From positions 192,001 to 256,000 of the forward strand of contig CAVUKA010000005.1 in the NCBI GenBank assembly GCA_963741945.1: a stretch of 64,000 nucleotides of DNA. Reading direction: 5' to 3'. Numbering within the stretch: position 1 is the first letter of the stretch; every line of letters starts with the position of its first letter. The position numbers and the translations under genes were made by a program. Under the pieces are notes generated by a model. The model worked only from the letters and a program-made list of their open reading frames with translations. It was not told the origin of the DNA and ran no database searches. Shown here in pieces: positions 1 through 64,000 of this stretch. Source of the stretch: an uncultured Gemmatimonadales bacterium. GTDB taxonomy: Bacteria; Gemmatimonadota; Gemmatimonadetes; Longimicrobiales; RSA9.

Positions 1-77
1 GCGGCCATCGCGGGCTGCCATCGCGCGGGCCGTGCCTGCCGGGACCGCCTGGGCTGCCCTCGGCTTTGCGTGGGAGA

Positions 78-962
78 TCAGGAGCCCGGGTTCATGGCAA
101 CGGGCGCCTCTCCGGAGTAGTCGTAGAACCCGCGCCCGGATTTGCGGCCGAAATAGCCGAGCGCGACCATGCGTCGGAGCAGCGGTGGCGGTGCGAACCG
201 GGTTTCCGCGTATTCGACGAACATGATCTCGGCGATCCGGAAGAGAGTATCGATGCCGACGAAGTCGGAGAGGGTGAATGGCCCCATGGGGTGGCCGGTC
301 CCGAGCATCATGCCCCTGTCGATGTCCTCGATGCTGCCGAGCCCCTGTTCGAGCGCGCGGATCGCGTCCAGCATATAGGGCACGAGCAGCCGGTTCACGA
401 TGAACCCGGAAGCGTCCTTCGCCTCGATGGCCGTCTTGCCCAGCGATCCCACGAACTCGCGAGCGGTCCGGTAGGCGTCCTCGCCCGTGGCGATCGTCCG
501 GACCACCTCCACGAGCTTCATGACGGGGACCGGGTTGAAGAAGTGCAGCCCGAGGAACCGGTCCGGGCGAGCCGTTGCGGCCGCCATCTCCGTCACCGTC
601 AGGGAGCTGGTGTTCGTGGCGAAGATGGTCTCCGGGCCGCACAGGTCATCCAGGCGCGCGAAGAGCTCCTTCTTCGCGTCCAGGTTCTCCACGATGGCCT
701 CGATCACCAGGTCAGCATCGCGCAGATCCTCCAGCTCCGTGGTTCCACGGATCCGGTCCATCGCCGCGTCCCGCGCCGCGGCCTCCAGCTTCCCTTTCTC
801 CACCGCGCGATCCACGCTCCTGCGGATGCGGCCCAGCGCCTTCTCGACCAGGTCGCCGCTGACTTCCCGCACCACGGTCTCGTAGCCCGACTTCGCGCAC
901 ACTTCCGCGATGCCGCTGCCCATCAGGCCGCCGCCCACGACGGCCACTCTGCTGATCGCCAT
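78..962 (-). CDS. 3-hydroxybutyryl-CoA / 3-hydroxyacyl-CoA dehydrogenase
   Basis: Rossmann motif VAVVGGGLMGSG, IEAIVEN, ATNTSS, GLHFFNP, GFIVNRLL, HPMGPF. Start trimmed to MAISRV (ATG 962, GGAGG upstream). Confidence 0.93.
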   Translation of the reverse strand: MAISRVAVVGGGLMGSGIAEVCAKSGYETVVREVSGDLVEKALGRIRRSVDRAVEKGKLEAAARDAAMDRIRGTTELEDLRDADLVIEAIVENLDAKKELFARLDDLCGPETIFATNTSSLTVTEMAAATARPDRFLGLHFFNPVPVMKLVEVVRTIATGEDAYRTAREFVGSLGKTAIEAKDASGFIVNRLLVPYMLDAIRALEQGLGSIEDIDRGMMLGTGHPMGPFTLSDFVGIDTLFRIAEIMFVEYAETRFAPPPLLRRMVALGYFGRKSGRGFYDYSGEAPVAMNPGS

Positions 963-1072
963 CTCGCCTCCGGGATTCGATTCGGGTGGCGCGCTCGAAC
1001 GCGCGCACTGGGTGCCTGTCGAGAGTGGACAATATGCGCGGGCGGGCGGGCGCCCGCGAGCGCGGAGCCGCG

Positions 1073-1966
1073 TCAGCCCTTCAGCGTGCCCGTGATCCGG
1101 GAGCGGAGGCTCCGCAGCCAGGGGGCGGGGGGCGGGTCGAGCCTGCGTCCGCCCTCCAGCCGGTCCAGCAGTCCCGCGATCTCCAGCCTCGCCGCATCGA
1201 GGCGGCTGCGGAAGCGGTGTCGGGCGACGACGATCCCGCTCGTTACACTGGCCGCGAACGCGCTCGCTCCAGCGGCCACCCCGGCGGCGTACGCGGCGGT
1301 GTCGCCGGCGCTGGCGAGGAACAGGTGCCCCACGGGGAAGAACACCCCGGCCGCCAGCGGGAGCCCGATGAGGGCGCCGCCCGCGATGCCGCGGGTGACG
1401 GCATGCCTGCGGTGATGGCCCACGTCCAGCTCGAGCCGGACGTGGCTCTCGTTGGACGGCATGGGCCGCACTTCCACGAGCACGCGCCGGCTCCGGGCGA
1501 TCTGCCACTGCCCCTGCCGCCGCCGGACGGCGCGGGCCACGTTGGAGATGGCGTCATCGGCCTGCGTGAACGCCGCCTTGCCCCCCTGGCGGCGAAGGAC
1601 CTGGAGGAACTCCCGGGTGACCAGGTATTCCTCCAGCCGGTCCATGACCTCGGCCGGGACACCCCGGACCACCCGGGTGCCCTGCACATGCTCGGGGCCG
1701 TACCACCGGTCCACCAGTCCCGTTTCGCCGCGGTCGGGCGGGAGCTCGTACAGCGCCTGGCGAACATACCGGCCGGGGAGCCCCAGCTCATCGGCCACGC
1801 GCAGGACCTCGGCCTCGCTCAGGCGGTCGTCGCCTTCCGCGTCGCTGGTGTACAGCTCCGCGGCCCGACGGATGACCAGCGGGAGCTGCCGCCGCGTGAT
1901 CTCCTCGCCCGGCTCGCGGGGCGAGGAGTCCTCAGGCGTGTCCCGGGATGGATGGTCGCGCGCCAT
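1073..1966 (-). CDS. Hypothetical membrane protein with N-terminal helical motif and two C-terminal TM segments
   Basis: 297-aa ORF lying tightly behind the SPFH gene. N-terminal IRRAAEL...LSEAEVLRVADELGL motif; hydrophobic hairpin near the C-terminus. Confidence 0.75.
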   Translation of the reverse strand: MARDHPSRDTPEDSSPREPGEEITRRQLPLVIRRAAELYTSDAEGDDRLSEAEVLRVADELGLPGRYVRQALYELPPDRGETGLVDRWYGPEHVQGTRVVRGVPAEVMDRLEEYLVTREFLQVLRRQGGKAAFTQADDAISNVARAVRRRQGQWQIARSRRVLVEVRPMPSNESHVRLELDVGHHRRHAVTRGIAGGALIGLPLAAGVFFPVGHLFLASAGDTAAYAAGVAAGASAFAASVTSGIVVARHRFRSRLDAARLEIAGLLDRLEGGRRLDPPPAPWLRSLRSRITGTLKG

Positions 1967-1977
1967 GCAACCCGGCG

Positions 1978-2880
1978 TCAGCGCTCCAGGCGCTCATCGA
2001 GGGTGAGCAGGCCCGCGGGCTCGTGCTCGACCGTGGAGCCGGGCAGCTGTGCGGGCCCCTCGTCGTCCGGCTCCACACCACTGTCCTCCTCCTCGTCGGG
2101 CTCCTCTTCATCATCCGCCGCGGCGAGGGTCTTCGCGGCTTTCTCCAGCATCGGCCGGAACAGCTCGATGGGCAGTGGGAAGAGTGTGGTGGAGTTGTTC
2201 TCGGCCGCGATTTCGGTCACCGTCTGGAGGAAGCGGAGGGAGATCGATGCCGGGTGCTGGGACATGATCCTGGCGGCCTGCGACAGCTTCCTGGACGCCT
2301 GGAGCTCGCCCTCCGCGTTGATCACCTTGGCGCGTCGATCGCGCTCGGCCTCGGCCTGGCGAGCCATGGCGCGCTTCATTTCCTGGGGCAGATCAATGTC
2401 CTTGACCTCGACGGCGGACACGTCGATCCCCCAGGTATCCGTGCCCTCGTCGATGTGGTCGCGCAGGATCTTGTTGATCCGCTCCCGCTCCGCCAGGAGC
2501 TCGTCCAGCTCCACCTGCCCCACCACGCTGCGCAGCGTGGTCTGCGCCAGCTGGCTGGTGGCGAACAGGTAGTCTTCGATCTCGACGATCGCCTTCACCG
2601 GATCGCTCACCCGGAAGTAGACCACGGCGTTCACCTTCACCGACACGTTGTCTCGCGTGATGACGTCCTGCGGCGGGATGTCCATGGCCACGATTCGCAG
2701 CGGCACTTTCACCATCCGCTCGAGACCGAACGGCCAGAGAACGATCAGTCCGGGGCCCCGCGGCAGCCGGAGCCGACCGAGCCGGAAGACCACCGCCCGC
2801 TCATACTCCCGCAGGACGCGCAGCATCATGCCGGCGAAAACGACCAACGCCCCGGCCGCAGCAATCAGGATCTGGATCAT
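1978..2880 (-). CDS. SPFH/band-7 (stomatin-like, slipin) protein
   Basis: N-terminal [54 protein letters not shown]; acidic tail. Confidence 0.93.
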
Positions 2881-2896
2881 GGACCTGCTCCTTTAC

Positions 2897-4105
2897 TCAG
2901 TGCAGTGCCTCCACCACCACCGCCATGCCCTGCCCGCCGCCGATGCAGGCGGACCCCAGGGCGAACCGCCCTCCCGTCCGGCGCAGCTCGTGGATGAGGT
3001 GAACGGTGATGCGTGCGCCCGAGGCGGCCAGCGGGTGCGTGAGGGCGATGGCACCGCCGTTCACGTTCGTCTTCTCCATGTCGAGCCCCAGCTCCTTCAC
3101 CACGGCCGCCACCTGCGGTGCGAACGCCTCGTTCACTTCTACGAGATCCATCTCGGCCAGCGTCAAGCCGGCCGCTTGCAGCGCTTTCCGGGCGGCCGGG
3201 ACCGGGCCGATGCCCATGATCTCCGGATCGACGCCCGCCACTCCCCACGAAACCAGCCGCGCCAGCGGCTTCAGTCCCTTCCCTTCCGCCCACGCACGGC
3301 TGGCCACGACCACGGCCGCCGCCCCGTCCCCGATGCCGCTGGCGTTCCCCGCCGTGACCAGGCCGTCCTTCTTGAAGTACGGCCGGAGCTTCCCCAGCGC
3401 CTCCATGGTGGTCTCCGGCCGCATGTGCTCGTCGATGCGGAACTCCACCGGACCCTTTCGCGTCTCCACGCTCACGGGCACCACTTCCGCGTCGAACCGC
3501 CCCTCGTCCCAGCCCCGCTTCGCGCGCTGCTGGGATTCGAACGCGATCCGATCCGCTTCCTCCCGTGTCACGTCGTACCGGCCGGCGAGCTCTTCGGCCG
3601 TCTGGGCCATGGACAGGCCGCAGTGCGTGTCCGTCAGCGATTCCCACAGCATGTCCTCGAAGAAGCCGCCCGCCTCACCCAGCCGGAGCGAGCCGAAGCG
3701 CGCCCCGCGCACCACGTGCGGCGCCTGGCTCATGGACTCCGTCCCTCCGGCCAGGCAGACATCCGCCTGACCCAGCATGATCTCCTGCGCCGCGCTCACG
3801 GCCGCCTGGAACCCGCTGCCGCACAAACGATTGACGGTCAGGGCGGGCACCTCCGTCGGTACACCCGATTCCAGCCCCACGTGCCTCGCCAGGTAGATGG
3901 CGTCCGCCGACGTCTGGAGGGCGTTGCCGAAAATGACATGGTCGATCTCACCCGGGGCCACTCCCGCTTCATCCAGCGCCGACTTCGCGGCCAGCGCGCC
4001 CAGCTGGGTCGCGGTGAAGCCCTTGAGCGCACCGCCGAAGGTGCCGAACGGAGTGCGGCGGCCGGAAAGGAAGACGATGTCGGTGTCGTGGCCCTGGGTT
4101 CCCAT
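2897..4105 (-). CDS. Acetyl-CoA C-acyltransferase (thiolase)
   Basis: TVNRLCGSG, GGTESMS, TAGNASGIGDGAAA, EVNEAFA, NVNGGAIALTHP, SACIGGGQG. Start MGTQG at 4105. Confidence 0.95.
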   Translation of the reverse strand: MGTQGHDTDIVFLSGRRTPFGTFGGALKGFTATQLGALAAKSALDEAGVAPGEIDHVIFGNALQTSADAIYLARHVGLESGVPTEVPALTVNRLCGSGFQAAVSAAQEIMLGQADVCLAGGTESMSQAPHVVRGARFGSLRLGEAGGFFEDMLWESLTDTHCGLSMAQTAEELAGRYDVTREEADRIAFESQQRAKRGWDEGRFDAEVVPVSVETRKGPVEFRIDEHMRPETTMEALGKLRPYFKKDGLVTAGNASGIGDGAAAVVVASRAWAEGKGLKPLARLVSWGVAGVDPEIMGIGPVPAARKALQAAGLTLAEMDLVEVNEAFAPQVAAVVKELGLDMEKTNVNGGAIALTHPLAASGARITVHLIHELRRTGGRFALGSACIGGGQGMAVVVEALH

Positions 4106-4212
4106 GAGACTCCCGGTGGTGAGGTTGGATGCGCCGGCGCCAGCGCGGATTTGCCGTGAAGGAAACCTACTGCAGTGGCCCCGCGGTGGCCACGCGCGGG
4201 CTACGGCATGTC

Positions 4213-5262
4213 TTACCGGAGGACCTCGCGGCAGAGCCACTCCCCGACTTCCGCGGTGCTCAGCTTCCCTCCCAGGTCCCGCGTTGTGGCGCCACTGCGG
4301 ATCGCGGCGTCGACAGCCGCCTCGATCCGGCGGGCGGCGGCGCCGGCGCCGAGGTGATCGAGCATCAGGGCGGCGGTGAGCACCGCCGCAATGGGGTTGG
4401 CGATCCCCTGCCCGGCAATGTCGGGCGCGGACCCGTGAACGGGCTCGAACAGTCCGATCCGGCCGGGGTGCAGGTTCGCGGAGGGCGCCAGGCCGAGGCC
4501 GCCCACGAGGCCGGCGGCGAGATCGCTGATGATGTCGCCGAAGAGGTTCGAGGTGACGATCACCTGGTAGCGCGCCGGATGGAGGACCAGGTCCATGGCC
4601 AGGGCGTCAATGTACATGGCGCTCCGTTCCACGTCCGGGAACTCCGCGCCGACTTCGGCGAACACACGTCGCCAGAGCTGACCACTGTGGCGCATGGCGT
4701 TGGACTTGTCGGCGAGCGTCAGGGAGCGCCCGCGGTCGGAAGCGTGCTGGAAGGCGGCGCGGATGATCCGTTCGACTCCCTTCCGCGTGCTCACGTCCTC
4801 CTCGAGGGCGACTTCGTCGGGCGTGCCACGCTTGAATACGCCGCCCATGCCCACGTAGCTGCCCTCGGTGTTCTCGCGGAAGACAACGAAGTCCAGATCG
4901 GCCGCGGCGGCGTCGCGCAGCGGCCCGCGCTGTCCCTCGATGAGGCGAACGGGCCGCAGGTTCACATAGAGGTCCAGCCGGAACCGCATCCCCAGCAGGA
5001 TGTCGCGGGCGTGCTCGTTGCCGGGCACGCGTGGATCGCCGAGCGCGCCCAGGAGGATGGCGTCGTATGCCGAGCCGAGCTCCGCCATCTCCGCGTCGGT
5101 GATCGTGGCACCGGTCTGCAGGTACCGCTCGGCGCCCAGGTCCCACTCCACCAGCTCGAGACCGAGGGACATGTCCTCGTCCAGACAGCGGAGCACCCGG
5201 ACGGCTTCAGCCGTGACTTCCTGCCCGATCCCATCGCCGGGGACGACCGCGATTCTCGCCAT
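4213..5262 (-). CDS. Isocitrate/isopropylmalate dehydrogenase family enzyme (LeuB-like)
   Basis: PGDGIGQEV, FRENTEG, DKSNA, NLFGDIISDL, FEPVHGSAPDIAG. Substrate is uncertain because no leu genes are adjacent. Confidence 0.9.
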   Translation of the reverse strand: MARIAVVPGDGIGQEVTAEAVRVLRCLDEDMSLGLELVEWDLGAERYLQTGATITDAEMAELGSAYDAILLGALGDPRVPGNEHARDILLGMRFRLDLYVNLRPVRLIEGQRGPLRDAAAADLDFVVFRENTEGSYVGMGGVFKRGTPDEVALEEDVSTRKGVERIIRAAFQHASDRGRSLTLADKSNAMRHSGQLWRRVFAEVGAEFPDVERSAMYIDALAMDLVLHPARYQVIVTSNLFGDIISDLAAGLVGGLGLAPSANLHPGRIGLFEPVHGSAPDIAGQGIANPIAAVLTAALMLDHLGAGAAARRIEAAVDAAIRSGATTRDLGGKLSTAEVGEWLCREVLR

Positions 5263-5265
5263 TGC

Positions 5266-5706
5266 TCATTCCTCACCGGGAACGCGGACGATGAGGACAC
5301 CACGGGTGCCGTGGGCCACACACTGGAAGGGATACGATCCCGCAGGGGCGTCCCGCAGGACCACCACCCACGCCGACCCTTCCTCCACCAGCGGCGGTCC
5401 CCGCATCTGCATGCTCTCTTCCAGGAAGCGCATCGCCGCGGGCGACAGCTCGTCGCGTATGAACGCCACGGCGTGCGTCCGCCGGTCTCCGGCGATGAAG
5501 CGCACCGCGTCTCCCGGGGTCGCGCGCACCGTGTCGGGCACCAGCGTGTCATTGGCCTGCGCGCCGCCGATCCGCACGTCGTGCAGCGTCGTGCCGCTCC
5601 CGAGGTCGACGCTCGTCGAATCGTTCAGCTGCACCGATGCGCCCGGCTGCGTGCGGTCGCAGGCACCGCCGGAGAGGACGGCCAGCGCCGCCAGGGCGGA
5701 AATCAA
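5266..5706 (-). CDS. Cupredoxin-like lipoprotein (start uncertain)
   Basis: Hydrophobic stretch plus GGAC lipobox; PGDAVRF, THAVAF and YPFQCVAH match the plastocyanin/azurin fold. Confidence 0.7.
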   Translation of the reverse strand: MISALAALAVLSGGACDRTQPGASVQLNDSTSVDLGSGTTLHDVRIGGAQANDTLVPDTVRATPGDAVRFIAGDRRTHAVAFIRDELSPAAMRFLEESMQMRGPPLVEEGSAWVVVLRDAPAGSYPFQCVAHGTRGVLIVRVPGEE

Positions 5707-5738
5707 AACGCCGGAGCGCCCCGGGGGCGCTCCGGCGT
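5701..5738 (-). terminator. Intrinsic terminator after the cytochrome c gene
   Basis: Minus strand ACGCCGGAGCGCCC-CCG-GGGCGCTCCGGCGT followed by TTTGATT. Confidence 0.7.
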
Positions 5739-5757
5739 CAGTTCCGTGCTCAACCGC

Positions 5758-6246
5758 TCAGCCCTGGCCGAGCGACACGACGTATGCCGCAACGGCGTCC
5801 ACCTGTTCATCGGTGAGATTCGCTCCGCCCATCGGCGGCATCGGACCGGGGTGGCTCACGGGCTGCGGCACGCCCGTCTTGATGATGTTCACGATCTCGT
5901 CGTAATTCCGCCCGGAGGTGTGGAGCCACTCGTTGTCGGTGAGGTCCGGCGCCAGCGCGGTGCCCTTGGCGTTCGGACCGTGGCACGCCACGCAGCCACC
6001 CTGACTGGTGAAGATTCGACGCCCCTGCGTCACCTGCTCCTGCGTGATGCCTTCCGGCAGGTTCGCAGCGGTCGGCGTGCCCTCCTCCGCGCCTGCCGCA
6101 GCCATGCCCGTGTCGGCAGCCGGCGTGGTGCTCTCCGGCGCTGCCGACGCCGCCTCACCACCGCCCTGATCGCCGCCGCCGCAGGCGGCCAGTCCGAAAG
6201 CCGCTACCGCGGCCAGTGCAAGCATGCTCGAACGCGTGGCGCGCAT
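5758..6246 (-). CDS. Monoheme c-type cytochrome lipoprotein
   Basis: LAAC lipobox, Ala/Pro linker, CVACH heme motif, MPPMG axial Met. Confidence 0.9.
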   Translation of the reverse strand: MRATRSSMLALAAVAAFGLAACGGGDQGGGEAASAAPESTTPAADTGMAAAGAEEGTPTAANLPEGITQEQVTQGRRIFTSQGGCVACHGPNAKGTALAPDLTDNEWLHTSGRNYDEIVNIIKTGVPQPVSHPGPMPPMGGANLTDEQVDAVAAYVVSLGQG

Positions 6247-6321
6247 ATGCGATTCACTTCTCCTGTTGTTCCGTATCCGGGGCACGGATCCCGTGCCGCA
6301 GTGCTGTCGATGGAAGCCGCG

Positions 6322-6351
6322 ATAATAGAGGAAGCGGACCGACACCGTCAA
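6322..6351 (-). promoter_or_regulatory. Sigma70-type promoter for the cytochrome c gene
   Basis: Minus strand TTGACG-N18-TATTAT. Confidence 0.55.
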
Positions 6352-6366
6352 GCTGGCGCAACCGCT

Positions 6367-7350
6367 TCAACCGCCCTCATCCCGGAGCGCGGCCTGTACG
6401 TCCGCGGGGGCCCGGGCCAGGGTGCTGTCCGCCCGCGGATCGCCGGCGGCGCGCTGGGCCCGGACCAGCGCCAGCCAGTTCGTCGCATCGTCCGGGGCCG
6501 CATCCACGGCCCGCTGGTACTGCTTCACCGCCATGGCTGAACGCCCCAGATCGACGAAGAGGTGCCCCAGCTCTCGCCGGACGTCCGCGTCTTCGGGCGC
6601 CGCGGCAACGGCCTTCTTCAGCGTGTTCGCGGCCGCTTCCGGATGACCCCGCCGCCGCTGGATGCGCGCCAGGTACAGAAGGGCGTCCACGTTGTCCGGA
6701 GCCGCGTTCACGGTCCTCTCGAACAGCACTTCGGCGCTGTCCAGGCGCCCCGCCCGGAACGCCGTGATCGCGGCATCCATGTCGCTCACCGGGCGGCGGA
6801 GGAGCACCCACCCGAAGCCCACCAGGACGACTATGGCAAGTGCGGCACCGAGCCATGCCATCCACCGGCCGATGCCCGGCGAGGCCGGAGGCCGGGCCGC
6901 CTCACCGGCCGCCTCGCCGGCCGTCGCTTCCGCAGGCGCGACGCGCGCCGGTGTCTCCGCGGTGGCCTCCAGCAAGAGCTCCTGCCGGACGCGGTGGACC
7001 GCCGCGAGGCCGACATCGGCGTCTGCGGGACGTGCTTCGCCAGCGCGGGCGCGCGCCACCACGCCGTCCATCTCGTGAAGCGTACCGGCGAGCCGAAGCG
7101 AGATGCGGTCGCGGGCGCGGAGGCTGCGGATCACGTCCCGGATCGGGAGCTGTTCGTCCGAAAGCGCACGAAGACGCTCGGCTTCCGGCGCATCCGGATC
7201 CAGACGCAGACGCAGCCGCAAGGCCTCCTGGATGGCCGCATGGACGCGTTCGAGCGCGGTCCCGAGCTCCTCCAGCGTGTGATAGCCCTGAAGGCGGCGG
7301 ATGAAGTCCGCCGACTCATCGAGGGGCCGCAGCGGGCCCGATGGGTCCAT
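6367..7350 (-). CDS. Single-pass membrane protein with C-terminal TPR repeats
   Basis: Central TM (WLGAALAIVVLVGFGWVLL); TPR-like repeats (PDNVDALLYLA, PEDADVRRELG, PDDATNWLAL). Confidence 0.8.
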   Translation of the reverse strand: MDPSGPLRPLDESADFIRRLQGYHTLEELGTALERVHAAIQEALRLRLRLDPDAPEAERLRALSDEQLPIRDVIRSLRARDRISLRLAGTLHEMDGVVARARAGEARPADADVGLAAVHRVRQELLLEATAETPARVAPAEATAGEAAGEAARPPASPGIGRWMAWLGAALAIVVLVGFGWVLLRRPVSDMDAAITAFRAGRLDSAEVLFERTVNAAPDNVDALLYLARIQRRRGHPEAAANTLKKAVAAAPEDADVRRELGHLFVDLGRSAMAVKQYQRAVDAAPDDATNWLALVRAQRAAGDPRADSTLARAPADVQAALRDEGG

Positions 7351-7358
7351 AAACGCGA

Positions 7359-8444
7359 TCAGCGTTCGATCTTCAGCAGTCCCGCGCGTGCATGGGCGAG
7401 GATGAACCCCTCGGCATCATCGGCCGGGACGCCCACACCGATCCGCACGCGGGTGTCCTCGGCCCAGCGACGCATGAACTGTGCAACACTCTCCCCGGCG
7501 CGTCCCGCCTGATCCCGGATCTGGCGCACGATCTCCAGCCAGGAGCCGTCGAACGCCGTCCCGTCCGGCAGGCGCACGCGGTGCCGGGCAGTGGTGTCGG
7601 AGCGAGCCGCGCCACCGCTCGCCCAGCTCTGCGGCTCCGGGAGCGGCTCCAACTCCATGGCCTCGACCTCCGCCAGCAGCTCATCCACCGGGTCGGCCGC
7701 CTCCTCCAGCTCGTCCAGGCGGGATTCCCAGATCATGAGCTCGGGATCATCGTCCCTGAGCCCGCCCACGCTCTTGTGCAGCTCGATCAGGCGCCAGACG
7801 GCCAGGGGATCCCAGTGCTCGGCGGGGGCGAGCGCCGCGAAGCCTTCCAGCGCGCCCTGCCAGTCACCCCTGTCGTACAGCAGGTGTGCCAGGTAGATCC
7901 GGGCCTCCACGTGGTCCGGGTTGAGCGCGAGCGCGGCCCTCAGCTCCCGGATTGCCGACTTGTCCTTCCCCATGCGATGGAGAACGAACCCCAGGCCGGC
8001 CGTGGCGTCTGCGCTGTCCGGCTGCACGTCGAGCGCGGCCTCGAATGCGTCCCGGGCCATCTCGTTCTGCTCGTCCCGATACAGCGCGCGGGCCATGGAC
8101 ATGAGCAGCTCCGGGTCTTCGCCACCGGGGCCGGAGCGGACGCGAGCGAAGAGCTCGGCGGCCTGCTGGCGGCGCCCGAAGCGCAGGAGCGTCTCGCCGA
8201 AGCCAACCATCCCGTCATCGTGCTCGGGGTCGAGCACCATGGCCTTCTCGAAGGCATGGAGGGCCCAGGCGAATTCTTCCCTGGCGAGGCGGGTGTAGCC
8301 GATGCCGACGTGGAGGTCGACGGAGTGGGGGTAAAGCCGGAGCCCTTCCTTCAGTACCTCGAGTGCTGCGTCGTAGTCACCGCGGTCGTAGAGCACGTGC
8401 GCACGTTCATCATACTCCTCGGAGTTGAGGAACGAGTCAGGCAT
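7359..8444 (-). CDS. TPR-repeat protein with a small uncharacterised C-terminal domain
   Basis: About 6 TPR-like helix pairs (LDPEHDDGMVGFG, PDSADATAGLG, NPDHVEARIYLA) and a distinct ~70-aa C-terminal domain. Confidence 0.82.
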   Translation of the reverse strand: MPDSFLNSEEYDERAHVLYDRGDYDAALEVLKEGLRLYPHSVDLHVGIGYTRLAREEFAWALHAFEKAMVLDPEHDDGMVGFGETLLRFGRRQQAAELFARVRSGPGGEDPELLMSMARALYRDEQNEMARDAFEAALDVQPDSADATAGLGFVLHRMGKDKSAIRELRAALALNPDHVEARIYLAHLLYDRGDWQGALEGFAALAPAEHWDPLAVWRLIELHKSVGGLRDDDPELMIWESRLDELEEAADPVDELLAEVEAMELEPLPEPQSWASGGAARSDTTARHRVRLPDGTAFDGSWLEIVRQIRDQAGRAGESVAQFMRRWAEDTRVRIGVGVPADDAEGFILAHARAGLLKIER

Positions 8445-8599
8445 AAACGGCGCCTCCGGTTCCGGGTTGTCTGACTGGGCGTTTAAGGAAGGACCGCCAC
8501 GGCGGTCATTTCAATGTAAACGATCGGCAGATCGGGTGCTACCCTTGAGCGAGCCCCCGCGCGCCCGCCTCGACGGCAGTGATCACCCCCTCGGCGCGG

Positions 8600-10519
8600 C
8601 TACTCGTTTCCATAGTCCGTGACCGGGTAATCCACCACGGGGCGGGCCAGATCCTGCCAGTTCACGGGCAGCCCCTGCGCCTGGCGTTCGCGTGGCGTGG
8701 CATAGCGCTCGAACGGGCGGCCGTGGCGCCGGTTGAGGTAGAAGTCGATGGCGTTCATCAGGGGCCCGGACGCGGTGGTCCCGTGCTGCCCGTTGTATAT
8801 GAGCATGGCAGCGACGATCTCCGGCTCCTTCCCCGGGACCGCGCCGGCGGCGACGAACCAGGCATGGTCAGCCCCGTGGGGGTTCTGCGCGGTTCCAGTC
8901 TTCCCGAAGGTGTCCCAGTGGTCCACGCGGCTGAGGTAGGCCGTGCCGCCGGGTGAGAGGACGCGTCGCATTCCCTTCCTGATGTTGCTGATCTCCTCGC
9001 GGCTGATGCCGAACTGATGCAGGAACTGCGTTGGCTCATCCGTCTGGACGAGCCGCGGGACCGGCATGCGGCCGTCGGGGCGGGCGAGGCCGCTGACCAT
9101 CTGGACGATCTTGAGCGGCGTCAGGGTCACGGCGCCCTGGCCGATGGAGAGCGACATCACTTCGGGCGGCTGCGGCTTGTAGCCGAAGCGGTCCTCGAAC
9201 CACTGGGCGTCCTTCGGGAAGATGGGCGCGATCTCGGACGGCAGATCGATCCCGGTCTTCTGCGCGAAGCCGAGCGCGCTCCCGCGCTTCATGAATTCCG
9301 TCAGCCCCAGCGCGATTCCCACCTGATAGAAGTAGACGTCGCAGGAGTTCTTGATGCCGCCGATCAGGTCGAAGCGCTGGCCGTGATTGGTCCAGCAGCG
9401 GGCGTAGCGCCCCTGGTACGTCATTCCGCCCGTGCAGGGGATGGGATCGACCCAGTCGGGGGTGATGGCTCCCGCCTCCAGCGCCATGGCCGCCACTTCC
9501 ATCTTGAACGTGGAGCCCGGCGGCTGCGCGGCGCCGCCGGCGCGGTCGAGCAACGGCTTGGTCGGGTCCTCGCGGAGCGCGTTCCAGATCCGGCTCGGGA
9601 TTCCGCCCGTGAACAGGTTGGGGTCGTAGGAAGGATTGCTGTAGTAGGCCAGCACTCCGCCCGTCCGCGGGTCCATGGCCACGAATGCGCCCTGCGCTTT
9701 CTCCATCCCGAGCTCGCGGGCCGTCTCCTGCAGCAGGAACGCACCGTACCGCTGGAGATCCAGGTCCAGGTACAGGTGCAGGTCCTGCCCGGGGATCGGC
9801 GGCACGCCCGCGCTTTCCGGGAGCATTCGCTTGATCCGGCCGCGGGCATCCACCTCCATGTACCGCAGTCCCGGATCCCCGCCCAGCGCGCGCTCATATT
9901 CCCGCTCCAGGCCCGCCTTCCCGATCCAGCGCCCCTGCCGATAGTCGGCGAACTCCGGCCGCTTCAGCTCCCCCTCGCTGATCTCCGCCACGTAGCCGAT
10001 CAGGTGCGCCACCGCGGGGCCGGCCGGATAGTAGCGCTTCGGGTACTCGTGGAGGAACACGTCCGGGTAGTCCGTCCGGCGCTCCTCCAGCCGGGCCACC
10101 TGGTCGGGGTTGGCATCGGAGAGCACCACGAACGGGCGGTTCGGGGAAGCGCTGAATCGCTTGAACGCGGCCTCGACGTCGTCATCCGTGAGATCCAGCA
10201 GCGGTCGCAGCCGCTCGACCTGCGCCCGAAGCGAATCCATGGGCGCGGGCATGATCTGGACCTGGTACGCCACCCGGTTCTCGGCCACCACGCGACCGTG
10301 GCGGTCGTAGATCGTCCCGCGCGGCGCCCGAATGGTGATGGGGCGGAGCATGTTCGAGCGCGCCTGCGTCTTGAACTCCTCGGCGCGGAGCAGCTGCAGG
10401 CGGACGAGCGAATAGATGAGCCCGAGGATGATGATGCTGATGCCCACCCGGGCCCAGACGGCGCGCCGCTCGCGGGCCCAGCGCGGCGTCTGGTGATGTC
10501 CGAGACTCCTGTACGGCAT
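8600..10519 (-). CDS. mrdA: Penicillin-binding protein 2 (class B transpeptidase)
   Basis: N-terminal TM, APRGTIYDR, GKAGLEREY, PGSTFK (SxxK), SCDVYFY, GKTGTAQ. Confidence 0.9.
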   Translation of the reverse strand: MPYRSLGHHQTPRWARERRAVWARVGISIIILGLIYSLVRLQLLRAEEFKTQARSNMLRPITIRAPRGTIYDRHGRVVAENRVAYQVQIMPAPMDSLRAQVERLRPLLDLTDDDVEAAFKRFSASPNRPFVVLSDANPDQVARLEERRTDYPDVFLHEYPKRYYPAGPAVAHLIGYVAEISEGELKRPEFADYRQGRWIGKAGLEREYERALGGDPGLRYMEVDARGRIKRMLPESAGVPPIPGQDLHLYLDLDLQRYGAFLLQETARELGMEKAQGAFVAMDPRTGGVLAYYSNPSYDPNLFTGGIPSRIWNALREDPTKPLLDRAGGAAQPPGSTFKMEVAAMALEAGAITPDWVDPIPCTGGMTYQGRYARCWTNHGQRFDLIGGIKNSCDVYFYQVGIALGLTEFMKRGSALGFAQKTGIDLPSEIAPIFPKDAQWFEDRFGYKPQPPEVMSLSIGQGAVTLTPLKIVQMVSGLARPDGRMPVPRLVQTDEPTQFLHQFGISREEISNIRKGMRRVLSPGGTAYLSRVDHWDTFGKTGTAQNPHGADHAWFVAAGAVPGKEPEIVAAMLIYNGQHGTTASGPLMNAIDFYLNRRHGRPFERYATPRERQAQGLPVNWQDLARPVVDYPVTDYGNE

Positions 10520-10573
10520 TTCCGCTCCTGTCTTCCACTCCCCGCCTGACGCCCTGATACGCGGGAACCCGAG

Positions 10574-10588
10574 GCAAGTGCCAAGCCA
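10574..10588 (-). promoter_or_regulatory. Candidate sigma54 -24/-12 promoter for mrdA
   Basis: Minus strand TGGCTTGGCACTTGC (GG-N10-GC with TTGC), about 55 nt before the ATG. Confidence 0.45.
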
Positions 10589-10603
10589 GCGCGCCCCCTC
10601 CGC

Positions 10604-11725
10604 TCAGTCGTCGAACAGGTGCGCACCGTCCCGCAGCTCGGCCCGATCCCCCACAGCCACTGCGTAGCGGGTCGGCCAGAGCGAGGCCGCGCCGAGCTCC
10701 CCGTTCCTGTTCAGGACGTAGTAGCTGACGTTGAACGCGGGACGACCGTCCGGCCGCTGGAGCCGGGGCTGCGCCTCCGTCCATCGGACGATTCGATGCA
10801 GCGCCTCCACGGCCGCGTCCACCGGCTTTCGCCCCTGCCGCAGCTGCTCCACCACGGTGTGGCTGCCCACCGTCTTGATCACGGCCTCGCCCCGGCCCGT
10901 GGAGCCCGCGGCGCCCACGTCGTTGTCCACGTACAGGCCCGCCCCGATGATCGGCGAGTCGCCCACCCGCCCCGGGATCTTCCACGCCATGCCGCTGGTT
11001 GTTGTCACGCCCGACAGGTTCCCGTTCCGGTCCACGGCCAGGCAGTTGATGGTGCCGTGAGGGCGGACGCCGTCATGGGAGTCCCGCATCCCGGCGCCCG
11101 TCGTGTCATGGCCGGTGTACGGGCGCGTGAGCTGGCGGAGGAAATCGGAGTCGCCCAGACCGCTGGCTTCGGGGGCGATCCAGTCGTCCTGCCCGGAGCG
11201 CGTCGTCAGCCACTCCAGCCAGCGCTGACGCGACGCCGGGGTGAGCAGCGAGTCCAGCACCTCGAAGCCCATCCTGCGCGCGAAATCCGTGGCGCCCTGC
11301 CCCACCAGCATGACGTGGTCCGTGTGCCGCATCACGGCCACGGCCACGCGCGACGGCGTCTTCACGCCCTCGATGGCCGCGACGGCGCCGGCGCTCCGCG
11401 AAGGCCCGTGCATCACGCACGCATCGAGCTGCACGACGCCTTCTTCGTTGGGCAGACCGCCATAGCCCACGCTCATGTCCTCCGGATCCTGCTCCACCAG
11501 GTTGACCGCTTCCACCACGGCTTGGAGGGTGTCCCCGCCGGCAGTGATCCTGTCCAGGGCATGGGGGATGGCGCTCAACCCGTTCGCGCTCGAGATGACC
11601 GCCGGCTCGGTGCCGCCCCGCAGGATGGCGGGGGCTTCGTGCGGGTGGCTTTCGGGAAGGCGGCCGAGGGCGGCGGCCCCGAGACCGGCGCCCGCGGTAC
11701 GGACGAACTCGCGTCGAGAAGGCAT
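10604..11725 (-). CDS. N(4)-(beta-N-acetylglucosaminyl)-L-asparaginase (Ntn hydrolase), Tat-exported
   Basis: SRREFV Tat signal, SVGYGGLPN, HGTINCL nucleophile Thr, GRVGDSPIIGAG, STGRGE. Confidence 0.9.
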   Translation of the reverse strand: MPSRREFVRTAGAGLGAAALGRLPESHPHEAPAILRGGTEPAVISSANGLSAIPHALDRITAGGDTLQAVVEAVNLVEQDPEDMSVGYGGLPNEEGVVQLDACVMHGPSRSAGAVAAIEGVKTPSRVAVAVMRHTDHVMLVGQGATDFARRMGFEVLDSLLTPASRQRWLEWLTTRSGQDDWIAPEASGLGDSDFLRQLTRPYTGHDTTGAGMRDSHDGVRPHGTINCLAVDRNGNLSGVTTTSGMAWKIPGRVGDSPIIGAGLYVDNDVGAAGSTGRGEAVIKTVGSHTVVEQLRQGRKPVDAAVEALHRIVRWTEAQPRLQRPDGRPAFNVSYYVLNRNGELGAASLWPTRYAVAVGDRAELRDGAHLFDD

Positions 11726-11792
11726 GGCGGCTCCCTCCCGGGACTCTCGCCCGGGAACACGGCGGCGGGGCTTCGCGCCGAGCGTGGGGAAT

Positions 11793-12830
11793 CTACACCA
11801 TGGCCGCAAGAGGGGGCATGAGCGCCCGTGTCGCCGCCGGAACGAGGGAAGGATCGAACTGCCGGCCCTTCTCGCGACGCAGCTCCGCGATCGCTTCATC
11901 GACCGAGAGGGCGCGACGGTACGGCCGGGACGAGGTCATGGCATCGAACGTATCGGCGATGGCCACGATCCGGGCCCCGAAGGGGATGTCGTCACCGGCC
12001 AGGCCATCGGGGTAACCCGCGCCATCCCAGCGCTCGTGGTGGTGCCGCACCACTCCGAGGGCCACCTCGTCGTCCAGCAGGCCGGAGAGGATCTCCACGC
12101 CGATGGTGGGATGGTCGTGGACGTGCCCCGCTTCCGCGCCATTCAGCGGGCCGGCCTTGCGCAGGATCTCGCCCCGGATCCCGATCTTCCCGATGTCGTG
12201 CAGCTGCGCGCCCACGCGCAGCGACTCCGCGTCGATCCCGCCCACCTCCGCCTGGATCATCAGGGCGTACTCCGTCACACGATCGGAATGCCCACGCGTG
12301 TGCGCGTCCTTGGCCTCGAGCGCCCGCACCAGGGAATGGACGCTGGACAGGTAGAGTCGCTCGATGCGGTGGGTCTGGATCCGCACCTGTTCCTCGAGGT
12401 GGTCGCGGTAGCGCCGGTTCTCCACCAGCAGCTTCCGGTGCGCCACGGCCCGGCGCGTGGCGTGCAGCAGCCCGGCCGACTCGAACGGCTTGGTCAGGAA
12501 GTCGTCCGCGTCCAGCCGCAGCGCCTCCACCGCCGTTTCCACGGCCGTGTTCCCGGTCATGATGATGACCTGCACCATGGGATCCAGGGCCTTGATGCTC
12601 CCGGTCAGGTCCAGTCCCGAGCCGCCGGGCATGTGCACGTCCGTGAGCACGAGCGCGAACCGCCCGGGCTCGAAGAGCGAGAGCGCCTCCTCGCCGGAAT
12701 TCGCCGACGTGCACGCGATCCCCTCCCCCTCGAGCCAGCGCACCACCGTGCGCACGACTGCCGGCTGGTCATCCACGACCAGCGCCCGGACCACCCCGTA
12801 CGAGAAGTCGAGCACGCCGCCGTTCCCCAT
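11793..12830 (-). CDS. Response regulator with HD-GYP cyclic dinucleotide phosphodiesterase domain (RpfG-like)
   Basis: REC (VVDD, LTDVHMP, TKP); LHDIGK, HHHERWDGAGYP, ADTFDAMTSSRPYR. Confidence 0.92.
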   Translation of the reverse strand: MGNGGVLDFSYGVVRALVVDDQPAVVRTVVRWLEGEGIACTSANSGEEALSLFEPGRFALVLTDVHMPGGSGLDLTGSIKALDPMVQVIIMTGNTAVETAVEALRLDADDFLTKPFESAGLLHATRRAVAHRKLLVENRRYRDHLEEQVRIQTHRIERLYLSSVHSLVRALEAKDAHTRGHSDRVTEYALMIQAEVGGIDAESLRVGAQLHDIGKIGIRGEILRKAGPLNGAEAGHVHDHPTIGVEILSGLLDDEVALGVVRHHHERWDGAGYPDGLAGDDIPFGARIVAIADTFDAMTSSRPYRRALSVDEAIAELRREKGRQFDPSLVPAATRALMPPLAAMV

Positions 12831-12926
12831 GATCGTTCTCCCCTGTGACGGACTGGATTCGACCATAGTGTCGGCAGCGGATGCGGCACCTTTAGCCCCG
12901 AGTCTCACCCCTGCTCCAGCGCCATG

Positions 12927-12960
12927 AAACACAAAAGCGCCGACACCTGAGTGCCGGCGC
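12927..12960 (-). terminator. Intrinsic terminator
   Basis: Minus strand GCGCCGGCAC-TCAG-GTGTCGGCGC-TTTTGTGTTT. Confidence 0.75.
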
Positions 12961-12985
12961 CCCGGTTCCGCTGGACCGCTTCCGA

Positions 12986-13261
12986 TCAGGCCGCGCTCGT
13001 CTCCGTCTCGGTCCACTCGGAGGCCGCCGTATGCGACTTCCCGTGGCGGATGACCGGCTTGCAGTAGCGCATGCCCAGCTCCTCCAGCTGCTTCAACTCC
13101 GTGTTGTTCAGCTGGGGATAGCGCTCCTCGAGGAACTTCATCGTGTCGTCCATCCACTCTTGCTGCTGATCATCGCTGGCTTCGAGGACGCCACAGCGAT
13201 TGATATGACTGAAGAGCTCGTCGCGAGCCCGGTCCAGAACCGTACGTTCGTGCTTCGCCAA
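12986..13261 (-). CDS. Small acidic helical hypothetical protein (~91 aa)
   Basis: GGAGG 5 nt before TTG at 13261, own terminator, protein-like composition (MAKHERTVLDRARDELFSHI...). Confidence 0.75.
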   Translation of the reverse strand: MAKHERTVLDRARDELFSHINRCGVLEASDDQQQEWMDDTMKFLEERYPQLNNTELKQLEELGMRYCKPVIRHGKSHTAASEWTETETSAA

Positions 13262-13365
13262 ATGAACCTCCGTATCTTCTATTCGAAAGCCGAAATCTAT
13301 CGCCCGATCAGCGTACACTGGACGGGAAGATTGGTGCCAGACCCGGAATGTAGGGGGGGCTCCGG

Positions 13366-14988
13366 ATGATGGAAACCCCGGATTCGATGAACGACCCGAT
13401 CCGCCTCGAGATCTACCGCCACCTCCTGACCGCGCTGGCGGAAGAGATGGGCGCGACGCTGCGGAGATCGGCCTATTCCCCCAACATCAAGGAGCGCCGG
13501 GATTATTCCTGCGCCCTCTTCGACGCGGGCGCCCGGGCGGTGGCGCTCGGCGACCACATGCCCGTCCACCTCGGCGCAATGCCCATGAGTGTCGCGGCGG
13601 CGATCGCCGAGCTGGGGACGCTGGCGCCCGGCGACGTGGTGGCGCTCAACGACCCGTTCCGCGGCGGCACCCACCTCCCTGACATCACCCTGATCGCGCC
13701 GGTGTACCTGCCCGATTCACTCGCCGCCGAGCCCGGCACCGGACCGGCGCCGCTGGCGTATGTGGCGTCGCGCGCGCATCACGCGGACGTGGGCGGAATG
13801 GCGGCCGGATCCATGCCCCTGGCGCGGGAGATCTACCAGGAGGGGCTGCGGATCCCGCCCGTTCACCTGGTCCGCGGCGGGACCCGGCAAGGGGATGCGT
13901 GGCGGCTGATCCTGGCGAACGTCCGCACGCCCGCGGAGCGCGAAGGGGACCTGGATGCGCAGCTGGCCGCGCTGGTGGCGGGGGAGCGTCGCCTGCTCGA
14001 ACTGGTCGAGCGCCGGAGCGCCGGAGAGGTGAGCGCGGCAATGGCCGGCCTCCTGGTCTATGCCGACCGGCTGGTCCGTGCCGGGATCTCGCGTATCCCG
14101 GACGGTGAGTACGTGGCGGAGGATGCCATGGAGGATGACGGCGTCGACCACGCGTCTCTCCCGATTCGCGCGCGCGTGACCGTCTCCGGCGACGAGATCC
14201 GTGTCGACTTCACCGGGACCGCACCGCAGGCGCGGGGCGGGATCAATGCCGTCGAAGCGATCACGGCCTCGGCCACCCGCTACGCCGTGCGGGTGGTGGT
14301 GGAGCGTCTGCTGGAGCAGCCGCTCCCTGCCGGTGGCGGCGCGATGGAAGCGGTGCGCATCATGATGCCCCCGGGGAGCCTGGTGGCGGCGCGCCCCCCC
14401 GCCAGTGTGGCCGGGGGCAACGTGGAGACGTCACAGCGCATCACGGACGTGCTGCTCATGGCGCTGTCGGAGGCCGTGCCCGGGATCGGCGTGGCGCAGT
14501 CGCAGGGCACGATGAACAACCTGGCGGTGGGCGGCGAGGATCCGCGCACGGGCGAGCCGTTCGCCTATTACGAGACCATGGGCGGCGGGATGGCCGGGGG
14601 CGCGGATGGACCCGGGCTCTCCGGCGTGCACGTGCACATGAGCAACTCGCTGAACACGCCCGTGGAGGCGCTGGAGCACGCCTACCCGTTCCGCATCCGG
14701 CAGTACGCCATCCGCCGCGGCACCGGCGGCGCCGGACGGCATCCGGGCGGGGAAGGACTGAGGCGCGACCTCCAGCTGCTCGCCGAGTGCGACGTGAGCC
14801 TCCTCACGGAACGGCGGAGATCGGCGCCGCGGGGCGCCGCGGGTGGCGGCGACGGCGAGACAGGACGCAACGTTCTGATCCGCGACGGTGAGGAGAGCGA
14901 TCTCCCGGCCAAGGCCACCTTCCGCACGCGCGCGGGCGACACGATCAGCCTGCGCAGCCCTGGTGGCGGCGGCTGGGGCGCCGTGTAG
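13366..14988 (+). CDS. Hydantoinase B / 5-oxoprolinase subunit family protein
   Basis: SPNIKERRDYSCALFD, MPVHLG, NDPFRGGTHLPD, HHADVGG, GTMNN, YYETMGGG, PGGGGWG. Confidence 0.92.
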   Translation: MMETPDSMNDPIRLEIYRHLLTALAEEMGATLRRSAYSPNIKERRDYSCALFDAGARAVALGDHMPVHLGAMPMSVAAAIAELGTLAPGDVVALNDPFRGGTHLPDITLIAPVYLPDSLAAEPGTGPAPLAYVASRAHHADVGGMAAGSMPLAREIYQEGLRIPPVHLVRGGTRQGDAWRLILANVRTPAEREGDLDAQLAALVAGERRLLELVERRSAGEVSAAMAGLLVYADRLVRAGISRIPDGEYVAEDAMEDDGVDHASLPIRARVTVSGDEIRVDFTGTAPQARGGINAVEAITASATRYAVRVVVERLLEQPLPAGGGAMEAVRIMMPPGSLVAARPPASVAGGNVETSQRITDVLLMALSEAVPGIGVAQSQGTMNNLAVGGEDPRTGEPFAYYETMGGGMAGGADGPGLSGVHVHMSNSLNTPVEALEHAYPFRIRQYAIRRGTGGAGRHPGGEGLRRDLQLLAECDVSLLTERRRSAPRGAAGGGDGETGRNVLIRDGEESDLPAKATFRTRAGDTISLRSPGGGGWGAV

Positions 14989-15067
14989 AAGACGCCCAGC
15001 GCCTCAGCCGCGCGCGGGGGTGAGCGCCGCCCACGGCGCCCACGGCCGTCCGGGCGAGACGGCCATC

Positions 15068-15940
15068 TCAGCCGCTGCCGCCGGACAGGATGTCCTCGAA
15101 AGCGTCCGTCACCCTGGGGTCGTCGAACTGAGCGAGCCAGAAGAGCGCCTTGGCGCGCACCAGCGGGTCGGGCGCGGAGCGGCCGAGCTGGAGAAGCCGT
15201 GGAATGGCCTCGTCCTCCGGCAGCCGCGAGAGGGCGAAGACCGCGGCGGCGCGCACCTCGTCGCCCTCGTCGGGATCCCGTGCGATGGCCCCGAGCTCAT
15301 CGGTGATGCGGGCTCCCGCCTGGCGCCCGAGCCAGAACATGGCATCGCGCCGGATGGCGCTGTCCAGTTCCCGGTTCCGGGCCAGGCGCAGCAGCCCGGG
15401 CCACGTCGTGGCCCGGGCCGCGAGGGAGGCCGCGAGGAGCATGCGGCCTGCGGCCCGCGGCCCGGCCTCGGCTGCGAGACCAAGGAGAAGGTCGGCCGCC
15501 GCCGGGCCGGAAACGCGGCCCAGCTCCACCGCCATTCCGGCGACGGGGTCGTCGACCCCCGCCCCCGGACGGCCCACGCGCACCCGAACGTCCCGGAAGC
15601 GGCCGTCGTCGCGCTCGGCGGTGACGACGACATCGCCGGTGTCACACGGCGGTTCGCCGACTCGCCAGCCATGATCGCGGCCGTGCCGGTCGTTGATCAG
15701 CGAAACCTGGCCGTCGGGCTCCCGGATCATGATGGCGCTGCCTGCGCCGCACACCCCTGGTTTCGCGGGGAAGGAGAAACGGACCAGGGGCGCGCGGGTG
15801 CGCTCCAGCTGCTGCCGCAGCGCCTGGCCCTGGGCGGGCCCGGCGAGGAGCGCGCCCAGCGCGAGGACGGCGACGAAGGCGGGAGCGACGCCCGCCGCGC
15901 GGCCGGCCCTGCGGGCGGCGGCGAGTGGCGCCACGGTCAC
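15068..15940 (-). CDS. Exported HEAT-repeat protein
   Basis: Signal peptide (AQG-QA) and repeated AxFWLG/AVFALS HEAT units. Confidence 0.82.
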   Translation of the reverse strand: MTVAPLAAARRAGRAAGVAPAFVAVLALGALLAGPAQGQALRQQLERTRAPLVRFSFPAKPGVCGAGSAIMIREPDGQVSLINDRHGRDHGWRVGEPPCDTGDVVVTAERDDGRFRDVRVRVGRPGAGVDDPVAGMAVELGRVSGPAAADLLLGLAAEAGPRAAGRMLLAASLAARATTWPGLLRLARNRELDSAIRRDAMFWLGRQAGARITDELGAIARDPDEGDEVRAAAVFALSRLPEDEAIPRLLQLGRSAPDPLVRAKALFWLAQFDDPRVTDAFEDILSGGSG

Positions 15941-17478
15941 TGGCCGGCTCCCGTCCCGCCCAGGATGTCCATGAGCACGTCGGCTGCGCGCGGGTCGTTG
16001 GAGTTGCCGAGCCAGAAGAGCGCCTTCTTGCGCAGCTCGGGGTCCTTCTCGGTGCGGGCGATCTGGATCAGCCGATCGATGGCGCTGGGCTGATCGCTCT
16101 GGGAAAGCGCGAAGAGCACGTGCTCCTTCAGCGCCCGCTTCTCCAGCCGGCCATAGAGAGTGCCCAGGGCTTCGGCGGACGCGCCCGCGTCCGCGGCCCA
16201 GAAGATGGCCTTGCTGCGGAGCTCCGTGTCCAGCCCCTTGTCGCTGCCCAGGCCCAGGAGCCAGGCCCCGTCCGGGTGATCGGCCTGGGCCACGCCCATG
16301 AGCACCCGCTCCTTCAGATCCCGGGACGGGAGCTTCGAGAAGATCCCCTTAAGGAACTGGATGTCGTCCGCGCTCCCCTCATTGCCGAGCCAGAAAATGG
16401 CCTTCGAGCGCAGCGCCTCGGGCATCGATGCGTCCTCCGCCAGCGAGCGCAGCACCTGGCGGGCCCGCGGGCTGGAGTGCTGCGACAGGGCGAACACGGC
16501 GCGCTCGCGCGTCTCCAGGTCGCCGGTGCCATGGACGAACGAGGAGAGCGCGTCCACGGCCCGCGGATCGTCCACCTCCGAAAGCCAGAACACCGCCTGC
16601 CGACGCACGCCCACGTCCGGATCGTTCTTCGCCACGTCCAGGAGCATGTCGACGCTCTGCGGCGTCTGCTGCTCCGCGATCAGCAGCACCGCCCGACGCC
16701 GCAGCGGGGGCGAGCACTCGTCGCGCCGGGCCATGATCTTCCGGAGCACGGGTGTGGCGCGGTCCGCGTTCATGTGCAGGAGGGCGTTCAGGGCGGAAAG
16801 CTGGACTTCCACCTGTTCGCGGCACTGCTCCGGGATGTCGTAGCGCGAGTCCGCGTGCAGCCCGCTCATTGCCGACGCCACCTGCGCGGCCACGCCACTC
16901 ATGGCACCGCCGATCTCTTCGGCCAGCGCCTGGCTGTGCTCCGCCATACGCTCGCCCAGCTGCTCCATCCTCGCCTGGAACTCCGGGTCGTTCACGACAC
17001 CCGCGATCCGGTTGGCCGTGGCCACCACCGTGGCGGCGGACTGCTCATCGCCGCGGCGGGCGAGAATGCCGAGGATGCGCGTCTCCAGCGCCGGGGCATC
17101 ACCGTTGGTGCGCGTCTGCGCGTTCGGGAACCGCTCGCGCTGCGTTGCGAGCGCCGCCAGCGCGTTCTCCAGCGCGTCGGTCTCGCTGGTCCGGTATCGG
17201 TTGAACGCCTCCCAGTACGGCGCGTCGGGGGCGTAGGCCGAGCGGGGGAACTCGCTCCAGATCCGGTGGAAGAGTCCAGCCGCGCGGTTCGGCTCGCCCC
17301 GATTCATCGCCTCCCGCGCCACGCGGTAGAGGGAGTCTGCCGGGTCCTGCTGGCTCCACGCTTCCGGCGCTACTGTGGCCGCTGCGCCGCCTCGGGCCGA
17401 TTCCACCCACGCCTGGTCCGCGCGCAGCGCCGTGGGCACGAGCGCGAGGGCGAGAACAGTGATCCAGATGCGATTCAT
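15937..17478 (-). CDS. Exported HEAT-repeat protein with an N-terminal TPR-like region
   Basis: AAGGAG RBS, signal peptide (ALRA-DQ), about 8 repeats such as VRRQAVFWLS, LRSKAIFWLG, LRKKALFWLG. Confidence 0.85.
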   Translation of the reverse strand: MNRIWITVLALALVPTALRADQAWVESARGGAAATVAPEAWSQQDPADSLYRVAREAMNRGEPNRAAGLFHRIWSEFPRSAYAPDAPYWEAFNRYRTSETDALENALAALATQRERFPNAQTRTNGDAPALETRILGILARRGDEQSAATVVATANRIAGVVNDPEFQARMEQLGERMAEHSQALAEEIGGAMSGVAAQVASAMSGLHADSRYDIPEQCREQVEVQLSALNALLHMNADRATPVLRKIMARRDECSPPLRRRAVLLIAEQQTPQSVDMLLDVAKNDPDVGVRRQAVFWLSEVDDPRAVDALSSFVHGTGDLETRERAVFALSQHSSPRARQVLRSLAEDASMPEALRSKAIFWLGNEGSADDIQFLKGIFSKLPSRDLKERVLMGVAQADHPDGAWLLGLGSDKGLDTELRSKAIFWAADAGASAEALGTLYGRLEKRALKEHVLFALSQSDQPSAIDRLIQIARTEKDPELRKKALFWLGNSNDPRAADVLMDILGGTGAGQ

Positions 17479-17504
17479 CGTAGAACTCCTTTGTATTCCG
17501 GCCA

Positions 17505-18179
17505 TCACAGCGTCATGTCCGTCTTCAGCGATCTCGCCGAGCGCAGCTTCGCGAGCAGCTGCGTGTCATCCATGCCGTCCTCGATCAGCCTCTGCTCCTC
17601 GCCGCCCGCGGAGCCGGCGTCCGCGATCTGCACCAGCACGAGCTCGAGATCCGAGAGCAGCGCCGCCATGCGCGGATCCTCCCCCGCGCGGGAGTCCAGG
17701 AGCAGACGGGTCGTGCTCAGGAGGTCGCGCGCCCACGCGGCCGTGGCCTCCCGGTCCCGGTCGTCGTGGGCCGCACCGTAGACGGTGAGGAGCGCTTCGG
17801 CTTCGTCCATGTGCTCCGCGGTAGCCAGGCGTACGGGCAGCGACGGCCGGGCGTCCGCGGCGCTCGCCCGCGATGCCCCGGCGCTGGCGACAGCGCCGCC
17901 CGCGGATGGAAGCGCCGATCGGGAGATTCGACCCAGTCCGAAAGCGACGGCCATCATGGCCGCCGCGGCCAGCCCGAGCCCCCACGGCGTCCACCGGCGC
18001 AGGGTGCCGCGCCGCGCCGCCCGGCGGGCGCCGAGATCGATCGCGTCCCGGTCACCCGGGTCCGATGCAATCCGCCGCCGGATCTCCGACCACATCTCCT
18101 CGCGTGGCGTGGGAGGCGGCTGGTTATAGTCGCGGGCGGCATCCAGCAGCCGCTCCAGGTTCCGATCCGGCTCACTCAT
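17505..18179 (-). CDS. Putative single-TM anti-sigma factor
   Basis: Overlaps the ECF sigma stop (ATGA); short cytoplasmic N-terminus (YNQPPPTPREEMW), then a TM and a helical C-domain. Confidence 0.7.
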   Translation of the reverse strand: MSEPDRNLERLLDAARDYNQPPPTPREEMWSEIRRRIASDPGDRDAIDLGARRAARRGTLRRWTPWGLGLAAAAMMAVAFGLGRISRSALPSAGGAVASAGASRASAADARPSLPVRLATAEHMDEAEALLTVYGAAHDDRDREATAAWARDLLSTTRLLLDSRAGEDPRMAALLSDLELVLVQIADAGSAGGEEQRLIEDGMDDTQLLAKLRSARSLKTDMTL

Positions 18180-18718
18180 ACAGCGTACTCCTCCGCAAAT
18201 TCCGACAGCTCTTCCCGCAGGATCCGGCGGGCCCGGAACAGCCTTGCCTTGGACGTCCCGGTCGCCACGTCCAGCGTGTCCCCGATCTCCTCGTGCGTGT
18301 AGCCTTCCACGTCGTGCATCACGAACACCGTCCGGTATATGTCCGGCAGCTCGTCGATGGCCCGATGCAGCCGCTCCTTCAGGTCCGGCTCCACCGCCAC
18401 CGGCGTTGTGCGACCCGGTGCCGCCGCATCCAGCTCCACTTCCCGGGTCCGGTTCCGCTTCACCTTCCGCATCCCGTTCAGCGTGACCGACACCGTGATC
18501 GAGTGGAGCCAGGTGAAGAGCGCCGCGTCCCCGCGGAACTGGTGCAGCCGCTCGAAAGCGCGCACGAATGCTTCCTGCGTGAACTCCCGCGCCAGCTCCT
18601 CGTCGCCGGCCATCCGGTACGCCAGACGGTAGACGCGGTCCACGTTCTCGTCGTAGAGCGTTCGGGCCGCGGCCTCATCGCCGCCCAGCACGCGCTCCAC
18701 CAGCATGGTCTCGGTCAA
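18176..18718 (-). CDS. ECF-family RNA polymerase sigma factor
   Basis: Region 2 (TQEAFVRAF, FRGDAALFTWL) and region 4 (VFVMHDVEGYTHEEIG, GTSKARLFRAR). Start is TTG 18718 or ATG 18706. Confidence 0.93.
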   Translation of the reverse strand: MTETMLVERVLGGDEAAARTLYDENVDRVYRLAYRMAGDEELAREFTQEAFVRAFERLHQFRGDAALFTWLHSITVSVTLNGMRKVKRNRTREVELDAAAPGRTTPVAVEPDLKERLHRAIDELPDIYRTVFVMHDVEGYTHEEIGDTLDVATGTSKARLFRARRILREELSEFAEEYAV

Positions 18719-18756
18719 TCGCGATCGCGGAAACGGTTTCCGTTGTCCTCGGTCTG

Positions 18757-18785
18757 TAGGACACAGCCGAGGGGGAGAGGGTTGC
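18757..18785 (-). promoter_or_regulatory. Candidate autoregulatory ECF promoter
   Basis: Minus strand GCAACC-N16-TGTCCTA matches the ECF AAC/GTC core. Confidence 0.55.
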
Positions 18786-18863
18786 GAGGAGACGGAAAGA
18801 CGGTACGACGATACGAAGGAGGGACGGGGAGGCACCAGGCCGCTGCCGGACTCCCTCTCCGTC

Positions 18864-20471
18864 CTAGCGGGCAGGCGTCGTCTCGTTCCCGCTGGGCAGG
18901 GTCAGGGTAAAGGCGGAACCGGCGCCCGGCTCGCTCTCCAGCCGGACGGTCCCGCCGAGCAGCTCGGCGAGGCGCCGGGAAATGGCGAGACCGAGGCCGG
19001 TGCCACTGGGGCCGGTGCCCCCGGGACCAGCAGCGCGACCGACCTGCTCGAACTCATCGAAGATGCGGTCCTGGTCCTCCGGCCGGATCCCGGGGCCGGT
19101 GTCGCTCACGCGAACCTCCACCATTTCCGCATCATCTTCCCCCGCGGCAACGGACAGGGCGACGGTGACGCCGCCTTCCTCCGTGAACTTCACGGCGTTC
19201 GAGAGCAGGTTGAGCACGATCTGGCGAACGCGGGCCGGGTCCGTGGTGACCACGAGCGCGTCGGGCGTGTCCATGTCCAGGTAGATCCCCTTCTCTCGGG
19301 CCTGGAGCTGGAGCGACGTGGCCGTGTCCCGGAGCAGGCCGGCGAGTTCCACCTGCTCGGGGAAGACCTGCAGCTTCCCCGCCTCGATCTTGGAGATGTC
19401 GAGAATGTCGTCCACCAGCTCCAGCAGGTGCTGGGCGCTCCGGTTCGCCTTGCGCAGCGCGTCCATCTGCCGATCGCTCAGGTCGCCGAAGATCTTCTCC
19501 TGGAGCAGGTGGTTGTAGCCGATGACGGCGTTGATGGGAGTCCGCAACTCATGGCTCAGAGAAGCGAAAAAGCGGGAGCGCTCGGTTATGGCCCGCTCGA
19601 GGTCCCGCGCCTGCCGCCTCGCCCGCTGGTTCAGGAGCGCGCGATCGAGCGCCATGGCCGCCTGGCTGCTCAGGGTCTTGAGCAGAGGTCCGTCCACGTC
19701 CTCCCGGAACGCGCCGGCGGCGCGAGCGAGGAGCACGAGCAGGACCCGGCTGGGCTCGCGGGCCACGCTCGCCACGGCGGCAGCGCGGAAGTCGGCCTGG
19801 ACGTACGGCGCCACGAGATCGGCGGTGGCATCGTCATCCAGGAAGCGGGCGGTGGCGTGCCCACCGTCCCAGGCTCCCTGCCCCATGGCGGCGATCAGGG
19901 CATCGAGGCCCTCGGGCAGGTCCGGCCCCTCGTGGGCGCGGACGCGCTCGCGCCCGTTCCGGCGCACCACGAGGCCGATGGCATCGGCCCGGAAGATCTT
20001 GCGGGCCTCCCGTATGAACTGGTGGGCGAGGGCTTCCGGCTCCACCGACTGGAGCAGGGCGTCGGAAATGCGCGCGATGGCCGACATCTCGTCGTGGCTG
20101 CGCTTGATCTGCTCCATCACGCCTACGCGGGCCAACAGCTCGGCCTTGCTGCACCCCTTGCTCAGGAAATCGTACGCGCCCAGGCGGAGGCCGCGCACGA
20201 TGAGCTCATCCGTCGGAGGGTCCCCGGTGAGGAAGATCACGGGGATCGACTCGGTGAGCGGATCCCGCTTCAGGCGCTCCACCACGGCGAACCCGTCCAT
20301 CTCAGGCATGTGTACGTCGAGGATGATGACGTCGGGAAGCCAGGAGCGCGCGGCGTTCAGCCCCTCGGGGCCGCTCGCTTCCACCCGTACGCTGTGGTCC
20401 GCCTCACCGAGGATCCCGGCCAGCGTGAGGCGCGAGATCTTCTGATCGTCCACCACCAGGATGCGTGCCAT
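18864..20471 (-). CDS. Hybrid REC-(GAF-like)-histidine kinase
   Basis: REC (ILDVHMP), SHELRTPINA, NLLSNAVKFT, DTGPGI, GTGLGL. Confidence 0.92.
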   Translation of the reverse strand: MARILVVDDQKISRLTLAGILGEADHSVRVEASGPEGLNAARSWLPDVIILDVHMPEMDGFAVVERLKRDPLTESIPVIFLTGDPPTDELIVRGLRLGAYDFLSKGCSKAELLARVGVMEQIKRSHDEMSAIARISDALLQSVEPEALAHQFIREARKIFRADAIGLVVRRNGRERVRAHEGPDLPEGLDALIAAMGQGAWDGGHATARFLDDDATADLVAPYVQADFRAAAVASVAREPSRVLLVLLARAAGAFREDVDGPLLKTLSSQAAMALDRALLNQRARRQARDLERAITERSRFFASLSHELRTPINAVIGYNHLLQEKIFGDLSDRQMDALRKANRSAQHLLELVDDILDISKIEAGKLQVFPEQVELAGLLRDTATSLQLQAREKGIYLDMDTPDALVVTTDPARVRQIVLNLLSNAVKFTEEGGVTVALSVAAGEDDAEMVEVRVSDTGPGIRPEDQDRIFDEFEQVGRAAGPGGTGPSGTGLGLAISRRLAELLGGTVRLESEPGAGSAFTLTLPSGNETTPAR

Positions 20472-21553
20472 TACCCCAGCTCCGCGCCGAAGAGATCGAG
20501 GATGGCGCCCGGGATCCGGTCGAGGGGAAGGACCTGCTCGGCGTGGGGGCCGGCGGCGCGGGGCATGCCGAAGATGACCGCGCTCTCTTCGGCTTCGGCC
20601 AGTGTGCGGGCACCCGCTCGCCGCATTTCGGCCAGCCCCTCCGCACCGTCCTGGCCCATGCCGGTGAGAACCACGCCGATGGCACGGGAGCCGGCTGCCC
20701 GGGCCACCGACGACAGGAGGTCGTCCACGGACGGGCGGTGAAGGAGGCGGTCGGAGCCGGTCGGAATGCGGACGCGCAGCCCGTCGTCGCCCTGCTCCAC
20801 TCTGAACTGCCGCCCGCCCACGCCGACCAGCGCCACGCCGGGCTCCACACGGTCGCCGTCGCGCGCTTCCCGGACTCGCAGCGCCGAGCGGCGGTCGAGG
20901 CGCTGGGCCAGCGTCTCCGTGAAACCGGGCGGCATATGCTGCGCGATGACGATCCCCGCGGGGAAGCTGGCCGGGAGGTCCGAGAGGATGCGGACGAGCG
21001 CCCGCGGCCCACCGGTCGACGCGCCCACCGCCACGACATCGTACGCGACGGCGGGGAACGCCGAACGCATGGCTCCCCCGGGTGCCAGTCCGGCGGGAGA
21101 CGGCGCCGTAACCGGCTCGGCCGGGATGGAGCCGGAGCCGGCCGGAAAGCGCGCCCCGGCTACGCCCAGCACCTTCTCGCGCAGCGCCGGAGCGAGCTCA
21201 TAGATGTCCATGCGGCGCCCAGCTTCCGTCTTGCTGATGAAGTCCACCGCGCCGAGGTCCAGTGCCTTGAGCGTCACTTCGGCGCCCGGGTGGGCGTGGG
21301 AGCTGAGGACGAGGATGGGCGTGGGAAACGTGGCCATGATATCGCGGATGGCTTCCAGGCCGTCCACCTCGGGCATGACAATGTCGAGAACGACGACATC
21401 GGGCCGCAGCCGCTTCACCTCCTCCACGGCCTCCCGGCCGTTCGCCGCCGTCCCCACCACGCGAACATGGTCCAGCGGAGCGAGCATCCGCTTCACCGCG
21501 CTGCGCACGAAGGGCGAGTCGTCCACCACCAGCACTGCAATCCGCTCCGGCAC
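20471..21553 (-). CDS. cheB: Protein-glutamate methylesterase CheB with REC domain
   Basis: VVDDS, GASTGGP, QHMP, HRPSVD, LTGMGQDG, IFGMP. Confidence 0.95.
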   Translation of the reverse strand: MPERIAVLVVDDSPFVRSAVKRMLAPLDHVRVVGTAANGREAVEEVKRLRPDVVVLDIVMPEVDGLEAIRDIMATFPTPILVLSSHAHPGAEVTLKALDLGAVDFISKTEAGRRMDIYELAPALREKVLGVAGARFPAGSGSIPAEPVTAPSPAGLAPGGAMRSAFPAVAYDVVAVGASTGGPRALVRILSDLPASFPAGIVIAQHMPPGFTETLAQRLDRRSALRVREARDGDRVEPGVALVGVGGRQFRVEQGDDGLRVRIPTGSDRLLHRPSVDDLLSSVARAAGSRAIGVVLTGMGQDGAEGLAEMRRAGARTLAEAEESAVIFGMPRAAGPHAEQVLPLDRIPGAILDLFGAELG

Positions 21554-21554
21554 G

Positions 21555-22397
21555 TCACTCCTTCGGCCGCGAGTAGAAGATGGCCCCCGGTCGTCGCTCC
21601 GGGGCGAAGCGGGTCGGAATGCGGCTCAACGTCTCCGAGTGGCCCAGGAACAGGTAGCCGCCTGGCCTCAACACGGCATACAGGTTGTCCACCGCCCGCC
21701 GGATCCCGGCCTCGTCGAAGTAGATCAGGACGTTTCGGCAGAACGCCACATCCTGCCGCGGCAGCGCTGCGCCGAACCCCGGGTCCACGAGATTGCCCTG
21801 CTGAAACCGTGCCGCCGCACGCACACCGGACTTCAGCCGCCAGTGGTCCGACCCCTCCGGGGTGAAGAGCCGGCTCCGCGTCTCGGGCTCGACGCCACGG
21901 AAGGCGTGGGCCCGGAACACCGCCGTCCGGGCTCGCTCCAGCGCCGCCCCATCCACGTCCACCCCCGTGATCACCGGCTCCAGGCCCGTCCCCCGAAGCG
22001 CGTCCATCGCCACGCTCGCCAGCGTGTACGCCTCTTCTCCCGACGCGCTGCCCGCGCTCAGGATCCTCAGCTCCGTCCGACCGTCCGCCTGCGCCGCCCG
22101 CGCCAGCCCGGGAAGGACTTCCCGACGGAGCACGTCCAGCTGTCCTCGCTCGCGGAAGAAGTAGCTCTCGTTGTTTGTCAGGTGCGAGACGAGACGGAGC
22201 CGCTCCTCACGCGCCGACGGGTGGTAGCGCACGCGGAAGAGCAGCTGCTCGAACGACGGCAGGTTCAGCGCGGCACGGCGGGGCTCCAGCCGTGCCCGCA
22301 GGATCTCCCGCTTCTCGGGGCCGAACCGGAGCCCGAACTCTCCCGCCAGCCACTCGGCGAAAAGGTGAAACTCGTCGTCCGTGAGCGGTGGCGGCAA
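21555..22397 (-). CDS. cheR: Chemotaxis methyltransferase CheR
   Basis: TNNESYFFRE, SAGSASGEEAY, FCRNVLIYFD, GGYLFLGHSE. Confidence 0.95.
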   Translation of the reverse strand: MPPPLTDDEFHLFAEWLAGEFGLRFGPEKREILRARLEPRRAALNLPSFEQLLFRVRYHPSAREERLRLVSHLTNNESYFFRERGQLDVLRREVLPGLARAAQADGRTELRILSAGSASGEEAYTLASVAMDALRGTGLEPVITGVDVDGAALERARTAVFRAHAFRGVEPETRSRLFTPEGSDHWRLKSGVRAAARFQQGNLVDPGFGAALPRQDVAFCRNVLIYFDEAGIRRAVDNLYAVLRPGGYLFLGHSETLSRIPTRFAPERRPGAIFYSRPKE

Positions 22398-24179
22398 TCA
22401 ACCCTCCTCGATGCTTCGCCTCGCCTCCGCACGTACGGGCGGGGAGGGGTCGGAGGAGGCCAGCCGCTCGAGCCACTCTCGCTCCGGCAGTCCGCGCCGC
22501 GCGATGATGCGGACCGCGCCCACGCGCACCCATTCGTCCTCGTCGCCAGTGAGCCGCTCCACGATCTCCCGTGGAAGCGCGTCGGCCACTTCCAGCGCCG
22601 ACCGGACCGCCGTTCGCCTGCGGTCCAGGTCGCTGGAGGCGAGACTCGGCACGAGCGCTTCCGCCGCCGCGGCCCCGCCCACCTGCCCGAGCGCCCGCAA
22701 CGCGGCCAGCGCCTCCGCCTCGGGGCCGTCCAGGTGACGCCGGAGGTACGGGACCGCAGCCGGCAGCCGCTCCTCCCCCAGCGCTGCAATGGCCGCGATC
22801 CGCGTCTCGGCGTCCGGGTCGTCGAGCGCCAGCACGAGCGGGCCGATCGGGCCGCCCGCGCGCCCGAGAGCACGGAGCAGGGCACGTCGCGTGGCCGGCA
22901 GCGATTCGCTCCCCAGCGCATCCTCCAGTGCGCGGACCACGGAGGGGTCCGCGCACTGCGCCAGCGCTTCCGCCGCCGCCGTCCGGATGTCGGGCGACGG
23001 GTCGGTCATGAGCGGGACCAGGGCGGCACACGCTGTGTCCCCGAGGCCGCCCATGGCGCGCACCACTTCCGCCGCCCCGCCCGCTCGCTCCACCTCCGCC
23101 GCCAGCAGCGGCAGTGCCCACTCCGTGGGGGACCGCGCCAGCGCTTTCGCCGCCGCTCCGATCACGTCCGCATCCGGGTGCGAGAGGAGGCCAGCGAGCG
23201 CGGCGATGTGAGCGTGGTCCTGCACGGGGGGCAGCAGGGACAGGAGCATCACCAGCTCCTCGGAGTCCAAGGCGGGGAAGCGGGCCACCAGCGCATCCGC
23301 GCGCTCCTCCGCAGGCGCCGCGAGCAGCCCGGCAAGGGCCGCTTCACTGCGACGAGGTGGCCCGAGCAGCTCCGCCAGCCGCGCCAGACCGGCCGGTGAC
23401 GCGGCGATCCCCGCGAGACGAGCCGCAGCAGGGTCGTCGTCCTGCTCCAGCGCGCCCAGCAGCTCTCCCTCCTGCTCCACGGCCGACTGCCGGACCCATG
23501 CCGGCACGGGCCGATCCGGAAATGCGCACAACACAGCGCCCGCGGCCAGCAGCGCTTCCATGGGCCTCGAGCGCGCCAGGATCCGCAGCACGGGCAGCAC
23601 CGCTGGATCATTGACTTCCCGCAGCGCTTCGATCAGCGGTATTTCCGCCCCCGGGAGATCCGCGGTCCGCGCCAGCGCCGGAATGCTGCGGGTGTCCCGA
23701 AGCCGGCCGAGCGCCACGATCGCCGCCGCGCGCACCCAGAGCTCGGGAGCGTCCGCCAGCGCGGCGAGGGGCTCGACGGCTTCCGGAGCACCGATCTCGC
23801 CCAGCGCGTCCGCCGCGGCAGCCACCACATTGGCGGACGGATCCCCGAGGGCCGCGACCAGCGGGTCAGCGACGGCGGTGGAGCCACTTTCGCCGAGCGC
23901 GGAAGCGGCGAGGACGCGGAGGTCTTCATCCCCGGCGGCGAGCGCGTCGAGCAGGAGCCGACGCGCGGCGGACGCGGAGGGAGAGCCGTCTGCCGCTGCA
24001 GCGGCGAGGGCCATGCGGGCGGCCGCGCGCGTGCGGGCATCGCTGTCGGCGAGGGCGGCGCGGCAGGCGGCGAGCTGGTCGTCGAGGAGGCCACGTTGGC
24101 GGATCCGCTCGAGGGTGTGGTGGCGAGACCACTCGTCGTCGCCGACGAGCGACTCCAGCGCCGCGACCCGATCAGACAT
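22398..24179 (-). CDS. Cytoplasmic HEAT-repeat (PBS-lyase-like) protein inside the che operon
   Basis: Many LxDxDxxVRxAAAxALG repeats, no signal peptide; overlaps the MCP stop and abuts cheR. Confidence 0.88.
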
Positions 24180-26130
24180 GGAACGTGCTCACGAGCGCCG
24201 TGAGCCGGGTGGCCTGAGCGGACAGGTCGCGCGCGGCCCTGACCAGCTCCTGCACGGCCGACTGCGCGTCCCGGGCGCCGCCGCTGATCTGCTCCGTGCT
24301 CTGGAGGATGAGCTCGCCGCCCCGCTTCTGCTCCGCCGTCGCCTCGAACACCTCCTGGGTCTGACGGTTCATCCGCTCCACCGCCTCCACGATCTGGCGG
24401 CTGCTCATCGCCTGCTCTCGGGTGGCGATGCGGGACTCCTCCGCGATTCGCTGGATGTGCCGCATCGCCTCGTGCGTCTGCGACGCGGCCCGGGTCTGCT
24501 CCTCCGTGGCCACCGCCACTTCGTCCATCAGGTCCCGCGTGCGCGTCGACGATTCCAGGATCTTCGTGAGCACTCCGGCCGCCCGCTCCACCACTTCCCG
24601 CCCCTCTCTCGTCCGCTCCGCCATCACATCGCTGGATTCGGTCGCGTCTCGCACCCGCGCCCGCACCTCATCAATGGTCCCCCGGATGTCGCGCGCGGAC
24701 TCCACCGAGCGCTCGGCCAGGCGGCGCACCTCCTGCGCCACCACCGCGAAGCCGCGCCCGTGCTCCCCGGCCCGCGCAGCCTCGATGGATGCGTTCAGGG
24801 CCAGCAGGTTGGTCTGGTCCGCGATCTCTTCCATGAGCTCCGAGATCCGGTCCACCGACTCCCCGGCGCGGTCCAGCGCGTGGATGGTGGTCACGAGGCG
24901 GTTCAGGTCCTGGTGGATCGCGTCCATCCCGGCCGTGACCTGGCTCATGGCCGCGCCACCGTCCTGCGCGTCCTCCGCCGCGCTTTCCGCGATGCGCCGC
25001 GTCTCGACCGTGTGATGCTCCGCCTGCGTGATCGACGCCGCCATTTCCTCCATGGTGGTCGACGTCTCATCCACCGCGCTGCCCAGCGCTTCCGAGTTCA
25101 CGGCCGTGGACTCGATCGCCTGCCCCATCTGCGCGATGGAGCTCGACGTCTGGTCCACCGATGCGGCCAGCGCCTCCGTGTTCTGCGCCACGCGGGCGAT
25201 CTGCGCCGCGATCTCCTCCATGGATGACGACATCGCTTCCGTCGACCCCACCTGGTCATCCACGGTGCTCGAGATCCGCTCCGACGTCGCCGCGATCTGC
25301 TCCGCCGCAGAGGCCACCTGCGTGGTGGTCTCGTTCACTTCGCCCACCAGCCGCCGCAGCTTCGAGGACATCGTGTTCAGCGAATCCTCCAGCCGACCCA
25401 GCTCGTCGTCCCCCGTGGACTCCAGCCGCCCCGTCAGGTCGCCGCCCGCCACCGCCTCGGCGAACAGCACCGCCCGGTTGAGCGGACGGGCGATGCGGCC
25501 CGCGATCCACACCGCCACGATGACGCCCACGGTCACGGCAAGCACCGTCAGGAGGACGGTCAGGATCTGCATACGGGCAACCGCTTCCTGCATGCGGGCG
25601 TGGCGCTCGCTCGCGATGGCCTGCGCTCGCGCGTCCAGGCGACGCAGCACGTCGCGCGACCGGGTCCCCTCCCCGCCGCTCAGCGCCTGCAGCACGGCCG
25701 GCGGAAGCGGCCCGGTCAGCGCCTGTCGCTTCGCTTCGATGGCCGGCTCCGCCACTTGCTGTGTCCACACCTGGGCCACCGTCACGGCCGTGTCCAGCCG
25801 CGCCACCTGCGACGAGTCTCGGATCAGCGATCTCGCCTCCTGCGCGTGCTGCTCCAGCCGCTCGCCCGCCGCCGTGTACTGCTCCAGCGCCGCCGCATCG
25901 CCGGTGAGCATGAAGTCCCGCAGCGCCGTGAGTCGATCGGCCACGGCAGCGTTCATCAGCGCCGTGGCGGTCTGCACGTTCTCGACCCGGTCCAGCTGCG
26001 TGCGCTCCGATTCCAGCGCGGCACCCTGGACGAAGACCACCACGCCGATCAGGGCAGTGAAGAGTACCACGATCCCATAGCCGAGCAGGATCTTGTTTCG
26101 AACGCGCGTATTCGTGAACCAGTCCACCAT
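24172..26130 (-). CDS. Methyl-accepting chemotaxis protein
   Basis: TM, helical sensor, [43 protein letters not shown]. Confidence 0.95.
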
Positions 26131-26134
26131 CCGC

Positions 26135-26674
26135 TCACGCCTCCTTGCTCGTGGACCCGGGCGGAGCGGTTGCCCGCCCGAGATGCAGCACCGTTACTGC
26201 ACCGTCTTCCGCGGCCACCAGCCCGCTGGCCACGCCTGCGCGAAGGCCGGATTCGGCCGGACGCGGGGGCGGCCCGACCTCCGACGCGCCGACCGGGAGG
26301 AGAGAGGTGGCGCGGTCCACCAGCAATCCGACCACCGTTGCCGTTTCCGTGTTCCGGGCCAGGACCAGGCGCCCGGGCCGCTTCGCCGGCGTCGAGAGCA
26401 GGCGCAGCCCGAGGTCCAGCACGGGGATGACGTCGCCACGGACGTGGGTCACGCCGGCGAGCTCGGCGCTCGCGACCGGGAGGCGACTGATCGGCGGCGT
26501 TTCCACGATCTCCATCACCTCGTCCGCCCAGACGCCGAAGCGCGCCTCGCCCAGCTCGACCACGAGCAGCCCACGGGGCGCGGCACCGGGCGCCTCTTCC
26601 GCAGCACGGCCTTCCCAGTCCTGCCCTCCATCCGCCATGGGGCTCCCGCGGTCGCCCGGCTCCGGGCGAGTCAT
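26135..26674 (-). CDS. cheW: CheW adaptor
   Basis: [27 protein letters not shown]. Start is 26674 or 26638. Confidence 0.9.
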
Positions 26675-27060
26675 GGACGGCGCCCGGGCGCCAGGTCGCT
26701 GATCGCCTCCAGCAGCTGGGCCGGCTCCCACGGCTTGCACAGGTAGCGGTCGGCGCCCGCCTCGAACGCGGCATCGCGGTCGGCGTCTCCGCACTCGGTG
26801 GACACCACCACTACCCGCACGGAACCGAGCCCGAGCTCCGTCCGCAGCCGGCGGATGAAGGTGATGCCATCGAGGCGAGGAAGGTTGACGTCCACGATGC
26901 AGAGGTCCAGGTCGGGCTCGGCCGCGGCCATGTCCAGCCCCTCGATGCCGTCGCCCGCGAAGCGAAGCGACTCCGCCTCGTCGGCCAGCAGCATGCGGTA
27001 GAGGCTCTGCATCATCGGGCTGTCCTCCAGAACCAGGACCCTGCCGAGACGGATGCTCAC
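26671..27060 (-). CDS. Single-domain CheY-like response regulator
   Basis: LEDS, IVDVNLPRLDG, VSTE, AGADRYLCKP. Confidence 0.88.
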   Translation of the reverse strand: MSIRLGRVLVLEDSPMMQSLYRMLLADEAESLRFAGDGIEGLDMAAAEPDLDLCIVDVNLPRLDGITFIRRLRTELGLGSVRVVVVSTECGDADRDAAFEAGADRYLCKPWEPAQLLEAISDLAPGRRP

Positions 27061-28682
27061 GCTGCCGCGCTCCCGGCCTGGCGGCCTTGCTTCAGCGCCA
27101 TCACCTGCCGCACGTCCAGCACCAGGATCACCCGGCCGCCAGGACGAACGCTGGCGCCGGAGACGGCCGCTGCCCGCGCGCCGAACGGTGGCAGGTGCTT
27201 GATCAGCAGGTCGCTCTGACCGAGCAGCGCATCCGCGGCGATCACCGCGGTTTCGCGGCCACTCCGCACCACGACCCCGAACGAGCCGCGCGGCTCCTCC
27301 CCTCCCCAGCCGAACAGGCTCGCCAGCCCGATCAGGGGGACCAGGGCACCATCCAGGCGGACCATCTGGCCGGAGCCCACCCGCTCCACGGCCGTCAGCC
27401 TCATCGTGCGGATCACGTCCGTCGCCGGAATGGCCAGCACCTCTCCCCCCGTTTCCAGGACCAGCCCCGGCAACAGCGCCACGGTCAGCGGGAGCCGCAG
27501 GAGGAAGCGCGTGCCCCCTCGATCAGGACGCTCCACGGTGACATCCCCCCGCAGGTCCCGTACGCTCCGGCGGACGACGTCCAGGCCCACGCCCCGGCCG
27601 GAAACGGTGCTGACATCCCGGCGAGTGCTGAAGCCAGACCGGAAGATGAGCTCCACCAGGTCGTCCTCCGGGAGCTCCGTCCCCTCCTCCAGCATTCCCG
27701 CCTCCCCGGCCCTGCGGCGGATCGCGAGGAGATCGAGGCCCTGGCCATCGTCTTCCACCACCACGTGCACCCTGTCCCCTTCCTGTGCCGCGGTCACGCG
27801 GATCGTGCCGTGCCGCGGCTTGCCCGCCCGCTCCCGCACCTCCGGCGCCTGGATGCCATGGTCTATGGCGTTCCGCACCAGGTGCAGGAGTGGCTCTGAC
27901 AGGGCATCCGCGGTGCTCTTGTCCACTTCCGTCCCCTCCCCCTCCACCACCAGTCGCGCCTCCTTGCCCTGCTCTCGCGCCAGCCGACGCACGAGCCCGT
28001 GAAAGCGCGACAGCACACGCGCCATGGGGACCAGGCGCATCCCCATGACCCGATCGCGCACCCCTCGCGCTCTCCGATGCACGCTCTCCACCCGGTCACG
28101 CAACTCTCTGCCCGCCCGGGCCTCCGCCAGCGCGCGCTCCACTGCCGAAAGCTCCCCCATCAGGTCGCCGACTTCGCTCAGCAGCGCATCCAGATTCTCG
28201 AACCGGACACGTATCCGATCCAGCGACACGCCAGTGGCAGAACCGGGACCACCGTCACCCTCCGGCGCCTTCGACCGCGTCGACTCCGCCGGCCGCTCCA
28301 CTTCATCCAGCCGATGGCGCGCCAGCGACAGCCCGCGGAATGCTTCCTCCTGGTCCTCCGTGCCCGCAGACTCCGCCGCCCGACGGAGCGCCGACGCACC
28401 CTCGAACAGTCGCTCCACCATCCGCTCCGGCCACCGCTCGGCCGACGACTTCAGCACGTTCTCCAGCACGTGGACGAAGTCCCGGATCGCGGACAGGCCC
28501 AGCATCCCCGCGTTCCCCTTCAGCGTATGAAGCGCCCGCAGCAGCTCGCTCCGGCCCTCTTCCGGGAGTGATCCTTCCCGCTCGAGACGGATCAGCCCGG
28601 CATCCAGCCGGTCCACCTGGTCCCGGGCTTCATCCCGGAACTCCTCGACAAGCGCGCCAAGGTCGAACGACTCCGCCACCAT
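27057..28682 (-). CDS. cheA: Chemotaxis histidine kinase CheA (short form)
   Basis: Hpt LHTLKGNAG, HLVRNAIDHG, EDDGQGL, SGRGVGLDVV, C-terminal CheW domain. Confidence 0.95.
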   Translation of the reverse strand: MVAESFDLGALVEEFRDEARDQVDRLDAGLIRLEREGSLPEEGRSELLRALHTLKGNAGMLGLSAIRDFVHVLENVLKSSAERWPERMVERLFEGASALRRAAESAGTEDQEEAFRGLSLARHRLDEVERPAESTRSKAPEGDGGPGSATGVSLDRIRVRFENLDALLSEVGDLMGELSAVERALAEARAGRELRDRVESVHRRARGVRDRVMGMRLVPMARVLSRFHGLVRRLAREQGKEARLVVEGEGTEVDKSTADALSEPLLHLVRNAIDHGIQAPEVRERAGKPRHGTIRVTAAQEGDRVHVVVEDDGQGLDLLAIRRRAGEAGMLEEGTELPEDDLVELIFRSGFSTRRDVSTVSGRGVGLDVVRRSVRDLRGDVTVERPDRGGTRFLLRLPLTVALLPGLVLETGGEVLAIPATDVIRTMRLTAVERVGSGQMVRLDGALVPLIGLASLFGWGGEEPRGSFGVVVRSGRETAVIAADALLGQSDLLIKHLPPFGARAAAVSGASVRPGGRVILVLDVRQVMALKQGRQAGSAAA

Positions 28683-28886
28683 TGCCTCACGGGAGGTGCT
28701 TTCGTTGAGTGCCCCGCCCCCACGCGGGATTCATTCCACTCGCGCACACCCGCGTCTCCTTGATTGTTGCTTGATTCTTGCCAGGAAGCGGACCACGAGA
28801 TGCCTTGCCCGAAGTGTTATCCATCGAGACAGTGACATACGGGGCACCCGGCCCCGACCAGCGAACCGAGAAAATGGAGACGGACC

Positions 28887-29288
28887 ATGACCATGACGAC
28901 AGCTTCCTACGCCATGGCGCGTACGCTCGACGTGCCTTTCGATGAGGCCGACCGGCGTGTCCGCGATGCGCTTCAGGCCGAAGGCTTCGGCATCCTGACC
29001 GAGATCGACGTCAAGGCCACCATGAAGAAGAAGCTCGACATCGACTTCCCTCGCTACGCCATCCTCGGCGCGTGCAATCCGCCGCTGGCGCACCAGGCCC
29101 TGCAGGCCGAGCCCGATATCGGCCTCCTCCTGCCCTGCAACGTGGTCGTTCGCGAACTCCCCGACGGCCGCACCATGGTCGAGGCCATCGACCCCGTCAT
29201 ACAGCTGTCCGTCGCCGACAACCCCGATCTCCCTGCCGTCGCCGAAGATGTGCGGCAGAGGATGCGACGCGCGATCGACGCCGTCTGA
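28887..29288 (+). CDS. DUF302 domain protein
   Basis: EGFGILTEIDV, YAILGACNP, IGLLLPCNVVV. Confidence 0.9.
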   Translation: MTMTTASYAMARTLDVPFDEADRRVRDALQAEGFGILTEIDVKATMKKKLDIDFPRYAILGACNPPLAHQALQAEPDIGLLLPCNVVVRELPDGRTMVEAIDPVIQLSVADNPDLPAVAEDVRQRMRRAIDAV

Positions 29289-29320
29289 ACCCCCGATCGC
29301 CCCTCACCACGGCCTCCCCG

Positions 29321-29368
29321 GGAAAAGAAGAAGCGCCGCCGGATCTCTCCGGCGGCGCTCCTCTTTCC
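29321..29368. terminator. Intrinsic terminator, probably bidirectional, with the stronger U-tract on the minus strand
   Basis: AGCGCCGCCGGA-TCTC-TCCGGCGGCGCT flanked by GAAAAGAAG on the left and CTCTTTCC on the right. Confidence 0.8.
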
Positions 29369-29441
29369 TGTCGCGATCCTGACGCGATGCCGCAATCGAC
29401 ACCCGCCGGTCTTCGGACAGCTCGCTGCGAATACCTTTCGG

Positions 29442-29507
29442 CTACGCGCCGATCAGGCGATCGCTTGCCCGTGTCAGGTCGCGGACAGTACTGGCACTTC
29501 TAGACAA
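29442..29507 (-). CDS. Candidate 21-aa small protein MSRSASTVRDLTRASDRLIGA
   Basis: TTG start directly after AAAGGAGGTGATCC, within an apparent promoter-to-terminator unit. Too short for the ORF track. Confidence 0.5.
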   Translation of the reverse strand: MSRSASTVRDLTRASDRLIGA

Positions 29508-29633
29508 GGATCACCTCCTTTTCTGAATGGCACAACGGGCGTTGGCACCAGCGGGCTTCCACCCGCGGTCCCGTAGCCGCGCCCCCTTGGGACGCCGGCC
29601 CTGGGCCCAGTCGCCGGTTCGGGCGACGCCACG

Positions 29634-29662
29634 AAGGTAGCGACGATCCGTTTCCTGCACAA
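29634..29662 (-). promoter_or_regulatory. Candidate sigma70 promoter for the small-ORF transcript
   Basis: Minus strand TTGTGC-N17-TACCTT. Confidence 0.45.
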
Positions 29663-29754
29663 GCTCTCGGACAACGATGTCCAGAATGGCGCGCACCTCC
29701 GCCCGATACCGCCCCGCTTCCCTCCCCACGCCCCCCCCGACCCTCCTCCCCGCC

Positions 29755-29813
29755 TTGACATCCCGGCCGCGCATCGGCATCTATCTAACCGGGCGGTTTA
29801 ACCATACAGTTAA
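29755..29813 (+). promoter_or_regulatory. Efflux operon promoter with tandem TetR-type operator palindromes
   Basis: TTGACA at 29755; TAACC-GGGC-GGTTTA (29786-29800) and perfect TTAAC-N6-GTTAA (29798-29813) just before tetR. Confidence 0.65.
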
Positions 29814-29817
29814 GAGC

Positions 29818-30444
29818 GTGGACGAACGAGCGACGGAAGAACGGATCCTGAGTGCGGCGAACGCGGTCTTCCTGAAGAGGGGGACGGCAGGGGCGCGCAT
29901 GCAGGAGGTGGCGGACGAGGCGGGCGTGAACAAGGCGCTTCTGCACTACTACTTCGGGAGCAAGGAAGGGCTGGCGCTGGCGGTGTTCCGTCGTGCGCTG
30001 GCGGCGCTGCTGCCGCGGGTGGTGGAGATCCTGTGCTCGGAGGCGCCGCTCGAGGACAAGGTGAGGCGGGTGGTGGCGGTGGAGACCGAGGAGCTGGCGC
30101 GGAGTCCGTTTCTCCCGGGGTACGTGCTGAGCGAGCTGACGCATCATCCGGAGCGGGTGCGTGAGGCGTTCGAGTCCGCGGTGGGGACGAAGGTCGAGGA
30201 GATGGGAGGGCGGGTGCTGGCGTCGCTGGGACGGCAGCTGGAGGAGGAGTCGCGAGCGGGGCGGATGCGGCCGGTCTCGCCGGAGTACCTGGTGCTCAAC
30301 CTGTTCTCGCTGGTGATGTTCCCGTTCGCGGGAGCGCCGCTGCTGCAGGAAATCCTGGGTGTGGGAGAGGAGGGGTACGCCGCGCTTCTGGAAGAGCGGA
30401 AGGAGCGGCTGCCCGAGTTCATCCTGAACGCGATGAGGCCATGA
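29818..30444 (+). CDS. TetR/AcrR family transcriptional regulator
   Basis: ILSAANAVF, EVADEAGVNKALLHYYFGSKEGL. Confidence 0.93.
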   Translation: MDERATEERILSAANAVFLKRGTAGARMQEVADEAGVNKALLHYYFGSKEGLALAVFRRALAALLPRVVEILCSEAPLEDKVRRVVAVETEELARSPFLPGYVLSELTHHPERVREAFESAVGTKVEEMGGRVLASLGRQLEEESRAGRMRPVSPEYLVLNLFSLVMFPFAGAPLLQEILGVGEEGYAALLEERKERLPEFILNAMRP

Positions 30445-31841
30445 GGATCGGGGTGCTGGTTCCAGGACTGCTGGTGAGCTTCGCACCACTGCTGGGGACG
30501 GGGGCCGGCGTGTCGGCGACGCCGGGCCCCCACCCGCAGCGGGCGCCGGCCGCGTCGCCGGACACGGCCGCGCCGCTGTCGCTGGGCGAGGTGGTAGCGT
30601 CGGCGCTGGCGACGCATCCGTCGCTTGCGGGGGCGGAAGCGAGCCTCGATGCGGCGGAAGCGGCCGCGGGGCAGGCGAAGTCGGCGTGGCTGCCCACGGT
30701 GGCGGCGGCTGCGGTCGTGACGCGCTACCAGGAGCCGATGGTGGTGGCGCCGCTGCACGGGTTCGACCCGCGCAATCCGCCGACATTCGACGAGACGCTG
30801 TACCAGGGCCGGGCCACGCTGGACTACACGCTGTTCGATGGTGGCGCGCGGCGCGCGCGCGTCCGTGTGGAGACGAGCGCGGCCTCGGCGGCGAGGGCGG
30901 GTGTGGAAGCGACGACGGAGCAGGTCATTGCCGAAGCGGTCTCGTCCTATCTGGCCGTGCTCACGGCCGAGGAGGTGCTCGCCGCCCATCGGCAACGTGT
31001 GGAGGCGCTGGAAACGGAGCATTCCCGCTCGCAGCTCATGTTCGCGCAGGGGAAAGCGCCGCGCGTGGCGGTCCTTCGCACGGAGGCCGCGCTCAGCAGG
31101 GCGGCGGCGGAGCTGGAATCGGCGGAGGAGCAGCTTCGCCTCGACCGGCGCCGGCTGGCCCGCGTTTCGGGGCTGGAGGCGGCTCGCGTCATGAGTGCCC
31201 CGCTCGTGCCGACGGCGCCGTCGTCGGAGCCATCGCTCGATGCGGATGCGCTGGTGGCGGACGCGCTCGAGCAGAGCCCGCGGGTCACGCAGGCGGAGCG
31301 GCGGGCGGCCGCGGCCCGGACGGGCGTGGCGGCCGCGCGCTCCGCGTTCTTCCCCCGGCTGGCGCTCTCGGGGGCGTACAGCGCGTTCGGGAGCCCGTCG
31401 GCGGAGCTTCAGCCGGAGTGGAACGCCGGAGTGCAGGTGAGCTATCCGATCTTCACGGGCGGCGCGCGGCTGCGTGCCGTGGATCGGGCGGAGGCGGAGG
31501 CGGTGGCCGCGGCGGCGGCGACGGAGACGGTGCGTCGCCAGGTCGCGGATGCGGTGGACCAGTCCGTCGCGGCATACCGGTCGGCGCGGGCGCGGGCGCA
31601 CGCGCTCGACGCGGCCGTGGCGCAGTCGGAGGAAGTGGCGCGCATCGAAGCGCTGGCGCTGGCGCAGGGCGCCGGGGTGCAGACGGATTATCTGCAGGCG
31701 GAGGCGGACCTGCTGTCCGCCCGGGCCTCGCTGGCGGAGGCGAGGCACGCGGTGCTGGAAGCGCGAGTACGGCTGGCGCAGGCGGCGGGTCTCCTGAGCG
31801 TGGACTGGGTGGAGCGAATGACGGAAGGGGTGGAGCCATGA
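30441..31841 (+). CDS. TolC family outer-membrane efflux protein
   Basis: Signal peptide, two OEP repeats (YTLFDGG, YPIFTGG), operon context. Confidence 0.9.
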   Translation: MRIGVLVPGLLVSFAPLLGTGAGVSATPGPHPQRAPAASPDTAAPLSLGEVVASALATHPSLAGAEASLDAAEAAAGQAKSAWLPTVAAAAVVTRYQEPMVVAPLHGFDPRNPPTFDETLYQGRATLDYTLFDGGARRARVRVETSAASAARAGVEATTEQVIAEAVSSYLAVLTAEEVLAAHRQRVEALETEHSRSQLMFAQGKAPRVAVLRTEAALSRAAAELESAEEQLRLDRRRLARVSGLEAARVMSAPLVPTAPSSEPSLDADALVADALEQSPRVTQAERRAAAARTGVAAARSAFFPRLALSGAYSAFGSPSAELQPEWNAGVQVSYPIFTGGARLRAVDRAEAEAVAAAAATETVRRQVADAVDQSVAAYRSARARAHALDAAVAQSEEVARIEALALAQGAGVQTDYLQAEADLLSARASLAEARHAVLEARVRLAQAAGLLSVDWVERMTEGVEP

Positions 31842-32848
31842 AGCGACGGATCGTGGTGGGCGCGATTGCGGCGCTCGCCATTGCGGTAGTGCTGTTCCTG
31901 GCGCTGCGGTCGCGCGCCGGCAACGGTGAGCTCGAGGCATCGGGAACGGTGGAAGCCACGGAAGCGGACCTCGGCTTCCAGATGGCCGGCCGCATCGTCG
32001 CCGTCACCGTGCGCGAGGGGGACCCGGTGACCGCGGGGCAGGTCCTGGCGCGTCTGGATGCGGCGGAGCTCGATGCCCGCAAGGCGGCGGCGGAATCGCA
32101 GCTGCAGGCGGCCCGGGCGGTGCTGGCGGAGATGGAGGCGGGCGGCCGGCCGGAGGAGGTGGCGCAGGGCCGGTCGGCGGTGCGGTCGGCAGCGCAGAAG
32201 CTGGAGGACGCGCGCCGTGACCTGGTGCGCGCCAGGAACCTCTACGAGGGCGGCGCCATCAGCCGGGAGGCGCTGGACAAGGCCAACACGGCCGCGGAGC
32301 TGGCCGACGCGTCGCTGGACCAGGCGCGCGAGCAGCTCCAGGTCCTGCAGACGGGCCCGCGAAAGGAGCGCGTGGAAGCGCAGCGTGCGTCCGTCGCGGC
32401 GGCGGAAGCGCAGGTGCGGCAGGTGGAGGCTCTCGTGGACAATGCGGTGATCCGCGCGCCGTTCGACGGCATCGTGACCATCCGGCACCGCGAAGCGGGG
32501 GAGGTGGTCCAGCCGGGGCTGCCCGTGGTCACGGTCATGAATCCGGCCGACCGCTGGGTCCGCATCTACATCCCCGAAGACCGGATCGGCGCGGTCCACC
32601 TGGGTCAGTCCGCCCGCATCACGTCGGACACGTTCCAGGATCGGGATTACTCCGGCCGCGTCAGCTTCATCGCCGACAGGGCCGAGTTCACACCGCGCAA
32701 CGTCCAGACCAAGGAGGAGCGCGTGAAGCTGGTCTATGCCGTGCACGTCCAGATCGCCGGCGATCCCGGCCTGGAGCTGAAGCCGGGCGTCCCCGCGGAC
32801 GTGGCGCTCCTCGACGCGGCGCCCCGTCCGGACCAGTCGGAGGGCTGA
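31838..32848 (+). CDS. HlyD family periplasmic adaptor (YbhG-like)
   Basis: N-terminal TM, SGTVEA, IRAPFDG, AEFTPRNVQTKEER. Confidence 0.92.
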   Translation: MKRRIVVGAIAALAIAVVLFLALRSRAGNGELEASGTVEATEADLGFQMAGRIVAVTVREGDPVTAGQVLARLDAAELDARKAAAESQLQAARAVLAEMEAGGRPEEVAQGRSAVRSAAQKLEDARRDLVRARNLYEGGAISREALDKANTAAELADASLDQAREQLQVLQTGPRKERVEAQRASVAAAEAQVRQVEALVDNAVIRAPFDGIVTIRHREAGEVVQPGLPVVTVMNPADRWVRIYIPEDRIGAVHLGQSARITSDTFQDRDYSGRVSFIADRAEFTPRNVQTKEERVKLVYAVHVQIAGDPGLELKPGVPADVALLDAAPRPDQSEG

Positions 32849-32850
32849 CG

Positions 32851-33810
32851 GTGGCGGCGGTCGGGGACGAGCGCGAGCGCGGCGGTTCTCCGGAGCCCGT
32901 CGTCCTGGACGGCCTCTCGCGCCGATTCGGCGACCTGGTGGCGGTGGACGGGCTCACGTTCGAAGTGCACGGCGGCGAGCTGTTCGGGCTCGTGGGCCCC
33001 GACGGCGCGGGCAAGACCACCACGCTTCGCATGCTCGCCGGCGTGGTCCGTCCCACGTCGGGCGACGCCCGGGTGGTCGGCTTCTCCATCTCCCGCGAGC
33101 CGGACCGGATCCATTCCCACGTGGCGTACATGGCTCAGCGCTTCGGTCTGTACGAGGACCTGACGGTGCGGGAGAACCTCGACTTCTACGCCGACCTCTA
33201 CCGCGTCCCGAAGTCGGAGCGACCGCAGCGCCTGGAGCGCCTGTTCGCGTTCAGCAACCTCGGCGAGTTCCAGCACCGGCTGGCAGGGAAGCTGTCCGGG
33301 GGAATGAAACAGAAGCTGTCGCTCTCCTGCGCGCTCATCCACCGCCCGGACGTCCTGCTCCTGGACGAGCCCACCTTCGGCGTCGACCCGATCTCCCGCC
33401 GCGACCTGTGGCTGATCCTCCACGAGATGGTCCAGGAGGGCGTCACCATCCTGGTTTCCACGGCCTACATGGATGAGGCGGAGCGGTGCGACCGCGTGGC
33501 CTTCCTCCACCAGGGGCGCATCGTCGCGCTCGACGCGCCGGCCGCTCTCCAGCGCCGGCTGGATGGCGTTCTCGAGGTCCGGGCCGACAACCCGCGCGCC
33601 GCCCGTGACGCGCTCCGCCGCTCAAGCGCCATCCGTCGCGCGTCTCTCTTCGGCGAGACCGTGCACGCCGTCCTGGCGGAGGGCGCTTCCACGGACGCCG
33701 TGCACCGGGCCATGGAGGATGCCGGCGTGGCCATCCGTGAGATCCGCCCCGTGACCGCCTCGCTCGAAGACGTGTTCATCGAGCAGGTCCCGGAGAGCGG
33801 CGATGCATGA
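32851..33810 (+). CDS. ABC transporter ATP-binding protein (like the N-half of YbhF)
   Basis: GPDGAGKTT, LSGGMKQK, LLDEPT. Confidence 0.93.
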   Translation: MAAVGDERERGGSPEPVVLDGLSRRFGDLVAVDGLTFEVHGGELFGLVGPDGAGKTTTLRMLAGVVRPTSGDARVVGFSISREPDRIHSHVAYMAQRFGLYEDLTVRENLDFYADLYRVPKSERPQRLERLFAFSNLGEFQHRLAGKLSGGMKQKLSLSCALIHRPDVLLLDEPTFGVDPISRRDLWLILHEMVQEGVTILVSTAYMDEAERCDRVAFLHQGRIVALDAPAALQRRLDGVLEVRADNPRAARDALRRSSAIRRASLFGETVHAVLAEGASTDAVHRAMEDAGVAIREIRPVTASLEDVFIEQVPESGDA

Positions 33811-34738
33811 CGTGGCGGTGCGCGTCCGGGAGCTGACGCGGCGCTTCGGGGACTTCACCGCCGTGGACGCGGTCACGTTCGACGTGCGGGAGGGCGAGAT
33901 CTTCGGCTTCCTGGGACCGAACGGCGCGGGCAAGACCACCACCATCAAGATGCTGATCGGGCTGCTCGTGCCCACGTCCGGTGATGCGACGGTGGCAGGG
34001 CTGGACGTGCGATCGGGCGGCGACGAGCTCCGCCGGCGCATCGGCTACATGTCGCAGCTGTTCTCGCTCTACAACGACCTCACCGTGGGCGAGAACATCG
34101 AGCTCTTCGCCGGCCTGTACGGCGTGGTCGGCCAGCGCTACGACGAGCGGCGCCGGTGGATCCTCCGCATGGCCGGGCTCGAGGGGCAGGACCGCCGCCT
34201 GACCGGCGACCTGCCGCTCGGCTGGAAGCAGCGCCTGGCCCTCGGCTGCGCCGTGCTGCACCAGCCGCCGATCCTCTTCCTGGACGAGCCCACGTCCGGC
34301 GTGGACCCGCAGTCGCGGCGCCGCTTCTGGGATCTCATCGACGACCTTGCCGCCGGCGGGACCACGGTTCTGGTCAGCACGCACTACATGGAGGAGGCGG
34401 AGTACTGTCACCGCCTCGCCCTCATGAACCGCGGCCGCCTCGTGGCCCTGGACCGACCGGCCGCGCTCCGACAGCGCCTCGATCTCCCGCTCTATGAGGT
34501 GGTCGTCGCCGAGCCGGCAGCAGCCGTGGCCGCGCTGCGGCGCGAGTCCGTGGTGCTCGAGGCCGCCATGTTCGGCCGGCTCGTCCACGTCATGACGGAA
34601 ACCGAGGCGGAAGCGGAGATCCGGGCCGCGCTGGAATCGGCCGGTCACCCGCCGGAGCGCGTGGCGCGCGTGGCGCCGTCGCTCGAAGACGTCTTCGTCG
34701 CACTGATCCGCCGCGAGGGCGGCGCGGTGGAGGGGTAG
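33803..34738 (+). CDS. ABC transporter ATP-binding protein (like the C-half of YbhF)
   Basis: GPNGAGKTT, degenerate signature LPLGWKQR, FLDEPTSGVDP, STHYM. Confidence 0.93.
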   Translation: MHDVAVRVRELTRRFGDFTAVDAVTFDVREGEIFGFLGPNGAGKTTTIKMLIGLLVPTSGDATVAGLDVRSGGDELRRRIGYMSQLFSLYNDLTVGENIELFAGLYGVVGQRYDERRRWILRMAGLEGQDRRLTGDLPLGWKQRLALGCAVLHQPPILFLDEPTSGVDPQSRRRFWDLIDDLAAGGTTVLVSTHYMEEAEYCHRLALMNRGRLVALDRPAALRQRLDLPLYEVVVAEPAAAVAALRRESVVLEAAMFGRLVHVMTETEAEAEIRAALESAGHPPERVARVAPSLEDVFVALIRREGGAVEG

Positions 34739-34742
34739 GCGG

Positions 34743-35867
34743 ATGCCGTCGCTCAGCTGGACCCGGCTGCGGGCGATCGCACGAAAGGAGTGGCTCCAGC
34801 TCCGCCGCGACCCGCGCAGCATGGCGCTGGCGTTCGCGCTGCCCATCCTCATGCTCCTCTTCTTCGGCTACGCCCTCAAGTGGGATGTCCGGGACCTCGA
34901 GCTGGTGGTCTTCGACCAGGACCACACGGCACGGAGCCGCGGACTGGTGGACGCCTTCGAGGCCAGCGGCTACTTCACCGTCACGGGGCGACTGTCCTCG
35001 TTCTCCGAGATCGACGCGGCAGTGGGGCGGGGCGACGCCACCTCCGTCCTCGTCATTCCCCCCCGCTTCGCCGCCGACCTCGCCTCCGGTCGCGGCGCGC
35101 AGCTCCAGCTGCTGCTCGATGGCGCCGATGCCAACACGGCCACCATCGCCTACAACTTCGCCGACGCCATCGTGGACCGCTGGTCACGGGATGTCGTGCT
35201 CAAGGGCCGCACCGTGACCATCCCGCTCAATGCCGAGATCCGGACGTGGTACAACCCCACGCTGGAGAGCCGGAACATGATCGTTCCGGGACTGATCGCG
35301 GTGATCATGATGACCATCGCCGCCATGCTCACGGCCCTGACCATCGCCCGCGAGTGGGAGCGCGGGACCATGGAGCAGCTCGCCGCCACCCCGGCCACGC
35401 GCCTCGAGATCATCCTCGGCAAGCTCGCGCCGTACGTGGGCATCGGCGTGGTGGACGTGGCGATGATCGTGGTGGCGGGCGTCCTCGTGTTCGGCGTCCC
35501 CTTCCGCGGTCCCGTTTTCGTGTTCTTCGTGCAGACGGTGCTCTTCCTCGTCGGTGCCCTCGGCCTGGGCGTGTTCATCTCGGCGGCGGCCCGGAGCCAG
35601 TTCCTGGCCACGCAGATCGCGCTCATCACCACGCTGCTCCCCGCCATGCTGCTGTCCGGCTTCCTGTTCGAGATCGAAGCCATGCCGCGGGTGCTCCGCT
35701 TCGTCACCTATCTGGTCCCGGCCCGCTACTTCGTGGTGGTCACACGCGGGATCATGCTCAAGGGCGTGGGGCCGTCGGTGCTCTGGGTGCAGTCCGTGTT
35801 CATGATCGTGTTCGCCGTGGTCGGGCTCGGCCTCGCCACGCGGGTGTTCAGGAAGGAGATCGCGTGA
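34743..35867 (+). CDS. ABC-2 type permease (YbhS-like)
   Basis: KEWLQLRRDPR, WYNP, REWERGTMEQL, 6 TM. Confidence 0.92.
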   Translation: MPSLSWTRLRAIARKEWLQLRRDPRSMALAFALPILMLLFFGYALKWDVRDLELVVFDQDHTARSRGLVDAFEASGYFTVTGRLSSFSEIDAAVGRGDATSVLVIPPRFAADLASGRGAQLQLLLDGADANTATIAYNFADAIVDRWSRDVVLKGRTVTIPLNAEIRTWYNPTLESRNMIVPGLIAVIMMTIAAMLTALTIAREWERGTMEQLAATPATRLEIILGKLAPYVGIGVVDVAMIVVAGVLVFGVPFRGPVFVFFVQTVLFLVGALGLGVFISAAARSQFLATQIALITTLLPAMLLSGFLFEIEAMPRVLRFVTYLVPARYFVVVTRGIMLKGVGPSVLWVQSVFMIVFAVVGLGLATRVFRKEIA

Positions 35868-37000
35868 AGGCCATCCTGCGGATCGACCCGCGACGCGTGC
35901 TGCGCCTGCTGAAGAAGGAGCTGCGCCAGATCTTCCGCGACCCGCGGACCAAGCGCATCGTCTTCGTGGCCCCGGTGGTCCAGCTCGTGATCTTCGGCTA
36001 CGCCGTCAACACCGACATCCGCGAGACGCCGCTCTTCGTGGTGGACCACGACGTCACCCGGGAGTCGCGCGAGCTGGTCGACGCGCTCACCGCGGCCGGC
36101 TACTTCCGCGTGGTGGGTCGCTCCGAGCGCGCCGCGGACCTGACCCGCTCAATGGACAAGGGGGAGGCGATCGTGGGGATCGAGATCCCGCCCGGGTACG
36201 CCGCCGACCTGGACGACGGCGGCGCCACCGTCCAGGTGCTGGTGGACGGAACCAACTCGAACACCGCCACCGTTGCGGAGGGCAATGCGCTCCGCATCAT
36301 CCGCCAGTTCGCCGCCCGACGGCTCTCAGAACGGGCCGGCTCGGTCCCCCGCGGCGCCGACCTGCGCATCCGCGCCTGGTACAACCCGGACCTGGCCAGC
36401 CGCGTCTACAACGTCCCCGCCGTGCTCGGGGTGATCGTCATGCTCATGAGCCTCCTCCTCACTTCCATCACGCTCGTTCGCGAGCGCGAGCTGGGCACGC
36501 TCGAGCAGCTCATGGTCACCCCGCTCCGACCCGCCGAGCTGATCCTTGGAAAAACGCTCCCCGTGGCCCTCATCGCCATGGTCCAGCTCACCCTCGTCAT
36601 GGTCGTCGCCATTGCCTGGTTCGGCATCCCGTTCCGCGGGAACCTCCTCGTCCTCCTCCTCGCCGCCGTCATCTACATCGTGGCCGGGCTCTCGTTCGGA
36701 CTCCTCATCTCCACGATCTCACGGACGCAGCAGGAGGCGCTGATGGTGATGTTCCTCTTCTTCATGCCCGCCATCGTCCTCAGCGGCTTCATGTTCCCCA
36801 TCTTCACCATGCCCCCGCTCTTCCAGTGGCTGACGCTCGCCAATCCGATCCGCCACTTCCTCGCCATCGTGCGGCCGGTCTTCCTCAAGGGAGAGGGGCT
36901 GGCGGAGCTGTGGCCGAGCTATCTCGGCCTCTGCATCCTCGCGGCGCTCGGCTTCGCCGCCGCCAGATGGCGGTTCGCGAAAACATGGCTCGCCGGATAG
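35864..37000 (+). CDS. ABC-2 type permease (YbhR-like)
   Basis: GTG overlapping the upstream stop; KELRQIFRD, WYNP, RERELGTLEQL. Confidence 0.92.
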   Translation: MKAILRIDPRRVLRLLKKELRQIFRDPRTKRIVFVAPVVQLVIFGYAVNTDIRETPLFVVDHDVTRESRELVDALTAAGYFRVVGRSERAADLTRSMDKGEAIVGIEIPPGYAADLDDGGATVQVLVDGTNSNTATVAEGNALRIIRQFAARRLSERAGSVPRGADLRIRAWYNPDLASRVYNVPAVLGVIVMLMSLLLTSITLVRERELGTLEQLMVTPLRPAELILGKTLPVALIAMVQLTLVMVVAIAWFGIPFRGNLLVLLLAAVIYIVAGLSFGLLISTISRTQQEALMVMFLFFMPAIVLSGFMFPIFTMPPLFQWLTLANPIRHFLAIVRPVFLKGEGLAELWPSYLGLCILAALGFAAARWRFAKTWLAG

Positions 37001-37073
37001 TGGCGCTCCGATCCGCCTGACACCGAAACGGTCCCAGCCGCCTGCCCGCCCGACCCCTCGGCCGCGGCGCCGC

Positions 37074-38006
37074 TTACAGCCTGAACGTCCCCGAAACGAG
37101 TCGTTTCTCCCGCTCCCCCTGGATCTCCGCCTCCAGCTCGACATAGGGCTCCAGTCCACTCCCCTTCAGCTTCTCCCGGAAGAGCTGGTCCAGCTGGAAA
37201 ACGCCCGCGGAGTTGGTCATCTCGATGAGCAGGCGGATCGGCTTGGTCTCGCCGCGGTCGATGTGGACGCGCTCGATCGCGGCCGCGGAAACGCTGTGGA
37301 TGCTGACGGAGCTCCCGCCCTCGAACGGGATGCGTGAGCGCCCTTTCGCCATGTCGAGCGCGTCGGCGATGCGGACGATTCCGGCCTCCAGGGTCAGCGG
37401 CGTGCCGCCGGAGCGGTGGGCGATGATGGCGTGGAGCACTTCGCTGCGGACGATGGTGGCCGTGGCGACGTCGTATTCCTCGGCGAGCAGCTCGCGCAGC
37501 TTCATCTGGGCGATGAACAGGGACATCTCCTCGTGTCCCGCCCTGTGGACGCTCATCCCCAGGTCGTGGCAGAGGGCGGCGAGGGCCACCACCACGCCGG
37601 CATCATCGGGCGTGAGCCCGTGGTCCTTCACGATGCTCGGCTGCACGTCGGCGTCTTCGAGCAGGTGGAGCAGGCGCACGGCGATGTTCATCACGATCTT
37701 GACGTGCACGGGCCCGTGGTCGGTCATCCCCAGCCGCGTGATGGCGTTCACGTTGGCCGCGGTCCAGAGCGCGTAGAGCTCATCGTCCCGGTTGATCCGC
37801 TGGATGATCCGTTTCAGCCGGGCGTTCCTCCGGTCCGGCACGTTGATCGCCAGCCGCCTGGCCATGCGCTCCGCCAGCGTGCGCGGGAAATCGTGCTCGG
37901 CCTCCGCCTCCGATGGAGCGCTGGACACCGGGTCGATCGCCTCCGCCTCCGATGCTCCCGCCGGACTCGTCTCCTCGCTTCCACGGGATCCGGGCTCTTC
38001 CGTCAT
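37074..38006 (-). CDS. HD-superfamily metal-dependent phosphohydrolase (COG3294-like)
   Basis: DHGPVH, CHDLG, HAIIAH, ADALDMAKGRSRIPF. Confidence 0.85.
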   Translation of the reverse strand: MTEEPGSRGSEETSPAGASEAEAIDPVSSAPSEAEAEHDFPRTLAERMARRLAINVPDRRNARLKRIIQRINRDDELYALWTAANVNAITRLGMTDHGPVHVKIVMNIAVRLLHLLEDADVQPSIVKDHGLTPDDAGVVVALAALCHDLGMSVHRAGHEEMSLFIAQMKLRELLAEEYDVATATIVRSEVLHAIIAHRSGGTPLTLEAGIVRIADALDMAKGRSRIPFEGGSSVSIHSVSAAAIERVHIDRGETKPIRLLIEMTNSAGVFQLDQLFREKLKGSGLEPYVELEAEIQGEREKRLVSGTFRL

Positions 38007-39100
38007 CTCGCTCCTTCCAGCGTGCGCAGCTCTTCCACCGCCGCCCGCACCACGGCGGCCTCGTCGGCTCGCACCGTCATGTGCGCCACCTTGCGCCCGG
38101 GCCGTGGCGCTTTGCCGTACAGGTGCAGGTGCACGCCCCGGTGCCGCAGCACGTCCTCCGTGGCCGGCAGCGCACCGATGAGGTTGACCATGGCGGCGTG
38201 CCCGCGCATGGACGTCGATCCGAGCGGGAGCCCGAGCACGGCCCGCACGTGGTTCTCGAACTGGCTCGTCTCTGCGCCCTCGATCGACCAGTGACCGGAG
38301 TTGTGCACGCGCGGCGCCATCTCGTTCGCCAGCAGGTGGTCGCCGACCTGGAACAGCTCGATGGCGAGCACGCCCACATAGCCGAGCGACTCAAGGACCT
38401 GGCGCGCGTACGCCTCCGCGGCCTCCTGCAGCGCTGCCGTGAGCCCGGGCGCCGGCGCATAGGATACCCGCAGGATTCCGCTCTCGTGGTGGTTCTCCAC
38501 GACCGGATAGAACCGTTCATCCCCGTCCACACCGCGCACGGCCAGGATCGACAGCTCGCGATCGAACGCGACGAACCCCTCCAGGATCAGCGGGCTCCCG
38601 CCCAGCGTGGACCACGCGCTGTCCAGCTCGTCGCGGGACCGGATCACCACCTGGCCCTTGCCATCGTAGCCGAAGCGACGCGTCTTCAGCACGGCCGGCA
38701 GCCCCACGTCCTCCGCCGCCGCCCGCAGCTCCGCCAGCGAGCCGACCGGTGCGAACGGCGCCGTGTCGATCCCGCGGTCGCGGAAGAACGTCTTCTCGAT
38801 CAGCCGATCCTGCGACGTTTCCAGCGCTCGCCGCGTCGGCCGCACCGGGAGATGGTCTTCGAGGTAATCCAGCGCCACCGCCTCGACGTTCTCGAACTCG
38901 AAGGTCACGGCGTCCAGCCCGTCCGCGAACCGGGCCAGCGCCGCCGTGTCGTCGTACGGCTCTGCGTGCAACGCTGCCACTTCCGCCGACGAACGCGGGT
39001 CTTTCGGGTCGAGCAGCCGCGTGCTCACGCCCAGCGGATAGCCCGCCAGCGCCATCATCCTCCCCAGCTGACCACCACCCAGGATCCCCAGCCGCATCAC
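38003..39100 (-). CDS. purK: N5-carboxyaminoimidazole ribonucleotide synthase
   Basis: [47 protein letters not shown]. Confidence 0.96.
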
Positions 39101-39591
39101 GTCTCCGGGTCTGGATGCGCCAGCACCCGCTCCGTCTGCATGCTGCGGAAGCGGTCCAGCGCTTCCCGTATCTCCGCGTACTTGTTCGACAGGATCGACG
39201 CCGCCAGAAGTGCCGCGTTCACCGCCCCCGAACGCCCGATGGACAGCGTGCCCACGGGCACCCCCGCAGGCATCTGCACGATCGACAACAGCGAGTCCAT
39301 CCCGTTCAGCGCCCGGCTCTTCACCGGCACACCCAGCACCGGGAGCAATGTCTTCGCCGCCGTCATCCCGGGCAGGTGCGCGGCCCCGCCCGCGCCCGCG
39401 ACGATGACTTCCAGCCCCCGATCCCGGGCCGAACTCGCGTAGTCGAACAGGAGATCCGGCGTGCGGTGCGCAGAAACCACCCGCTTCTCGTACCAGATCC
39501 CCAGCTCATCCAGCGTCTCCGCCGCGTGGCGCATGGTCTCCCAGTCCGATGTGGAGCCCATGATCAAACCCACCAGTGGTGTCTTCGACAT
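39097..39591 (-). CDS. purE: N5-CAIR mutase
   Basis: [34 protein letters not shown]. Confidence 0.97.
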
Positions 39592-39707
39592 CGTCGGATC
39601 ACCCTCGGCTGCCGTGTGCGTACAGGGACCGACGCGGCCCCCCGTCCAGGTCCCGAAGCGACGCCCTCAAGCTAGGAGACCGCACCCCCCCCGGCAAAAC
39701 TCCCGCT

Positions 39708-40644
39708 TCACGCCGCGAAGAAGTCCCGCGCATCCTCAGGCGGGTCGTGCAGCGACCACGCAATCGCCACCCCCAGGATGGTCAGCACCACCCCCAGCGC
39801 CAGCCACACCGGGATGTGCACCACGTCGGACAACAGCATCTTCAGTCCGACGAACGACAGGATCACCGCCAGACCGGACGGCAGGCGCCGGAAAAGTCCG
39901 ATCATTCCCGCCAGCGCAAAGTACAGCGAGCGCAGTCCGAGAATGGCGAACACGTTCGAGGTGTAGACGATGAAGGCGTCCCGCGTGATCCCGAAGATCG
40001 CGGGGATGGAGTCCAGCGCGAACATCACGTCGCTCGCTTCCACCACCAGCAGCACCACGAACAGCGGTGTGGCCGCAATGATCCCGCCCCGCCGCACGAA
40101 GAACCTGTCTCCCTGATACCGTCTCAATACCGGCATCGCCCGACGCGCCAGCCGAACCACAGCGTTGTCCTTCAGGTTCATCGCCGGCCCCTTGTGCCGG
40201 AACATCTTCACGCCCGTGTAGATCAGGAACGCCCCGAAGATGTAGATGACGAACTCGAACCGGTGAATCAGCGCCGTCCCAACCAGGATCATCGACGCCC
40301 GCAGCACCAGTGCCCCCAGGATCCCCCAGAACAGCACCCGGTGCTGCAGCCGCCGCGGTACCCGGAAATACGAGAACGTCAGCGCGAACACGAACAGGTT
40401 GTCCACGCTCAGCGACAGCTCGATGATGTAGCCGGTCAGGTACTCCAGCGCCGGCTCACCCCCTTCGAACCGCCACAGCCCCAGTGCGAACACCATCGCC
40501 AGTGCAACCCACGTCCCCGTCCACGCCAGCGCCTCGCGCAGCCCCACCTCGTGCGTGCGCCGGTGGAACACGCCCAGGTCCAGCGCCAGCATCCCCAGCA
40601 CGAACCCGTTGAAGCCGATCCAGAACCAGAATGTTCTCGCGCAC
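39708..40644 (-). CDS. TerC/Alx family membrane protein; apparent 1-nt frameshift just after the likely start
   Basis: LSVDNLFVF, QHRVLFWGILGA, FALDSIPAI, SNVFAILGLR. The likely GTG at 40644 is out of frame by one base; an in-frame alternative GTG lies at 40679. Confidence 0.88.
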
Positions 40645-40837
40645 CGCCGCTCCACCCTCTCCCCCGCCCACGTCCACACCTCGGTGGTCCGCAGGCGATC
40701 CCGTTATTGTGGTTGCATCCTTTTCCCGCACGACCGCCCCGCCACCCTACCGTTGCGGCGGCGCATCGCCGTATTGCGCGGCACTGCGGAGCGGGTTCTA
40801 ATGTAGTGGCTTCCTCAACGACGCGAACCGCATACCC

Positions 40838-43800
40838 GTGTCGATCCTCGATCGCTTGCTGCCGGATTTCCCCGAAGACCAGAAGGGCCAGCGGACACGC
40901 CTGCTGGGCCTGATGGGTGCGTATTTCCTGGTTGTCACGGCCGTGGGGATCATGAAACCGGCGAAGAACGCGCTGGCGCTGTCGGGGCTGCCCGCGGGCA
41001 CGTTCTACAGGACATACCTGGTGAGCGTCGCGGTGATCCTGTTCGTCCCGGTATACAATCGCCTGTCGGACTGGATCGGCTGGCGAAGGCTCGTTCCGGC
41101 CGTGGCGTTCTTCTTCACTGCGACGCTGGTCCTGTTCCGGCTGGCGTACCGCGAGGGGAGCATGGTATACGGGCTCGCCTTCTACGGCTGGTACGATCTG
41201 TTCTCCGCGGCGCTGGTGACGCAGTTCTTTGCCGGGACCCAGCTGCTCCTGAACGCGCGCACGGCGCGGAGCGCGTATCCGCTGGTGATCGGGGGGGGCG
41301 CGATCGGCGCGGCGCTCGGGGGTGGGATTGCGGCGGTGCTGGCGCACGTCATCGGGACGCCGGACCTGCTGCTGGTGGCGGCTGCGTTCATTCTGGCGTT
41401 CGGGATTGCGATCCTGTTCGTGTGGCCTGAGGACATGTCGGTGGCGGAGCGAGCCCGGGCCAAGCAGATCCGGCGGCGCGAGCGCGTTTCCGTGAGTGAG
41501 TTCCGGCGCGTGTTCTCGAACCCGCACGTGCGGCTGATCGCGGTCACGGTGCTGCTGGCGATCATGACCAAGCAGTTCGTGGACTACGAGTTCAACACGC
41601 TGTCCGAGCAGCAGTTCGGGACCGTCGATGCCATCACGCGCTTCCAGGCGATCGTCGGCGTGATCGCTTCCACTCTGCCCATCCTCTCCGTGCTCGCGCT
41701 GCGGCCGGTGCTTCGGCGCTGGGGTGTGGGTGTGGCCGTCTTCATCCTCCCGGTCCTGATGCTCGTTTCCACGGCCGTGATGGCGGTCGCCTTCAGCATC
41801 TACACGGTCGTGGTCGCCCGTACGTCGGACTTGACGTTCCGCTACTCTGCGGAGCGCGCGGGGCGTGAGATCCTGTACGTCCCGGTGCCGGACGAGATCA
41901 AGCTGAAGGCGAAGACGTACATCGACGTGGCCATCGAGAAGGGGTTCGGCAAGGCGGTCACCGCCGTCGTGATCTACGCCCTCGTGGACCTGGTGGGAAT
42001 TCCGCCTGCGCGGCTGCGCTTCGTGGTGGTTGCCCTGGCACTGGCATGGCTGGGCGCCACCGTGGCCATCCGCCGCGAGTACGTTCGCACCCTCGCCCGC
42101 TCCATCCGGGGCCGCTTCGCCAGCTTTCAAGGACTGTCCGTGCTCGCCGACGCCAGCACTGCGGGCGTGGTCCGGGGCGCGCTGACGGGCAGCGACCCCG
42201 TGCAGACCTCGTTCGCCCTGGACCTGGTCGACCAGAGCGCTGCGACGGACACTGCCCCGATCAAGGATGCGCTGCACGGGCTGCTCGAACACGAGTCACC
42301 GGAAATTCGGGCCAAGGCGCTCCAGATCCTGGCGCGGGACGCTGCGGCCATCGACGTCGACCGGGTGCGAGAGCGGCTCCACGACCCGGCGCGCGCCGTC
42401 CGCGAGCAGGCCGTCCTGGCGATGGTCGCGGCGAACCGGGGAAACGAGCGGGACACGGTGGCGGAGCTCCTGCGCGACCCCGACACGGGCGTACGCACGG
42501 CCACGCTGGCGTGTCTGACCCGGGGCGATCTCACTGTCGAGGGGAGTGAGGTGCTGGACCCGGGATACCTGGACGGTCAGTGGGAGCGCGCCTACGAGGG
42601 CGACCGCAGCGCGCGCGTGGAGCTGGCGCTCGCTGCCGGAGCCATGCGGACGCACCCGCGGGCGCGCGAACTCCTGGAGCCCTTCCTCCACGACCCCGAC
42701 CCCGTCGTCTCGTCCGCCGCCATCCGCAGCGCGGGGCTCATCGGCGAGTCGGATTTCCACGCGGCCATAATCGCCGGGCTCAAGGCGCCAGGCACGCGCC
42801 ACGCGGCAAGGGAGGCGCTGGCGGAGCAGGGCCCGCGGGCCGTGGACATCCTGGGCAGCTACCTGCTGGACGAGTCGGCGCACCCCTCCATACGGCGGCA
42901 CATCCCGTCCGTGCTGGCCCGCGTGCCCGACCAGAAAGCGGCGAATCTCATGCTGCACAGCGTGGTGGCGCCGGAAACGGACCAGATCCTGGACTACCGC
43001 ACGCTGAAAGCGCTGAGCCAGCTCCGCGCTCGCTTCCCGGACCTCACGTTCGATCGGGAGCTGGTGACGGCGTCCATCCACCGGGAGGTGGACGCCGCCG
43101 CACGCTACGCCCAGGCGCGCGGGTGCCTCGACCGCCTCCAGGCGCGTGGCCCCGCCGCCGGCCTTCTCGCCCGCTCGCTGACAGAAGCGTGGGCGGAGCG
43201 GCAGGAGGGAGTCTTCAGGCTCCTGGGCCTGCTCTATCCCCACGACGAAGTGTATCGCTGCTTCCTTGCCATCCGCGGCGATGACCGGTCATCCAGCGCC
43301 AATGCCGTCGAGTGGCTCGAGGAAGTGCTCGACCGCCCCCTCTTCGAGCGGGTGGCCCCGGTCCTGGGAGAAGCACGGCTCCCGCGCGCCATGCCCGCGC
43401 CGGAATCCACGCTGGTGCCGCTCCTCACCGACGGCGATCCATGGATCGCCCGCCTCGCCGTGGCGGCACTGGTCGAGATCCGGGCAGGCTGGAGCCTGGA
43501 GGCCGTTCGTGGTATCATCGTCTCGTCCACCAGTGTCGATCTCCGCGACCTGGCCGAACGCCTGCTCGCGGATGGCAGCGCCGATATCGCCGGTCCCATG
43601 GATCTGATCGAGAAGGTATTCCTCCTCCAGAAGATCGATCTCCTCCGGGACGCCAGGAGCGCGCACCTCGCGCTGCTGGCGTCCATCGCGGAGGAGGTCG
43701 AGGTGGAGGCGGGCACGGTCCTGATCCATGAGGACGAGCCGACGGACGCCATGTACGTGGTGGTGGACGGACGCATCGAGATGCGAGGCGTGACGGACCA

Positions 43801-44008
43801 GCGTCTCCAGGCCGGACCCGGCCAGGCCTTCGGCACATGGGCGCTGATCGACGAGGCGCCCAGCCTGGTCACGGCCACGACGGTCATGCCGAGCCGGCTC
43901 CTCCGGATCACGCGCAACGAGTTCTACGATCTGCTGGCGGACCATTCCGAGATCGCCCTCGGGCTTCTCCAGGGACTGGCGCGCCGCGTTCGCACGCTGG
44001 TGGCCTGA
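40838..44008 (+). CDS. Npt/Tlc (ATP/ADP translocase-like) MFS domain fused to HEAT repeats and a C-terminal cNMP-binding-like domain
   Basis: About 12 TM with REILYVPVPDEIKLKAKTYIDV signature; HEAT repeats (HESPEIRAKAL, DPDTGVRTATL); LIEKVFLLQKIDLL...YVVVDG...FGTWAL. Confidence 0.85.
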   Translation: MSILDRLLPDFPEDQKGQRTRLLGLMGAYFLVVTAVGIMKPAKNALALSGLPAGTFYRTYLVSVAVILFVPVYNRLSDWIGWRRLVPAVAFFFTATLVLFRLAYREGSMVYGLAFYGWYDLFSAALVTQFFAGTQLLLNARTARSAYPLVIGGGAIGAALGGGIAAVLAHVIGTPDLLLVAAAFILAFGIAILFVWPEDMSVAERARAKQIRRRERVSVSEFRRVFSNPHVRLIAVTVLLAIMTKQFVDYEFNTLSEQQFGTVDAITRFQAIVGVIASTLPILSVLALRPVLRRWGVGVAVFILPVLMLVSTAVMAVAFSIYTVVVARTSDLTFRYSAERAGREILYVPVPDEIKLKAKTYIDVAIEKGFGKAVTAVVIYALVDLVGIPPARLRFVVVALALAWLGATVAIRREYVRTLARSIRGRFASFQGLSVLADASTAGVVRGALTGSDPVQTSFALDLVDQSAATDTAPIKDALHGLLEHESPEIRAKALQILARDAAAIDVDRVRERLHDPARAVREQAVLAMVAANRGNERDTVAELLRDPDTGVRTATLACLTRGDLTVEGSEVLDPGYLDGQWERAYEGDRSARVELALAAGAMRTHPRARELLEPFLHDPDPVVSSAAIRSAGLIGESDFHAAIIAGLKAPGTRHAAREALAEQGPRAVDILGSYLLDESAHPSIRRHIPSVLARVPDQKAANLMLHSVVAPETDQILDYRTLKALSQLRARFPDLTFDRELVTASIHREVDAAARYAQARGCLDRLQARGPAAGLLARSLTEAWAERQEGVFRLLGLLYPHDEVYRCFLAIRGDDRSSSANAVEWLEEVLDRPLFERVAPVLGEARLPRAMPAPESTLVPLLTDGDPWIARLAVAALVEIRAGWSLEAVRGIIVSSTSVDLRDLAERLLADGSADIAGPMDLIEKVFLLQKIDLLRDARSAHLALLASIAEEVEVEAGTVLIHEDEPTDAMYVVVDGRIEMRGVTDQRLQAGPGQAFGTWALIDEAPSLVTATTVMPSRLLRITRNEFYDLLADHSEIALGLLQGLARRVRTLVA

Positions 44009-44036
44009 GCACCGCTCCCCTTCCCCTCCGTGAGAC

Positions 44037-44516
44037 ATGCCTGAGCCACAGACCGCCACCGTCATGATCGTGGACGACGAGGAGATGGTCGCCACCGCGC
44101 TCCGCAGCTTCCTCGAGCTGGAGACGTCGTACCGGATCCTCACCTACACCTCCCCGTTGACGGCGTTGGAGACCGTGGAGTCCGAGCCGGTGAACGTCGT
44201 CCTGGCGGACTTCATGATGCCGCAAATGGACGGGATCAGCTTCCTCCGTCACGTTCGGGACAGGAAGCCGCAGGCCACGCGGATCCTGCTCACGGGGTAC
44301 GCGGACAAGGAGAACGCGATCCGGGCGATCAACGAGGCAGGGCTCTATTACTACCTCGAGAAGCCGTGGAACAACGAGCACCTGAAGCTGGTGATCCGCA
44401 ACGGCGTGGAACGCTCGACGCTCTTCAACGAGCTGGAGAGCCGCGTCATGGCGCTCGAGGACGCCAACCAGGAGCTGTTCGAGATCCGGCGGCGCCTGGT
44501 GAAGGCGTTCCTGTGA
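44037..44516 (+). CDS. Response regulator (REC plus short coiled coil, no output domain)
   Basis: IVDDE, LADFMMPQMDG, LLTGY, LEKPW. Confidence 0.92.
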   Translation: MPEPQTATVMIVDDEEMVATALRSFLELETSYRILTYTSPLTALETVESEPVNVVLADFMMPQMDGISFLRHVRDRKPQATRILLTGYADKENAIRAINEAGLYYYLEKPWNNEHLKLVIRNGVERSTLFNELESRVMALEDANQELFEIRRRLVKAFL

Positions 44517-45997
44517 CAGGGCGCGCGAGCCCGCTTTATCACCCGGTCCGCGCGCGTGCCGCCCTGGCGGCGTGGGCGTTCGGAGCGGGAATCCTCTTCC
44601 TGCTCGTCCTCCACCTGCCGCTCGATTTCCGCTTCTTCGGACTGACCGCCGTCTGGTTCGCGGCTTCCGCGCTCTCCCTCCACTGGCTCACGGGTCACCG
44701 CGGCAGACCGTACTTCTTCTTCTTCCGCTTCGCCATCTTCTCCGTGGAGGTGCTCGTGGCCGTGCTCCTGGCCCACTACGTGGGCGCGAGCAGCTGGCTG
44801 GCCACCCTCTTCCTCCTCTTCCCCACCATCGAGTGGAACATGCTCTACCCCGGGGGCTGGGGATTCGCCGGCTCGGTCCTCGCCATCATCGCCAGTGGTA
44901 CGCTGATCCTGGCCGAGGCCGTGGGGACCGTCCCCGCCGGTGCGCTGTTCCTGACCATCGAGCCGGAATATGCCGAGCCGCGCTACGCGCTGGCCGCCTT
45001 CTTCATCTCCCTTTCCGTCATTGCCGGGCTCTCCACGGTGGTGGGCCGCTACGCGGAGGCCGGGCGACGCCAGAGCCGGGAGCTGGCCCTGGCCAACGAT
45101 CGATTGACGGAGCTGTCCGACGACCTGCGCCGCTCCCACTCCGAAGTGGAGGAGGCCTACGCACAGCTGCGGAGCACGCAGGCAGAGCTGGTCGGCTCCG
45201 CCAAGCTGGCCACGCTCGGCAACCTGATCGCAGGCGTTGCGCACGAGATCAACACCCCGCTCGGCGCGCTGCACAGCAACCATGACACGATGCACCGCGC
45301 GCTGACGCGCCTCCAGGCGATCCTGGCGGACGAGGTGGTGGACGAGGACGAGCTCGAGGATGTCCGGCGCATCGTCAAGGCCGTGGACGGCGTGACGGAA
45401 ACCAACAACCTGGCCGTGGACAGGATGATGCGGCTGGTGACCAGCCTGCGGACGTTCGGCAGGGTGGACCGCTCGGAAGTGGATTTCGCCGACCTGCACG
45501 AGGGGCTGGAGAGCACGCTGGCGATCCTGGCCCACGAGCTCAAGGACCGGGTCCAGGTGGCGAAGGAATACGGGGAGCTGCCGCGCGTCGAGTGCTATCC
45601 CAACCAGGTGCACCAGGTGTTCATGAACCTCATCGTGAACGCGGCGCAGGCCATCCACGGCAGCGGAACCATCACCATTCGTACCCGGCACGAGGGGGAC
45701 CAGGTGGCCATCGATGTCGGGGACACGGGCGTGGGGATCACCGCCGAGAACGTCGCGCGCATCTTCGACCCCGGCTTCACCACGAAAGGGAAGCGGATGG
45801 GCATGGGGATGGGGCTGCTGATCACTCGCCAGATCGTGGATCGGCACCACGGCCACATCGACGTCCGCAGCGAGCCCGGCCGCGGCACGACCTTCACCGT
45901 CCGGCTCCCCGTCCGGCTCCCCGCGTCCGCGCGCCCGAATCGCGACCCTTCCACCCAAACCGCGCCCGCCGGCACGCCGGCCGGGGGGCGCCAGTAG
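44513..45997 (+). CDS. Multi-TM sensor histidine kinase
   Basis: About 6 hydrophobic segments, AHEINTP, MNLIVNAAQA, DTGVGI, FTTKG, GMGMGL. Confidence 0.92.
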   Translation: MTGRASPLYHPVRARAALAAWAFGAGILFLLVLHLPLDFRFFGLTAVWFAASALSLHWLTGHRGRPYFFFFRFAIFSVEVLVAVLLAHYVGASSWLATLFLLFPTIEWNMLYPGGWGFAGSVLAIIASGTLILAEAVGTVPAGALFLTIEPEYAEPRYALAAFFISLSVIAGLSTVVGRYAEAGRRQSRELALANDRLTELSDDLRRSHSEVEEAYAQLRSTQAELVGSAKLATLGNLIAGVAHEINTPLGALHSNHDTMHRALTRLQAILADEVVDEDELEDVRRIVKAVDGVTETNNLAVDRMMRLVTSLRTFGRVDRSEVDFADLHEGLESTLAILAHELKDRVQVAKEYGELPRVECYPNQVHQVFMNLIVNAAQAIHGSGTITIRTRHEGDQVAIDVGDTGVGITAENVARIFDPGFTTKGKRMGMGMGLLITRQIVDRHHGHIDVRSEPGRGTTFTVRLPVRLPASARPNRDPSTQTAPAGTPAGGRQ

Positions 45998-46005
45998 GAG
46001 GTCCC

Positions 46006-46971
46006 ATGCCCAGGACCCGATCCGCCCGCTTCACGGCTCTCTCCGCGCTCCTGCTCATGCTCCTGGCCCCGCCGCTCCGGGCGCAGGGCAACTTCCTCGC
46101 GCCGGTGGACACGATCGAGGCCCGGTTGCGAGCCGGCACCTTCACCATCATGGACGAGCGCGGGTCCAGGTTCGAGGGCGACAGGACCAGCCGCGTGGCG
46201 CTGAATTTCGGGAATGATGCCATGCTGGTGGTCAAGTGGGCGCCCGCGGCCCAGGGTGGAGAGGCGTACAACAACAGCCCGCGCTACGAGGCGGCCGCCT
46301 ACGAGCTCCAGAAGCTCTTCCTGGACCGGCACGAGATCGTGGTGCCGCCCACCGTCCTGCGCGCGTTCCCCCTGACCTGGTACCGGACGCTGGATCCCCG
46401 GGCGCATGCCACGTTCCTGGACACGGAGTCCGTGCTCGTGGCGCTCCAGTACTGGCTGTTCAACGTGACTCCCGACGACTACTGGGATCCCGACCGCGTC
46501 GACACGGATACCGCCTACGCCAGGGGCATCGGGAACTTCAACATCTTCACCTACCTGGCCCGGCAGTCGGATGACAATCAGGGCAATTTCCTGATCTCCG
46601 GCGACTCCGCCGCATGTCGCGTGTATTCGGTGGACAACGGCGTGGCCTTTGCCAGCCAGGCCAGCGACCGGGGCGCCAACTGGCGACGCATCCGCATCAA
46701 ACGCCTCCCGCGCGCCACGATCGATCGTCTCCGCGCGCTCACCGAGGACAGCCTCACCGCCCGACTCGAGACTGTTGCGGAGTTCCGCGTCGCGCCCGAC
46801 GGGACCCTGGAGTCCGTGGACCCGGGGCCGAACATCTCCCCGGACCGCGGCATCCGCCGGGCCGAGAATCGTATTCAGCTCGGGCTCACGCGCGGCGAGA
46901 TCCACGGTGTCTGGCGCCGGGTGGAAGGACTGCTGCGCGACGTGGACCGCGGCCGCTACGAGCTCTTCTGA
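46006..46971 (+). CDS. Signal-peptide-bearing atypical kinase-fold protein (PI3K/PI4K/Fam20-like motifs)
   Basis: AGGAGG RBS; signal peptide (LRA-Q); VKW, RYEAAAYEL, VPPTV, SDDNQGNFL, VDNG. Confidence 0.7.
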   Translation: MPRTRSARFTALSALLLMLLAPPLRAQGNFLAPVDTIEARLRAGTFTIMDERGSRFEGDRTSRVALNFGNDAMLVVKWAPAAQGGEAYNNSPRYEAAAYELQKLFLDRHEIVVPPTVLRAFPLTWYRTLDPRAHATFLDTESVLVALQYWLFNVTPDDYWDPDRVDTDTAYARGIGNFNIFTYLARQSDDNQGNFLISGDSAACRVYSVDNGVAFASQASDRGANWRRIRIKRLPRATIDRLRALTEDSLTARLETVAEFRVAPDGTLESVDPGPNISPDRGIRRAENRIQLGLTRGEIHGVWRRVEGLLRDVDRGRYELF

Positions 46972-47005
46972 GCGCGCCCTGCCCCCGTCCGGCGGCAGCG
47001 GGCGT

Positions 47006-47045
47006 GCAGAAGCGGCTGGCGGGGCGACCCGCCAGCCGCTTCTGC
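47006..47045. terminator. 18-bp perfect hairpin between convergent genes
   Basis: GCAGAAGCGGCTGGCGGG-GCGA-CCCGCCAGCCGCTTCTGC. Confidence 0.7.
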
Positions 47046-47072
47046 TTCACACCCGCCGGTGTCCCGGGGTTC

Positions 47073-50000
47073 CTATCTCGTGCCCTGCGGTCGCCCCGGC
47101 GTGTACGGTGCGCCCAGCTGATCGATCCGCACCGCCAGCGACCGGACGTCGCGCGCCACCGCGTCCACGGCGGGCCCGACCTCGGCCATCTGGTCACGGG
47201 CGATCTGCAGCTGATCGCGCTGTGTTCCCGTGGGCGCTGACGTGGATCCGTACGACGAGTACACCGCCGTCTGGACCCGGTCGCTGATCGACGGCGTGGT
47301 CTCGAACTGTCGGGTGGCCACGCTCCGGTCCCCGTCCAGCTGGACCTGCAGCTCCGCGATCCGCTCCTCCAGCGCGCGCGCCTGCTCCAGCACGCTGGTC
47401 GGCACCGTGGTCGAGCGCAGCGTGGCCTGCTTCAGGCTCGCCAGCGTCGTGGCCGCCTCGTCCAGGCGACGCGACGCGCGCATCACCTCGCCCAGCAGCC
47501 CGTCCGCTTCCTGCTGGAACGCCACCAGCGCGGCGCGGTCATCCGTGGCCAGCGTGGCGTTGTTCAGCGGGACCACCTGGAACTCCACCGGGGCCACCAT
47601 CTCCGTTGCCACGCCGTCCACCACCTTGGCCAGCGATACGCGGTAGGTCCCCGGGGCGGCGTACGGCCCGTCACGACCCTCGTCCAGCGGCTTGAAATCG
47701 CCCCGGGCGTCCACCGGCGTGCTCGCCGGATAGCGCAGGTTCCAGGCGATCCGGTGGATCCCCTTCGACGGCTTGGCCGCCATGCGCCGGACGATCTCGC
47801 CCGACGGCTTGGTCACCGTGAACAGGAGGTACGGGTCCTGCTCCCGGTCCTCCGCCCGCATCTCCTCGAAGCTCGGGTACCCCACGTCGCGTCCCGCCTC
47901 CGCGGTCTTCTTCTCCGCTTCGTGCCTCGCCTCTTCCCGCGTCTGGATGTCGTCTTTCAGGTAGTACGTGAACACCGCGCCGAACGGCGGGTTGTCCGCG
48001 CCGTAGTAGCTCTCCCCCTGGAAGCCCTTGCCGCTGTAAGCGAACGGGTCCTTCACGATGTAGAGGAGGGCATCGCGGGTCGGGAAGATGTGCGCGTCCT
48101 GCGACAGCGTGGCCGCGTCCGCGTGGCGCAGCGCCGAGTAGTCGTCCAGGATCCAGAAGCCGCGGCCGAAGGTGGCGAGAACGAGGTCGTTCTCCGGCTC
48201 GTGGATCTTCAGGTCGCGCACGGCGATGGTCGGGATCCCGCCCTTGAGCTGGATCCAGTGCTGTCCGCCGTCGCGGGTGAAGAACACGCCGAACTCGGTG
48301 CCCGCGAAGAGCAGCTGCGGATCCACCGGGTCCTCGGCGAGGGTGTACACCGAGCCGCGCTCGGGCAGGTCGCCCGCGATGGACGTCCAGTGCGCCCCCT
48401 TGTCCGTGCTCTTCAGCAGGTAGGGCTTGAAGTCTCCGTTCTTCTTGTTGTTGAACGCCGCGAACACGGTGCCCGCATCGTGCAGTGAAGCGAGGACCGC
48501 ATCCACGTATGTCCGCTCGGGCACGCCCGGGAACCGGTCGTACCGCGTCCACTGCCCGCCGGCGTCCTCCGTCACCTGGATGAGCCCGTCATCGGTGCCC
48601 ACGTAGAGCAGCCCCTCCTCCACCGGCGATTCCGTCAGCGCCACGGCGTTGCCATAGATCGTGGTGGAGACGTTCTTCGCCACAGCGTCCATCCCCCACA
48701 CCTTGCCCATGACCGGGAGCTTGTTCCGATCGAGCTGCCGGGAGAGGTCCGGGCTGATGGCGCGCCAGCTGTCGCCCCGGTCGTCGCTCCGGTACACCCG
48801 GTTGGCCGCGAAATAGAGCCGGGTGTGCGAGTGGGGGCTGATCAGGAGCGGCGAGTCCCAGTTCCAGCGCAGCGCTTCCCCCTTCTCCGGCTGCGGCTGG
48901 ATGTAGACCCCTTCGCCGCTCTTCCGGTCGTACCGCTGCAGACCGCCGTACTGGCTCTCCGCGTAGACGATGTTCGGGTTCTCCGGGTCCACCTGGCTCT
49001 GGAAGCCGTCGCCGCCCGCGGTCACGAACCAGTCCGCGTTCACGATGCCGGCGCTGGAGATCGTCCGCGATGGACCACCCATGGAGAAGTTGTCCTGCGT
49101 GCCGCCATAGACGTTGTAGAACGGCTTCTCATTGTCCAGGGCCACGTCGTAGAACTGCGTCACCGGGAGGTTCGGCTTGAACTGCCAGCTTGCGCCCCGG
49201 TCGTAGCTCTCGTAGAGGCCGCCGTCGGTGCCCATGAGGTAGTGGTCGGTATCGGCCGGGTCGATCCAGAGCGCGTGGTTGTCCACGTGCTTGTTCTTCT
49301 CGCCCACCCGCTCCCACGTCTTGCCGCCGTCCGTGGTGATCATGGCGTAGGTGTCCATGGCCACCACCAGGTCACGGTCCTTCGGGTCGCAGATCAGCTC
49401 GTTGTAGTAGTTGCCGCTGCCGTTGTAGCTGTCCCGCTTGCTCCACGACGCGCCGCGGTCCGTGGAGCGGTAGACGCCGCCCTGCTCACCGCTGGCCTCG
49501 ACGATGGCATAGATGTAGTCGGGGTCGGCCGGCGAGATGCAGAGCCCGTAGCGCCCCACATCACCGGACGGCAGCCCCTTGGTCAGCTTGCTCCAGCTCG
49601 CCCCGCCGTCGGTGGACCGGTAGAGCGCCGACTCGGGGCCGCCGCCGATGTAGGTCCAGACGTGCCGGCGCCGCTGCCACGCGGCCGCGATGAGCAGGTC
49701 CGGGTCGCGCGGGTCCATGACCAGGTCCGTGACGCCCGTGTTCTCGCTGATGTCGAGCACCTTCGACCAGGTCTTCCCACCGTCTTCGGTCTTGTACAGC
49801 CCGCGCTCACCACCCGCGCTCCAGACCGGGCCCTGCGCGGCGACGTAGACCACGTCCGTGTTGCGCGGGTCGATCACGATCCTGCCGATGTGCTCGCTCG
49901 ACTCCAGCCCGACGCGCTTCCAGCTCTTCCCGCCATCCTCGGACTTGTACACGCCGTCGCCGTAGGAGACGCTGCGCTGCGCGTTGTTCTCCCCCGTTCC

Positions 50001-50318
50001 GACCCACACCACGTGCGCGTTCGACGGGTCGAGCGCCACCACGCCGATGGAGTAGGATCCTTCGCCATCGAACAGCGGCCGATAGCTGATCCCGGCGTCC
50101 GTCGTCTTCCAGACACCGCCCGACGCCGTGGCCACGTAATACTCGGCCGGGTTCGAGGGATTCACTGCCAGGTCGGCGATCCGACCGGACGTCATGGCCG
50201 GTCCGATCTCCCGCAGCGCCAGGCCGCGATATGTCGATGCGCTGGTCTCCTGTGCCGCCGCGGGCATTGCCGCCGGCAGCAGGAGTGTCAGCGCCAGGAG
50301 GGAGCGTGCGATCCTCAT
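47073..50318 (-). CDS. Exported VPS10/BNR (Asp-box) beta-propeller protein, glycosyl-hydrolase-like
   Basis: Signal peptide, IGPAMTSGRI, many S/TxDxGxxW repeats, C-terminal coiled coil. Confidence 0.88.
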   Translation of the reverse strand: MRIARSLLALTLLLPAAMPAAAQETSASTYRGLALREIGPAMTSGRIADLAVNPSNPAEYYVATASGGVWKTTDAGISYRPLFDGEGSYSIGVVALDPSNAHVVWVGTGENNAQRSVSYGDGVYKSEDGGKSWKRVGLESSEHIGRIVIDPRNTDVVYVAAQGPVWSAGGERGLYKTEDGGKTWSKVLDISENTGVTDLVMDPRDPDLLIAAAWQRRRHVWTYIGGGPESALYRSTDGGASWSKLTKGLPSGDVGRYGLCISPADPDYIYAIVEASGEQGGVYRSTDRGASWSKRDSYNGSGNYYNELICDPKDRDLVVAMDTYAMITTDGGKTWERVGEKNKHVDNHALWIDPADTDHYLMGTDGGLYESYDRGASWQFKPNLPVTQFYDVALDNEKPFYNVYGGTQDNFSMGGPSRTISSAGIVNADWFVTAGGDGFQSQVDPENPNIVYAESQYGGLQRYDRKSGEGVYIQPQPEKGEALRWNWDSPLLISPHSHTRLYFAANRVYRSDDRGDSWRAISPDLSRQLDRNKLPVMGKVWGMDAVAKNVSTTIYGNAVALTESPVEEGLLYVGTDDGLIQVTEDAGGQWTRYDRFPGVPERTYVDAVLASLHDAGTVFAAFNNKKNGDFKPYLLKSTDKGAHWTSIAGDLPERGSVYTLAEDPVDPQLLFAGTEFGVFFTRDGGQHWIQLKGGIPTIAVRDLKIHEPENDLVLATFGRGFWILDDYSALRHADAATLSQDAHIFPTRDALLYIVKDPFAYSGKGFQGESYYGADNPPFGAVFTYYLKDDIQTREEARHEAEKKTAEAGRDVGYPSFEEMRAEDREQDPYLLFTVTKPSGEIVRRMAAKPSKGIHRIAWNLRYPASTPVDARGDFKPLDEGRDGPYAAPGTYRVSLAKVVDGVATEMVAPVEFQVVPLNNATLATDDRAALVAFQQEADGLLGEVMRASRRLDEAATTLASLKQATLRSTTVPTSVLEQARALEERIAELQVQLDGDRSVATRQFETTPSISDRVQTAVYSSYGSTSAPTGTQRDQLQIARDQMAEVGPAVDAVARDVRSLAVRIDQLGAPYTPGRPQGTR

Positions 50319-50484
50319 GGTTCCTATCCCGTCTTCGGGGTTCGAATTCGTGGCATCTGCCGTACGGGGGGGCCGGGGCGAAAGGTCGCGCGCCGGCAGT
50401 CACCGCGCCAGAGGTAGTCGGTGGTCGATCCGGGGCGCTCCCCGCGCCTTCCGGCGGTCCGGTGGTTCTGTTATCCTCCGCGCC

Positions 50485-51882
50485 ATGCGCACGCCCGTCC
50501 TGCTGCCCGCCCGCGAGTTCGCCTCGCTCATCCGCCTGGCGGTGCCCATCGTCACCGTCCAGGTGGGGCTCATGATGATGGGTGTGGTCGACACCATGAT
50601 GGTCGGCCGCGTCTCCGGAACGGCGCTCGCCGCCGTCGCCCTCGGCAACCTCTACTTCTTCGGCGTGGCGGTATTCGGGATGGGCGTGCTGTTCGCCCTC
50701 GATCCGGTGATCTCCCAGGCGGTGGGCGCCCGCGATGAGCCTGCCATCGCACGCGGGCTCCAGCGGGGGCTCGTGCTCGCCATCCTGCTCGCCCTCCTGT
50801 CCCTGGTCCCGCTGGCGCTGGCGCGCCCGGTGATGGTCCTGCTGCGCCAGCCCGAAGACGTGATCCCGCTGGCGACCGGCTATGTCGGCGCGGCCACTCC
50901 GGGCATCGTCGCCTTCTTCGGCTTCGTCGTGTTGCGGCAGACGCTCCAGTCCATGGACCGGGTGCGTCCGGTGGTCATCGCCATCGTGATGTCGAACCTG
51001 GTGAACGTGGCCCTGAACTGGACACTCGTCTTCGGCCATTTCGGGCTTCCCGCGCTCGGACCCGTCGGGACCGGGTGGGCGTCCACGATCAGCCGCTGGA
51101 CCATGTTTCTCGGGCTCGCCGCCCTCGCCTTCACCCGCCTCGGTCCGTATCTGAAGTCCGGCGGCCGGGAGATGCTGCGCCTGCGACCCCTCCTCCACAT
51201 GCTCCGGCTGGGCGCGCCGGTGGGCGCCCAGATGCAGCTCGAGGTGGGCGCGTTCGGAGCGGTGGCGCTCCTCATGGGGTGGCTCGGCACCGCGCAGATG
51301 GCCGGCCACCAGGTGGCCATCAATCTCGCTTCCCTCACGTTCATGGTCCCCCTCGGCATCGGGCAGGCGGGCTCCGTGCGCGTTGGACAGGCCGTGGGCC
51401 GGGGCGACAGCGCCGCTGCCCGCAACGCCGTCAAAGCCGCGCTCCTTGGCGGCGTGGCGTTCATGAGCTGCACCGCCGTGCTCTTCCTCACGTCGCCGGC
51501 CCTGCTCACGAACCTCTATACCGATGACCCGGCGGTCACTGCCGTGGCCCTCACCCTGATCCCGATCGCCGGCTTCTTCCAGGTCTTCGATGGGCTGCAG
51601 GTGGTGAGCGCCGGCGTGCTGCGGGGCGTGGGCGACACGACGGCGCCGTTCCTGGCCAATCTGGTCTCCTTCTGGATGCTCGGCCTCCCTGTCGGCGTGT
51701 ACCTGGCCTTCGCCACCAGCGCCGGGCCGAAGGGGCTCTGGTGGGGGCTCACACTGGGGCTCGCAGGCGTGGCCGTGTTCCTCGTGGCCCGGGTGCGCGT
51801 GCGGATGCGGCGCGAGCTGAGCCGACTCGTGATCGACCAGGACAGCGCGCCCCGCCGGCGCGTGGCCCCGGACGCCGCCTGA
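50485..51882 (+). CDS. MATE family efflux transporter (NorM-like)
   Basis: VVDTMMVGR, QAVGA, AGHQVAIN, FQVFDGLQ, LRGVGDT. Confidence 0.92.
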   Translation: MRTPVLLPAREFASLIRLAVPIVTVQVGLMMMGVVDTMMVGRVSGTALAAVALGNLYFFGVAVFGMGVLFALDPVISQAVGARDEPAIARGLQRGLVLAILLALLSLVPLALARPVMVLLRQPEDVIPLATGYVGAATPGIVAFFGFVVLRQTLQSMDRVRPVVIAIVMSNLVNVALNWTLVFGHFGLPALGPVGTGWASTISRWTMFLGLAALAFTRLGPYLKSGGREMLRLRPLLHMLRLGAPVGAQMQLEVGAFGAVALLMGWLGTAQMAGHQVAINLASLTFMVPLGIGQAGSVRVGQAVGRGDSAAARNAVKAALLGGVAFMSCTAVLFLTSPALLTNLYTDDPAVTAVALTLIPIAGFFQVFDGLQVVSAGVLRGVGDTTAPFLANLVSFWMLGLPVGVYLAFATSAGPKGLWWGLTLGLAGVAVFLVARVRVRMRRELSRLVIDQDSAPRRRVAPDAA

Positions 51883-52024
51883 CCGGCAGCGGACGGGGCT
51901 CGGCCGGGTCGAACCAGAGAGCGGGCACGCCCCCGACGCCGTGCTCGTGACCGTGCCCACGCGACCACGCCGCGGGTGATGGCGGGCTCTCCCGCCAGCG
52001 GTCCGCGCGCCCTACGTTCCGGCC

Positions 52025-52780
52025 ATGTTTCCGCTCTACGACGACAACCCGACCGACAGCTTCCCCTTCATCACGATCGCGCTCATCGCGATCAACGTCC
52101 TGGTGTGGGTGACGATCCAGGGTGCGGGATTCGACGCGACGGCCCTCCGGGACTCCGTATGCGCGTTCGGGGCCGTTCCCGCGGAGATCACCGGTGGCTT
52201 CTCACCGCTGCCGCATGGCATGCACGTCCTCCGCTGCCCGCCGGGCGGCCTGCGCTGGGGCACCGTGTTCACCAGCATGTTCCTGCACGGCGGATGGCTG
52301 CACCTGCTGGGCAACATGTGGTTCCTGTGGATTTTCGGGAACAACATCGAGGACAGCACGGGGCACGTGAGATTCCTGCTCTTCTACCTGATCACGGGGA
52401 CCATCGCGTCGATCGCCCACATCTACAGCAGCCCCGGCTCGCCGATCCCGACGGTGGGCGCATCAGGGGCGATCAGCGGCGTGATGGGCGCGTATCTCCT
52501 GCTCTACCCGCGCGTGCGGATCCACACACTCTTCATCATCATCATCTTCATCCGGGTGATACCGATCCCCGCCTGGCTCGTTCTGGGTGAGTGGTTCGCC
52601 ATCCAGGTGCTGGCGGGGACGGCGGCCGCCTCCGCCACGGCGGGCGTGGCCTTCTTCGCCCACATCGGCGGGTTCGTCGCGGGGGTGGCGCTGATCAAGG
52701 CATTCGAGAATCGGGGCCGCGTGGCCGCGAAGCGGTCGCGGACGCGCCTGCGGCCCCGTGAGGCCGAAGCCGGCTGGTGA
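52025..52780 (+). CDS. Rhomboid family intramembrane serine protease
   Basis: SMFLHGGWLHLLGNM, GASGA, AHIGGF. Confidence 0.93.
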   Translation: MFPLYDDNPTDSFPFITIALIAINVLVWVTIQGAGFDATALRDSVCAFGAVPAEITGGFSPLPHGMHVLRCPPGGLRWGTVFTSMFLHGGWLHLLGNMWFLWIFGNNIEDSTGHVRFLLFYLITGTIASIAHIYSSPGSPIPTVGASGAISGVMGAYLLLYPRVRIHTLFIIIIFIRVIPIPAWLVLGEWFAIQVLAGTAAASATAGVAFFAHIGGFVAGVALIKAFENRGRVAAKRSRTRLRPREAEAGW

Positions 52781-52793
52781 ACGGACGGGCCGT

Positions 52794-54581
52794 CTAGAAC
52801 CCCACGGCGGCAGCGTCGGGGTCACGGGGGTCCGGGGCGCCCAGCCGCGCGCCGTCGGGCGCGATCTCGATGGCATGCACCGTTCCCTGCGTCCCGCCGA
52901 CTTCCAGTGAGTAGCCGCGTGCCTCGAGCTCGGCCAGGACGGTGTCGCCCCATGGCGCCCATTCCATCTGGATCCTGTCGGGCAGCCACTGCTCGTGGAT
53001 CCGCGGCGCCTCCACCGCGTCGAGCACGCCCATGCGGAAATCGACCAGGTTCAGCACCACCTGGAGCACCGAGTTGATGATGGTGCGGCCGCCCGGCGTC
53101 CCTACCACTGCGAAGAGGCTCCCGTCCGGACGCGTCAGGATGGTGGGCGCCATGCTGGACAGCATGCGCTTTCCGGGCGCGGCCAGGTTCGGCCGGGTCC
53201 CGATGAGCCCCGTGCGCGTGGTGAGGCCGGGCGCGCCGTTGAAGTCTCCCATCTCGTTGTTCAGGAGGAACCCGGCGCCCGGAACAACGATGCGGGAGCC
53301 GTAGCTGTACTCCAGCGTGTAGGTGGTGGACACCGCCATGCCGTCCCCATCCACCACGGAGTAGTGCGTCGTCTCCTTGCTCTCCCGATCCTCGACGACA
53401 TCCGCCACGGCCGACTCCGAAGCCGCGTACCCGTCGATCCCCGCGCGCTGCTCCTCCGCGTACGCCTTGCTCGTCAGCCGCTCCAGCGGCATGTCCGTGA
53501 AGTCGGGGTCACCCAGATAGCGTGCCCGATCGCGGTACCCGCGGCGCATGGACTCCGCCAGGTAGTGGAGGTAGGCAGGCCCGTTGTGGGGGAGGGCCGC
53601 CAGGTCGTAGCCCTCCAGGATGTTCAGCATCTCGACGAGCGCCACGCCGCCACTGGACGGAGGCGGCATCCCGATGACGCCGTAGCCCCGGTACGTCCCC
53701 ATCACGGGGCGTCGCTCGACGGGGCGGTAGTCGGCGAGGTCCTCCATGGTGATCAGGCCGCCGCCCCGCTCCATCTCCACGGCGATCAGCCTCGCGGTCT
53801 CCCCGCGATAGAAGCCGGCCGCCCCATGTTCCCTGATTCGCTCCAGCGTGCGGGCCAGCTCCGGCTGCCGCAGTACCTGACCGGGCTCGTAGGGGCGTCC
53901 TCCATTGGAATACGCGGCCATGCTGGCCGGGTACTTCGCCATTTCCGGCAGCACGGCCGCCAGTGACCTCGCCAGCCCGGGCGTCACTTCGAACCCGTCG
54001 CGCGCCAGCCGGATCGCCGGCTCCACGAGCCGCGCCCAGGGGAGCCGCCCATAAAGGCCGTGCACGTAGGCGAAGCCGGCCACCGTGCCGGGCACACCCA
54101 CCGCACGGTAGCTCATGTGGTGAAGCGCGCGGTCGTATTCCCCCGCCGAGTCCAGCCACATCCCCGCCGTGGCCGCCGCCGGGGCGCGCTCCCGGAAGTC
54201 CACCGTCGTGGCCCGGCCATCCGGGAGCCGAAGCACCATGAAGCCGCCGCCCCCGATGTTCCCCGCCCTCGGGTAGACAACCGCCAGCGCGAGCCCGGTC
54301 GCCACTGCCGCATCCACGGCGTTGCCGCCCTCACGCAGGATCTCCGCACCCACTTCGCCGGCCAGGACATGGGCCGACACCACCATCCCGGAGTCGGCCC
54401 GTGCAGGCGACGAGGCGGGCGCCCGCACTTCGGCCGCGAAAGGCGCCGGGCGTACCGCCGCCGACCGGGCAGCATCCGCCGTCGACGGACGCGACGGGGG
54501 CGACGCCGTCGGCGCGCACGCCGCAGAGAGGCCCGCAAGGAAGAGGGCGACGGACCGCGCCGTCGCGCGAAATGGCTTCAT
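52794..54581 (-). CDS. ggt: Gamma-glutamyltransferase (lipoprotein)
   Basis: GGNAVDAAVA, GNIGGGGF, DFRERAP, ETTHYSVVD, LNNEMGDF, SSMAP, GTPGG. Confidence 0.94.
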   Translation of the reverse strand: MKPFRATARSVALFLAGLSAACAPTASPPSRPSTADAARSAAVRPAPFAAEVRAPASSPARADSGMVVSAHVLAGEVGAEILREGGNAVDAAVATGLALAVVYPRAGNIGGGGFMVLRLPDGRATTVDFRERAPAAATAGMWLDSAGEYDRALHHMSYRAVGVPGTVAGFAYVHGLYGRLPWARLVEPAIRLARDGFEVTPGLARSLAAVLPEMAKYPASMAAYSNGGRPYEPGQVLRQPELARTLERIREHGAAGFYRGETARLIAVEMERGGGLITMEDLADYRPVERRPVMGTYRGYGVIGMPPPSSGGVALVEMLNILEGYDLAALPHNGPAYLHYLAESMRRGYRDRARYLGDPDFTDMPLERLTSKAYAEEQRAGIDGYAASESAVADVVEDRESKETTHYSVVDGDGMAVSTTYTLEYSYGSRIVVPGAGFLLNNEMGDFNGAPGLTTRTGLIGTRPNLAAPGKRMLSSMAPTILTRPDGSLFAVVGTPGGRTIINSVLQVVLNLVDFRMGVLDAVEAPRIHEQWLPDRIQMEWAPWGDTVLAELEARGYSLEVGGTQGTVHAIEIAPDGARLGAPDPRDPDAAAVGF

Positions 54582-54659
54582 GGCATCCTCACACCCGCTG
54601 CATGATCACGTCGATCCCGGCACCAGCGCGTCCCGCTGCTCCAGCGCACCGGCGCGCGG

Positions 54660-55037
54660 TCAGTCCCGCTTCATGGTCACATCGATGGCACCGTACACGT
54701 TCCCCACGCCGAACCGGTACTGCGCCTGGGCGGCAGAGTAGTAGTGGACTTCCTCGACGTTCATGGGCGTGATCCGGGAGAGCACATCGGGTCCGCCGGC
54801 ACGGGTGCCGTTGACGTAGATGACGATCTCCGGCTCGTGCGTGAAGCTCGTGCTGCCGCGGTACCGCAGCCAGTGCGGCCGGACGGACTGGACGAAGTCG
54901 AGGAGATTGGTCTGGCTGGCGTCGGCGAGCTCCGCTTCCGTGATGACGTCTGAGCCGCCGCGTGTCCCCGTCCCGGCGGAGGCGCAAGCGCTCAACGACC
55001 CGACCAGCAGAAGGACGAGCGCGGCACGGATGATCAT
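54660..55037 (-). CDS. Small lipoprotein resembling a stand-alone TonB-receptor plug domain
   Basis: LSAC lipobox; VITEAEL, IYVNG, VEEVHY, AQYRFG, GAIDVT. Confidence 0.65.
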   Translation of the reverse strand: MIIRAALVLLLVGSLSACASAGTGTRGGSDVITEAELADASQTNLLDFVQSVRPHWLRYRGSTSFTHEPEIVIYVNGTRAGGPDVLSRITPMNVEEVHYYSAAQAQYRFGVGNVYGAIDVTMKRD

Positions 55038-55039
55038 GG

Positions 55040-55819
55040 TCAGTCTCCTGTGTCCCGGTCCACCACGTATGCGTTCCTCTGCGCAGTCGGCAGCAGAACC
55101 ATGCGCAGCACGTTGGCGTGCGGAGGGAGGTTGGCGGCGTAGAACACGGCATCCGCCACGTCGTCGCCCCTGAGCGGCTGGAAACCCTGGTAGACGCCGG
55201 CCGCCCGCGCCTCGTCCCCGTGGAAGCGGACCGTGGAGAATTCCGTCTCCACGAAGCCCGGGTCCACGCTGGACACGCGCAACGGGGTCCCGGAGAGGTC
55301 GAGGTTGATGGCTTCCGTCAGGGCGGTCACACCGAACTTGCTGGCGTTGTAGACGTTCCCGCGCGGATACACCTGATGCCCCGCGGTGCTGCCGATGTTG
55401 ATGACGTGGCCCCGTCCGGCCTCGATCATCGCCGGCAGCAGGAGCCGCGTCACGTTCAGCAGCCCCTTGACGTTCGTGTCGATCATCCGGTCCCAGTCAT
55501 CGAAGCTCCCTTCCTGGATCCGGTCGAGCCCGGCGGCGAGCCCCGCGTTGTTCACCAGCACGTGGGGCGGCCCCGCCGCTTCGAGCAGCGCGTCCACGGC
55601 GGCACGGACGGACTCGCGATCCCGGACGTCCACCGCCGCGGTGTGAACGGCCACACCGTGCTCCCGGGCCAGCTCTTCGGCCAGGCGGTCGAGCCGCTCC
55701 GCTCGCCGGGCCCACAGTGCCACGTCTGCGCCCTCCGCCGCGAACCGGCGGGCGCACGCTTCTCCGATGCCTGAGCTCGCGCCCGTGATGAGCACGAGCT
55801 TCCCCTGGATTCTGTTCAT
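55040..55819 (-). CDS. SDR family NADP-dependent oxidoreductase (YdfG-like)
   Basis: TGASSGIG, NNAG, GSTAG, YNASK, PGFVETEFS. Confidence 0.92.
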   Translation of the reverse strand: MNRIQGKLVLITGASSGIGEACARRFAAEGADVALWARRAERLDRLAEELAREHGVAVHTAAVDVRDRESVRAAVDALLEAAGPPHVLVNNAGLAAGLDRIQEGSFDDWDRMIDTNVKGLLNVTRLLLPAMIEAGRGHVINIGSTAGHQVYPRGNVYNASKFGVTALTEAINLDLSGTPLRVSSVDPGFVETEFSTVRFHGDEARAAGVYQGFQPLRGDDVADAVFYAANLPPHANVLRMVLLPTAQRNAYVVDRDTGD

Positions 55820-55860
55820 GGCATGAAGGTCCGGCGCCGTCAGGAGCCTGTCAACTCCCG

Positions 55861-56763
55861 TCAACGATGGACGGTCGGTGACTCCTCGATCCCGGTATCT
55901 TCACGCCGGCAGTCGCGCAGGGGGAGCGCGCGCCGGGGATCGCGGGCCCGCGCCTCGATCCGCGCCACCACGCTGTCGCGCATGGCCACGAACCGGCGGG
56001 CGAGCCGGGGCTCGAGGAGGCCGGCCACGGCGGCCTCCAGGGAGTCGTCCGGCAGGGTGCGGTACCGGTCGAACGGGGGCCCCAGCGCGCCCGGGCGCTC
56101 GATGGAGTCCACTTCCGTCTCCCAGCACGACATCGGCTGTCTCGCGGGCGAGTAGTCGAACGCCCGGTTGTGGTCGATGGCCACGGCGTGTCCGCCCGGG
56201 GCCACGAGCCAGTTGCCGCCATGGCGGTCACTGTTCCCGATCGCCGCATCGAAGAACCGCAGCAGGTCCGGCTTCCGCTCCCCTCGCTCCGCCGGCGTCG
56301 TCGCGCCGCGAATGAAGTACATGGCCGAGCCAGCCATGGTGTCGCCGCCCGCCACGATGCGCTGCAGCACGGTCATGGGGGTGAGATCGATTCCGAGCAG
56401 CCGATCCACGCGATAGGCGGCCACTTCCCGGTTCGCGCCGCAGGGGCGGCAGAAGATGTCCGAGCCATCCACTTTGAAGATCGACTCGACACCTCCCGGA
56501 TGGGTGAGCCGGAACGTATAGGAAACGCCCTGGCTGTCGAGGGAGAGCGGGTTCGCGCGCTCGGGCGGGGCCACCAGCAGCGCCCGGAGCGCCCGCAGGA
56601 TGGAGTCGGCGCGCACGGTGTCGCCCGCGGCGCGGGCAGCCCAGGCCGCCTCCTGGTAGCGCCCGGCGGCGAGCAGCGAGTCGGCGCTGGCGACGCGCTG
56701 CGCGGATGCGGGGAGAGGGAGAGCGGCCCCGAGGACCAGCAGCGTAGCTGCACGCAGGTACAT
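55861..56763 (-). CDS. Signal-peptide-bearing atypical kinase (PI3K/PI4K/Fam20-like)
   Basis: Signal peptide (ASA-Q); IFK, REVAAYRVDRLLG, FDAAIGNSDRHGGNWL, IDHNRAF. Start could be further upstream (56799 or 56844). Confidence 0.78.
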   Translation of the reverse strand: MYLRAATLLVLGAALPLPASAQRVASADSLLAAGRYQEAAWAARAAGDTVRADSILRALRALLVAPPERANPLSLDSQGVSYTFRLTHPGGVESIFKVDGSDIFCRPCGANREVAAYRVDRLLGIDLTPMTVLQRIVAGGDTMAGSAMYFIRGATTPAERGERKPDLLRFFDAAIGNSDRHGGNWLVAPGGHAVAIDHNRAFDYSPARQPMSCWETEVDSIERPGALGPPFDRYRTLPDDSLEAAVAGLLEPRLARRFVAMRDSVVARIEARARDPRRALPLRDCRREDTGIEESPTVHR

Positions 56764-56883
56764 GGCCAGTCGATCTCCCGGGGAAATGGACGCCCGCATT
56801 CCGAGGCCACCATCGGAATGGCGCACTTCAACATGCGTCATCATCGGCTCCCGGTCGAGCGACCGCCCGCGGGCAGCGCGCCG

Positions 56884-57306
56884 TTACGGACCCGTGTAGC
56901 AGCCGGGCTCTTCCCGCACCACCCTCCTGCCGCTCACCCGGCCCGACTGCACGCAGGACAGCCCCACGGGATGTCGGGCCACTGCCTCCCAGCTGTCCGC
57001 GTCTCCCGTCACGACCAGATCGACGCTGTCCGCGGGCTCCAGTCTCAGCGCACTCAGCTCACCGGTGAACCTCCCGGTCGTGGCGTGATACGCTTCTTCG
57101 GCTCCGGCCACGCGCTGCAGGGTTCCCAGCACCTTGCCATGGGGAGTCTCATCCCCGTAGCCACTCCCGAACAGCACGCTGGCGGCTGCGCTCACCGCAA
57201 CCACACCCACCACCATCAGGATCAGCAGGCTCGCCGGACTCTTCCGTGCGGCCCTGCCCATGGCCCCGTTCCCGTGCCGGCGCTCCGGCTCCCAACGATC
57301 TGACAC
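56884..57306 (-). CDS. Membrane-anchored hypothetical protein with a pilin-like globular region
   Basis: TM followed by LQRVAGAEEAYHATTGRF and two C-terminal Cys; no prepilin GFxxxE motif. Confidence 0.6.
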   Translation of the reverse strand: MSDRWEPERRHGNGAMGRAARKSPASLLILMVVGVVAVSAAASVLFGSGYGDETPHGKVLGTLQRVAGAEEAYHATTGRFTGELSALRLEPADSVDLVVTGDADSWEAVARHPVGLSCVQSGRVSGRRVVREEPGCYTGP

Positions 57307-57368
57307 TGCTCCCTCCTTCGCGCGGTCTCCGGCTTCAACCCCTCTTCAAGACTCGCGCCGGTGGGGAG

Positions 57369-57632
57369 CTACCGAGCCACCTGCTTCTTCGCCCAGCGAC
57401 GATAGAGCCAGAGCAGCAGCAGGGCGCCGAGGATGGAGCCGATCCATCCGGCGGGCGTCAGCGTCGAGCGGCCGGGCCAGATCAGGCCGATGATGAACCC
57501 GCCCACCACCGAGCCGAGTATCCCGAGCGCGATCGTGGCCAGGCAGCCACCCGGGTCCTTGCCCGGCATGATGAGCTTCGCGATCGCGCCCACCACCGCG
57601 CCGAAGAGGATCCACCACAGCAGCGTGAACAT
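57369..57632 (-). CDS. GlsB/YeaQ/YmgE family stress-response membrane protein
   Basis: WILFGAVVGAIAKLIMPG, LGILGSVVGG, SILGALLLL. Confidence 0.92.
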   Translation of the reverse strand: MFTLLWWILFGAVVGAIAKLIMPGKDPGGCLATIALGILGSVVGGFIIGLIWPGRSTLTPAGWIGSILGALLLLWLYRRWAKKQVAR

Positions 57633-57729
57633 TGCGTCACCGTCCCATGGAGATTGATCGGATGAACGTCCGCTCTCCTGGTACGCAAGATGTGGACGCG
57701 GTCGGATCCGGAAAAGGCGGGAGTGACGG

Positions 57730-57848
57730 TGAAAAAGCGCGCGAGGGTCAGCCGATCGGGTGAAGCCGTCCGCCCGAACCCCCTGAACCGGCGGCTAGCG
57801 TTCGACCCTCTCGGCTGCCCTCGCGTGACTGCAAAGCGGTCTTCTACT
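57730..57848 (-). ncRNA. Candidate structured small RNA (family not recognised)
   Basis: Intergenic ~86-nt rod hairpin (57740-57825) followed by a U-tract, preceded by an ECF-like promoter. Confidence 0.45.
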
Positions 57849-57851
57849 CTC

Positions 57852-57880
57852 TAGATGCCGGTCGGCCCGAAAACCTTACA
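57852..57880 (-). promoter_or_regulatory. Candidate ECF-type promoter
   Basis: Minus strand TGTAAGG-N16-CATCTA. Confidence 0.4.
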
Positions 57881-57896
57881 GCGATCTCGCCAGTCA

Positions 57897-57932
57897 CGGA
57901 AACGGCCCCCGGGGCATTGCCCCGGAGGCCGT
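57897..57932 (-). terminator. Terminator-like hairpin after the DEAD/CSD gene
   Basis: Minus strand ACGGCCTCCGGGG-CAATG-CCCCGGGGGCCGT followed by TTCC. Confidence 0.55.
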
Positions 57933-57969
57933 CGTTCCACCCCCGCGCGAGCCGCGCGCGGCCGGAGCG

Positions 57970-59028
57970 TCAGAGAGGCTGGACCTCCCTCGCTTCCGGG
58001 CTCTTCTCCGTCGGCACGCGGCGGAAGCGGACCCGCTGGCCATCGTCCAGCGACTTGAAGCCGTCGCCCAGGATGTTGGAATGATGGACGAACACGTCCT
58101 CGCCGCCGTCGTCCGGCTCGATGAAGCCGAAGCCCTTGCTGTTGCTAAACCAGCGGACCGTGCCCGTGATCTCGCCGTCCCCGCCGGCGGCGGCGACGCC
58201 GGCGACCACGCGCTCCGGGCTCTCGAACGCGGGCTGCCCCGGGCGCCGCGACGGCGGGAGCGGGGCAGCCGCCACCTCCACGCGCATCGGGTCGGTCATG
58301 ACGGTGCGCGCCAGGTCCTGCGCTTCGGCGGAGAGCGTACGTCCCACGAAGATCACCTGGCAGTCGTCGGGAGTCAGCTCCGCGATCCGCTGGATCTCCC
58401 CGTGCTTGCCGCGCTGGAGCAGCGCATCCACCGGATCGAAAGCGAGCACCTCTACCTGCCCGAGTCGGACGTTCCCCGCCTCGACGTGCTCGAGCAGTCG
58501 GTCGGGCGTGGCCACCAGGATGTCGAAGCCGGCCCTCAGGTCGCGGACCTGGTCCACCGCCGGCTCGCCACCGTGGATCTCGCCCACCCACAGGTCGGTC
58601 TCCCGGGCCAGGGCGCTGACCTGACTCCCGATTTCCCGGACCATGTCCTCCGTCGGCGCTACGACGAGCGTGAACAGCCCCTCGCGGTGCAGCTGGCGCT
58701 CCAGTGCCGGAACCACGTACGCCCCCGTCTTCCCCGACCCCGCCGGGGCGCTCAGAAGGATGTCCCGCCGACTGGAGAGAACGTCCGCCATGCGGGCCTG
58801 CGCCGGGCGAGGCTCCTCCCACCCCATGGCATCCAGCCCGCGCCGGAGCTCATCGTGCTCCACCAGGTCCGCGAACGTTTCCGCCTCTGCCCGCCCCGGG
58901 ACCGCCCCGGCACCGGGAGCTGCGGCGGGACGCCCCCGCCGCCGGAGGAAGACGACCGCGACCCATATCACCATGAGCACGACTGCCACTACGAGGACCG
59001 TCGTCCAGAAACCGTTGATTCCGTTCAT
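57970..59028 (-). CDS. TM-anchored degenerate DEAD-box N-terminal domain fused to a cold-shock domain
   Basis: TM then [53 protein letters not shown]...DVFVHHS. Confidence 0.88.
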
Positions 59029-59144
59029 GTTCTCAACTTCCGCGGCGTGCGCCGCAATTGTCAAGCGAACCCCTACGTGCACCGTTTCTTGCAAGAGCGC
59101 CGAACCGGATCGAGACCGTCCACCAGCAGGGGAGGCGTGCGCCC

Positions 59145-59348
59145 ATGGCACTCGGACCGATGACCCGGAAATGGCTGATCGTCGTCATCGTAGCGGTGGT
59201 CGTGCTCGTCGTGGCCGGCCTGATCTATATCGCCTTCGCCTACGAGGGCGTGCGCCCGGAGGTCGGGCGCGGCGATTCGGATCAGGTCAGTACCATTGCG
59301 CCGCCAGCCCATTCACTCCCGCAGCCCACCCGCTTCCATCGCGGCTGA
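59145..59348 (+). CDS. Possible small single-TM protein
   Basis: GGAGG RBS and [24 protein letters not shown]; overlaps the convergent gene end by 62 nt. Confidence 0.45.
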
Positions 59349-60321
59349 ATCCGACGGCGTTGTACCCCGCACTACCCGCCGCCTTCCACGTCGCCCCGTC
59401 ATCCCGTGAGTACGCCGACCCGGAAGGGCCCACGGCCACCAGGAGCGGCGGATCGCTCCCCGGCACGTAGGCCACGCCGTACCACACGCCTGGGAGAGCG
59501 GCCGTGGAAACCGCCGACCAGCTCCGCCCTCCATCCCGAGTGGTCCCGAGGCGCACGGGCACGCTGGTGCTGTCGGTGTAGTCCCCGCCCACGATCACGC
59601 CGTGCAGCGTGTCCCGGAACGCTACGCCGAATATACCTGCGCTCGGTCCGGCCGGCAGCGGGGTGTCCGCGGCCGTCCAGGTGCGGCCGCCGTCGCGGCT
59701 CCGCAGGACCCGGGCCCGCGCGCCAGCGCCCGTGCCGATCCAGGCGTGGGTCGCGCCAGCCACGGCCACGGCCGTCCCGCTGGCCGCGAAACCACCCTCC
59801 CCATCCAGCGCGGCCGGGACCGACTCCGCCGGCACCCAGTGCTTCCCATCTTCCGTGCGTACGATCGTGAGCCGCCCCGCAACGGCATCCCCGAACGCCA
59901 CGCCGCGCCGCGCGTCCCAGAAAGCCATGCCGTCGTAGAACGCGTCCGGTCGATCGTCCTGGTAGACCACGCCCCAGCTCCGCCCGCCGTCGCCGGTCCG
60001 GTAGATCCGCGCCAGACCGCCATCGAAATGCGTTCCGAGCGCGAACGCCGCCAGAGAGTCCGCTGCGGCGACACCCACGATGAACAGCGACTCCGCGCCG
60101 GTGATCGTGTCCACGCGCCAGGGCGCGCCGGCTTCGCTCAGCCGTGCCACCACACCCCCGCGCCCGCCCAGCCAGACGCCGCCATGCCTCACCGCAGAGA
60201 CACCGCGGAACTCCGCGTCCGTGGGTGCCGGCCGCGCGTTCCAGGGGCGGGCGACCGTCACACCCGCGGCGCACGCCCACGCTGCCGCCACCACCGCGGC
60301 CAGCCCGATCGTCACTCGCAT
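59287..60321 (-). CDS. Exported YCF48/BNR-repeat beta-propeller protein
   Basis: Signal peptide; TGDGGRSW, TEDGKHW, SRDGGRTW, SRDDGATW; FAASGT. Confidence 0.85.
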   Translation of the reverse strand: MRVTIGLAAVVAAAWACAAGVTVARPWNARPAPTDAEFRGVSAVRHGGVWLGGRGGVVARLSEAGAPWRVDTITGAESLFIVGVAAADSLAAFALGTHFDGGLARIYRTGDGGRSWGVVYQDDRPDAFYDGMAFWDARRGVAFGDAVAGRLTIVRTEDGKHWVPAESVPAALDGEGGFAASGTAVAVAGATHAWIGTGAGARARVLRSRDGGRTWTAADTPLPAGPSAGIFGVAFRDTLHGVIVGGDYTDSTSVPVRLGTTRDGGRSWSAVSTAALPGVWYGVAYVPGSDPPLLVAVGPSGSAYSRDDGATWKAAGSAGYNAVGFSRDGSGWAAGVNGLAAQWY

Positions 60322-60403
60322 CCTGGATCGCATGGCCGCATGATGGACTCGCCGCACGGGCCCCGCAACGGGGCGGCCGCAATCCTGCGAGAGCTGAGGG
60401 CCC

Positions 60404-61516
60404 ATGGACTGGAAGCGCGCACTCACGGAAGCCGCCTGGCTCACGGAGGAAGGCGCGGATCGACTTCGTCGCCGCGTCGATCGACTCCTCCGCCCCGGCC
60501 GCCCGGCCCGCGTGGAGCCCTACAGGAGCTACGGGACCCCGTCCCGGGTGCGTGTGCGAGGACGCGTCCTCCACGGCGAGGCGCCCGCCCCGGCCACCCC
60601 CTCCGACCCCTGGTGGCTGAACCTGGCGAACGCATACCGCCGGCTGGGGAGCGCCGAAGTGGCCGGCGCTCGACTGCGCGTCGCGTTCGCCGGCGACATC
60701 CGCGAGGCGAGATCGGACGATGAAGGGTTCTTCGCCGTCGACCTGGCCCCGACCATCCCCCTCGACCCGGACCGCCTCTGGCACCCCGCCAGCATCGAGC
60801 TTCTCGCGCCGCGGGGCACGGGAGCGCAGTCCGTGGTCGCCGTGCCGAACGGCGCGCGCTTCGGCATCATCAGCGACCTCGATGACACGGTCGTTCGCAC
60901 CGGCGCCACCAAGGTGCTCCGGATGGGGCGGGAGGTCCTGTTCGGGAATGTCCACACGCGCATGCCGTTCCCGGGCGTCGGCGCCTTCTACCGCGCGCTC
61001 CACATCGCCGCGGCCGGGGCCGGGGAGTTGAACCCCGTGTTCTACGTTTCCAGCAGCCCCTGGAACCTCTATGACCTCCTCGGCGAGTTCCTCCGCCTGC
61101 ACGGCATTCCGGCGGGGCCCATGGAGCTTCGCGACTGGGGGATCACGCGGGAGGAGATGCTGCCAGCCGGCCATCACCGCCACAAGCGCGCGGCCATCGA
61201 CCGGATCCTCGAGACCTACCCGACCCTGAGATTCCTTCTGGTGGGCGACAGCGGACAGCAGGACCCGGAGATCTACCGTGAAGTGGTGCACCAGCACCCG
61301 GGCCGGGTCCTGGCCATCTATATCCGCAGCGTGATCCCGGACGCCGACCGCATCCGCGCCGTCGATGACCTCGCCGCCGAGATGGCCCGCAACGGCGACG
61401 CCGAGCTCGTCCTCGTGCACGACACCCTCGAGGCCGCCAGCCACGCCGCCGCGCGGGGGTGGATCCGGGCAGCCGACGTCGATACCGTGGCCCGCACCCA
61501 GCGCAGTGAGCAGTGA
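60404..61516 (+). CDS. App1 family phosphatidate phosphatase (DUF2183)
   Basis: ISDLDDTV (DxDxT), YVSSSPWNLY, GDSGQQDPEIY, AIYIR. Confidence 0.88.
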   Translation: MDWKRALTEAAWLTEEGADRLRRRVDRLLRPGRPARVEPYRSYGTPSRVRVRGRVLHGEAPAPATPSDPWWLNLANAYRRLGSAEVAGARLRVAFAGDIREARSDDEGFFAVDLAPTIPLDPDRLWHPASIELLAPRGTGAQSVVAVPNGARFGIISDLDDTVVRTGATKVLRMGREVLFGNVHTRMPFPGVGAFYRALHIAAAGAGELNPVFYVSSSPWNLYDLLGEFLRLHGIPAGPMELRDWGITREEMLPAGHHRHKRAAIDRILETYPTLRFLLVGDSGQQDPEIYREVVHQHPGRVLAIYIRSVIPDADRIRAVDDLAAEMARNGDAELVLVHDTLEAASHAAARGWIRAADVDTVARTQRSEQ

Positions 61517-61546
61517 GGGGCCCCCATCACGCCGGGGCCACGCCGG

Positions 61547-61807
61547 TCATTCCGGGGCGGATCGCCCGCCGTCCTGCTGCAGTCTCGACCGCAGCGCCTC
61601 CGCCAGCTCGTCCAGTCGGTCGGAACGGTCCTCGGCCAGCTCCACCAGCTTCTCGAGGTTGCGCCTCCCGGGGCGGCGACGACCCGTGGCCCACGAATAC
61701 AGCGCCGAATAGGACACGCCCGCTTCCTGGGCCACGTCCTCCATGCGCCCGGCGATCCCGTCCAGCAGATCGCTGATCAGGGCTGAGACGGCTTCCCCTT
61801 TGGCCAC
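61547..61807 (-). CDS. Small XRE-like helix-turn-helix protein
   Basis: GGAGG plus GTG at 61807; MEDVAQEAGVSYSALYSWATGRRRP and a C-terminal coiled coil. Confidence 0.75.
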   Translation of the reverse strand: MAKGEAVSALISDLLDGIAGRMEDVAQEAGVSYSALYSWATGRRRPGRRNLEKLVELAEDRSDRLDELAEALRSRLQQDGGRSAPE

Positions 61808-61976
61808 CTGTATCCTCCCCGTCCGGGCGCAGCGCGCGACCTCTCGCCCAGGACTTCGACATTGCGCTTCGTGTTCCCGCCCGGCGCGCGCGGCCCGCTG
61901 CGCCGGCAACCTTTCCCTCCCTCTCGCAAGAACTGTTCGCACCCGGCCGGAACACGGCTTCACCGGACCCCCAGCG

Positions 61977-62414
61977 CTACTCGTCGCGCTCCACCCGGCC
62001 CCGCAGCTTCTTGACGCGGCCCCGGTGCTTCTTCGCCCGGAGGCGCCGCTCCTTCGACGCCTTCGTGGGCCGCGTCGCCTTGCGCTTCTTGCGTGGCCGC
62101 AGCGCGTCCGCCACCAGCGCTGCGAACCGCTCCAGCACCTCTTCCCGGTTCCGGTGCTGGCTCCGGTGCGCGTCCGCCGACAGGTGCAGCACGCCCCCCG
62201 TGTCGATGCGGTTCCCCAGCCGCGACCGGATCAGCTGGCGACGTCGGTCCGTCAGCGACGCCGAGCCGTCCACGTCCCACGCCAGCTGCACGCGCGTCGC
62301 CGAGGTGTTCACGTGCTGCCCCCCCGGGCCGCCCGATCGTGTGGCCCGGAGCTCCAGCTCGGACGTGGGGATGCTCAGCCGCTGATTGATCCGAATCCGT
62401 CCGGGCTCATCCAT
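61977..62414 (-). CDS. arfB: Alternative ribosome-rescue factor B (YaeJ)
   Basis: RSGGPGGQHVN, RSQHRNR, basic tail RKATRPTKASKERRL. Confidence 0.93.
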   Translation of the reverse strand: MDEPGRIRINQRLSIPTSELELRATRSGGPGGQHVNTSATRVQLAWDVDGSASLTDRRRQLIRSRLGNRIDTGGVLHLSADAHRSQHRNREEVLERFAALVADALRPRKKRKATRPTKASKERRLRAKKHRGRVKKLRGRVERDE

Positions 62415-62662
62415 CGGTCCGCGGTGTGCGAGGAGTGTCTGGACGTTCGCGAGGCAAGCACCGAGCCGGCGCGCCATGGCGCGCCGGCTCGCGGACCGCC
62501 CCACAGGCGAAAATCAACTGCGGTGGGGCAAAACCCGCTCTCCGATATACGGGTCTCCCCGACAGACAGCCCGGGAAGCGCTCCGTATTATCTTACGGGG
62601 GGATTCTAACCCTGCAAATTCGGCTCGTCTCGAGCCGTCGCACCTTCCAGGAGGCCATTCAC

Positions 62663-64000
62663 ATGCCGGATACGCTCACCGTCGTTGATAATCGTACTGG
62701 GAAGCAGATCGAGCTCCCGATCACGCACGGGACCTACCCCGAGTATGGGTCCAATGCGCCCGCCGCTCCGCTTCGCCAGCTGAAGATCTCGGACGAGGAT
62801 TTCGGGCTGCTGTCCTACGACCCCGCGTTCAAGAACACGGCATCGTGCAGGAGCGCCATCACGTTCATTGATGGGGAGCGCGGCATCCTGCGGTATCGCG
62901 GCATCCCGATCGAGGAGCTGGCGGAGAACAGCAACTTCCTGGAATCGGCGTACCTGACGCTGTTCGGCGAGCTGCCCACGTCGGAGCAGCTCGAGGACTG
63001 GAACCACCACATCAAGCACCACACCTACACGCACGAGAACCTGAAGAAGTTCATCGACGGGTTCCATCACGACGCCCACCCCATGGGCATGTTCGTGAGC
63101 ACGGTGGCGGCGCTCTCCACGTTCTATCCGGAGGCGCGGAACATCCAGGATCCGGAAGTGCGGCAGAAGCAGATCGTGCGGCTCATTGCCAAGGTGCCCA
63201 CGGTCGCCGCGTTCGCGTACCGGCACAGCGTGGGACAGCCGTACGTCTATCCGGACAACGACCTCAGCTTCGCCGGCAACTTCCTGAACATGCTGTACAA
63301 GATGTCGGAGCCGAAGTACAAGCCGGATCCGATCCTGGAGAAGGTGCTCGACGTGCTCTTCATTCTGCACATCGACCACGAGCAGAACTGCAGCACCACC
63401 ACCATGCGGACCGTGGGCAGCTCCCACGCCGATCCGTACGTGGCGGTTTCGGCTGCGGCCGCGGCGCTCTACGGCCCGCTGCACGGCGGCGCGAACGAGA
63501 AGGTGCTGCGGATGCTGAACGAGATCGGCACGAAGGACCGGGTGGGCGAGTTCGTGAAGCGTGCGAAGGAGGGCGAGTTCCGCCTCATGGGCTTCGGTCA
63601 CCGCGTGTACAAGAACTACGACCCGCGCGCGAAGATCCTCCGGGAGCTGGCGCCGAAGGTGTTCGAGGTCACCGGGAAGGACCCGCTCCTCGACCTGGCG
63701 GTGGAGCTCGAGAAGATCGCCCTCGAGGACGAGTACTTCGTCAAGCGCAATCTGTATCCCAACGTGGACTTCTACTCGGGGATCATCTACAAGGCGCTCG
63801 GCTTCCCCGTGGACATGTTCCCGGTGCTGTTCGCCATCGGCCGCACCGTCGGCTGGCTGGCACAGTGGCAGGAGATGCTCATGGACCCGGAGCAGGCGAT
63901 CTCCCGTCCGCGGCAGATCTACACGGGCTACGACACGCGACCCTACGTGTCCATGGCGCAGCGCGGCCAGGAACCCGCCACGAGCGGCGCGAAGGGCTGA
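62663..64000 (+). CDS. gltA: Citrate synthase
   Basis: YDPAF, DHEQNCST, GPLHGGANE, MGFGHRVYKNYDPR, YPNVDFYSG. The stop codon is the last 3 nt of the window. Confidence 0.96.
   Translation: MPDTLTVVDNRTGKQIELPITHGTYPEYGSNAPAAPLRQLKISDEDFGLLSYDPAFKNTASCRSAITFIDGERGILRYRGIPIEELAENSNFLESAYLTLFGELPTSEQLEDWNHHIKHHTYTHENLKKFIDGFHHDAHPMGMFVSTVAALSTFYPEARNIQDPEVRQKQIVRLIAKVPTVAAFAYRHSVGQPYVYPDNDLSFAGNFLNMLYKMSEPKYKPDPILEKVLDVLFILHIDHEQNCSTTTMRTVGSSHADPYVAVSAAAAALYGPLHGGANEKVLRMLNEIGTKDRVGEFVKRAKEGEFRLMGFGHRVYKNYDPRAKILRELAPKVFEVTGKDPLLDLAVELEKIALEDEYFVKRNLYPNVDFYSGIIYKALGFPVDMFPVLFAIGRTVGWLAQWQEMLMDPEQAISRPRQIYTGYDTRPYVSMAQRGQEPATSGAKG

What the first reader, a model, noticed from the sequence alone, without database searches (positions are those of the whole stretch)
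29321..29662. Hidden ~310-nt transcription unit with a 14-nt perfect complement of the 16S rRNA 3' end and a 21-aa ORF
Seen: plus strand 29508-29521 reads GGATCACCTCCTTT, the canonical 16S 3' tail, with no other rRNA sequence around it. On the minus strand this is AAAGGAGGTGATCC, immediately followed by TTG and the ORF MSRSASTVRDLTRASDRLIGA* (29507-29442). Upstream are TTGTGC-N17-TACCTT and a ~120-nt leader with hairpins (GTCGCC/GGCGAC, GCGGG/CCCGC). Downstream are tetraloop hairpins (GCC-GAAA-GGT) and a terminator with a U-tract. Known: ordinary SD sites pair 4-8 nt, and over-long SD duplexes slow 30S escape. Inference: either an unannotated, strongly initiated small protein or a structured RNA that traps 30S subunits. 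A plus-strand transcript would instead mimic the anti-SD.
Basis: partly seen in the sequence, partly recalled or inferred. Interest (0 to 1): 0.78.

Follow-up and report, generated by a model that had tools for sequence, protein, structure and literature searches.

The report
Ribosome-docking mini-ORF RNA of Gemmatimonadota
This is an unannotated, roughly 300-base structured RNA gene kept in single copy across many Gemmatimonadota; it carries a perfect docking site for the tail of the ribosome's 16S RNA and a 20-codon reading frame folded back on itself, and it resembles CC2171, an RNA of other bacteria whose function is unknown.

Summary
On the minus strand, 29521-29508 is AAAGGAGGTGATCC, the exact complement of this genome's 16S 3' end. 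It is followed by TTG and a 21-codon ORF.

It is neither chance nor an rRNA remnant. It is the core of a stand-alone unit of about 305 nt (about 29627-29321) with its own promoter-like boxes and terminator.

- **Distribution:** a covariance model finds one copy per genome in 81 of 151 genomes of the class, and in 37 of 39 of the window's own order.
- **Constant features:** every homologue examined keeps at least GGAGGTGRTC, a TTG or GTG start (never ATG) and a 14-23-codon ORF. All three stop codons occur, usually in a hairpin loop.
- **RNA-level constraint:** the peptide shows no coding-type substitution pattern. ORF codons 8-11 pair with the 3' domain through compensatory changes, and an invariant near-copy of the 16S tail inside the ORF pairs with the SD and start.

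The best reading is a ribosome-gated structured RNA: the real 16S tail displaces the mimic, and translating the mini-ORF unzips the RNA.

The nearest known RNA is CC2171 (RF01867, function unknown), but the score is below Rfam's cut-off. A metagenome scan shows the same module before 14-29-codon ORFs only, in several unrelated sequence families.

The parts
29657..29662 (-). -35-like box TTGTGC
   Evidence: Sequence. TTGnnn-N16-18-TAnnnT lies at the same distance from the SD in 76 of 124 unique loci, against 0 of 124 shuffled. The strict consensus scan did not call it.
29634..29639 (-). -10-like box TACCTT; inferred start of the RNA near 29627
   Evidence: The start site is inferred and was not measured.
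29522..29627 (-). 5' domain of about 105 nt: hairpin GTCGCC/GGCGAC (29627-29610), TGGGCC, hairpin ACCGCGGG/CCCGCTGGT (29569-29547), and GCCC (29540-29537), which can pair with GGGC of the invariant block
   Evidence: Conserved in family-level relatives (BLAST hits start at query position 51-56). Alignment A1, RNAalifold, and GCCC/GGGC paired in at least 99% of 123 sequences. In one search, 3 of the 4 tested pairs are near-invariant.
29508..29521 (-). AAAGGAGGTGATCC: 14-nt exact complement of the genome's own 16S 3' end (extended Shine-Dalgarno)
   Evidence: AGGAGGTGATCC is invariant in A1. At least GGAGGTG[AG]TC is present in 50 of 50 model-found loci. The predicted duplex with the 16S tail is -24.0 kcal/mol, against -8.7 for GGAGG.
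29442..29507 (-). Mini-ORF: TTG start, 21 codons, TAG stop (29444-29442)
   Evidence: The ORF is 14-23 codons in every homologue. All three stop codons are used. The frame is kept in 127 of 128 unique cores.
29473..29483 (-). 5' strand of the long-range helix (CGCGACCTGAC, ORF codons 8-11)
   Evidence: It pairs with 29383-29372. Of 11 pairs, 9 show compensatory changes, and 92.3% of cells are paired in 147 sequences.
29456..29471 (-). Invariant block CGGGCAAGCGATCGCC (ORF codons 12-17). GATCGCC is a one-base-off copy of the 16S tail GATCACC and pairs with GGTGATC of the SD; CAAG pairs with CTTG at the start codon
   Evidence: Invariant columns in A1, A2 and A4. The helix is 99.9% paired, so covariation cannot be assessed. 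RNAalifold predicts it. The duplex is -13.6 kcal/mol.
29438..29452 (-). Hairpin TCGGC-GCGTA-GCCGA with the stop codon in its loop
   Evidence: 4 of 5 pairs show compensatory changes. The stop lies in or at the loop in 96 of 124 unique cores by single-sequence folding. Stems of different sequence all hold a stop.
29372..29391 (-). Conserved 3'-domain segment GGCATCGCGTCAGGATCGCG; its GTCAGGATCGCG part is the 3' strand of the long-range helix
29321..29359 (-). Intrinsic terminator (stem 29359-29332) and T-rich tail, back to back with the DUF302 gene that ends at 29288 on the plus strand
   Evidence: 8 of 9 tested pairs show compensatory changes. DUF302 was identified.

Best explanation
This is a stand-alone, single-copy gene for a structured RNA of about 305 nt (about 29627 to 29321, minus strand) whose fold is gated by the ribosome.

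Proposed sequence of events:
1. In the free RNA, the 3' half of a full-length Shine-Dalgarno (GGUGAUC) and the UUG start are held in a helix by an invariant segment inside the ORF. That segment, CAAG-C-GAUCGCC, is a one-base-off copy of the 16S tail.
2. ORF codons 8-11 are locked to the 3' domain by an 11-bp long-range helix.
3. The unpaired 5' half of the SD (AAAGGAG) gives the real 16S tail a foothold. Its 14-bp duplex (about -24 kcal/mol) outcompetes the internal one (about -14 kcal/mol) and exposes the weak start codon.
4. One pass of translation over about 20 codons unzips the long-range helix and ends at a stop codon held in a hairpin loop.

What matters is the act of ribosome loading and translation, not the peptide. 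The output is probably release of the conserved 3' (and 5') domains or a change in the RNA's stability, so that the RNA reports free-ribosome or initiation capacity.

Shown: the gene, its conservation, the SD/start/frame/stop conservation, and the RNA helices.
Inferred: transcription in this organism, translation, strand displacement by the 16S tail, and the output.
For: **Real, conserved, independent unit.**
- BLAST match in 37 of 41 relatives, counting G000.
- Model R1 finds exactly one copy in 81 of 151 genomes of the class: f1 3/4, f2 31/32, f3 3/3, f7 31/35, f4 9/28.
- Promoter-like boxes in 76 of 124 loci, against 0 of 124 shuffled.
- The terminator covaries.
- Flanking genes are not conserved. 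The downstream gene is on the other strand in 71 loci, on the same strand in 35, and absent in 31.

**Docking site and ORF.**
- All 36 BLAST-found relatives and 50 of 50 model-found loci keep at least GGAGGTG[AG]TC, then 1-2 nt, then TTG (36) or GTG (14), never ATG, and an ORF of 14-22 codons.
- In 128 unique cores the ORF is 20 codons in 101. TAG, TGA and TAA all occur. Indels in the variable part are 3 nt in 8 cores and not a multiple of 3 in 1.
- The stop sits in or at a hairpin loop in 96 of 124 cores, in stems of different sequence.

**RNA-level constraint, not peptide-level.**
- Entropy at codon positions 1/2/3 of codons 2-8 is 1.14/0.96/1.04.
- T/A, N/D/S and L/P 'substitutions' are halves of compensatory base-pair changes.
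- Rare codons in the block are invariant.

**Structure.**
- 93.5% of cells are paired, against 25-46% when the partners are slid.
- The covariation score is 0.225, against 0.130 in shuffles (0 of 500 reach it).
- MFE z-score is -6.62.

**SD sequestration recurs with different partner sequences in related families.** Examples are GAUCGCCUC in the GTG clade, and CCUGGAUCCUC and GCUGGGAUCGCC in metagenome clusters.

**SD pairing works in this genome.** SD 4-mers stand before 34% of 667 confident starts, against 15-16% background, but AGGAGG before only 2%.

**Weak expression hint.** Contigs of 167-266 nt in four metatranscriptome runs of three studies cover relatives' copies. Their ends run into the terminator and the 5'-domain motifs.
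Against: - There are no raw RNA reads, no start-site mapping and no ribosome profiling for this organism or any cultured relative, so transcription and translation are inferred. The RNA-library contigs may contain DNA, and they come from relatives.
- The SD:block helix is invariant, so covariation cannot support it.
- In the single-sequence MFE of this genome, a local AAGGA/UCCUU hairpin forms instead.
- SD-sequestration energies beat mononucleotide shuffles only moderately: mean z -1.4 here, and -0.4 and -0.8 in two metagenome clusters.
- R1 contains the SD and start columns, so model-found hits lean towards having them.
- Relatives are not independent. TTG versus GTG may reflect only two or so lineages.
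- No target or output of the RNA was identified.
- A very stable SD duplex could hinder, not help, ribosome escape. The idea that it trades speed for helix invasion is my inference.
Confidence: 0.55

Rival explanations
1. Ordinary small-protein gene. The peptide of about 20 residues (consensus M-S-S-P-S-T-x-x-x-L-A/T-R-A-S-D-R-R-x-G-x) is the functional product, and the RNA structure only tunes its translation.
For: Start, frame, length and stop are conserved. 'RASDR' is invariant in the window's order. Small polar residues prevail in the N-terminal half.
Against: - There is no third-position excess.
- The invariant residues are encoded by invariant nucleotides, rare codons included, that pair with the SD and start.
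- Residue changes at codons 8-11 track compensatory RNA changes.
- Peptides of the sister families that share the 5' module are unrelated: MSHCH..., MSFTKRCHLAGIAR, MSRVILERGVGTV....
- About 230 nt of conserved non-coding RNA surround a 63-nt ORF.
- The exact peptide is not in the 15-billion-protein collection. This shows only that it is unannotated.
Confidence: 0.2
2. Untranslated ribosome- or 16S-tail-binding RNA. The super-SD holds a 30S subunit as a decoy, a sponge or a STAB-SD-like protector of the RNA against 5' decay, and the ORF is incidental.
For: The 14-16-nt complementarity is far beyond what initiation needs. The start codon is weak. The RNA is highly structured. It appears abundant enough to assemble from metatranscriptomes (weak).
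Against: - This does not explain a stop codon of any of the three kinds kept in frame in a loop of covarying stems.
- It does not explain the constant 14-29-codon length in 102 of 102 metagenome loci, against 18 and 25 of 102 in the other two frames.
- It does not explain the 3-nt indels.
- One copy per genome can titrate few ribosomes unless it is extremely abundant.
Confidence: 0.12
3. Leader-peptide attenuator or cis-regulatory 5' leader of a downstream gene.
For: It has a short ORF, alternative helices and a terminator. Three rare serine codons (TCT, AGT, AGT) lie among the first five codons in the window's order.
Against: - Here the next gene converges on the element (DUF302).
- Across 137 loci the downstream gene is on the other strand in 71, and flanking families differ: AhpC-like, M50B peptidase, GcvH, TetR.
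- The serine-codon run is absent from the GTG clade and the sister families.
Confidence: 0.03
4. Chance match, rRNA-operon remnant, or a known housekeeping RNA (tmRNA, 6S).
For: The motif is identical to the reverse complement of the 16S end. 6S RNA was not found in this genome at E <= 1.
Against: - No 16S similarity extends beyond the 14 nt.
- The element is conserved in one copy outside rRNA operons.
- tmRNA is present elsewhere at 172.7 bits.
- The architecture is not a 6S-like rod, since it has a 5' hairpin domain and a 3' terminator hairpin.
- No Rfam family reaches its cut-off in the window.
Confidence: 0.01

Closest known systems
CC2171 sRNA of Alphaproteobacteria (Rfam RF01867; first found in Caulobacter, detected by Northern blot in Methylorubrum, predicted in Mesorhizobium)
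   Same: - The Rfam consensus begins GAAAGGAGGUGAUCC-A-GUG-UCU. That is the same full-length complement of the 16S tail, a near-cognate start and a UCU second codon. It is letter for letter what the GTG clade of Gemmatimonadota carries.
- In the Rfam structure the early ORF pairs with a segment just before the terminator. This is the same architecture as the long-range helix here.
- Metagenome loci that pass the CC2171 cut-off at 77-101 bits have 21-28-codon ORFs.
- Its function is unknown according to the passages I saw (bioRxiv 10.1101/2022.01.24.477521).
   Different: - The score is 25.9 bits here and at most 35 bits in relatives, against a cut-off of 75.
- The phylum is different.
- There is an extra 5' domain of about 105 nt.
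- The ORF sequence and internal hairpins differ.
- This clade uses TTG instead of GTG.
- None of the 12 papers found with the term CC2171 (passages read in three of them) mentions the ORF or the 16S complementarity. Landt et al. 2008 is not held, so I cannot say what it states.
Dual-function sRNAs or small mRNAs with an embedded short ORF (SgrS/SgrT, RNAIII/hld, SR1/SR1P, Spot 42/SpfP are recalled; rnTrpL/peTrpL comes from a passage of PMC10117765)
   Same: A short structured transcript with its own promoter and terminator that also contains a translated mini-ORF.
   Different: In those cases the peptide, the base-pairing function, or both are known and the peptide is under selection. Here the peptide shows no protein-type selection. 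The defining feature is a 14-16-nt SD that is self-sequestered by a mimic of the 16S tail.
STAB-SD of Bacillus thuringiensis cry3A mRNA and other start-less SD stabilisers (recalled; the lead came from earlier finding e1-5982844)
   Same: A strong SD near the 5' part of an RNA that could hold a 30S subunit and protect the RNA.
   Different: STAB-SD has no start codon or ORF behind it. Here a start, frame and stop are conserved.
Extended SD of rpsU (bS21) mRNA in Flavobacteriia, an autoregulatory circuit (recalled; the lead came from earlier finding e1-6084551)
   Same: An exceptionally long, clade-wide conserved SD on one special transcript in a genome where long SDs are rare.
   Different: That transcript precedes a normal ribosomal-protein gene. 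No structured mini-ORF RNA is involved. This genome uses SDs at a moderate rate.
Type I toxin mRNAs with a sequestered SD and long-range locking (hok, aapA1; recalled)
   Same: The SD and start are hidden in helices, a long-range pairing locks the mRNA, and the ORF is short.
   Different: Those peptides are hydrophobic membrane toxins, the loci are often multicopy or mobile, and they come with an antisense RNA. This peptide is polar. The gene is single-copy and near-universal in its order. No antisense partner was looked for.
tmRNA
   Same: A structured RNA that contains a short reading frame whose stop lies in a hairpin loop.
   Different: tmRNA has a tRNA-like domain and no SD or start codon. 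A normal tmRNA is present elsewhere in this genome.

Membership tests
CC2171 (Rfam RF01867) | Covariance-model score at or above the curated gathering score (75 bits) | tested here: not met
   25.9 bits in the window. 0 of 21 relatives exceed the cut-off, best 29 bits. 28.6-34.8 bits in 5 of 15 GTG-clade loci. As a positive control, 6 of the 20 metagenome loci scanned score 76.7-101.3 bits.
CC2171 (Rfam RF01867) | 5' module: AAAGGAGGUGAUCC, then a near-cognate start (GUG), then UCU | tested here: met
   The window has AAAGGAGGTGATCC-TTG-TCT. The GTG clade has AAAGGAGGTGATCC-A-GTG-TCT, identical to the Rfam consensus.
CC2171 (Rfam RF01867) | Early ORF region paired with a segment just upstream of an intrinsic terminator, enclosing internal hairpins | tested here: met
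   The Rfam consensus structure line is shown. Here the 11-bp helix 29483-29473 / 29383-29372 has 9 covarying pairs, followed by the terminator.
CC2171 (Rfam RF01867) | Found in Alphaproteobacteria | tested here: not met
   Among the 80 listed of 118 genome records with this element's pattern, every title that names a taxon names Gemmatimonadota (Gemmatimonadales or Longimicrobiales); three say only 'bacterium'.
Translated small ORF (small mRNA or dual-function sRNA) | SD, start codon, reading frame and stop conserved among homologues | tested here: met
Translated small ORF (small mRNA or dual-function sRNA) | Ribosome occupancy or detected peptide | not testable with these tools
   No Ribo-seq or proteome for this lineage was within reach. 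The supplementary tables of PMC4117421, which might list the Caulobacter CC2171 locus among small CDSs, are closed.
Protein-coding gene under purifying selection on the peptide | Substitutions concentrated at third codon positions or conservative replacements | tested here: not met
   Entropy is 1.14/0.96/1.04 at codon positions 1/2/3 of codons 2-8 in 119 sequences. Replacements at codons 8-11 are RNA covariation.
Leader-peptide attenuator | A regulated gene downstream on the same strand, conserved among homologues | tested here: not met
   The downstream gene is on the other strand in 71 loci, on the same strand in 35, and absent in 31. The largest flank cluster holds 26 of 137. The Pfam families of the flanks are unrelated.
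STAB-SD / start-less SD element | SD-like sequence with no start codon at initiation distance | tested here: not met
   TTG or GTG lies 1-2 nt after GATC in 50 of 50 loci.
tmRNA / 6S RNA | Match to RF00023 or RF00013 | tested here: not met
   No gathering-level hit in the window. tmRNA is at C1:225494-225860 with 172.7 bits. For 6S there is no match in the genome at E <= 1, so a very diverged 6S cannot be excluded by sequence. The fold is not rod-like.
Type I toxin mRNA | Hydrophobic membrane peptide; antisense RNA partner | tested here: inconclusive
   The peptide is polar, so the first feature is not met. An antisense partner was not searched for.

The most novel reading that the evidence does not exclude
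These RNAs are one lineage of a cross-phylum class of 'ribosome-sensing' RNA switches whose ligand is the ribosome's own 16S 3' tail. The class includes alphaproteobacterial CC2171 and at least three further families seen only in metagenomes.

In each, a full-length SD is held shut by an internal copy of the 16S tail. Free 30S subunits open it by toehold strand displacement. A short, sequence-irrelevant ORF with a deliberately weak start then converts initiation capacity into a refolding of the RNA.

The cell would thereby measure free-ribosome, IF3 or initiator-tRNA status and couple it to a still unknown output.
Probability: 0.3. Interest if true: 0.9.

Novelty: new variant of a known kind. 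Interest (0 to 1): 0.78.

Why it matters
If the reading is right, a whole bacterial phylum carries an unannotated, single-copy, housekeeping-like RNA built around the longest possible Shine-Dalgarno pairing.

It also gives the first structural and comparative handle on CC2171, an RNA known since 2008 (date recalled) with no function. Both share a module of 16S-tail complement, non-AUG start and a mini-ORF that is itself part of the RNA fold.

In metagenomes the 21-nt form of the module precedes only ORFs of 14-29 codons, in 102 of 102 unique loci. This suggests a dedicated class and not just strong ribosome-binding sites.

Several questions become directly testable:
- What 14-16-bp SD duplexes are for.
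- Whether bacteria sense free ribosomes through an RNA.
- How translation of a 'meaningless' ORF can act as a switch.

The practical gains are a new covariance model for genome annotation in Gemmatimonadota and a candidate natural ribosome-responsive RNA part.

Tried and rejected
**Known RNA families**
- Rfam at gathering scores gave nothing in the window.
- tmRNA and 6S were checked as alternatives and rejected. 6S was rejected only on architecture.
- rRNA remnant: no further complementarity or similarity to the 16S.

**Gene context**
- Cis-leader of a neighbouring gene: rejected by synteny. My ORF calls in GC-rich flanks are crude, and 5 of 8 cluster representatives had no Pfam hit.

**Search patterns**
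- The exact-pattern scan of the phylum gave 21 of 401. This undercounts badly, because GATCC, TTG and the block vary. It was replaced by the model search.

**Protein look-ups**
- The exact look-up found nothing.

**Reads**
- The parts of 29200-29800 without contig cover in the four RNA runs (29200-29367 and 29557-29800) say nothing, because the contigs come from relatives and diverge there.

**Literature**
- Landt et al. 2008 is not held.
- The search for the 12-mer returned 16S-primer papers.
- Searches for Gemmatimonadetes or Gemmatimonas with sRNA terms listed no paper on such an RNA among the rows shown.
- PMC5082802 and PMC10117765 (passages only) do not mention it.

**Other checks**
- Second AGGAGGTGATCC site at C4:183401: it is probably the start of an ordinary conserved gene.
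- Earlier notes of this scan: nothing on this sequence.
- Serine-sensing by the TCT/AGT/AGT codons was considered and left open. It is not general to the class.
- No structure or complex prediction was run. The peptide is too short, and no binding claim is made.
Full report
**1. The observation**

The plus strand at 29508-29521 reads GGATCACCTCCTTT. The minus strand therefore reads AAAAGGAGGTGATCC, followed directly by TTG and the ORF MSRSASTVRDLTRASDRLIGA*, 29507-29442.

The genome's real 16S ends ...GCGGCTGGATCACCTCCTTT. AAGGAGGTGATCC occurs only twice in the 4.09-Mb assembly, at that 16S end and here. Base composition predicts 0.01 copies of the 14-mer. No other stretch of the element longer than 9 nt is complementary to the 16S, so it is not an rRNA remnant.

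- TTGTGC-N17-TACCTT at 29662-29634.
- Two leader hairpins.
- A 12-bp terminator at 29359-29332 with a T-rich tail.

The GCC-GAAA-GGT tetraloop is a local accident. The conserved hairpin at that place is TCGGC-GCGTA-GCCGA.

**2. Organism and distribution**

Among the 80 listed records, every title that names a taxon names Gemmatimonadota (Gemmatimonadales or Longimicrobiales); three say only 'bacterium'. Earlier notes of this scan on the same genome also call it an uncultured Gemmatimonadota.

- BLAST with 29300-29700 matched 37 of 41 relatives, counting G000.
- A covariance model of the core (R1, built from 49 sequences) found exactly one copy in 81 of 151 genomes of the class.
- By family: f1 3/4, f2 31/32, f3 3/3 (the window's order), f7 31/35, f4 9/28, f6 1/3, f5 2/10 (weak), f9 0/31, f13 0/4.
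- The exact pattern matched only 21 of 401 genomes, because GATCC, the start codon and the block vary slightly.

Genomes G017, G020 and G026, flagged unpublished, are among the rows of several of these counts. No conclusion rests on them.

**3. An independent unit**

Conservation spans about 300 nt, running from a -10-like TAnnnT about 115 nt upstream of the SD to the terminator. TTGnnn-N16-18-TAnnnT stands at a fixed distance in 76 of 124 unique loci and in 0 of 124 shuffled ones.

Flanking genes are not conserved. The downstream gene is on the other strand in 71 loci, on the same strand in 35, and absent in 31. Here the neighbours are a convergent DUF302 gene and a divergent TetR gene. Elsewhere they are AhpC-like, M50B peptidase and GcvH genes. 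The element is therefore not a leader of another gene.

**4. The docking site and the ORF are conserved as such**

I looked at the element in all 36 relatives that matched. All have at least GGAGGTG[AG]TC, a TTG and a short ORF. In 50 of 50 model-found loci across the class, the start is TTG (36) or GTG (14), never ATG. The ORF is 14-22 codons, and the stops are TAA 20, TAG 19 and TGA 11.

In 128 unique cores from the pattern search:
- The ORF has 20 codons in 101 cores, 19 in 13, 16 in 8, 21 in 4, and 23 and 17 in 1 each.
- The other two frames show no such regularity.
- The variable part differs in length by 3 nt in 8 cores and by a non-multiple of 3 in 1.

Where the stop is TAA or TGA instead of TAG, one extra base keeps the following GCCG stem intact. 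The stop lies in or at the loop of a hairpin in 96 of 124 cores. The stems of that hairpin differ in sequence and covary. I know of no explanation other than translation for a stop of any of the three kinds being kept in frame.

**5. The peptide does not evolve like a protein**

Entropy at codon positions 1, 2 and 3 of codons 2-8 is 1.14, 0.96 and 1.04. Codons 12-16 (CGG GCA AGC GAT CGC) are invariant at every position, although GCA and GAT are rare codons in a genome of 70% GC.

The apparent residue changes at codons 8-11 (T/A, N/D/S, L/P) are halves of compensatory base-pair changes with a 3' segment. In that helix, 9 of 11 pairs show changes on both sides. Examples are GC 82 / AU 60 at one pair and AU 74 / GC 44 at another (first seen).

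For the whole tested structure of 39 pairs in 147 sequences:
- 93.5% of cells pair, against 25-46% when the partners are slid.
- The covariation score is 0.225, against 0.130 in shuffles (0 of 500 reach it).

The RNA of this genome folds at -165.7 kcal/mol, z = -6.62.

**6. The invariant block is a near-copy of the 16S tail**

GATCGCC differs from the tail's GATCACC by one base and pairs with GGTGATC of the SD. The adjacent CAAG pairs with CTTG at the start codon. This helix never varies, so it cannot be proved by covariation.

Related lineages reach the same end with other sequences:
- GAUCGCCUC pairs with GAGGUGAUC in the GTG clade.
- CCUGGAUCCUC and GCUGGGAUCGCC play that role in metagenome families.

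Predicted energies are -24.0 kcal/mol for SD with the 16S tail, -13.6 for SD/start with the block, -17.0 for the long-range helix and -8.7 for a plain GGAGG.

SD pairing is in use in this genome. SD 4-mers stand before 34% of 667 confident starts, against 15-16% background. AGGAGG stands before only about 2%.

**7. Mechanism I commit to**

The 5' half of the SD is free and the 3' half is paired. The genuine 16S tail can therefore bind and displace the weaker mimic, exposing a weak start. Translating about 20 codons then unzips the long-range helix and stops in the loop.

The peptide is a by-product. The output is a refolded or differently stable RNA.

Shown: the helices and the conserved signals. 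Inferred: strand displacement, translation and the output.

The main rival is that the peptide is the product. It is weakened by section 5 and by the unrelated peptides of sister families. An untranslated 30S trap is weakened by section 4.

**8. Expression**

No run holds this organism's RNA. Four metatranscriptome runs from three studies (marine and sediment) hold contigs of 167-266 nt that match relatives' copies over 29368-29555. Their loose ends read into the terminator stem and into the 5'-domain motif. This fits a discrete, abundant RNA, but contigs cannot show strand or ends, and DNA may be present. It is a weak hint.

**9. Comparison with what is known**

No Rfam family reaches its cut-off. 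The best sub-threshold hit is CC2171 (RF01867) at 25.9 bits against 75. None of 21 relatives passes the cut-off, and GTG-clade loci reach 29-35 bits.

The resemblance is nevertheless specific:
- The Rfam consensus starts GAAAGGAGGUGAUCC-A-GUG-UCU. This is identical to the GTG clade, and it is a 16-nt complement of the 16S end if those genomes' tails read like this one's.
- Its structure pairs the early ORF with a segment before the terminator.

All 102 unique ones have an ORF of 14-29 codons in that frame, against 18 and 25 of 102 in the other frames.

They fall into several sequence clusters (47, 21, 9, 4, 4 and smaller). Twenty of these loci, spread over the clusters, were scanned with Rfam. 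Six of them, from the MSHCH-type clusters, pass the CC2171 cut-off at 77-101 bits. The scanned members of the clusters with 14-, 18- and 23-codon ORFs have no Rfam family.

The window's element is therefore not a member of RF01867 by its defining score. It works like CC2171 and belongs with it in a wider, undescribed class.

On the literature:
- The passages I read say that CC2171 is expressed and that its function is unknown (bioRxiv 10.1101/2022.01.24.477521).
- The Rfam 15 paper lists it only in a table (PMC11701678).
- PMC5596092 lists it as a prediction.
- The original description (Landt et al. 2008, recalled) is not held.
- The searches turned up no paper on the ORF, the 16S complementarity or a Gemmatimonadota RNA of this kind.
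- The supplementary tables of the Caulobacter ribosome-profiling paper (PMC4117421, passages seen) might show whether the CC2171 ORF is translated.

**10. Verdict**

The finding is real and more interesting than a strong ribosome-binding site. It is a conserved structured RNA gene whose core is a self-sequestered, full-length Shine-Dalgarno followed by a mini-ORF that is part of the fold. It is related in design to CC2171. What it does in the cell is still unknown.

Noticed in passing
G000:C4:183401 (minus strand; outside the window; locus L328): A second AGGAGGTGATCC in the genome, followed by ggc-GTG and a 27-codon ORF in that frame. The 400 nt from there on are conserved at 66-87% identity in 16 of 20 relatives. 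It is probably the start of an ordinary conserved gene with an unusually long SD.
   Followed up: partly
whole genome G000: 6S RNA (RF00013) was not found at E <= 1, in an assembly that is 96.7% complete. tmRNA is at C1:225494-225860.
   Followed up: no
metagenome loci L211-L327 (for example L214, L221, L233, L234; L265-L269; L218, L260): Families with the same 21-nt module but no Rfam hit: a 14-codon ORF family (21 loci; a tRNA gene lies close by on the other strand in the 4 scanned), an 18-codon family (9 loci, GC 0.48-0.59) and a 23-codon family (4 loci).
   Followed up: partly
window 29458-29465 (minus strand): The invariant block contains the palindrome GCGATCGC, which could also allow RNA-RNA dimerisation or serve as a DNA site. 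This was not tested.
   Followed up: no
window 29490-29504 (ORF codons 2-6): In relatives, codons 3 and 5 are AGT in 86 and 89 of 119 sequences and codon 2 is TCT in 69, all rare serine codons in a genome of 70% GC. A passage of PMC4117421 says AGU is the only strongly paused codon in Caulobacter in minimal medium. This is unexplained and is absent from the GTG clade.
   Followed up: partly
locus L034:3638-3867: The one core in which the TTG-to-block spacing (32 nt) breaks the usual frame still has an open 20-codon ORF, with a different C-terminal half.
   Followed up: no
window 28887-29359: The terminator at 29332-29359 is shared back to back with the convergent DUF302 gene (28887-29288, plus strand). 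The simple scan called it on the plus strand.
   Followed up: no

Follow-up and report, generated by a model that had tools for sequence, protein, structure and literature searches.

In this study, we describe a four-gene operon from a free-living, soil-type bacterium (an uncultured Gemmatimonadales), in which a predicted nucleotide exchanger of the NTT/TLC type, placed in the inner membrane, would form a core pair with a Sec-exported kinase of the Fam20/PI4KII fold. The pairing suggests that ATP is carried into a compartment commonly regarded as ATP-free, and we give roughly even chances to the interpretation that the kinase draws on ATP brought to the periplasmic face by the exchanger, the whole constituting a regulated extracytoplasmic phosphorylation module. 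Within the window, as we call the whole stretch of 64,000 nucleotides that was analysed, the four co-directional genes occupy positions 40838-46971 of the + strand, and an 18-bp hairpin closes the set:

40838..44008, + strand: gene 1, 1056 aa, NTT-HEAT-cNBD architecture (NTT/TLC-type MFS transporter, HEAT repeats and cNMP-like domain)
40838..42127, + strand: MFS/TLC membrane domain of gene 1, about aa 1-430, all-helical (AF2 pLDDT 90.0)
42158..43597, + strand: HEAT-repeat region of gene 1, about aa 441-920, predicted cytoplasmic
43697..43945, + strand: cNMP-binding-like domain of gene 1, aa 954-1036, with an altered phosphate-binding cassette, FGTWALIDEAPS
44037..44516, + strand: gene 2, 159 aa, receiver-only response regulator (Response_reg 88.5 bits)
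44513..45997, + strand: gene 3, 494 aa, histidine kinase, with the GTG at 44513 taken as its start
45996..46001, + strand: AGGAGG ribosome-binding site, overlapping the gene 3 stop and lying 4 nt 5' of the gene 4 ATG
46006..46971, + strand: gene 4, signal-peptide-like N-terminus followed by a Fam20/PI4KII-fold kinase
46006..46083, + strand: signal-peptide-like N-terminus of gene 4, aa 1-26, with an Arg-rich start, a hydrophobic core and ...LRA before Q27
46084..46971, + strand: mature gene 4 protein, Fam20/PI4KII-fold kinase domain (AF2 pLDDT 85.6)
46234-46236, + strand: Lys77 of gene 4, invariant in 28 sequences
46288-46290, + strand: Glu95 of gene 4, invariant in 28 sequences
46570..46641, + strand: catalytic loop D189-x4-N194 and metal-binding D210-N-G of gene 4, invariant in 28 sequences
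47006..47045, no strand assigned: hairpin with an 18-bp perfect stem and a 4-nt loop, between convergent gene ends

Direct reading of the sequence confirmed the layout, junctions and closing hairpin given in the first-pass annotation. The stop codon of gene 1 (TGA, 44006-44008) and the ATG of gene 2 (44037) are separated by 28 nt, genes 2 and 3 overlap by GTGA (44513-44516), and 8 nt lie between the stop of gene 3 (TAG, 45995-45997) and the ATG of gene 4 (46006). The 101-nt hairpin region folds at -72.1 kcal/mol (z = -5.4; 0/200 shuffles fold equally well), and as no T-run is found 3' of the hairpin, a terminator scan made no call there. The operon is adjoined by purE and purK.

The product of gene 1, the sole TLC-family gene found in the host genome, scores above the Pfam cut-off for TLC (31.5 bits against 21) and matches HEAT_2 (59 bits) and cNMP_binding (PF00027, 55 bits). 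Its membrane domain had been proposed to be related to Tlc/Npt proteins, and the structural comparison agrees: the Foldseek list is headed by C. pneumoniae NTT1 (9j3n, E 7.6e-11, TM 0.78), followed by AtNTT1 (9j3l/9j3m), with the first non-NTT MFS protein at 2.9e-7, and AtNTT1 is the only match to the PDB by sequence (2e-6). The canonical translocases (9j3n/9j3o, AtNTT1 9j3j-9j3m, PamNTT1) share the fold of gene 1 at TM 0.74-0.79, and AtNTT1 also shares the loop motif ...RE.LY.P....K.K.K..IDV. At the level of sequence, however, the likeness to canonical NTTs is remote, with 16-17% identity in fold alignments and a score far under the cut-off of the NCBIfam NTT model (TIGR00769, 28.3 bits against 387). 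Gene 1 differs from them also in its free-living host, in its long cytoplasmic regulatory domains and in the proposed direction of transport, opposite to characterised NTT import.

Given a 12-TM MFS topology, the HEAT region would lie on the cytoplasmic side; its Pfam HEAT_2/HEAT matches are confined to aa 479-662, and the segment is 35-59% identical across class-A loci. Most of 42 aligned copies share the altered cassette of the cNMP-like domain, and both canonical cyclic-nucleotide contacts of the pocket are replaced by residues that are themselves conserved. Thus, of the HEAT/cNMP gating initially put forward, the domains are present, but gating by cyclic nucleotides is doubtful, and the ligand of the cNMP-like domain is probably neither cAMP nor cGMP.

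Fusions with the same three-domain architecture were published by Major, Embley & Williams in 2017 (PMC5381601); in the portions of that paper available, their function is given as unknown, ATP uptake or exchange is speculated upon, and the taxa include Gemmatimonadetes (2 sequences) and Marinimicrobia (1). No mention of a linked kinase, two-component pair or phosphatase was found in those portions, whereas in the present data a specific NTT-HEAT-cNBD subfamily is tied to an exported kinase. In the literature, we found no paper linking an NTT-type carrier, a two-component pair and an exported kinase.

Gene 2 encodes the REC-only regulator that had been described: a short C-terminal helix follows the receiver, no output domain is present, and the best NCBIfam match covers the first 145 positions of a REC-HD-GYP type regulator. 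In gene 3, a membrane N-terminal part (about aa 1-180), with at least four hydrophobic segments between residues 17 and 177 by hydropathy, precedes the DHp and ATPase domains (HATPase_c 96 bits; HisKA 23 bits, under the cut-off of 26.9). Its description as a multi-TM histidine kinase holds for the window protein, but this membrane part is kept in only 7 of the 34 operons with the same gene order.

The signal peptide claimed for gene 4 was recovered from sequence, hydropathy and family alignment. An A-x-A-type end follows the hydrophobic core, Q27 is near-invariant among the homologues aligned (n=28), and an N-terminal hydrophobic stretch is found in 92 of 102 full-length representatives of the family; in some relatives, a signal peptide and a class-A beta-lactamase-like domain precede the kinase in one fusion protein (P0239 and P0276, the latter found on 41 contigs). 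Judging from these sequence features, the kinase is exported by a Sec-type signal.

The model of the mature protein adopts a kinase fold and bears out structurally the analogy with Fam20C drawn in the first-pass annotation. In VIA-align comparisons, Fam20 kinases (Fam20C Golgi casein kinase, Fam20B-like xylose kinase and Fam20A) match it at Z 15.7-17.4 over nearly its whole length, led by Fam20 5xoo (Z 17.4, rmsd 3.6, 246 aligned) and DrFam20C (Z 16.8), and are tied with PI4KIIalpha/beta at Z 15.3-16.7 (PI4KIIbeta 16.7); the next group, clearly lower, comprises H. pylori CtkA (11.6), Vps34 and PI4KIIIbeta (both ~10). With the Fam20 kinases, gene 4 shares a signal sequence and, by prediction, action outside the cytosol, although it is only 14-16% identical to them and of bacterial origin. 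PI4KII, in contrast, works on the cytosolic face, whereas the gene 4 protein is predicted to be exported. By sequence profile, the window protein reaches no Pfam kinase family, with no PF00454 match at E 0.1, while 18 of the 28 homologues match PF00454 weakly (best 6.8e-6); for Pfam Fam20C nothing is significant, with 2/28 homologues matching at a best E of 0.064. A protein atlas look-alike, to be taken as a lead only, is a cluster of bacterial proteins only, 90% of which carry PF06702 (score 0.94). The four kinase motifs noticed at first are all invariant in the 28 aligned homologues; among representatives spanning all five sites, K-E-D-N-D is kept in 109/129, and D189 is kept in 148/150. The D-x-N-x-G-N and D-N-G loops resemble the catalytic and activation loops of PF00454, as supported by the Vps34 alignment. 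On sequence and model together, gene 4 appears to be a real kinase that looks active.

The arrangement is found again in related genomes. The transporter, regulator, histidine kinase and kinase genes follow one another in this order in 34 of 80 related loci, and in a cut version in 6 more; the TLC gene lies immediately 5' of the kinase gene in 5/80, and other TLC-kinase arrangements occur in 2/80, one of which (L021, from a different clade of the kinase tree) has the kinase 5' of the TLC-HEAT gene. Since this order is kept and the window's flanking genes are not (TerC 0/80, Sortilin-like 4/80, PurE 4/80), the operon is more than a chance arrangement. The regulatory parts vary among loci, with the TLC and kinase genes constant, and the pair is retained across at least four different architectures. 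Among 251 genomes of the host phylum, the kinase is present in 16 and a TLC orthologue (>500 bits) in 17; in 16/16 kinase genomes, both genes lie on one contig and the same strand, within about 5.2 kb, and 102 further genomes have distant TLC paralogues only, without the kinase. As most of this recurrence falls within one phylum, the loci are not independent. A TLC gene is absent near the kinase in 29/80 loci, and as 5.3 kb or more of upstream sequence is available in 13 of these, an adjacent transporter is not a constant requirement of the kinase family; TLC-like genes were found elsewhere in 5/5 such genomes tested. At one locus (L076), two transposase genes take the place of the transporter gene, with regulator, histidine kinase and kinase still there.

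In two metagenomic proteins from different sources, P0145 (804 aa) and P0275 (802 aa), which are 66% identical over the kinase part, transporter and kinase are fused, joined by one extra hydrophobic segment. Homology of their TLC part to gene 1 is supported by hhalign (99.5%, E 3e-22), and Arg residues before the segment and A-x-A after it put the kinase across the membrane from the MFS C-terminus. The points that the first-pass annotation had named beforehand as able to overturn its proposal, where computable (kinase fold, signal peptide, relationship to Tlc and recurrence), did not do so, and its interpretation is partly supported. An exported PPP-type phosphatase (Metallophos) is encoded beside other members of the kinase family or forms part of the same protein; its closest solved relative is the Shewanella cold-active protein-tyrosine phosphatase/psychrophilic phosphatase I (2z72/1v73, E 4e-39), of the PPP family. 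Such a phosphatase is absent from the window, and none was found in the host genome with one query.

All together, we propose that cytoplasmic ATP would be passed out to the periplasmic face and ADP back, possibly with phosphate, as in the exchanger's relatives, and that the kinase, at or near the transporter, would spend this ATP on phosphorylating a substrate in the envelope. The pairing and fusion of other family members with exported PPP-type phosphoprotein phosphatases mildly favours a protein as acceptor. The HEAT repeats, the cNMP-like domain, the REC-only regulator and the histidine kinase may serve as accessory controls that would open the exchanger on demand only, and the lack of a DNA-binding domain in the regulator argues for control by protein-protein contact rather than transcription. 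Against this reading, ATP set free in the periplasm of a diderm could escape via porins, and periplasmic phosphatases would consume it. In the accessible portions of its description, PamNTT1 is functionally asymmetric and kinetically biased to ATP import, so that ATP export would require a reversed preference (PMC1951785).

The strongest competing explanation, which we nevertheless consider unlikely, is that the MFS domain carries the acceptor or product of the kinase, by lipid flipping, by export of a glycan precursor for a PI4KII- or Fam20B-like enzyme or by import of a phosphorylated product, the donor reaching the periplasm otherwise. The weak sequence likeness to NTTs, the presence of lipid and sugar carriers (MFSD2A, SPNS2, LacY) among the lower fold matches, and the place of PI4KII, a lipid kinase, and of hydra Fam20 with sugar, a sugar kinase, among the best matches of gene 4 are in line with it; yet ATP/ADP translocases lead the other MFS proteins by 3-4 orders of magnitude in E-value, and the phosphate donor outside the cytoplasm would be left unexplained. 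A shade less probable is nucleotide import, for scavenging or for sensing extracellular ATP, the kinase-fold protein then being a nucleotide-binding or processing partner and not a consumer of exported ATP. Every characterised NTT imports, as far as the accessible portions of two sources go (PMC5381601, PMC1951785), and in Marinimicrobia loci the kinase gene has a gene for a type I phosphodiesterase/nucleotide pyrophosphatase in its vicinity. Against this, the nearly family-wide conservation of the catalytic Asp and metal-binding residues favours phosphotransfer over mere binding, phosphatase pairing and fusion suit a phosphorylation cycle better than uptake, and energy parasitism is not the purpose in a host that produces ATP and purines itself (ATP-synthase genes; purE, purK).

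Less probable again is that the exported protein is a regulatory pseudokinase, or another nucleotide-dependent enzyme (e.g., for AMPylation), controlling the transporter or reporting on the envelope. Fam20A, a close match (Z 16.0), is a pseudokinase, and 20/129 representatives depart from the K-E-D-N-D set in at least one position, but these changes are mostly conservative (Glu to Asp or Gln, Asn to Gln), and the window protein, like the other 109, keeps all five residues. We regard as least probable that the four genes are merely co-regulated, for instance in a shared response to envelope stress or nutrients, transporter and kinase being mechanistically uncoupled. The 29 loci without an adjacent transporter and the TLC-like paralogues of 102 kinase-less genomes would fit such a case; the two independent fusion proteins, the orthologue-level co-occurrence (16/16) and the survival of the pair through several architectures argue against it.

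In eukaryotes, the SLC35B1/AXER ATP/ADP exchanger supplies the luminal ATP of the ER and Golgi to luminal kinases. The delivery of ATP proposed here would share this logic, in which a membrane exchanger feeds a Fam20-type kinase in a non-cytosolic compartment; the present system differs in that it is bacterial, the carrier is an NTT-type MFS protein, and carrier and kinase are genetically linked and even fused.

The operon proposed in the first-pass annotation is borne out by the sequence of the window, in which G+C is ~70%. Its four open reading frames all lie on the + strand at the coordinates claimed, joined in turn by a 28-nt gap, a GTGA overlap and an 8-nt gap with an AGGAGG that overlaps the gene 3 stop codon, and they are closed by a hairpin with a perfect 18-bp stem and a 4-nt loop (47006-47045). 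The hairpin stretch folds at -72.1 kcal/mol (z = -5.4), with 0 of 200 shuffles folding equally well, and it is left uncalled by a simple terminator scan, being without a T-run and situated between convergent genes. A promoter scan of the operon gave no promoter-like site, and Rfam gave 0 matches at E 0.1 over 39000-48000, and hence no riboswitch ahead of the operon or of the divergent TerC gene, which is separated from gene 1 by 158 nt. The operon and its surroundings are arranged as follows.

37074-40679, - strand: genes for an HD-domain protein, purK, purE and a TerC-family membrane protein, upstream of the operon, TerC being divergent
40838-44008, + strand: gene 1, transporter of the NTT/TLC type (the ATP/ADP-translocase family) with HEAT and cNMP-like parts
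44037-44516, + strand: gene 2, response regulator (RR) with a receiver domain only
44513-45997, + strand: gene 3, histidine kinase (HK)
46006-46971, + strand: gene 4, exported kinase
47073-50318, - strand: gene for a Sortilin/Vps10- and BNR-repeat protein of 1081 aa, convergent with the operon

These flanks are not conserved in 80 related loci (TerC in 0, the Sortilin-like gene in 4 and PurE in 4 of the 80), so that the four genes make up the conserved unit. The 1081-aa Sortilin/BNR protein is kept solely in the closest relatives, at those 4 of the 80 loci. Three DNA sequencing runs, all from one study, match the operon, the best with 0.49 of the words; none of the runs listed is RNA.

A Pfam search of the gene 4 product (321 aa) gave no match. 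The protein belongs to a family of 916 members retrieved by a word-indexed search (501 clusters at 50% identity, E ≤0.001), and the source names seen among them are all 'hypothetical protein'. The taxon names attached to homologues point to Gemmatimonadota, of Longimicrobiales type, for the organism of the window. The residues initially picked as kinase motifs are exactly those that prove invariant across an alignment of 28 family members, namely K77, E95, D189, N191, G193, N194 and D210-N211-G212. The order of an active protein kinase-like enzyme (ATP-binding Lys, partner Glu, catalytic Asp, metal-binding Asn and Asp) is present, the roles of K77, E95, D189, N194 and D210 being assigned from motif order and fold matches rather than from residue-level superposition. 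Among representatives of the best 150 of the 501 clusters, K-E-D-N-D is kept in 109 of the 129 that cover all five sites, and D189 in 148 of 150. Weak Pfam matches were found among the 28 aligned members, to PI3_PI4_kinase in 18 (best E 6.8e-6), ABC1 in 4 and Fam20C in 2. The window kinase itself is unmatched by PF00454 at E 0.1, fused forms reaching only 16-20 bits against a cut-off of 27.1, and it is likewise unmatched by Fam20C (PF06702), which matches 2 of the 28 homologues with a best E of 0.064. As a family sequence profile searched against the PDB also returned nothing significant (best Vps34, E 0.88), the family could be placed only by a fold search.

Structure prediction with AlphaFold2 on the 28-member alignment gave a model with pLDDT 85.6 and pTM 0.84, for which Foldseek against the PDB ranked PI4KIIalpha first (1.3e-6), followed by Fam20 proteins at 4e-6 and weaker. 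The kinase fold claimed for this protein is thus present, and it corresponds to the whole domain of Fam20 kinases, tied with PI4KII: the VIA-align top group, with Z of 15.7-17.4 and 246-257 residues aligned over a model range of about 20-321, comprises hydra Fam20 with sugar (17.4), DrFam20C (16.8), human Fam20C (16.7), PI4KIIbeta (16.7), PI4KIIalpha (16.2), Fam20A (16.0) and Golgi casein kinase (15.7), and below it come H. pylori CtkA (11.6) and Vps34 and PI4KIIIbeta (about 10). A protein atlas gives, as a look-alike of the kinase, a cluster of exclusively bacterial proteins that bears the Fam20C domain annotation, so bacterial Fam20-like proteins exist in databases; we know of no characterised one.

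Export of the kinase is predicted as well, in agreement with the signal peptide first claimed. The N-terminus, MPRTRSARF-TALSALLLMLLAPPL-RA followed by Q, conforms by sequence and hydropathy to a Sec-type pattern, with an Arg-rich n-region, a hydrophobic core (hydropathy segment at residues 6-24), a small residue at -1 and a nearly invariant Gln after ...RA. By a crude hydropathy test, an N-terminal hydrophobic stretch is found in 92 of the 102 full-length representatives from the best 150 of the 501 clusters. In the homologous proteins P0239 and P0276, a signal peptide and a class-A beta-lactamase-like domain stand ahead of the kinase, a domain order that fits an extracytoplasmic kinase; P0276 is found on 41 contigs, with the source name serine hydrolase. 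Both proteins are Myxococcales-type, and for that branch a cell-wall or small-molecule substrate is hinted at.

Gene 1 (1056 aa) carries the domains claimed for it, with TLC, HEAT_2, HEAT and cNMP_binding all matched in Pfam. The kinship of its MFS domain with Tlc/Npt proteins, which had been put forward as a point on which the reading could fail, is upheld by three kinds of match. The Pfam TLC profile (PF03219) scores 31.5 bits against a cut-off of 21 over two stretches, of which aa 314-415 matches best, at profile positions 392-491. A PDB sequence search with the MFS domain returned AtNTT1 as sole match (2e-6), the two having in common a loop motif around ...RE.LY.P....K.K.K..IDV. The MFS-domain model, built from 28 aligned sequences (pLDDT 90.0), best matches ATP-bound C. 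pneumoniae NTT1 (9j3n, E 7.6e-11, TM 0.78) and next AtNTT1 (9j3l, TM 0.79), NTT structures outscoring other MFS proteins (best 2.9e-7) by three to four orders of magnitude in E-value. With the NCBIfam model of the canonical NTP/NDP exchanger, TIGR00769, gene 1 scores 28.3 bits, far below the cut-off of 387.2, and from these comparisons it is a remote NTT branch, not a canonical exchanger. [quoted passage not shown]

The recurrence of the transporter-kinase pair in other genomes, on which the first-pass annotation also depended, is seen at two scales. A one-genome-per-species scan gave 269 kinase relatives, the best 80 loci of which were classified by tblastn and local HMM.

Table. Gene arrangement at the best 80 of 269 loci with kinase relatives
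TLC-HEAT-cNMP, RR, HK and kinase, same order and strand: 34 of 80
Incomplete four-gene order, then cut: 6 of 80
TLC gene ending directly at the kinase gene, without RR and HK: 5 of 80
Other arrangements (L021, L034): 2 of 80
Short DNA on both flanks: 4 of 80
No TLC-like gene in the available DNA: 29 of 80

Of 251 genomes sampled evenly across the phylum (G000 among them), 16 are matched by the kinase profile and 17 by the transporter profile at more than 500 bits. Every one of the 16 kinase genomes has such a transporter on the same contig and strand, within about 5.2 kb; in the seventeenth transporter genome, G220, the frame is cut and 370 aa long. Another 102 genomes lack the kinase and encode nothing closer than distant TLC-like paralogues (<290 bits); the unpublished genome G056 is counted only among genomes with such paralogues. 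In the window's own genome a single kinase gene adjoins a single TLC gene.

The remaining loci show how the arrangement varies. The kinase gene precedes a TLC-HEAT gene at L021, the transporter, RR and HK genes lie downstream at L034, and linked transporters may be TLC-HEAT-cNMP, TLC-cNMP without detectable HEAT, or TLC-HEAT. Five of the six cut loci end at a contig end. The sixth is L076 (Longimicrobiales), where two transposase genes (rve integrase core and HTH domains, L076:3853-5960) replace the MFS-HEAT part and the cNMP-like tail alone remains of the transporter, ahead of intact RR, HK and kinase genes; as read from its genes, this locus looks like a natural transporter knock-out. Among the 29 loci with no TLC gene, 13 have at least 5.3 kb of DNA upstream and 3 have less than 500 nt. 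Where the kinase gene has no transporter beside it, TLC-like genes occur elsewhere in the genome in five of five cases, labelled KSB1, Marinimicrobia, Deferribacteres, Calditrichota and Gemmatimonadota. On contig C80 of G166, a genome of the window's own family, two kinase copies lie 14 kb apart and only one is beside a transporter.

Two proteins join the partners in a single chain. P0145 (804 aa) has a TLC domain joined to a kinase, and P0275 (802 aa), from a different source and a 40.9-kb contig, is a second such fusion, 66% identical to it in the kinase part. Gene 1 and the TLC part of the fusions are homologous (23% identity; hhalign 99.5%, E 3e-22), and this part has neither HEAT nor cNMP domains. 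Both fusions have one extra hydrophobic segment (about 485-506) between MFS and kinase, with Arg residues before it and an A-x-A-type site after it. In effect, this segment appears to be the kinase signal peptide kept as a thirteenth membrane segment, and the kinase of the fusions would then lie on the periplasmic side. A metagenome scan with P0275 for TLC-kinase fusions gave one relative, cut by its contig end. A search for longer forms with the window kinase returned only 2 kinase-Metallophos fusions and missed the TLC fusions, so counts of fused forms are incomplete. Complex prediction of the MFS domain with the mature kinase (residues 28-321), from their respective alignments, scored 0.00 in a run without controls, a value that carries no weight for or against a complex.

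The distribution of the link over the kinase family was followed in a quick maximum-likelihood tree with 87 rows, one for the window, 80 for the loci and 6 for proteins, with SH-aLRT support only and many forks unresolved. The TLC-kinase fusions form their own long branch (support 100), L021 groups with Marinimicrobia rows (support 99), and 4 of the 5 loci in which the TLC gene ends directly at the kinase gene form a clade of their own (support 100), all outside or apart from the main four-gene groups. From this scattered placement, three or more distinct parts of the family have kept the TLC-kinase link or formed it again, the evidence for it coming mostly from one phylum.

Genes 2 and 3 form a two-component pair, a receiver and an HK with DHp and ATPase domains, and both agree with their initial descriptions. 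The REC-only gene 2 (Response_reg, 88.5 bits) has a short C-terminal helix and no output domain, and control via protein contact is for this reason more likely than control via transcription. In the multi-TM gene 3, the first 180 residues contain four or more hydrophobic segments (HATPase_c 96 bits; HisKA 23 bits, just below the cut-off of 26.9). The space from RR to kinase gene has a median of 286 codons, and as the membrane-bound HK form of the window is found in only 7 of 34 operons, sensor input lies outside the conserved core. In gene 1, the cNMP-like domain (PF00027) scores 55 bits against a cut-off of 27.5. The canonical cNMP phosphate-binding cassette has a Glu after F-G and an Arg before [ST]-A. 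In the window the cassette reads FGTWALIDEAPSLVTA, with a Thr and a Ser at what we take to be the positions of the canonical cyclic-nucleotide-contacting Glu and Arg, which are absent from gene 1 and likewise from most of 42 aligned copies; the pattern FGTWALID..PS is common to the window and most of these copies. The ligand, to judge from the cassette, is probably not cAMP or cGMP.

A phosphatase is a further partner of the kinase. Where no transporter is present, 10 of the 29 loci have a ~430-aa gene after the kinase gene, encoding a Metallophos protein in both that were scanned, and three proteins (P0126, P0128 and P0274) are kinase-Metallophos fusions. The closest solved relative of the Metallophos protein is a Shewanella cold-active protein-tyrosine phosphatase (E 4e-39), with PP2A, BSU1 and ApaH more distant, a kinship that makes it a PPP-type enzyme. 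The KSB1 copy has a hydrophobic, signal-like segment at its N-terminus. Such an exported kinase/phosphatase pair suggests, on the strength of its sequences, reversible phosphorylation, perhaps of proteins. One protein query of the window's genome did not find this phosphatase. At L078:7680-9978, two tandem kinase genes are followed by a phosphatase gene.

That transporter and kinase are functionally linked in some way is, in our judgement, highly probable. For the full mechanism, in which the NTT-type exchanger supplies the phosphate donor to the exported kinase, we see an even balance. Supply of the donor by the exchanger is the most economical reading because the kinase fold needs a nucleotide triphosphate where none is expected, and because the co-travelling, twice-fused gene belongs to the only family of transporters known for ATP/ADP exchange. 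The reading is weakened by the remote similarity to canonical NTTs, by the many kinase genes without an adjacent transporter, and by the fact that characterised NTTs import ATP, PamNTT1 being kinetically asymmetric in that sense in the relevant statements of PMC1951785. Import of ATP for energy parasitism is unlikely and was rejected, since the genome of the window (4.09 Mb, 96.7% complete) has its own ATP-synthase and purine-synthesis genes, purE and purK among them just upstream of the operon. Extended to other organisms, donor supply by the exchanger becomes a more tentative proposal, to which we give somewhat less than even weight: some diderms would carry out periplasmic ATP-dependent phosphorylation with a dedicated ATP/ADP exchanger of the NTT type, whose gating from the cytoplasmic side would depend on HEAT, cNMP-like and phosphorelay modules. 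ATP would pass straight from this exchanger to a Fam20/PI4KII-like kinase attached to its outer face by docking or fusion, and an exported PPP phosphatase would reverse the reaction by removing the kinase's mark.

The periplasm is taught as an ATP-free compartment, and the known envelope modifications use lipid-linked or other donors instead of ATP. A conserved, sometimes fused exchanger together with an exported, active-looking kinase is the clearest genomic hint of an exception. To our knowledge, the NTT-HEAT(-cNBD) members of cyanobacteria and chlamydiae are uncharacterised. The function of such proteins in free-living bacteria has been open since 2017, and the operon offers defined proteins for testing it. 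If the proposal is true, the system would parallel, in bacteria, the secretory-pathway kinases of eukaryotes and would provide the first function for the widespread NTT-HEAT(-cNBD) clade; its confirmation would bring kinase/phosphatase signalling outside the cytoplasm, or envelope modification, into bacterial physiology and extend the Fam20/PI4KII kinase lineage into bacteria. The transporter architecture is already published. What appears to be new is its association with a phosphorelay, a phosphatase and an exported kinase of the Fam20/PI4KII fold, the operon and its transporter-kinase linkage being undescribed in the literature searched (full text of open-access papers and bioRxiv only). 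In the accessible text of a Fam20 review, bacteria are mentioned only in the reference list (PMC7948968).

Another enzyme gene lies near the kinase at several loci. In L032 the kinase gene is followed by smpB and tyrS and then, ~2.9 kb downstream, by a type I phosphodiesterase/nucleotide pyrophosphatase gene (L032:6687-8312), and such a gene has the same position in L033, L060, L061 and L062 (Marinimicrobia-labelled); this may be another nucleotide-handling envelope enzyme. The kinase of L033, on a Thaumarchaeota-labelled contig, is identical to the Marinimicrobia kinase of L032 and has the same neighbours, and the archaeal label is probably a MAG binning error.

Follow-up and report, generated by a model that had tools for sequence, protein, structure and literature searches.

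The window analysed here, a 64,000-nt stretch of bacterial DNA, contains at positions 57970-59028 an open frame that an initial annotation had described as a membrane-anchored half of a DEAD-box helicase fused to a cold-shock domain (CSD). DEAD-box proteins are taken to require both RecA domains. Is this locus a genuine gene, and if it is, what could a lone RecA1 domain contribute to a protein held at the membrane?

Gene structure and domain architecture

The coding strand is the minus strand, an orientation that the initial annotation did not give. In the ORF listing, the frame is open over 57970..59151 if it is read from an upstream GTG. We placed the predicted start at ATG 59028, in agreement with the initial annotation, because the N-termini of the homologues begin there and a conserved promoter ends 6 nt before this ATG. 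The gene and its main modules are as follows.

57970..59028, minus: complete CDS with TGA stop (57970-57972), 352 aa, comprising TM anchor, DEAD-box RecA1, linker and CSD
58264..58878, minus: DEAD-box RecA1 domain, residues 51-255 (Pfam, AF2)
58177..58263, minus: linker in place of RecA2, residues 256-284 (AF2)
57973..58176, minus: cold-shock domain, residues 285-352, RNP1/RNP2 aromatics intact (Pfam)

Pfam located DEAD (PF00270) at residues 74-238 (E 9.7e-26) and CSD (PF00313) at residues 288-351 (E 5e-24; 84.4 bits vs a cut-off of 27), and returned no Helicase_C (PF00271) in the 352-aa protein; NCBIfam helicase models aligned over their first ~210 positions only. The AF2 model (pTM 0.68) consisted of three confident modules joined by low-confidence linkers: a helix at residues 3-31, a RecA1 fold at 51-255 with pLDDT >93 and a five-stranded CSD at 286-351. 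Between the RecA1 domain and the CSD lay only a disordered linker, with pLDDT <50 for residues 266-282. A complex prediction of RecA1 (45-258) with the linker plus CSD (262-352), meant to show whether the CSD occupies the place of RecA2, scored 0.01 against a mark of 0.32 and speaks neither for nor against such docking. The protein does not contain the two-RecA core of DEAD-box SF2 helicases, which combines RecA1 with a RecA2 bearing motifs IV-VI. The best ESM Atlas scores were 0.88 (<0.9), to DEAD-only clusters ~210 aa long. Pfam, NCBIfam and AF2 together bear out the proposed combination of a TM helix, a DEAD-box RecA1 and a CSD with no RecA2, and all of the motifs quoted in the initial annotation are present as given, including D-P-V-D at exactly 58426-58437.

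Distribution and selective constraint

The same architecture was found in ~97 clusters among the 120 matches listed in public protein data, and ~7 full-length clusters at 50% identity were recovered among 1.84 billion representatives. Orthologous loci were obtained from genome searches. The gene is present in 24 of the 73 genomes of the source genome's taxonomic family, in 22 of which it spans both domains, and its presence is uniform within genera (7/7, 3/3 and 2/2). The 80 loci kept from a family-alignment search of the genome contigs were generic CSD or DEAD matches, with no orthologue among them. Between L001 and L092, the dN/dS ratio was 0.117 overall, 0.127 in RecA1, 0.29 in the linker and 0.020 in the CSD.

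These results bear on the possibility that the locus arose by chimeric assembly or is a pseudogene in decay. Orthologue L101, whose genome is 72% complete, has a frameshift where the linker meets the CSD, which would fit that explanation; the explanation is nevertheless refuted by the recurrence of the architecture on many independent contigs and genomes, by the overall dN/dS of 0.12, and by a conserved promoter and a terminator-like hairpin. The stretch 57970-59028 was therefore confirmed to be a real, conserved gene of some Gemmatimonadota, neither chimeric nor decaying. The initial annotation had argued against simple decay, as the overall ratio and that of the CSD (0.02) now bear out. It had also named two outcomes that would overturn its reading, namely homologues that are full-length active helicases, which would imply mis-assembly or a chimera, and an architecture that is already characterised. 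The homologues share the architecture and none of them is a full-length helicase. The gene is unstudied so far: neither Pfam nor NCBIfam yielded a curated model of the TM+RecA1+CSD architecture, and no paper describing it was found in a full-text literature search, with supplements and most subscription journals outside its reach.

Predicted membrane anchor

Two features make up the predicted anchor.

58945..59013, minus: transmembrane helix, residues 6-28, predicted N-out/C-in (hydropathy, flanking charge, AF2 helix 3-31)
58930..58944, minus: R-R-R-G-R, residues 29-33, a run of positive charges at the cytoplasmic end of the helix (flanking charge)

The transmembrane call combined the hydropathy profile with the charge of the flanks and the helix of the AF2 model. 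Peak 19-residue Kyte-Doolittle hydropathy was 3.18 in this protein, with a family median of 3.04, and did not exceed 1.19 anywhere in 9 canonical paralogs. The flanks of the helix in the 352-aa protein contain no K+R before it and 4 after it. Across the family, K+R averaged 4.86 over the 15 residues that follow the helix vs 0.10 before it, and the C-flank was the richer one in 124/124 sequences. The helix was found in all full-length orthologues. One helix of ~20 residues with a positive cytoplasmic flank predicts a single-pass, N-out/C-in protein and supports a topology in which both RecA1 and the CSD are cytoplasmic. As a prediction, then, the proposal of an N-terminal TM helix followed by RRRGR and a cytoplasmic remainder agrees with the hydropathy, the flanking charge and the AF2 helix.

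The RecA1 domain and its helicase motifs

The motif counts below refer to sequences (n=98 for the window's clade, n=124 for the family) drawn from database clusters and genome loci of related lineages, near-duplicates included, and do not represent independent events.

58798..58812, minus: Q-motif P-R-P-A-Q, residues 73-77, Gln kept (97/98 clade sequences)
58726..58749, minus: motif I/Walker A A-P-A-G-S-G-K-T, residues 94-101, kept (Lys in 97/98 clade sequences)
58639..58656, minus: motif Ia P-T-E-D-M-V, residues 125-130, RNA-contacting Arg gone (Arg in 12/98 clade sequences)
58495..58509, minus: motif Ib T-P-D-R-L, residues 174-178 (Arg in 124/124 family sequences)
58426..58437, minus: motif II D-P-V-D, residues 198-201, Pro for the catalytic Glu, both Asp kept (alignment)
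58336..58344, minus: G-R-T instead of S-A-T at the motif III position, residues 229-231 (Gly and Arg clade-invariant)

Judged against the DEAD-box SF2 signature, the protein possesses the Q-motif and motif I, and does not possess a motif II D-E-A-D with its Glu or a motif III S-A-T. The helicase motifs are invariant in the 9 canonical paralogs, where motif Ia reads P-T-R-E-L-A, the motif II Glu is present and motif III reads S-A-T (9/9 in each case), whereas they drift within the family. S-A-T occurs in 0/98 clade and 0/124 family sequences; at motif II, the clade shows Glu in 0/98, the first Asp in 98/98 and the fourth Asp in 98/98. The motif Ib Arg is the sole helicase-motif residue common to all of the family sequences. 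The sub-clades form a series, from a near-canonical RecA1 with D-E-A-D kept, to D-P-x-D combined with G-R-x in the window's clade, to the most divergent clade, which has mostly lost the P-loop (its Lys remains in 3/9 sequences) and shows the motif II Glu in 1/9.

Within the window's clade, conservation reaches at least 99% at six residues of the cleft face, P199, Q205, R206, H209, G229 and R230, all of which differ from the invariant canonical residues, and L203, Q205, R206 and H209, which adjoin motif II, are clade-invariant. Because the altered motif II/III residues are ~100% conserved in this clade, the pattern points to a site that has been re-purposed rather than one that is merely degenerate. 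The description of the protein as a pseudo-helicase stands in that the gene is genuine and selected, while the word degenerate gives an incomplete account of it.

An ATP-driven RNA clamp or unwinder would be impossible, because RecA2 (motifs IV-VI, with the arginine fingers) is absent and the motif II Glu is missing from the clade. A helicase or ATPase could still be imagined if RecA2 were supplied in trans by a partner or by a second copy of the protein itself, and the Walker A, Q motif and both motif II Asp kept in the window's clade would suit such an arrangement. We consider it very improbable, since the genome encodes no stand-alone Helicase_C gene (all 13 Helicase_C matches lie in frames of at least 439 aa), the catalytic Glu is missing in 98/98 clade members, the P-loop is lost in other clades and a search among longer proteins gave no form with RecA2.

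Origin of the family

In the RecA1 tree, all 29 family RecA1 rows formed one clade with an SH-aLRT of 100, adjoining the canonical RhlE-like paralogs. The RecA1 domain is 39-43% identical to that of the RhlE-like paralog of the same genome (G000:C3, L011:1459-2751, 430 aa; P0104-P0110), and the sequence on either side of and including motif Ib (Q-[IV]-R-D-L-R-A-G-F-D ... T-P-x-R-L) is shared by the paralogs and the family. The paralog differs in that RecA2 is present, all seven RecA1 motifs are intact (9/9), and there is neither a TM helix (hydropathy at most 1.19) nor a CSD. A canonical RhlE-like helicase is still encoded in the same genome, and the lineages carrying the lone RecA1 differ by up to ~64% in sequence. 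The tree shows a single origin of the gene, within one Gemmatimonadota lineage; a duplicate of the resident RhlE-like DEAD-box helicase would there have shed its RecA2 and acquired both the anchor and the CSD. A search for a TM+RecA1+RecA2+CSD intermediate, covering the longer class of proteins, returned only 6 ordinary helicases at 30-35% identity, a blank that constitutes weak evidence.

Full-length DEAD-box and CSD fusions also exist (P0112, P0114-P0117, P0120, with an N-terminal CSD; P0119, with a C-terminal CSD). They likewise unite the two modules in one chain, but RecA2 is still present in them, their motifs are canonical (D-E-A-D and S-A-T in P0114 and P0119) and they have no TM anchor. 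Because these proteins are placed elsewhere in the RecA1 tree, we regard them as independent fusions on the basis of that phylogeny. A candidate second CSD fusion at G000:C1:780321 (350-aa frame) was rejected, because it is a small CSP of the usual kind that lies within a long, GC-rich open frame.

Cold-shock domain and linker

The C-terminal domain has five strands in the AF2 model and carries RNP1 K-G-F-G-F-I and RNP2 V-F-V-H. W293, F294, K298, G299, G301, F302, F313, V314 and H315 are invariant in 101 sequences, so that the CSD, initially called intact, retains its nucleic-acid-binding residues throughout the homologues. The linker carries a short clade-conserved motif, F-E-x-P-[DE]-R-V, in the consensus of the homologues. 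CspA and CspE match the C-terminal 65 residues over nearly the full model with RNP1/RNP2 residues intact; the scores lie below the NCBIfam equivalog cut-offs (CspE 84.8 bits vs 120; CspA 77.6 vs 130). CSPs are free proteins of ~70 aa, whereas the present CSD forms the C-terminal part of a 352-aa membrane protein, and the gene in the window's clade does not have a long cspA-type 5' leader.

CSDs bind single-stranded DNA besides RNA, and the ligand could for this reason be DNA; the Pfam title of PF00313 is itself 'cold-shock DNA-binding domain'. The protein might then serve as a nucleoid tether, connecting the membrane with bubbles formed in replication, repair or transcription. This reading is improbable, given that the parent domain comes from an RNA helicase lineage in the RecA1 tree and that no DNA-metabolism genes are conserved nearby.

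Promoter, terminator-like hairpin and neighbouring genes

Three putative regulatory elements flank the gene.

59059..59064, minus: -35-like hexamer TTGACA (conserved in 10/11 clade-A loci)
59035..59040, minus: -10-like hexamer GAAGTT, 18 nt downstream of the -35 and 6 nt upstream of the ATG (aligned orthologous flanks)
57902..57932, minus: GC-rich 14-bp hairpin then GUUUCC, terminator-like, ~38 nt past the stop (folding)

The full promoter pattern occurred 2 times in the window vs 0.01 expected. Since the conserved promoter abuts the ATG, a leaderless mRNA is predicted, with the transcription start inferred. The 85-nt hairpin region folded with an MFE of -58.8 kcal/mol (z -3.63), and comparable hairpins with T-runs were found at L092 and L096. 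A generic promoter/terminator scan returned 0 sites, and the promoter and hairpin were visible only through aligned orthologous flanks and folding; the hairpin was missed by the scan because its T-run is weak. A cspA-thermoregulator hit in the scan of 56500-60500 was rejected as a UTR element, as it reached an Rfam score of 27.1 bits vs a gathering score of 78 and lay on the CSD coding sequence. A search of sequencing runs listed no RNA sequencing run carrying the gene.

When all flanking ORFs of 24 loci were clustered (flanks ~1.5 kb), no conserved operon partner spanned the four clades, so that the gene's surroundings suggest neither a partner nor a pathway. The neighbours are of housekeeping type and not conserved.

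Anti-phage and conflict systems often contain CSD-like and SF2 helicase modules. Searches of PADLOC-DB, in which a defence assignment calls for a full-length match with partner genes nearby, gave partial domain-level matches only (CSD_V, E 6e-10; SngC, BrxH and DpdF, E 1e-9 to 1e-6), and Pfam added a weak match to the S1/CSD-like domain of TOTE systems (E 0.041). All of these reflect generic domain similarity over part of long models, however, and the neighbouring genes had no match in PADLOC-DB or a weak one to PDC-M03A at E 5e-4 or worse. Together with the nature of the neighbours, the uniform within-genus presence and low dN/dS, which fit a vertically inherited core-type gene, leave only a slight chance that the protein belongs to an anti-phage or conflict system.

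Proposed function

The observed part of the explanation comprises the architecture, the signal for the topology, the conservation and selection of the gene, its single origin and the state of its motifs. From these we infer RNA binding, nucleotide binding and a role: with moderate confidence, the gene most likely encodes a membrane-tethered, non-unwinding single-stranded-RNA binding protein that arose once from an RhlE-like duplicate. It would be a single-pass N-out/C-in inner-membrane protein, with a cytoplasmic RecA1 flexibly linked to a canonical CSD. The CSD would capture RNA and RecA1 would act as a non-catalytic binding platform, and the outcome would be RNA held or chaperoned next to the membrane, such as the mRNAs of membrane proteins or the RNAs that membrane-anchored RNase Y cuts. 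Canonical DEAD-box RNA binding requires both RecA domains. For this reason, and because the motif Ia Arg is lost in 86/98 clade sequences, RecA1 may add nothing to the binding of RNA. E. coli CspE and CspC are described in PMC4520561 as binding U-rich membrane-protein mRNAs.

In the window's clade, the RecA1 domain has probably kept the ability to bind an adenine nucleotide, though not to hydrolyse it. According to the entry titles of PDB 3ber, 2gxq, 3fe2 and 2pl3, crystals of lone RecA1 domains have been obtained with AMP or ADP. The motifs make such binding plausible for this clade only; it cannot be a family-wide mechanism, since no more than 3/9 sequences of the most divergent clade have the P-loop Lys. 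The adenine-nucleotide sensor proposed initially is accordingly possible where Gln and Lys are kept in 97/98 and the two Asp in 98/98, but not as the function of the whole family. In a further version of this idea, which we think unlikely, the RecA1 of the window's clade would be a RecA2-independent adenine-nucleotide switch that binds ATP or ADP tightly without hydrolysis, with the clade-invariant basic residues R206, H209 and R230 replacing in cis the phosphate contacts of the missing motif VI arginines and the nucleotide state gating capture or release of RNA by the CSD. If true, this would be a case in nature of half a DEAD-box core acting as a switch, and an energy-charge sensor coupling membrane-proximal RNA handling to the ATP/ADP level.

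CshA, the Firmicutes degradosome helicase, acts at the membrane via RNase Y, which it contacts through its C-terminal region, and the membrane anchor of RNase Y is known from B. subtilis. As a sub-case of the membrane-tethered RNA binding protein, the window protein might sit beside RNase Y and pass RNA on to it, replacing or supplementing the role of CshA. The genome has RNase Y (154.6 bits) and, as RNase E/G, just a short form in a 510-aa frame, both RNase Y and the window protein would be tethered by an N-terminal helix, and CshA (PDB 5ivl, 6aic) ranks first for the RecA1 module in NCBIfam, among PDB sequences (E 2.1e-41) and by fold, its N-terminal domain in 6aic superposing with a Foldseek TM of 0.93 and an rmsd of 1.5 A. 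We nevertheless doubt such an adaptor role: the similarity is generic to RecA1, the CshA model (NF053631) giving 114.6 bits vs a cut-off of 646 over positions 1-205 of 434 only, and RNase Y lies on another contig with no synteny. CshA itself is complete, active and soluble, with RecA2 and a C-terminal dimerisation/interaction region that is absent here.

Another comparison is with eukaryotic pseudohelicases such as Utp25p, which may retain two RecA-like domains. According to PMC9539457, such proteins are DEAD-box-derived, have lost catalysis and are non-enzymatic components. They are eukaryotic and soluble, and have no CSD and no TM anchor, unlike the window protein.

Significance

In this family, a lone RecA1 is membrane-anchored, fused to a CSD and maintained under purifying selection. 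The sub-clade series separates the RecA1 surfaces that matter once catalysis is gone. The narrow, mostly uncultured range of the gene limits its immediate tractability. Few dedicated bacterial factors for membrane-proximal RNA localisation or decay are known, and if RNA is held at the membrane by this protein, it would be such a factor.

Architecture and topology of the half-helicase

The half-helicase of the window combines a membrane anchor, a DEAD-box RecA1 domain, a linker and a cold-shock domain (CSD), and its features are as follows.

57970-59028, minus strand: half-helicase CDS, 352 aa, ATG at 59028
59064-59059, minus strand: TTGACA, conserved upstream of the ATG
59040-59035, minus strand: GA[AC][AG][AT]T-type hexamer, 6 nt before ATG 59028
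residues 6-28: hydrophobic helix, peak 19-residue hydropathy 3.18
residues 3-31: N-terminal helix in the AlphaFold2 model
residues 51-255: RecA1 fold in the model, pLDDT >93
residues 74-238: Pfam DEAD domain, E 9.7e-26
residues 39-41 and 266-282: low-confidence stretches of the model
residues 286-351: five-strand CSD in the model
residues 288-351: Pfam CSD, E 5e-24

The open frame extends upstream as far as a GTG at 59151. Because the homologues all start a few residues ahead of the hydrophobic helix and the conserved promoter ends 6 nt before it, ATG 59028 is the right start, and the coordinates of the initial annotation hold. Pfam found DEAD and CSD domains and no Helicase_C, as expected from the proposed absence of RecA2 and presence of a CSD, and all of the motif states previously listed were found in the protein. 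The NCBIfam helicase equivalogs aligned only over their first ~210 positions with scores far under cut-off; the protein thus fails the equivalog test for CshA (114.6 bits against a cut-off of 646), and it fails those for CspA/CspE as well. Unlike a DEAD-box helicase, it lacks the defining two-domain core, D-E-A-D and S-A-T. The AlphaFold2 model, built from a family alignment of 101 sequences, had a mean pLDDT of 89.0 and a pTM of 0.68. In Foldseek searches its RecA1 module superposed on isolated DEAD-box N-terminal domains, including that of S. aureus CshA (6aic; TM 0.93, rmsd 1.5 A, 200 columns). Both the RecA1 fold and the CSD of the half-helicase are bona fide.

A comparable N-terminal helix was present in all full-length orthologues of every clade, its sequence being poorly conserved. 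The median anchor hydropathy of the family was 3.04, while nine canonical paralogs (complete RhlE-like helicases of Gemmatimonadota) reached at most 1.19 over their whole length. Lys plus Arg averaged 0.10 in the 15 residues before the helix versus 4.86 in the 15 after it, and the C-terminal flank exceeded the N-terminal one in 124/124 family sequences; three aberrant rows arise from the choice of start codon or from a contig end. The positive-inside rule is an established basis for reading topology from flanking charge. Given this asymmetry, the half-helicase is predicted to be a single-pass protein, N-out/C-in, with RecA1 and CSD cytoplasmic, which fits the earlier proposal of a transmembrane helix with a cytoplasmic remainder.

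Distribution and selective constraint

A word-indexed protein search listed 120 proteins, among which 97 clusters (P0002-P0098; three of them short fragments) carried DEAD and CSD domains but no Helicase_C, with identities of 44-81% and lengths of 220-378 aa. Their database names were solely 'DEAD/DEAH box helicase [Gemmatimonadetes/Gemmatimonadota bacterium]' or 'cold shock CspA family protein'. When 1.84 billion representatives were searched exhaustively with HMMER, about seven clusters at 50% identity (P0028, P0093, P0123-P0127) matched over the full length in a single stretch. Of the 301 genomes sampled across the phylum, five had a match covering both domains (the own genome G000, G167, G289, G097 and G179), and G097, which is flagged unpublished, was the only one of these outside the taxonomic family of the window. 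Within that family, 24 of 73 genomes had a match: 22 spanned both domains, one was truncated at the edge of its contig (G338) and one was frameshifted (G339). The threshold of E 1e-50 was passed by 29 genomes, the remaining 5 matching only the RecA1 of ordinary helicases. Presence was consistent by genus (7/7, 3/3, 2/2, 2/2 and 2/2). The frameshift (L101, G339:C99, about 230-260, in a 72% complete genome) lies at the linker/CSD junction, and the CSD carries on in another frame, 95% identical to that of the window; it reflects an assembly error or else a gene broken recently.

Between the two closest genomes (L001 versus L092, both of the window's genus; dS 0.86), Nei-Gojobori dN/dS was 0.117 overall, 0.127 in RecA1, 0.020 in the CSD and 0.29 in the second linker; in more distant pairs, synonymous sites approach saturation. 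The homologue alignment and dN/dS indicate a conserved protein, and the architecture is unusual and clearly selected. No curated model in Pfam or NCBIfam covers the anchor-RecA1-CSD architecture, and no description of it was found in the full texts searched, mostly main texts of freely accessible articles; the possibility that this is an already characterised family found no support there. Among these articles, 'pseudohelicase' was found only for yeast Utp25p and in a C. elegans preprint.

Origin of the family

The own genome retains a canonical paralog of 430 aa (L011:1459-2751) with all motifs and RecA2. When 85 RecA1 domains were placed in a maximum likelihood tree (quick search, SH-aLRT support only), all 29 half-helicase rows formed one clade with support of 100. 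It attaches beside the canonical Gemmatimonadota paralogs, and long stems lead to the clade of the window (0.65) and to the most divergent clade (1.14). Seven complete helicases also bear a CSD, N-terminal in P0112, P0114-P0117 and P0120 (about 470 aa) and C-terminal in P0119 (518 aa). They sit elsewhere in the tree, unrelated to this family, and therefore represent independent fusions; on this phylogeny, CSD-helicase fusions arose several times. The alternative that the homologues are full-length helicases gained no support, since a search for longer proteins found no relative with RecA2, which is weak evidence by the method's own caveat. Because some members, such as P0124 (G-A-G-K-T, P-T-R-E-L, T-P-G-R-L, D-E-A-D), have a near-canonical RecA1, RecA2 was lost before the motifs changed.

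Expression signals and gene neighbourhood

Ten of the 11 window-clade loci share one layout: TTGACA, 18 nt, a GA[AC][AG][AT]T hexamer, 6 nt and ATG. In the 64-kb window the strict pattern had two matches (0.01 expected), both of which end on plausible start codons, those of the half-helicase and an SDR gene (55819). The promoter-ATG spacing predicts a leaderless half-helicase mRNA. Clades B and C (L103-L109, L003) have a similar TTGACA/GAGAAT-type promoter, but 40-110 nt ahead of the start and accompanied by a Shine-Dalgarno sequence; only the window's clade has switched to the leaderless layout. A 14-bp GC hairpin (z -3.63) follows the stop, and from this and the promoter layout the gene looks monocistronic, without a long cspA-type leader. 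The second match suggests that leaderless mRNAs are common in this genome.

The surrounding features are as follows.

55817-55854, minus strand: second pattern match (TTGACA, 17 nt, GACCTT, 6 nt, ATG); read from this ATG, a short-chain dehydrogenase would begin M-N-R-I-Q-G-K-L-V-L-I-T-G, 15 codons further downstream than its TTG start in the ORF listing
55861-56844, minus strand: PI3/PI4-kinase-like/SCO1664-like protein, weak matches only, after the 140-aa gene
56884-57306, minus strand: protein of 140 aa that has an N-terminal TM helix and matches no family
57369-57632, minus strand: small Transgly_assoc (GlsB/YeaQ/YmgE-type) membrane protein, its gene separating the half-helicase from the 140-aa gene
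59287-60444, minus strand: BNR/Ycf48-like protein, upstream of the half-helicase
60404-61516, plus strand: APP1-type phosphatidate phosphatase, divergent from the BNR/Ycf48-like gene
61977-62504, minus strand: ArfB, alternative ribosome-rescue factor (NCBIfam 151 bits, cut-off 100; RF-1 domain with G-G-Q)

None of the Transgly_assoc, 140-aa, kinase-like and BNR/Ycf48-like neighbours was conserved across the half-helicase clades. The Transgly_assoc gene occupies this position only in the window's genus (L001, L092). The 140-aa gene lies downstream in 7/11 clade-A loci and, with the kinase-like gene, in several clade-A genomes, reflecting either a functional link or shared ancestry. Because the longest ORFs of the BNR/Ycf48-like and APP1-type genes overlap by 41 nt at their 5' ends, at least one true start is probably further in. 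PADLOC gave only generic domain matches.

Motif states and candidate function

Motif states were tabulated for 124 family sequences (101 database clusters and 23 genome loci); the counts include near-duplicates and related lineages and are not independent.

Table. Sequences retaining each residue (columns: Q-motif Gln; P-loop Lys; motif II Asp1, Glu, Asp4; motif Ia Arg; S-A-T)
Window's clade (at least 58% identity), n=98: 97; 97; 98, 0, 98; 12; 0
Intermediate clades (40-57%), n=17: 6; 14; 17, 15, 10; 16; 0
Most divergent clade (<40%), n=9: 4; 3; 5, 1, 3; 6; 0
Canonical paralogs, n=9: 9; 9; 9, 9, 9; 9; 9

All seven motifs were invariant in the canonical paralogs, while the motif Ib Arg was the sole helicase-motif residue kept in 124/124 family members. 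Nine changed positions, all around motifs II and III, are fixed in the window's clade (F197, P199, L203, Q205, R206, H209, V228, G229 and R230; 99-100% conserved), and at every one of them the canonical paralogs have a different, equally invariant residue. In DEAD-box structures this face meets RecA2 and the ATP phosphates. The site appears to have been re-purposed in this clade.

Without RecA2, both the motif VI arginine finger and the bipartite RNA-binding cleft are missing. The own genome encodes no stand-alone RecA2, 13/13 Helicase_C matches lying in frames of at least 439 aa, and the catalytic Glu of motif II is gone in the window's clade. Given these losses, helicase or clamp activity is very unlikely (MECHANISTICALLY). 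Constraint is strongest in the CSD (top-residue frequency 0.92, dN/dS 0.02), which keeps all RNP1/RNP2 aromatics, bearing out its description as intact, and is the probable nucleic-acid-binding module. RecA1 is constrained as well (0.81 and 0.127). In the window's clade it retains the adenine-recognising residues and those that bind phosphate and Mg, and for other DEAD-box proteins PDB entry titles report crystals of RecA1 on its own with AMP or ADP; it is therefore plausible that RecA1 of this clade binds a nucleotide without hydrolysing it. The adenine-nucleotide sensor suggested in the initial annotation could apply to this clade but does not extend to the family: since the P-loop is lost in the divergent clade (Lys in 3/9), a platform that binds protein or RNA is the more likely family-wide role of RecA1.

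We lean towards the half-helicase being a membrane-tethered, non-unwinding RNA-binding protein. The most specific sub-hypothesis would be a link to RNase Y, which the own genome encodes. In E. coli, U-rich mRNAs for membrane proteins are bound by CspE and CspC (PMC4520561), so there is a precedent for a CSD that acts on RNAs destined for the membrane. The half-helicase, whose range is narrow and largely uncultured, bears on the capabilities of a lone RecA1.
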